Assembly (NCBI RefSeq): GCF_000143415.4
Contig: NW_003314501.1
Span: 1-12,828, forward strand
DNA from: Selaginella moellendorffii
Lineage: Eukaryota > Plantae > Lycopodiophyta
Length of the DNA stretch: 12,828 nt
Reading direction: 5' to 3'
Shown: positions 1-12,828 of the stretch, one piece after another
Layout: each line of letters begins with the position of its first letter
Numbering within the stretch: the first letter of the stretch is position 1
Translations under genes and position numbers: made by a program
Notes under the pieces: model-generated
The model's database searches: none
What the model was told of the DNA's origin: nothing
What the model saw: the letters and a program-made list of their open reading frames with translations, nothing else

Positions 1-21
1 GACGTGCGTTGCTAGCGTGCA

Positions 22-932
22 TTTGGCCCAAGAAAGGCCAATTTGGCCTAGGAAGGCCATACCCATACCCAGTGTTGGGTGATGAACTGACCACTGGGAA
101 GTCCAAGACTAGAGTGAATACGGACCGACAAGCGGGGTAGCTGGGTGAAGTGTTCAAGAGCCGGCTCTAGTTCCCCCGGGAGATCGACTGGCCGATACTC
201 CCAGTCCAAGGGTGGGTGGCACTATCTACTTGGATACCAGGCGTGGCTCAACGGAACCTCGCTCTAAGCCCATAGCTAGAGCACCCAAAGGCAGAAGGCA
301 GGGAGAGTACCCACGAGGCTTGCATAAGGCCACGGTGTTCCGAAGTGTTGTCCCAAAGACCCAGACTGTGGAAAGGAAGAGGAGTAGTCCTTTGGTGTAG
401 TGACCAAGGATACAGTCGTGGGGTGAGGAAGTCCCAGAGGACCATGGGACTTAGTGGTCGGGCCTGTGGGCCTTGATCCAGTGGCAGTGTCGGCGAACTC
501 AGCCAAGGACAGAAAGGGACTTGGTGGGGACCAGAAAGGAGATATTGGGGAAGGCTATTCCCCATGTCTGCGGGCATCCTAAGGATGCTAAGGGGTGGAT
601 TGGGGATGATCACTCATGGACGGATGGCCCAGTCCTTGAAAGATGGGACTGTGATGCAGGTGGTGTTAAACCACCGGTGTGACCAAGGTAAAGGGACATG
701 GCTTTAACGTAACGGGCTGATATGTCGGTGGTACCTTAGGGTGTCGGTCATGGGACCGGACACGTGGAGCACTTGGACCAAGTGCAATGGTTAAGTGGCA
801 TGGATGCCATTCTCGGGGCTAGCATGCCCCAAGTCCTAACTGGGATTTATGGAGGTTGTGAATGAGACTCCTCCAAGTGGTTGGTGGTGCGGTTAAGTGA
901 CTAAACTAAAATGGAAAAATTAGTCGCTTACA
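22..932 (+). mobile_element. Family A copy 1 (3' half), abutting the satellite of copy 2
   Basis: Colinear with about 8710-9614. Ends GTCGCTTACA at 932, followed by CCGAG. Confidence 0.88.
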
Positions 933-1184
933 CCGAGATGGAGTCCGAGATGGACCCGAGATGGAGTCCGAGATGGAATCCGAGATGGAGTCCGAGAAGG
1001 GCCCGAGATGGAGTCCGAAGTCAAGATTGAGACCGAGACCGGAAGCAAGACTGAGACTGAGACCGGGACCGAGACTGAGACCGGGACCGAGACCGAGACC
1101 AAGACCGAGACCGAGACCAAGACTGAGCCTAAGTCCGAGGCCGAGTCCCAATTCGAGTCCGAGTACGAATCTGAGTTTGAGTCG
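933..1184 (+). repeat. CCGAG-core minisatellite inside copy 2 (partial)
   Basis: The same 12/11-mer block followed by a more degenerate hexamer block. Confidence 0.92.
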
Positions 1185-2556
1185 AAGGGGGTGAAAGCCC
1201 AAAGCATCCGTCTCCCAGACCCTAGGGGGTTTGGTGAGCTCCAAAAGTATAGTAGGGGGAGGACTGCAGTGGAGCCAGTTTGGCCAAGAAAGGTTGGTTT
1301 GTCCCAGGAAGGCTGTACCCAGGTGTTGGGTGATAGGATAACCACTGGGAAGTCCAAAGCTAGAGTGAATACAGACTAACAAGTGGGGTAACTTGGTGAA
1401 GTGTTCAAGAGTAGGCTCTAGTTCCCCCGGGAGATCGAATGGTTGATGCTCCTAGTCCAAGTGTGGGTGGCACTACCTACTTGGATACCTGGCGTGGCTC
1501 AATAGAACCTCGCTCTAAGCCCATGGCTAGAGCATCCAAAAGCGGGAGGCAGGTGTAAGGGACTAAATTTTCCATTCTACTTTAGTCACTTAACTACACC
1601 TCTGACCACTTGGAGGAGTCTCATTCACAACCTCCATAAGTCCAATTCAGGACTTGGGACTTGCTAGCCCCAAGAATGGCATCCATGCCACTCGACATTT
1701 GCACTTCGTCCAAGTGCTCCACGTGTCCGATCCCAGGACCGACACTCAAAGGTACCACCGACATGGCAGCTTGTTACGCTAAAGCCATGCCCAATCACCT
1801 TTGCCACACTGGTAGTCCAATACCACTTGCATCACAGTCTTGGCTCTCCAAGACTAGGGAAACCATCCGTGAGTGGTCATCTCAGACCCACTCCTTAGCA
1901 TCCTTAGGATGCCCACCGACAAGGGGAATAGCCTTCCCCAATATCACTCTGTCAGTCCCCACTAAGTCCCTTTCTGCCCTTGGCCGTGTTTGCCAACACT
2001 GCCACTGGATCGAGGCCCACAGACCCGACCCCTATGTCCCACGGTCCTCTGGGACTTCCTCACCACACGACTGCGTCCTTGGTCACTGCCCCAGAGGACT
2101 GCTCCTTTTCCTTTCCACAGTCTGGGCCTTTGGGACAACATTTCGGAACACCGTGGCCTTACGCGAGCCACCTGGGTACTCTCCCCGCCTTTCGCCTTTA
2201 GGTGCTCTAGCCATGGGCTTAGAGCGAGGTTCCGTTGAGCCACGACAGGTATCCAAGTAGGTAGTGCCACCCACACTTGGACTGGGAGCATCGGCCAGTC
2301 GATCTCCCGAGGGAACTAGAGCCAGCTCTTGAACACTTCACCAAGCTACCCCGCTTGTCGGTCCGTATTCACTCTAGTCTTGGACTTCCCAATGGGCAAC
2401 TCATCACCCAACACTGGGTCCGGTCTTCCTGGGCCAAACTGGCCTTTCCTGGCCAAACTGGCTCCACTGCAGTCCTCCCCCCACTATACTTTTAGAGCTC
2501 ACCAAACCCCCCAGGGTCTGGGAGACGAACGCTTTGGGCTTTCACCCTCTGAGGCT

Positions 2557-3287
2557 CCGGACTCGGACTTGGACTCGGACTCGGACTCGGACTCGGACTC
2601 GGACTCGGACTCGGATTCGGACTCGGACTCGGGCTCGGGCTCGGTCTCGGTCTCGGTCCCGATCTCGGTCTCGGTCTCGGTCTCCATCTCGGACTCCATC
2701 TCGGACTCNNNNNNNNNNNNNNNNNNNNNNNNNNNNNNNNNNNNNNNNNNNNNNNNNNNNNNNNNNNNNNNNNNNNNNNNNNNNNNNNNNNNNNNNNNNN
2801 NNNNNNNNNNNNNNNNNNNNNNNNNNNNNNNNNNNNNNNNNNNNNNNNNNNNNNNNNNNNNNNNNNNNNNNNNNNNNNNNNNNNNNNNNNNNNNNNNNNN
2901 NNNNNNNNNNNNNNNNNNNNNNNNNNNNNNNNNNNNNNNNNNNNNNNNNNNNNNNNNNNNNNNNNNNNNNNNNNNNNNNNNNNNNNNNNNNNNNNNNNNN
3001 NNNNNNNNNNNNNNNNNNNNNNNNNNNNNNNNNNNNNNNNNNNNNNNNNNNNNNNNNNNNNNNNNNNNNNNNNNNNNNNNNNNNNNNNNNNNNNNNNNNN
3101 NNNNNNNNNNNNNNCATCTCGGGTCCATCTCGGACTCCACTTCGGACTCCACTCGGGTCCATCTCGGGTCCACCTCGGACTCCATCTCGGACTCCATCTC
3201 GGACTCCATCTCGGGTCCATCTCGGACTCCATCTCGGGTCCATCTCGGACTCCACTTCGGACTCCAACTCGGGTCCATCTCAGACAC
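2557..3287 (-). repeat. CCGAG-core minisatellite inside copy 3, spanning the assembly gap
   Basis: (GGACTC)n and (GGTCTC)n, then CCATCTCGGACT / CCATCTCGGGT units on both sides of the Ns. Confidence 0.92.
2709..3114. other. Assembly gap (406 N)
   Basis: Run of n inside the satellite of copy 3. Confidence 1.
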
Positions 3288-4151
3288 TTCCACGTGTCAT
3301 GTGTTGGTCCTTTTGGGTCCCTTTTTGGAGCCTCGCCTATGGCTCGCTTCGTGCTCATTCCTCGAGCACTTCGTTGGGAGTTCCACTCCCGCTCTTGACT
3401 TTTCAAGTCAGAGCTTTTGGTCCATACGTGTTATGCTCGTTTGGCTCTCGCTTTGGCCACTACCACGTGGCGCCCTTTCCGGCTCCACTTTGGGGCCTAG
3501 GGATTTTGTGTCTCATAGCAGGGAGAGTACCTATGAGGCTCACGTAGGGCCACGGTGTTCCAAAATGTTGTCCCAAAGGCCCAGACTGTGGAAAGGAAAA
3601 AATGCAGTCCTTTGGTGTAGTGACCAAGGATATAGTTGTATGGCAAAGAAGTCCTAAAGGAATGTGGGTCTTAATGGTCGGGCCTATGGGCCTCTATCCA
3701 GTGGCAATGTTGGCGAACAGGGCCATGGGTAGAAAGGAACTTATTGGGGATCAGAAAAGGGATATTGGGAAAGGCTATTCCCCATGCCTGTAGGCTTTAA
3801 GGATGCTAAGAAGTGGATCTAGGATGATCACTCGTGGATGAATGGCATAGTCTTTGAGAGATAGGACTATGATGTAGGTGGTGTTAGACCACCGGTGTGA
3901 CCAAGGTGAATGGGCATGGCGTTAGCGTAGTAGGCTGATATGTTGGTGGTACCTTGGGGTGTCGGTCATGGGATCAAACACATGGAGCACTTGGACCATG
4001 TGCAATGGTTGAGTGGTATGGATGACATTCTTGGGGCTAGCAAGTCCCTAAGTCCAAAATAGGACTTACGGAGGTTGTGAGTGAGACTCCTCCAAATGGT
4101 CAAAGGTGTGGTTAAGTGACTAAAGTAGAATGGAAAATTTAGTCACTTACA

Positions 4152-4197
4152 GTGTGGTTAAGTGACTAAAATAGAATGGAAAATTTAGTTAGTTACA
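4152..4197 (+). repeat. Second copy of the terminal 46 bp of family A
   Basis: Direct repeat of 4106-4151 with 3 mismatches, ending TTACA. Confidence 0.9.
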
Positions 4198-4508
4198 TTT
4201 GAAAGGTAACAGAAAACACACTATCTAGGAAATACACCGACTTAAATGAGTTATAAAATGACCTCTCCTCTATATCTAAAGGTGTTAAGACTTAAACACC
4301 CTTTAACTGTCACCAACAAAGAAATGACTAATGGAGTTTTCCACCTTTGCTACTTTGAGTACCACTCAGCTTACAAAAGAATGATACATCCCGGCCCGCA
4401 AGGATATAGGGAGAGAGCTAGAGGCTCAACTTTCCTTGAGCAAAAAATCAACCTTATCAGGAAGATTTATACAAATATTATAAATTAGTAGATGAAATTG
4501 TTTATACA
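4198..4508 (-). repeat. Probable 5' part of the chromovirus 3' LTR, interrupted by the family A stack
   Basis: Starts TGTA right after the PPT-like tract, and the 5' LTR ends TACA. No matching 5' LTR segment is inside the window to confirm it. Confidence 0.45.
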
Positions 4509-4523
4509 ACCACGCCCCTTTTC
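4509..4523 (-). promoter_or_regulatory. Probable polypurine tract of the chromovirus
   Basis: Minus strand GAAAAGGGGCGTGGT immediately before TGTATAAAC, about 210 bp after the chromodomain stop. Confidence 0.5.
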
Positions 4524-4735
4524 AATAATGAGTCAACGAGAGAGGGGTGGGGACTTGTGATCAGTCTATAAGGGTTATCCCCATAGTTATGGATTGAACC
4601 CATGCACTAAAATGCAAAAACTAGACTGCCAAAACTGACCCAAATACTAACGAATGAGAGAAACAAAACTTTGATTTATAGAAATATATTATTTTTATTG
4701 ATTTGCAAAATTTTTTATTAGATTTATAAAAGTTA

Positions 4736-4960
4736 CTATTTATTACGATTCTCATACTCTGTGACAAGCTCACGAGCATATGTAAGATTTCTAAGAGGTT
4801 CCCAAGTTGATTCACAAGTCGGATAACCTTTCCATTTAACTAGATATTCTTTGGAATGACCACCATGAGCCTTGTGGGAGAAGAGAATCGCCTCGACCTC
4901 ATACTTAAGATCACCATTTACAATTTTCGGAGGGGGGCAAATGTCTATAGAGCGATCCAC
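4736..4960 (-). pseudogene. Integrase C-terminal chromodomain
   Basis: PPPKIVNGDLKYEVEAIL...EYLVKWKGYPTCESTWEPLRNL. Classical chromodomain motifs with the aromatic Y/W/Y positions retained. Confidence 0.92.
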
Positions 4961-5945
4961 AACAACACAATATAGGATATATCACCAACTCGCTTTAATA
5001 CCCAATGGGGCCCGATATATCTTGGCAACAGTTTTTGAGACAAAGATCCCTTAATATTCAAAATCTGGGAAAGATAACCATACCTGATCTCCCACTTGAT
5101 AGGATACATCCCGACAATACTAATCCTTATCATGTAGATACCAATCATGAGCTTTGCCCATCGCCTCAGTAGCACTAGACCAACCTTGGCATAGTTGCTC
5201 CGCATGACTCTTAACAGCTAGGACCAACATTTTGGACATTGGTTTCGGTACAACAATCTATTAAGAAACCCCATAAGCATTCCCTTGCAGCATCTCCCAA
5301 GGAGAACAGCTAATAGTGCTATGAAATGTATTGTTATAACAGATTTCTATTGTGTCCAAATGCTCAACTTAGTCACAGTTATCTACTGCGATATAGTACC
5401 ACAGATAATCCTTAATTTGAGTATTCACATATTCAGTTTGCCCATCAGTTTGAGGATGATAAGCTATACTAAACTTCAACTTGGTACTAAATAACTAGAA
5501 CAATGTGCCCCAAAACTCCCCATAAATCTTGAATCTCTATCCGAGGTCATCTCTTTAGGAAGGCCATGAACCTGCACTACTTCATGGAAAAAGAGCTTTG
5601 CTGGTTACTTCACATTCATTGTTTCCACAGTTGGAATGAAATGTGCAATCTTCGACAACTAATCCACAACCATCATCAAAGTATCATAACCATTAGACTT
5701 CGGCAAGCAAGTGACGAAGTCAAGTGTCACACTCTTAAATAGCCATGCCAGTATTGGAATGCACTACAACTTCCTAGCTTGCTTCTCAGTTCTACAATTA
5801 CATTGCTAGCATATAGGGCAAAAATGGGCATAATGAGTTACATTACCTTCCATACCAGACCAGAAATATCCCTTTTTCAATGAAGTAAGAGTCTTTCGTT
5901 TTCCACCATATCCCACTGCTGAAACATCATGATGTTCCCATAGAA
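4961..5945 (-). pseudogene. pol: Integrase (decayed HHCC, DDE core, GPY/F), disrupted
   Basis: HDVSAVGYG...YFWSGM...CPIC, VTLDFVTCLP (D at 5721-5719), [37 protein letters not shown]. Confidence 0.93.
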
Positions 5946-6129
5946 ACAACTGCTGTAGATCTTTAGAGCGAAGATATAATTTTTCTTGCTTATATAAATT
6001 AAACCCATCTCAAATTGAGAAGTTAAGCTTTGCAGTGGTACGATAGACAACTTTTGCCACTTCGCTACCAGGATTCTACTTTGACAACTCCATATGGAGC
6101 AAGATTGCATTTGCCAATGGATCACTTAA

Positions 6130-6579
6130 ATACGAAGCCCAAAAATCCTCCAAACAGTCCAAAATGATTGCCGATATTGCCCGGAATTGAGCTTAATGAC
6201 TCAACGCATCCGAAACAATATTGTCTCTTGCCAACAAGCTTGCTTCGGCATAAGTAGCAAAGTAACTTAGTATGTTGCTATCCATATAAACCATGGTATG
6301 TCCACACAAATAGTGTCTCTAGTGTTCCAACATCCATAGTATAGCAAACATCTCTTTCTTGTGTGTTGGCCATCTTCGTTGGGTTTCATATTCTTTGAGT
6401 AGAACACAATGGGACAACCGTGCCGCTTTAGCATAACACCAACTACTTTGTCACAATCTTGCTGCAACAAGGCACCAATAGCATAGCTAGATGCATCACA
6501 ATGCACTTCGAAGGGTTTATCAAAATTTGGGATCCTAAGAACAGGAACCATAGTCAAGATCTCCTTCAACTATACAAAA
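6130..6579 (-). pseudogene. pol: RNase H domain, disrupted; lower limit approximate
   Basis: PVLRIPNFDKPFEVHCDASSYAIGALLQQ...PIVFYSK, then after a frameshift RWPTHKKEMFAI...RHYL. Confidence 0.9.
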
Positions 6580-6741
6580 TGTAGCGCATGTGATCATGGG
6601 ATGAGATTTGGATATACTATTACCGTGGATCCTTGGAACCTTAGGGGATAAATGGGGATAAAATAGCCACTAAGGGCTCTCTCATCAAGCAATTGCCCCT
6701 TTTCCAGTTGGCTTAAGGGGAGAGAAATAAGGTGCGCTACA
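6580..6741 (+). repeat. TRIM 5' LTR (162 bp)
   Basis: 9-bp terminal inverted repeat TGTAGCGCA...TGCGCTACA. About 9 substitutions and 1 indel versus the 3' LTR by manual count. Confidence 0.95.
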
Positions 6742-6743
6742 GT

Positions 6744-6755
6744 TGGTATCGGAGC
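6744..6755 (+). promoter_or_regulatory. TRIM PBS, tRNA-iMet type
   Basis: TGGTATCGGAGC matches TGGTATCAGAGC at 11/12, 2 nt after the LTR's terminal CA. Confidence 0.9.
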
Positions 6756-7075
6756 AAATGGCACGGGTTCGATTCCCATTGATTAGTGGCTACCTAAAAT
6801 ATAATATACCCTTGAGCAAGGTATATTTCTACCTCTAAATTAGAAAAATCGTACGTATTGGGCATCCATGCGTATGTCCTTCCTCTTGTAGAGCATCCCA
6901 GACGAAGGTATCCACCGTGGGACTGCGGTACGGGTGGATGACTAGTTGCCTCACATGGAATAGCTGGTCTATACAATGGAAGGATTGGTAGATTCAGTGT
7001 GGAAATGGAAGTGCTGGTTCCCTTTGGCTCAGTAGGGGTTGTTAGTCAATAGTCAATGAGGACATTGACATCTCT

Positions 7076-7089
7076 GAAGGGGGGGTGAA
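7076..7089 (+). promoter_or_regulatory. TRIM polypurine tract
   Basis: GAAGGGGGGGTGAA directly before the 3' LTR. Confidence 0.88.
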
Positions 7090-7250
7090 AGTAGCGCATG
7101 TGATCATGGGATGAGATTTGGATATACTGTCACCGTGGATCCTTGGAACCTTGGGGGATAAATAGGATAAAATAGCCACTAAGGGCTCTCTCATCAAGCA
7201 ATTGCCCCTTTTTCAATTGGCTTAAAGGGAGAGAGATAAGGTGCGCTACA
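7090..7250 (+). repeat. TRIM 3' LTR (161 bp, first base T>A)
   Basis: AGTAGCGCATG...GGTGCGCTACA, a direct repeat of 6580-6741. Confidence 0.95.
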
Positions 7251-7310
7251 CAAAAGCACACTAACAAGCTGGTGTCTAATGAAACACTATACTACTCTTT
7301 GTTAACTCAA
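7251..7310 (-). pseudogene. pol: RT-RNase H connection fragment stranded between two insertions
   Basis: Reads ELTKSSIVFH*TPAC*CAF. It continues ...PLTE from 9888 and leads into V*LKEILTMVPVL below 6580. Confidence 0.85.
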
Positions 7311-7452
7311 GTATCCAAGTAGGTAGTGCCACCCACACTTGGATTGGGAGCATCGGCTCAAGCTGGTGTCTAATGAAACACTATACTACTCTTTGTTAAC
7401 TCAAGTATCCAAGTAGGTAGTGCCACCCACACTTGGATTGGGGGCATCGGCT
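7265..7452. repeat. 94-bp tandem duplication
   Basis: 7265-7358 and 7359-7452 differ at one position. Confidence 0.95.
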
Positions 7453-7454
7453 CA

Positions 7455-7728
7455 GTCTCGGGCTTGATCTCGGACTCGATCTCGGATCCGACTTTGGATT
7501 CGGTCTCAGACTTGATCTCGGACCCGATCTCGGACTCAACTTCAGACTCGACTTCGGACTCGGTCTCGGACCCGATTCTCGAATCTCGGACTCGGTCTCG
7601 AACTCAGTCTCCGAGTCAGTCTTGGACTCGATCTCAGACTCAGTCCCATCCGATAAACTCTTTGTCATTTTGGTCATGTTTTCGGGGATCCTTTAGCCTA
7701 CGACACCTCGGGGAGTTGGTTCCTTACA
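7455..7728 (-). mobile_element. Fragment of a different TG-starting element with a degenerate CCGAG-type array (putative family B LTR end)
   Basis: Minus strand begins TGTAAGGAACCAACTCCCC at 7728. About 80 bp is absent from family A, followed by GAGTCCGAGATC-like units. The other end is missing. Confidence 0.5.
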
Positions 7729-7802
7729 CTTGGGTCCATCTTGGACTCCATCTCGGGTCCATCTCGAACTCTATCTCGGGTCCATCTCGGACTCCCTCTC
7801 GG

Positions 7803-9614
7803 TGTGAGACACAAATTCCTAAGCCCCAAAGTGGAGCCGAAAGGGTGCCACGTGGTAGTGGCCGAAGCAAAAGCCAAACGAGCGTAACACGTTTGGACTA
7901 AAAAGGCTTCAACTTGAAAAGTTGAGAGCAGGAGAGGAACTCCCAACGGAGTGCTCAAGGAACGAGCATGAGGCAAGCAATAAGCGAGGCTCCAAAAAGG
8001 GACCCAAAAGGACCAACACATGACACGTGGTAGTGTCCGAGATGGAGTCCGAGATGGACCCGAGTTGGAGTCCGAAGTGGAGTCCGAGATGAACCCGAGT
8101 TGGAGTCCGAGATGGAGTCCGAGATGGACCCGAGTTGGAGTCCGAAGTGGAGTCCGAGATGGACACGAGTTGGAGTCCGAGGTAGAGTCCGAGATGGACC
8201 CGAGATGGACCCGAGATGGAGTCCGAGATGGACCCGAGATGGACCCAAGATGGAGTCCGAGGTGGAGTCCGAGATGGACCCGAGATGGAGTCCGAGATGG
8301 ACCCCAGATGGAGTCCGAGATGGACCCGAGATGGACCCGAGATGGAGTCTGAGGTGGAGTCCAAGATGGACCCGAGATGGAGTCCAAGATGGAGTCCGAG
8401 ATGGACCCAAGATGGAGTCCGAGATGGAACCAAGACCGAGACCGAGTCCGAGTCCGAAACCGGGACCGAGACCAAGTCCGAGTCCGAGACCGAGACCAAG
8501 ACCGAGTCCGAGTCCGAAACCGGGACCGAGACCAAGTCCGAGTCCAAGTTCGAGCCCGAGTCCGAGTCTGAATACTAATACAGGCAGTTGGGTGAAAGCC
8601 CAAAGTGACCGTCCCCCAGGGGGGGGGGGGTGCGGGGGGTTCCAAAAGTATAGTAGGGAGAGTGTGGGGGTTGGAGCCCAGTGGAGCCAGTTTGACCAGG
8701 AAAGGCTAGTTTGGCCTAGGAAAGGCCAATTTGGCCCAGGAAGACCATACCCAGTGTTGGGTGATGAACTGACCACTGGGAAGTCCAAGACTAGAGTGAA
8801 TACGGACCGACAAGCGGGGTAGCTGGGTGAAGTGTTCAAGAGCCGGCTCTAGTTCCCCCGGGAGATCGACTGGCCGATACTCCCAGTCCAAGGGTGGGTG
8901 GCACTATCTACTTGGATACCAGGCGTGGCTCAACGGAACCTCGCTCTAAGCCCATAGCTAGAGCACCCAAAGGCGGAAGGCAGGGAGAGTACCCACGAGG
9001 CTTGCATAAGGCCACGGTGTTCCGAAGTGTTGTCCCAAAGACCCAGACTGTGGAAAGGAAGAGGAGTAGTCCTTTGGTGTAGTGACCAAGGATACAGTCG
9101 TGGGGTGAGGAAGTCCCAGAGGACCATGGGACTTAGTGGTCGGGCCTGTGGGCCTTGATCCAGTGGCAGTGTCGGCGAACTCAGCCAAGGACAGAAAGGG
9201 ACTTGGTGGGGACCAGAAAGGAGATATTGAGGAAGGCTATTCCCCATGTCTGCGGGCATCCTAAGGATGCTAAGGGGTGGATTGGGGATGATCACTCATA
9301 GATAGATGGCCCAGTCTTGGAGAGACGGGATTGCAATGTAGGTGGTGTTGGACCACTGATGTGACCAAGGTGATTGGGCATGGCCTAGCGTAATGGGCTG
9401 GCATGTTGGTGGTGCCTTGGGGTGTCGGTCATGGGACCGGACACGTGGAGCACTTGGACCAAGTGCAAAGGTTGAGTGGCATGGATGCCTTTTTCGGGGC
9501 TAGCAAGCCCCAAGTCCTGAGTGGGACTTATGAAGGTTGTGAATGAGACTCCTCCAAGTGGTCGGATATGCGGTTAAGTGACTAAAGTAGAATGGAAAAA
9601 ATTAGTCACTTACA
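7803..9614 (+). mobile_element. Family A copy 4: full-length 1812-bp TG...CA unit, probable solo LTR
   Basis: Begins TGTGAGACAC and ends GTCACTTACA. Perfect 5-bp TSD CTCGG at 7798-7802 and 9615-9619. No adjacent PBS, PPT or coding region. Confidence 0.9.
8036..8570 (+). repeat. Bipartite CCGAG-core minisatellite inside copy 4
   Basis: Mixed CCGAGATGGAGT (12-mer) and CCGAGATGGAC (11-mer) units to about 8429, then CCGAGA/CCGAGT hexamers. Confidence 0.95.
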
Positions 9615-9887
9615 CTCGGGTCCATCTCAGGTCCTTCTCGGGTCCATCTCGGACTCCTGCCATGTGTCATGTGTTGGTTCTCTTTTGTCCCTTTTCTAGA
9701 GACTCACTTTTTGCTTGCTTCATGCTTATTCCTTGAGCACTTTGTTGGGAATTCCACTCCCGCTCTCGACTTTTCAAGTCGAAGCTTTCAGTCCAAACGT
9801 ATTACACTTGTTTGGTTTTCGCTTCAGCCACTACCACATGGCACCCTTCCGGCTCCACTTTGGGGCCTAGGGATTTTGTGTCTCACA

Positions 9888-10752
9888 CTCAGTCAATGGA
9901 AGAGAAATTCTTGCAAAATTATGGACAAACTTGCGATAGTATCCCGCCAAACTAAGAAAGGAACGAATATCTGATACAATGATTGGGACTTCCCAGGACT
10001 TCACCGCTTCCACCTTCTTTGGATCCACCTCAATTACGCCACCAACAACTATATGTCCAAGAAAGTTCATATTGCATTTACTTTCTTTAGCATATAATTT
10101 GTGTTCACACAACTTCTAAAACATCAGCACCAAGTGTTTCAAATGATCCTCCAACATTTCACTGAAGACTAGAACACTGTTGATATAAAGGACAACAAAT
10201 GTGTCCAAATATTGTCTGAATATTCTATCTATTATTGTGCTAAATGTTGCTAGAGCATTACATAACCGAAATAGCATGACAAGGAACTAATAAGATCCGT
10301 ACCGAGTCTTAAAGACTGTTTTCTCCACATCTTGATCTACCACCTATATCTGATGATACCCAGACTGCAAATCAAGCCGCATAAAATATTAAGCCTTTAA
10401 GTGGTGGTCAAACAAGTCATCAATGCAAGACAAAGGATAACTATTTTTGACTGTGATCTTGTTTGAGAGCCCTATAATTGATACACATTCTCATAGTTCC
10501 ATCCTTTTTCATAACAAAAACAACTAGAGCTCCATAAGATGACTTGCTTGGTCAGATATGACCTTTATCAAGAAGCTCCATGAGTTGCTTATTGAGTTTA
10601 GCCATCTCTTTGATGTTCAAATGATATGGAGCTTGCATAGGTGGTTTAAAACCCAGAAAAACCATAATATAATAATCAACCTCACGGCTAGAAGGTAGTC
10701 CCGATGGCAAATCCTTCGGACAAATATCCTGATTCAGCACCAACAACTCCAA
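9888..10752 (-). pseudogene. pol: Reverse transcriptase domain, disrupted
   Basis: LPSGLPSSREVDY...APY, YPLSCIDDLFD, LDLQSGYHQI, KTVFKTRYGSY, catalytic YIDD decayed to YINS (10187-10176), FLGHIV...DPKKVEAVKSW...RSFLSLAGYYRKFVHNFARISLPLTE. Cut at 9888 by family A copy 5. Confidence 0.95.
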
Positions 10753-10959
10753 TATCTTCTTTTGTACATGATCAACTGCATCACTGATTCAAACTAAGTC
10801 AGTAACACCTTCAGCTTCCATCAATTGAACCCAAAAGGTCTAACATCCTCTCTTATCTACTTTTTGAGTGGCTCTTGCAATCAGGAACTTAGCATCTTAA
10901 TCCTTTAAGGAATGCTTTTGCAACTAGAAGGACATATTAGAATGTCCTTCTGACCTCAA

Positions 10960-11290
10960 TGTGATGCAACTTTGTTTAGAACCATAGATCCCTTTAATAT
11001 ATTTTTTAAAGAAATCCATACCAAATACCATATAAAAATCTGGTATCTTCAATGCTACCAAGTCCACTCTTTCTTTCCACTTGGATATTTTTATTAGAAC
11101 ATCAATTACAAAATTTTTTGCCTACATGCCCACTTTTCGCAAACCAGAAATGTATAGGTGACATCTACTCAGCAATTAATCCTAACAACTTAACTAAGTT
11201 TTTGGATATCATGGAGTGTGTAGCTCCTGTATCAATCATCACTCGGACTTAATGTCCATGGACCAGACTTACCAGATACATCAATAGATT
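10960..11290 (-). pseudogene. pol: Aspartic protease domain, disrupted
   Basis: VRVMIDTGATHSMIS with DTGA at 11233-11222. DFYMVFGMDF at 11040-11011 corresponds to the ILGxDxL motif. Same frame as the zinc knuckle apart from one TAA. Confidence 0.88.
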
Positions 11291-11452
11291 AATATTTGCA
11301 TTGACTATGAGAAAAACTTGAGGAAAGTAACAAAAGTAGCTCACCTCCTCTTCCTCATAGTTTGCATTGATCAACTTGTCAACCTCTTTAGCTTCACCAC
11401 CAATATCTTCCCTCGTGACATTAATACGAAACCTTGTCTTATGTTTGTTGGG

Positions 11453-12560
11453 ACATTCCAAGGACCTATGTCCTATCTCTCCACAATCGAAGCAATGACC
11501 CCCACTACCTGTTCCACTAGGAGCAGGTTTCTCAAGTTGCTGCTACTTGTGCCCATTAGGAGGAGGAATAGAGTGCCTAGGATCAGAAGAAGCTGCTGGT
11601 GGTTGCCAACCACCAACTTTGTTAACCATTGTTTGTGAGCTTCCAAAGTGGAACTTTCCTTCCACCATCTATTTTCAATCATCTTATTTATTCCTAGAAT
11701 TCTTATTCTTGTCCAAGCTACCAGCATATGGCTGCTGATATTATTCCATGAGTGAGTGACTACAGGCAACTTGTTGTGCTGCCTCCTTACACTCTAGGTA
11801 TGTCTTCGGCTTAAACTTCAAAATTTTATTGTGACAAAGTGAACTTAATCTTTCTAGAAAATAACTTTGAGCATCTTCATGATTCACATTTGCAATCATA
11901 ATGCACTTCTGAGCAAACACATTAACATAATGCATAAGGTCCCCTTGTTACTTTAACTACCGCAGCTCCATGTGAAGTCTTAGACAAAGATCATTTGGCA
12001 AGTATTTCTTATGGATACGAGACTGCATCTTGGTCCAGCTTCTAGTCTGCCTTTTTTCAGCACACACTTGATGCCACCAAGTTTTGGTATGATCGGTAAG
12101 AAAGGATTGTGTGCATACAACTTTCCTATAATCATCTATGTTTGCCACTATAAAATAATTTTCCATATTGTAGACCCAATCTTCCAAAACTTGATAGTCC
12201 CGTATGCCTCTAAAATTGGGAGGTTTTGGAGGTTTGAACTTTGAAACTTGTGTAGCCATGGGTAGTTGCAAAACTTTATCATCCTCAGAACTTGAAAAGA
12301 GGTCTAGTTGCTTAGGTTTAGCTAGTTTGGCTGCCTTAACTTTTTTTTTCCACTTTTTGTTCTCCTTTTTCAATTTGTGAACTTCCTTTTGCAGATTCTT
12401 GATCTCAACTTCCTTAGCTGTTTGCTGTAGTGCCACAGCATTTGGCTCTTCCTCTTCTGACACAGCCTCAGCTTCTTTCACAGCATTTCTAGTAGGAGTT
12501 TCCTCCTCTCAATTTGCTTATCTAGAGGTTTTAGCATAATTAGCACGGTTCCTTTTCACA
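11453..12560 (-). pseudogene. gag: Gag (capsid-like region plus CCHC zinc knuckle), disrupted; 5' limit approximate
   Basis: ORF 12481-11957 contains FKPPKPPNFRG...LEDWVYNMENYF...KTWW, typical of retrotransposon gag. Continuation at 11935-11741. CX2CX4HX4C knuckle CFDCGEIGHRSLEC at 11494-11453. Confidence 0.9.
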
Positions 12561-12772
12561 ATCCCACTAGTGAATGGTGTAATCCAACTAATTCTACACA
12601 AATTGCTTCAGATCTACTAGAAAAATCTCTACATATGCAACTTGAGTCAGAAAATCTGACAAAAGTTGGATAGGAATTGCTGAGACAATTCCTTTGATAC
12701 AAAATATAGCACACCTAAATTTGGAGTCAAACTCCAAGTCTGTTGCGCTACAAAACAAGGGTTTAATATAAT

Positions 12773-12784
12773 CCTCTAATACCA
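12773..12784 (-). promoter_or_regulatory. Primer-binding site, tRNA-iMet type (decayed)
   Basis: Minus strand TGGTATTAGAGG matches the canonical TGGTATCAGAGC at 10/12. It lies 2 nt after a CA and upstream of gag. Confidence 0.7.
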
Positions 12785-12786
12785 AA

Positions 12787-12828
12787 TGTAGCACACTTGA
12801 ATTTAGAGCCAAACTCCAAACCCATTGC
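12787..12828 (-). repeat. 3' end (U5) of the chromovirus 5' LTR
   Basis: Minus strand reads ...AAGTGTGCTACA, then a 2-nt spacer (TT), then the PBS-like sequence. The LTR continues beyond the window. Confidence 0.65.

Follow-up and report, generated by a model that had tools for sequence, protein, structure and literature searches.

Organization of the locus

The whole stretch of Selaginella moellendorffii DNA analysed here (12,828 nucleotides; hereafter the window) is a retrotransposon nest, whose components are listed in Table 1. Its backbone is an old, AT-rich and heavily degraded Ty3/gypsy element on the minus strand, delimited by Pfam matches, GC content and open reading frames (ORFs), with its domains placed by Pfam scans of single open pieces. 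Read along that strand, gag is followed by a weakly matching reverse transcriptase (RT), RNase H, the integrase zinc domain, the integrase SH3 domain and a chromodomain, and this Ty3/gypsy pol order, with the chromodomain at the integrase C-terminus, makes the host element a chromovirus. Its gag-pol region is interrupted by two nested insertions, a TRIM-like element and the nest of long terminal repeats (LTRs) that is our main subject, and also carries numerous stop codons and frameshifts, with no open stretch longer than 174 codons. GC content is 33-46% (mostly 34-43%) in the chromovirus as against 48-59% in the LTR family, and the idea that the ~1.8-kb LTR described below is the chromovirus's own was rejected, since both the ends and the GC content differ. 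The two chromovirus ends within the window, when compared, had nothing in common, and Rfam and tRNA scans of the window gave no match.

The TRIM-like element, which lies outside the 1.8-kb family, has terminal direct repeats of ~162 bp (6580-6741 and 7090-7250, 94-95% identical), a total length of 671 bp, a target-site duplication (TSD) CAAAA, and PBS-like and purine-rich sites as read from the sequence. No ORF belonging to it was found, the only ORFs of at least 60 amino acids in its span being on the opposite strand and unscanned, and no Rfam or tRNA match falls within it. Short LTRs, a length below 1 kb, a predicted noncoding character, a 5-bp TSD and a PBS-like site together make it an element of the TRIM type.

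Table 1. Features of the window, in order of position (identities refer to copy 4, the complete reference copy)
Feature	Positions	Strand	Description
Copy 1	1-932 (blastn 22-932)	+	3' part of LTR, cut by the window edge; ends ..CTTACA at 932
Copy 2, first piece	933-1553	+	Extends to the insertion of copy 3; 77% to copy 4 positions 535-1182
Copy 2, 12-mer array	933-1018	+	From tandem-repeat analysis
Copy 2, hexamer-type block	1019-1176	+	Followed by LTR body
Copy 3	1554-3517	-	Whole LTR unit nested in the body of copy 2; TSD GCAGG
Copy 2, second piece	3518-4197	+	LTR body; 3' end at 4151
Host chromovirus	4198-12828	-	gag-pol; continues past the right window edge
Chromodomain	4739-4960	-	Chromovirus; Pfam, E = 2.4e-15
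Integrase SH3	4948-5205	-	Chromovirus; Pfam
Integrase zinc domain	5809-5949	-	Chromovirus; Pfam
RNase H	6270-6569	-	Chromovirus; Pfam
TRIM-like miniature LTR element	6580-7250	+	Nested in chromovirus pol
Family-like remnant	7313-7641	-	Scrap of LTR body, then diverged hexamer-type array (7456-7641)
Orphan segment	7642-7728		87 bp; ends ..CTTACA at 7728 (J3)
Copy 5, left piece	7729-7802	-	Portion of 12-mer array; starts with CTTGG (J3 side), ends with CTCGG
Copy 4	7803-9614	+	Complete LTR unit, 1812 bp
Copy 4, 5' region	7803-8034	+
Copy 4, 11/12-mer array	8035-8428	+
Copy 4, hexamer block	8429-8568	+	Followed by LTR body
Copy 5, right piece	9615-9887	-	Remainder of array to 9652, then LTR 5' region ending at 9887
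RT	10119-10277	-	Chromovirus; Pfam, weak match
gag	11960-12481	-	Chromovirus; Pfam

A family of LTR units with an internal minisatellite

Five copies of a ~1.8-kb unit are nested in one another and in the older chromovirus: copy 2 harbours copies 1 and 3, and copy 5 harbours copy 4. The copies were mapped by blastn against copy 4, the pieces of interrupted copies being compared separately, and all of them are homologous to it and collinear with it. Wherever the ends are present in copies 1 to 5, the unit begins with TGTGAG.. and finishes with ..CTTACA, that is, with TG..CA ends that form a 6-bp imperfect terminal inverted repeat. The 5' end motif is exact at 7803 (plus strand) and 9887 (minus strand), and the 3' end motif is exact at 4142-4151 and 9605-9614 and has one mismatch at 923-932 (plus strand), the terminus of copy 1, and at 1554-1563 (minus strand). 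The layout common to the units is a 5' region of ~230 bp, an array of 11/12-bp repeats centred on a CCGAG core, a hexamer block in which CCGAG likewise occurs, and a body of ~1 kb. Array lengths vary among copies, and the consensus units from the tandem-repeat analysis serve here for period and core only. Minisatellite and hexamer block occupy the 5' third of the LTR, and the minisatellite region, to judge by its position upstream of a conserved TATA-like motif, is probably U3.

The TG..CA ends and the 5-bp TSDs (see below) point to these units being solo or truncated LTRs that belong to a single LTR-retrotransposon family, and it is from these termini and duplications that their membership of a full element is deduced. 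An earlier note on this DNA had spoken of elements that carry a satellite; the satellite does lie within the unit, and LTRs, solo or truncated, is the better description of what carries it. No internal region, PBS or PPT of the 1.8-kb family occurs within the window, and beyond the 3' end of copy 2, which is tandemly duplicated over 46 bp (4152-4197, with outer flank TTTGA), chromovirus DNA follows the duplicate, with no PBS.

Identity to copy 4 ranges from 77 to 85% in the two copies that host others, copies 2 and 5 (84.4% for the right piece of copy 5, aligned by blastn over 9621-9887 to copy 4 positions 1-267), and from 75 to 95%, depending on the segment, in copy 3. Copy 1 aligns by blastn to copy 4 positions 908-1812 with 93.8% identity overall; within this alignment 539 of 541 positions (99.6%) are identical over copy 4 positions 950-1490, and over the final 320 bp identity drops to 78% and 91%, a mosaic that reflects either exchange between copies or a chimeric assembly. 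The order of nesting agrees with that of divergence, and copies 1 and 4, the youngest pair, are both inserted at the CCGAG core of the 11/12-bp repeats.

Searches for further members of the family gave no homologue. A 17-base stretch near the 5' end, common to three copies, occurred at 55 loci in metagenome contigs, none of them homologous by blastn, and these were rejected as family copies and taken for chance 17-mer matches. Genome and viral collections contained nothing that matched a 23-base stretch of the array (933-955), protein word searches with an LTR open frame and with the pieces of gag and RNase H were negative, an exact protein look-up of an array open frame returned no record, and literal array strings searched in papers produced chance primer matches only.

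Junctions and target-site duplications

Three junctions, here called J1 to J3, lie in the 11/12-mer blocks, all exactly on the core and in one phase of the repeat unit, as the earlier note had proposed. At J2, copy 4 sits inside the 12-mer block of copy 5, flanked by the perfect TSD CTCGG announced in that note (7798-7802 and 9615-9619), and the array flanks, compared separately, stop and resume in one unit phase. J2 shows every mark of a true insertion. At J1 the end of copy 1 at 932 abuts a CCGAG core (933-937) of the 12-mer block of copy 2, as had also been claimed; this pentamer is presumed to be the TSD of copy 1, with one side visible and the other beyond the window. At J3 (7728/7729) a terminal ..CTTACA abuts CTTGG, a CpG-decayed core, in the phase and strand relation of the right side of J2. 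The sequence context of J2 agrees with that of J1 on the downstream side and with that of J3 on the upstream side, and both TSD copies are visible at one of the three array junctions, J2, a limit that the note itself had recognized.

The LTR end is joined to one strand of the array at J1 and to the other at J2; the two are therefore independent junctions, and the possibility that they represent one junction duplicated or assembled twice was rejected. A common origin of J2 and J3 by duplication was likewise rejected, because the sequence before J3 matches copy 4 in its last six bases only.

What precedes J3 is less easily named. The earlier note had placed there the end of a third element inserted in the array, and the junction with CTTGG that it named stands. 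The 87-bp orphan that ends at J3, compared on both strands with all copies and with the rest of the window, gave no significant match, with a single z-score exceeding 2.1 and no match between termini, and was therefore rejected both as a diverged family end and as part of another element in the window. CTTACA occurs eight times in the window; four of these are family termini, and the background amounts to three occurrences in 12.4 kb. Its rarity, together with its position exactly at the discontinuity of the array, suggests a real LTR-type end. Position 7728 is thus likely, from its sequence, to be the terminus of a third LTR-type element; since no counterpart of the 87 bp exists in the window, this element cannot be assigned to the 1.8-kb family.

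The element order across 7313-7728 is collinear with a minus-strand LTR. The body scrap in 7313-7641 is present twice through a 94-bp tandem duplication (7265-7454), and 7405-7457 (minus strand) is 88.7% identical by blastn to copy 4 positions 1066-1117. Either the segment is the inner part of copy 5, with two deletions inside it and a foreign remnant of 87 bp, or it is a third, variant LTR that ends at 7728.

The remaining insertions used other sites. Around copy 3 there is a perfect GCAGG duplication (1549-1553 and 3518-3522), a target unrelated to the core. Both this and the presence of CTCAG in pol beside copy 5 agree with the earlier note; CTCAG (9888-9892) lies just beyond the 5' end (9887) of that copy, between the RT and RNase H domains of the chromovirus. 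On the other side of the whole nest, CTCAA (7308-7312) matches this CTCAG at four of five positions and is probably the second TSD copy of the insertion in pol, so one integration event seems to have founded the nest.

Target pentamers and the proposed course of events

The pentamer CCGAG/CTCGG occurs at 108 sites in the window, 51 of them in the 12-mer blocks (763 bp), 51 in the hexamer blocks (635 bp) and six elsewhere. The hexamer blocks are thus equally rich in cores and yet contain no junction, which indicates that the pentamer alone is not the determinant. Among the five flanks of the family, two are the exact core, one is a single mismatch away and two (GCAGG and TTTGA) are unrelated. 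When read in one orientation, all five fit N-Y-R-R-R, a post hoc pattern that also fits 14.7% of the pentamers of the window and 25.8% of array positions, the latter dominated by three or four pentamers of which CCGAG is the commonest.

The explanation we favour, in which our confidence is only slightly better than even, is ordinary nesting of same-family LTRs combined with a modest bias of the integrase whose effect the array concentrates in a single phase. An old AT-rich chromovirus would have been struck by copies of a GC-rich LTR-retrotransposon family, of which only the LTRs remain here, and later copies of the family would have integrated into earlier ones. The intact TG..CA ends and 5-bp duplications are those expected of ordinary integrase events, and the family integrase may have had a modest local bias for sequence or DNA shape. 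An array of 11/12-bp units offers about a dozen distinct pentamers, and even a weak bias, such as has been documented for plant LTR retrotransposons (PMC6911290), could then put nearly every insertion in a single phase, or most of them in one or two, without the array itself having to be recognized; an abundant family, moreover, would be its own commonest neighbour, which may account for the self-nesting. In-phase junctions and self-nesting would both be by-products, and not the work of a dedicated targeting device. The phase match of the three junctions hints at such an integration bias, and the sample is far too small for a self-targeting system to be read from it.

Several observations sit uneasily with this scheme. 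N-Y-R-R-R was derived post hoc from five flanks, among which GCAGG and TTTGA differ widely from the core; J3 is unassigned to the family, and a single array junction has both TSD copies. As to by-products, surveys find LTRs to be usually avoided as nesting targets (PMC6911290), and here there are three LTR-internal insertions. Set against this usual avoidance, these insertions may be more than a by-product.

Coincidence, self-targeting and assembly

Mere coincidence joined to ascertainment, with insertions effectively random in repeat-rich DNA and a pattern noticed afterwards in a window rich in the family, is a less probable account, though one with an appreciable chance of being right. The relevant figures are all nominal and post hoc, the pattern having been defined from these few junctions. 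Exact or CpG-decayed cores make up 8.1% of 12-mer-block positions, so that, given one array junction, the probability of one further junction in phase is 0.081 and that of two further ones 0.0065. The 12-mer block makes up 21.7% of copy 4, and the probability that at least two of three LTR-internal junctions fall in it is 0.12, or 0.034 for at least three of four when the third junction is included. The array junctions number only two or three, and the two secure ones give p values of 0.08 for phase and 0.12 for array share; copies 2 and 3, in addition, lie at unrelated pentamers, and the hexamer blocks with their 51 cores were left alone, all of which is as expected of chance. Chance fares worse once J3 is included, when the phase match falls to 0.0065, and CTTACA, with its three background occurrences, is unlikely to stand exactly at the J3 boundary by accident. 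The CTCAG flank in pol, too, belongs to a class within one mismatch of the core that comprises just 1.3% of chromovirus pentamers.

The earlier note had gone further and seen in the array a portable landing pad. What stands of this are real nested insertions within one family and array junctions in phase; directed targeting is not established. Under such true self-targeting, the integration machinery would recognize the 11/12-mer array in a fixed phase, through its sequence, a bound protein or chromatin, so that each new LTR would add preferred sites and nests would grow by positive feedback while host genes are spared. We consider this improbable, and more so than coincidence. It would account well for three array junctions that are all in the 12-mer and none in the hexamer block, all in one phase, for the contexts that J2 has in common with J1 downstream and J3 upstream, and for the presence of both youngest copies in the array, the more noticeable as LTRs are normally under-used as nesting targets (PMC6911290). 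The sample of two or three array junctions is nevertheless tiny, copies 2, 3 and 5 integrated elsewhere, and the array receives only a weak excess of insertions relative to the part of the LTR that it occupies, short of significance (0.12, or 0.034 with the third junction). A simple bias accounts for the same data, since an 11/12-bp unit has few distinct pentamers and a weak generic preference would already give one phase, and the parts on which targeting would depend, the family's coding region, integrase or tether, are absent from the window.

That some junctions are chimeric joins made inside repeats is the least probable reading and a very doubtful one: a 406-base N run (2709-3114) inside the array of copy 3, the abrupt fall in identity between copies 1 and 4 from 99.6% over 541 bp to 78-91%, as would be seen with collapsed or misthreaded repeats, and three tandem duplications located at element borders speak for it, but the ends of copy 4 are intact, its 5-bp duplication is perfect and the array on either side of it continues in register, J1 and J2 lie on opposite array strands and so are not one junction assembled twice, and the mosaic could equally come from gene conversion or recombinant copies. 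The mosaic, the N run and the border duplications do call for long-read confirmation of the junctions.

With ordinary nesting and a modest bias as the preferred reading, the window as it stands presents an ordinary nest with a suggestive regularity, and its value lies in a precise hypothesis that a genome-wide census of termini could address cheaply. Were a phase-specific preference for the family's own array to hold across the genome, it would offer a clear natural example of an LTR retrotransposon that carries its own safe harbour, and would bear on how large plant genomes gather nests without damage to genes and on how element-borne arrays grow into satellites.

Comparison with known systems

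Retroelements with site specificity for repeats include R1 and R2 in rDNA, Tx1L in Tx1D, TRAS and SART in telomeric repeats, and DIRS-1, which forms clusters. These are mostly non-LTR or tyrosine-recombinase elements, with dedicated endonucleases and a specificity proven from hundreds of copies. The nest resembles them in that the target is itself repeated and copies pile up in one kind of locus, and differs from them in that an LTR-type integrase would act here and the specificity is only putative.

Among plant LTR retrotransposons, nesting within the same family (“autoinsertion”) and non-random, weakly palindromic TSDs have been described (Jedlicka et al. 2019, PMC6911290), and same-family nesting and 5-bp TSDs are common to that phenomenon and to this nest, as may be a non-random choice of target. 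Unlike in that survey, where mainly 3' UTRs were hit and LTRs were under-used (PMC6911290), the insertions seen here lie inside LTRs, two or three of them at one pentamer of an internal array. Simple repeats, for their part, have been suggested to serve transposable elements as targets or “landing pads” (Kejnovsky et al. 2013, PMC3547029; review PMC12477314), and the present case shares with that proposal the notion that short tandem repeats may draw insertions, possibly through DNA shape or open chromatin. Those data concern microsatellites of 1-6 bp near many types of transposable elements and rest on co-localization (PMC3547029; PMC12477314), whereas here an 11/12-bp minisatellite is carried by the inserting family itself and the junctions are resolved to the base.

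Tandem arrays inside LTR retrotransposons are common, with Retand and Ogre known as seeds of satellites (PMC12477314). In the passages of that review that cite Macas (2009) and Vondrak (2020), the Retand and Ogre arrays are located chiefly in the 3' UTR or in the region between the LTRs. As in Retand and Ogre, the variable tandem array of the 1.8-kb family is integral to the element and has spread along with it. We know of no description of arrays of the Retand/Ogre type as a target of integration. Site preference, finally, builds structures of one transposable element within another, as in the tandem dimers of Drosophila formed at external hot spots (McGurk and Barbash 2018, PMC5932611). A preference of this sort would, as in Drosophila, bring repeated landing at one place; unlike there, the candidate preferred site is an array within the element itself. 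Such use by a family, in one phase, of the array that it carries is not shown by this nest, and would, if real, be a new twist on these known systems.

Sequence variation in the LTR family

Copies 1 and 4, two LTRs of the same GC-rich family, are mosaic relative to each other: in the alignment of 22-932 with 8710-9614 they share 99.6% identity across 541 bp, and identity then falls sharply to 78% and 91% over the final 320 bp, a pattern indicating that gene conversion took place, that one copy is recombinant or that the assembly is chimeric. Set in a common orientation, the flanks of the family (933, 1549, 4198, 7798 and 9888) fit N-Y-R-R-R in all five cases, a pattern recognized post hoc. Within the LTR arrays (933-1176, 2558-3285, 7456-7802 and 8035-8568), variants of the CCGAG core are mainly CCAAG or CTGAG, along with their complements, which is the pattern expected from CpG deamination and suggests that the arrays are methylated; core decay is greatest in older arrays (7456-7641). 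The array of copy 3, an LTR nested in copy 2, is interrupted by a run of N that could hide further array or an additional insertion. An orphan segment between two other array tracts (see table below) showed no similarity when compared with the rest of the window, and terminates in CTTACA, the terminal hexamer of the LTR family.

Additional features of the nest

Feature	Position	Size	Identity	Setting
N run	2709-3114	406 bases		Copy 3 array, between hexamer and 12-mer blocks
Tandem duplication	4106-4197	46 bp		Includes copy 2 3' terminus
TRIM-like miniature LTR element	6580-7250	671 bp		Nested in chromovirus pol
Tandem duplication	7265-7454	94 bp	98%	Across chromovirus pol/LTR body scrap junction
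Orphan segment	7642-7728	87 bp		Between hexamer-type and 12-mer arrays
Repeat, 82-bp spacing	12690-12828	57 nt	79%	Near chromovirus upstream end (minus strand)

Insertions and duplications in the chromovirus host and in copy 2

The TRIM-like element carried by the degraded chromovirus has direct terminal repeats of ~162 bp each (94-95% identity), the TSD CAAAA, a methionine-tRNA-type PBS-like site behind the left-hand repeat and a purine-rich tract ahead of the right-hand one; Rfam and tRNA scans gave no match at this element. Because the 94-bp duplication spans the pol/LTR-scrap junction, it is later than the deletion that created that junction. The 46-bp duplication, by covering the 3' terminus of copy 2, leaves two ..TTACA-type ends in succession on that LTR. 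The primer-binding region of the chromovirus seems to have been duplicated, since a minus-strand PBS-like motif occurs in each copy of the 57-nt repeat.
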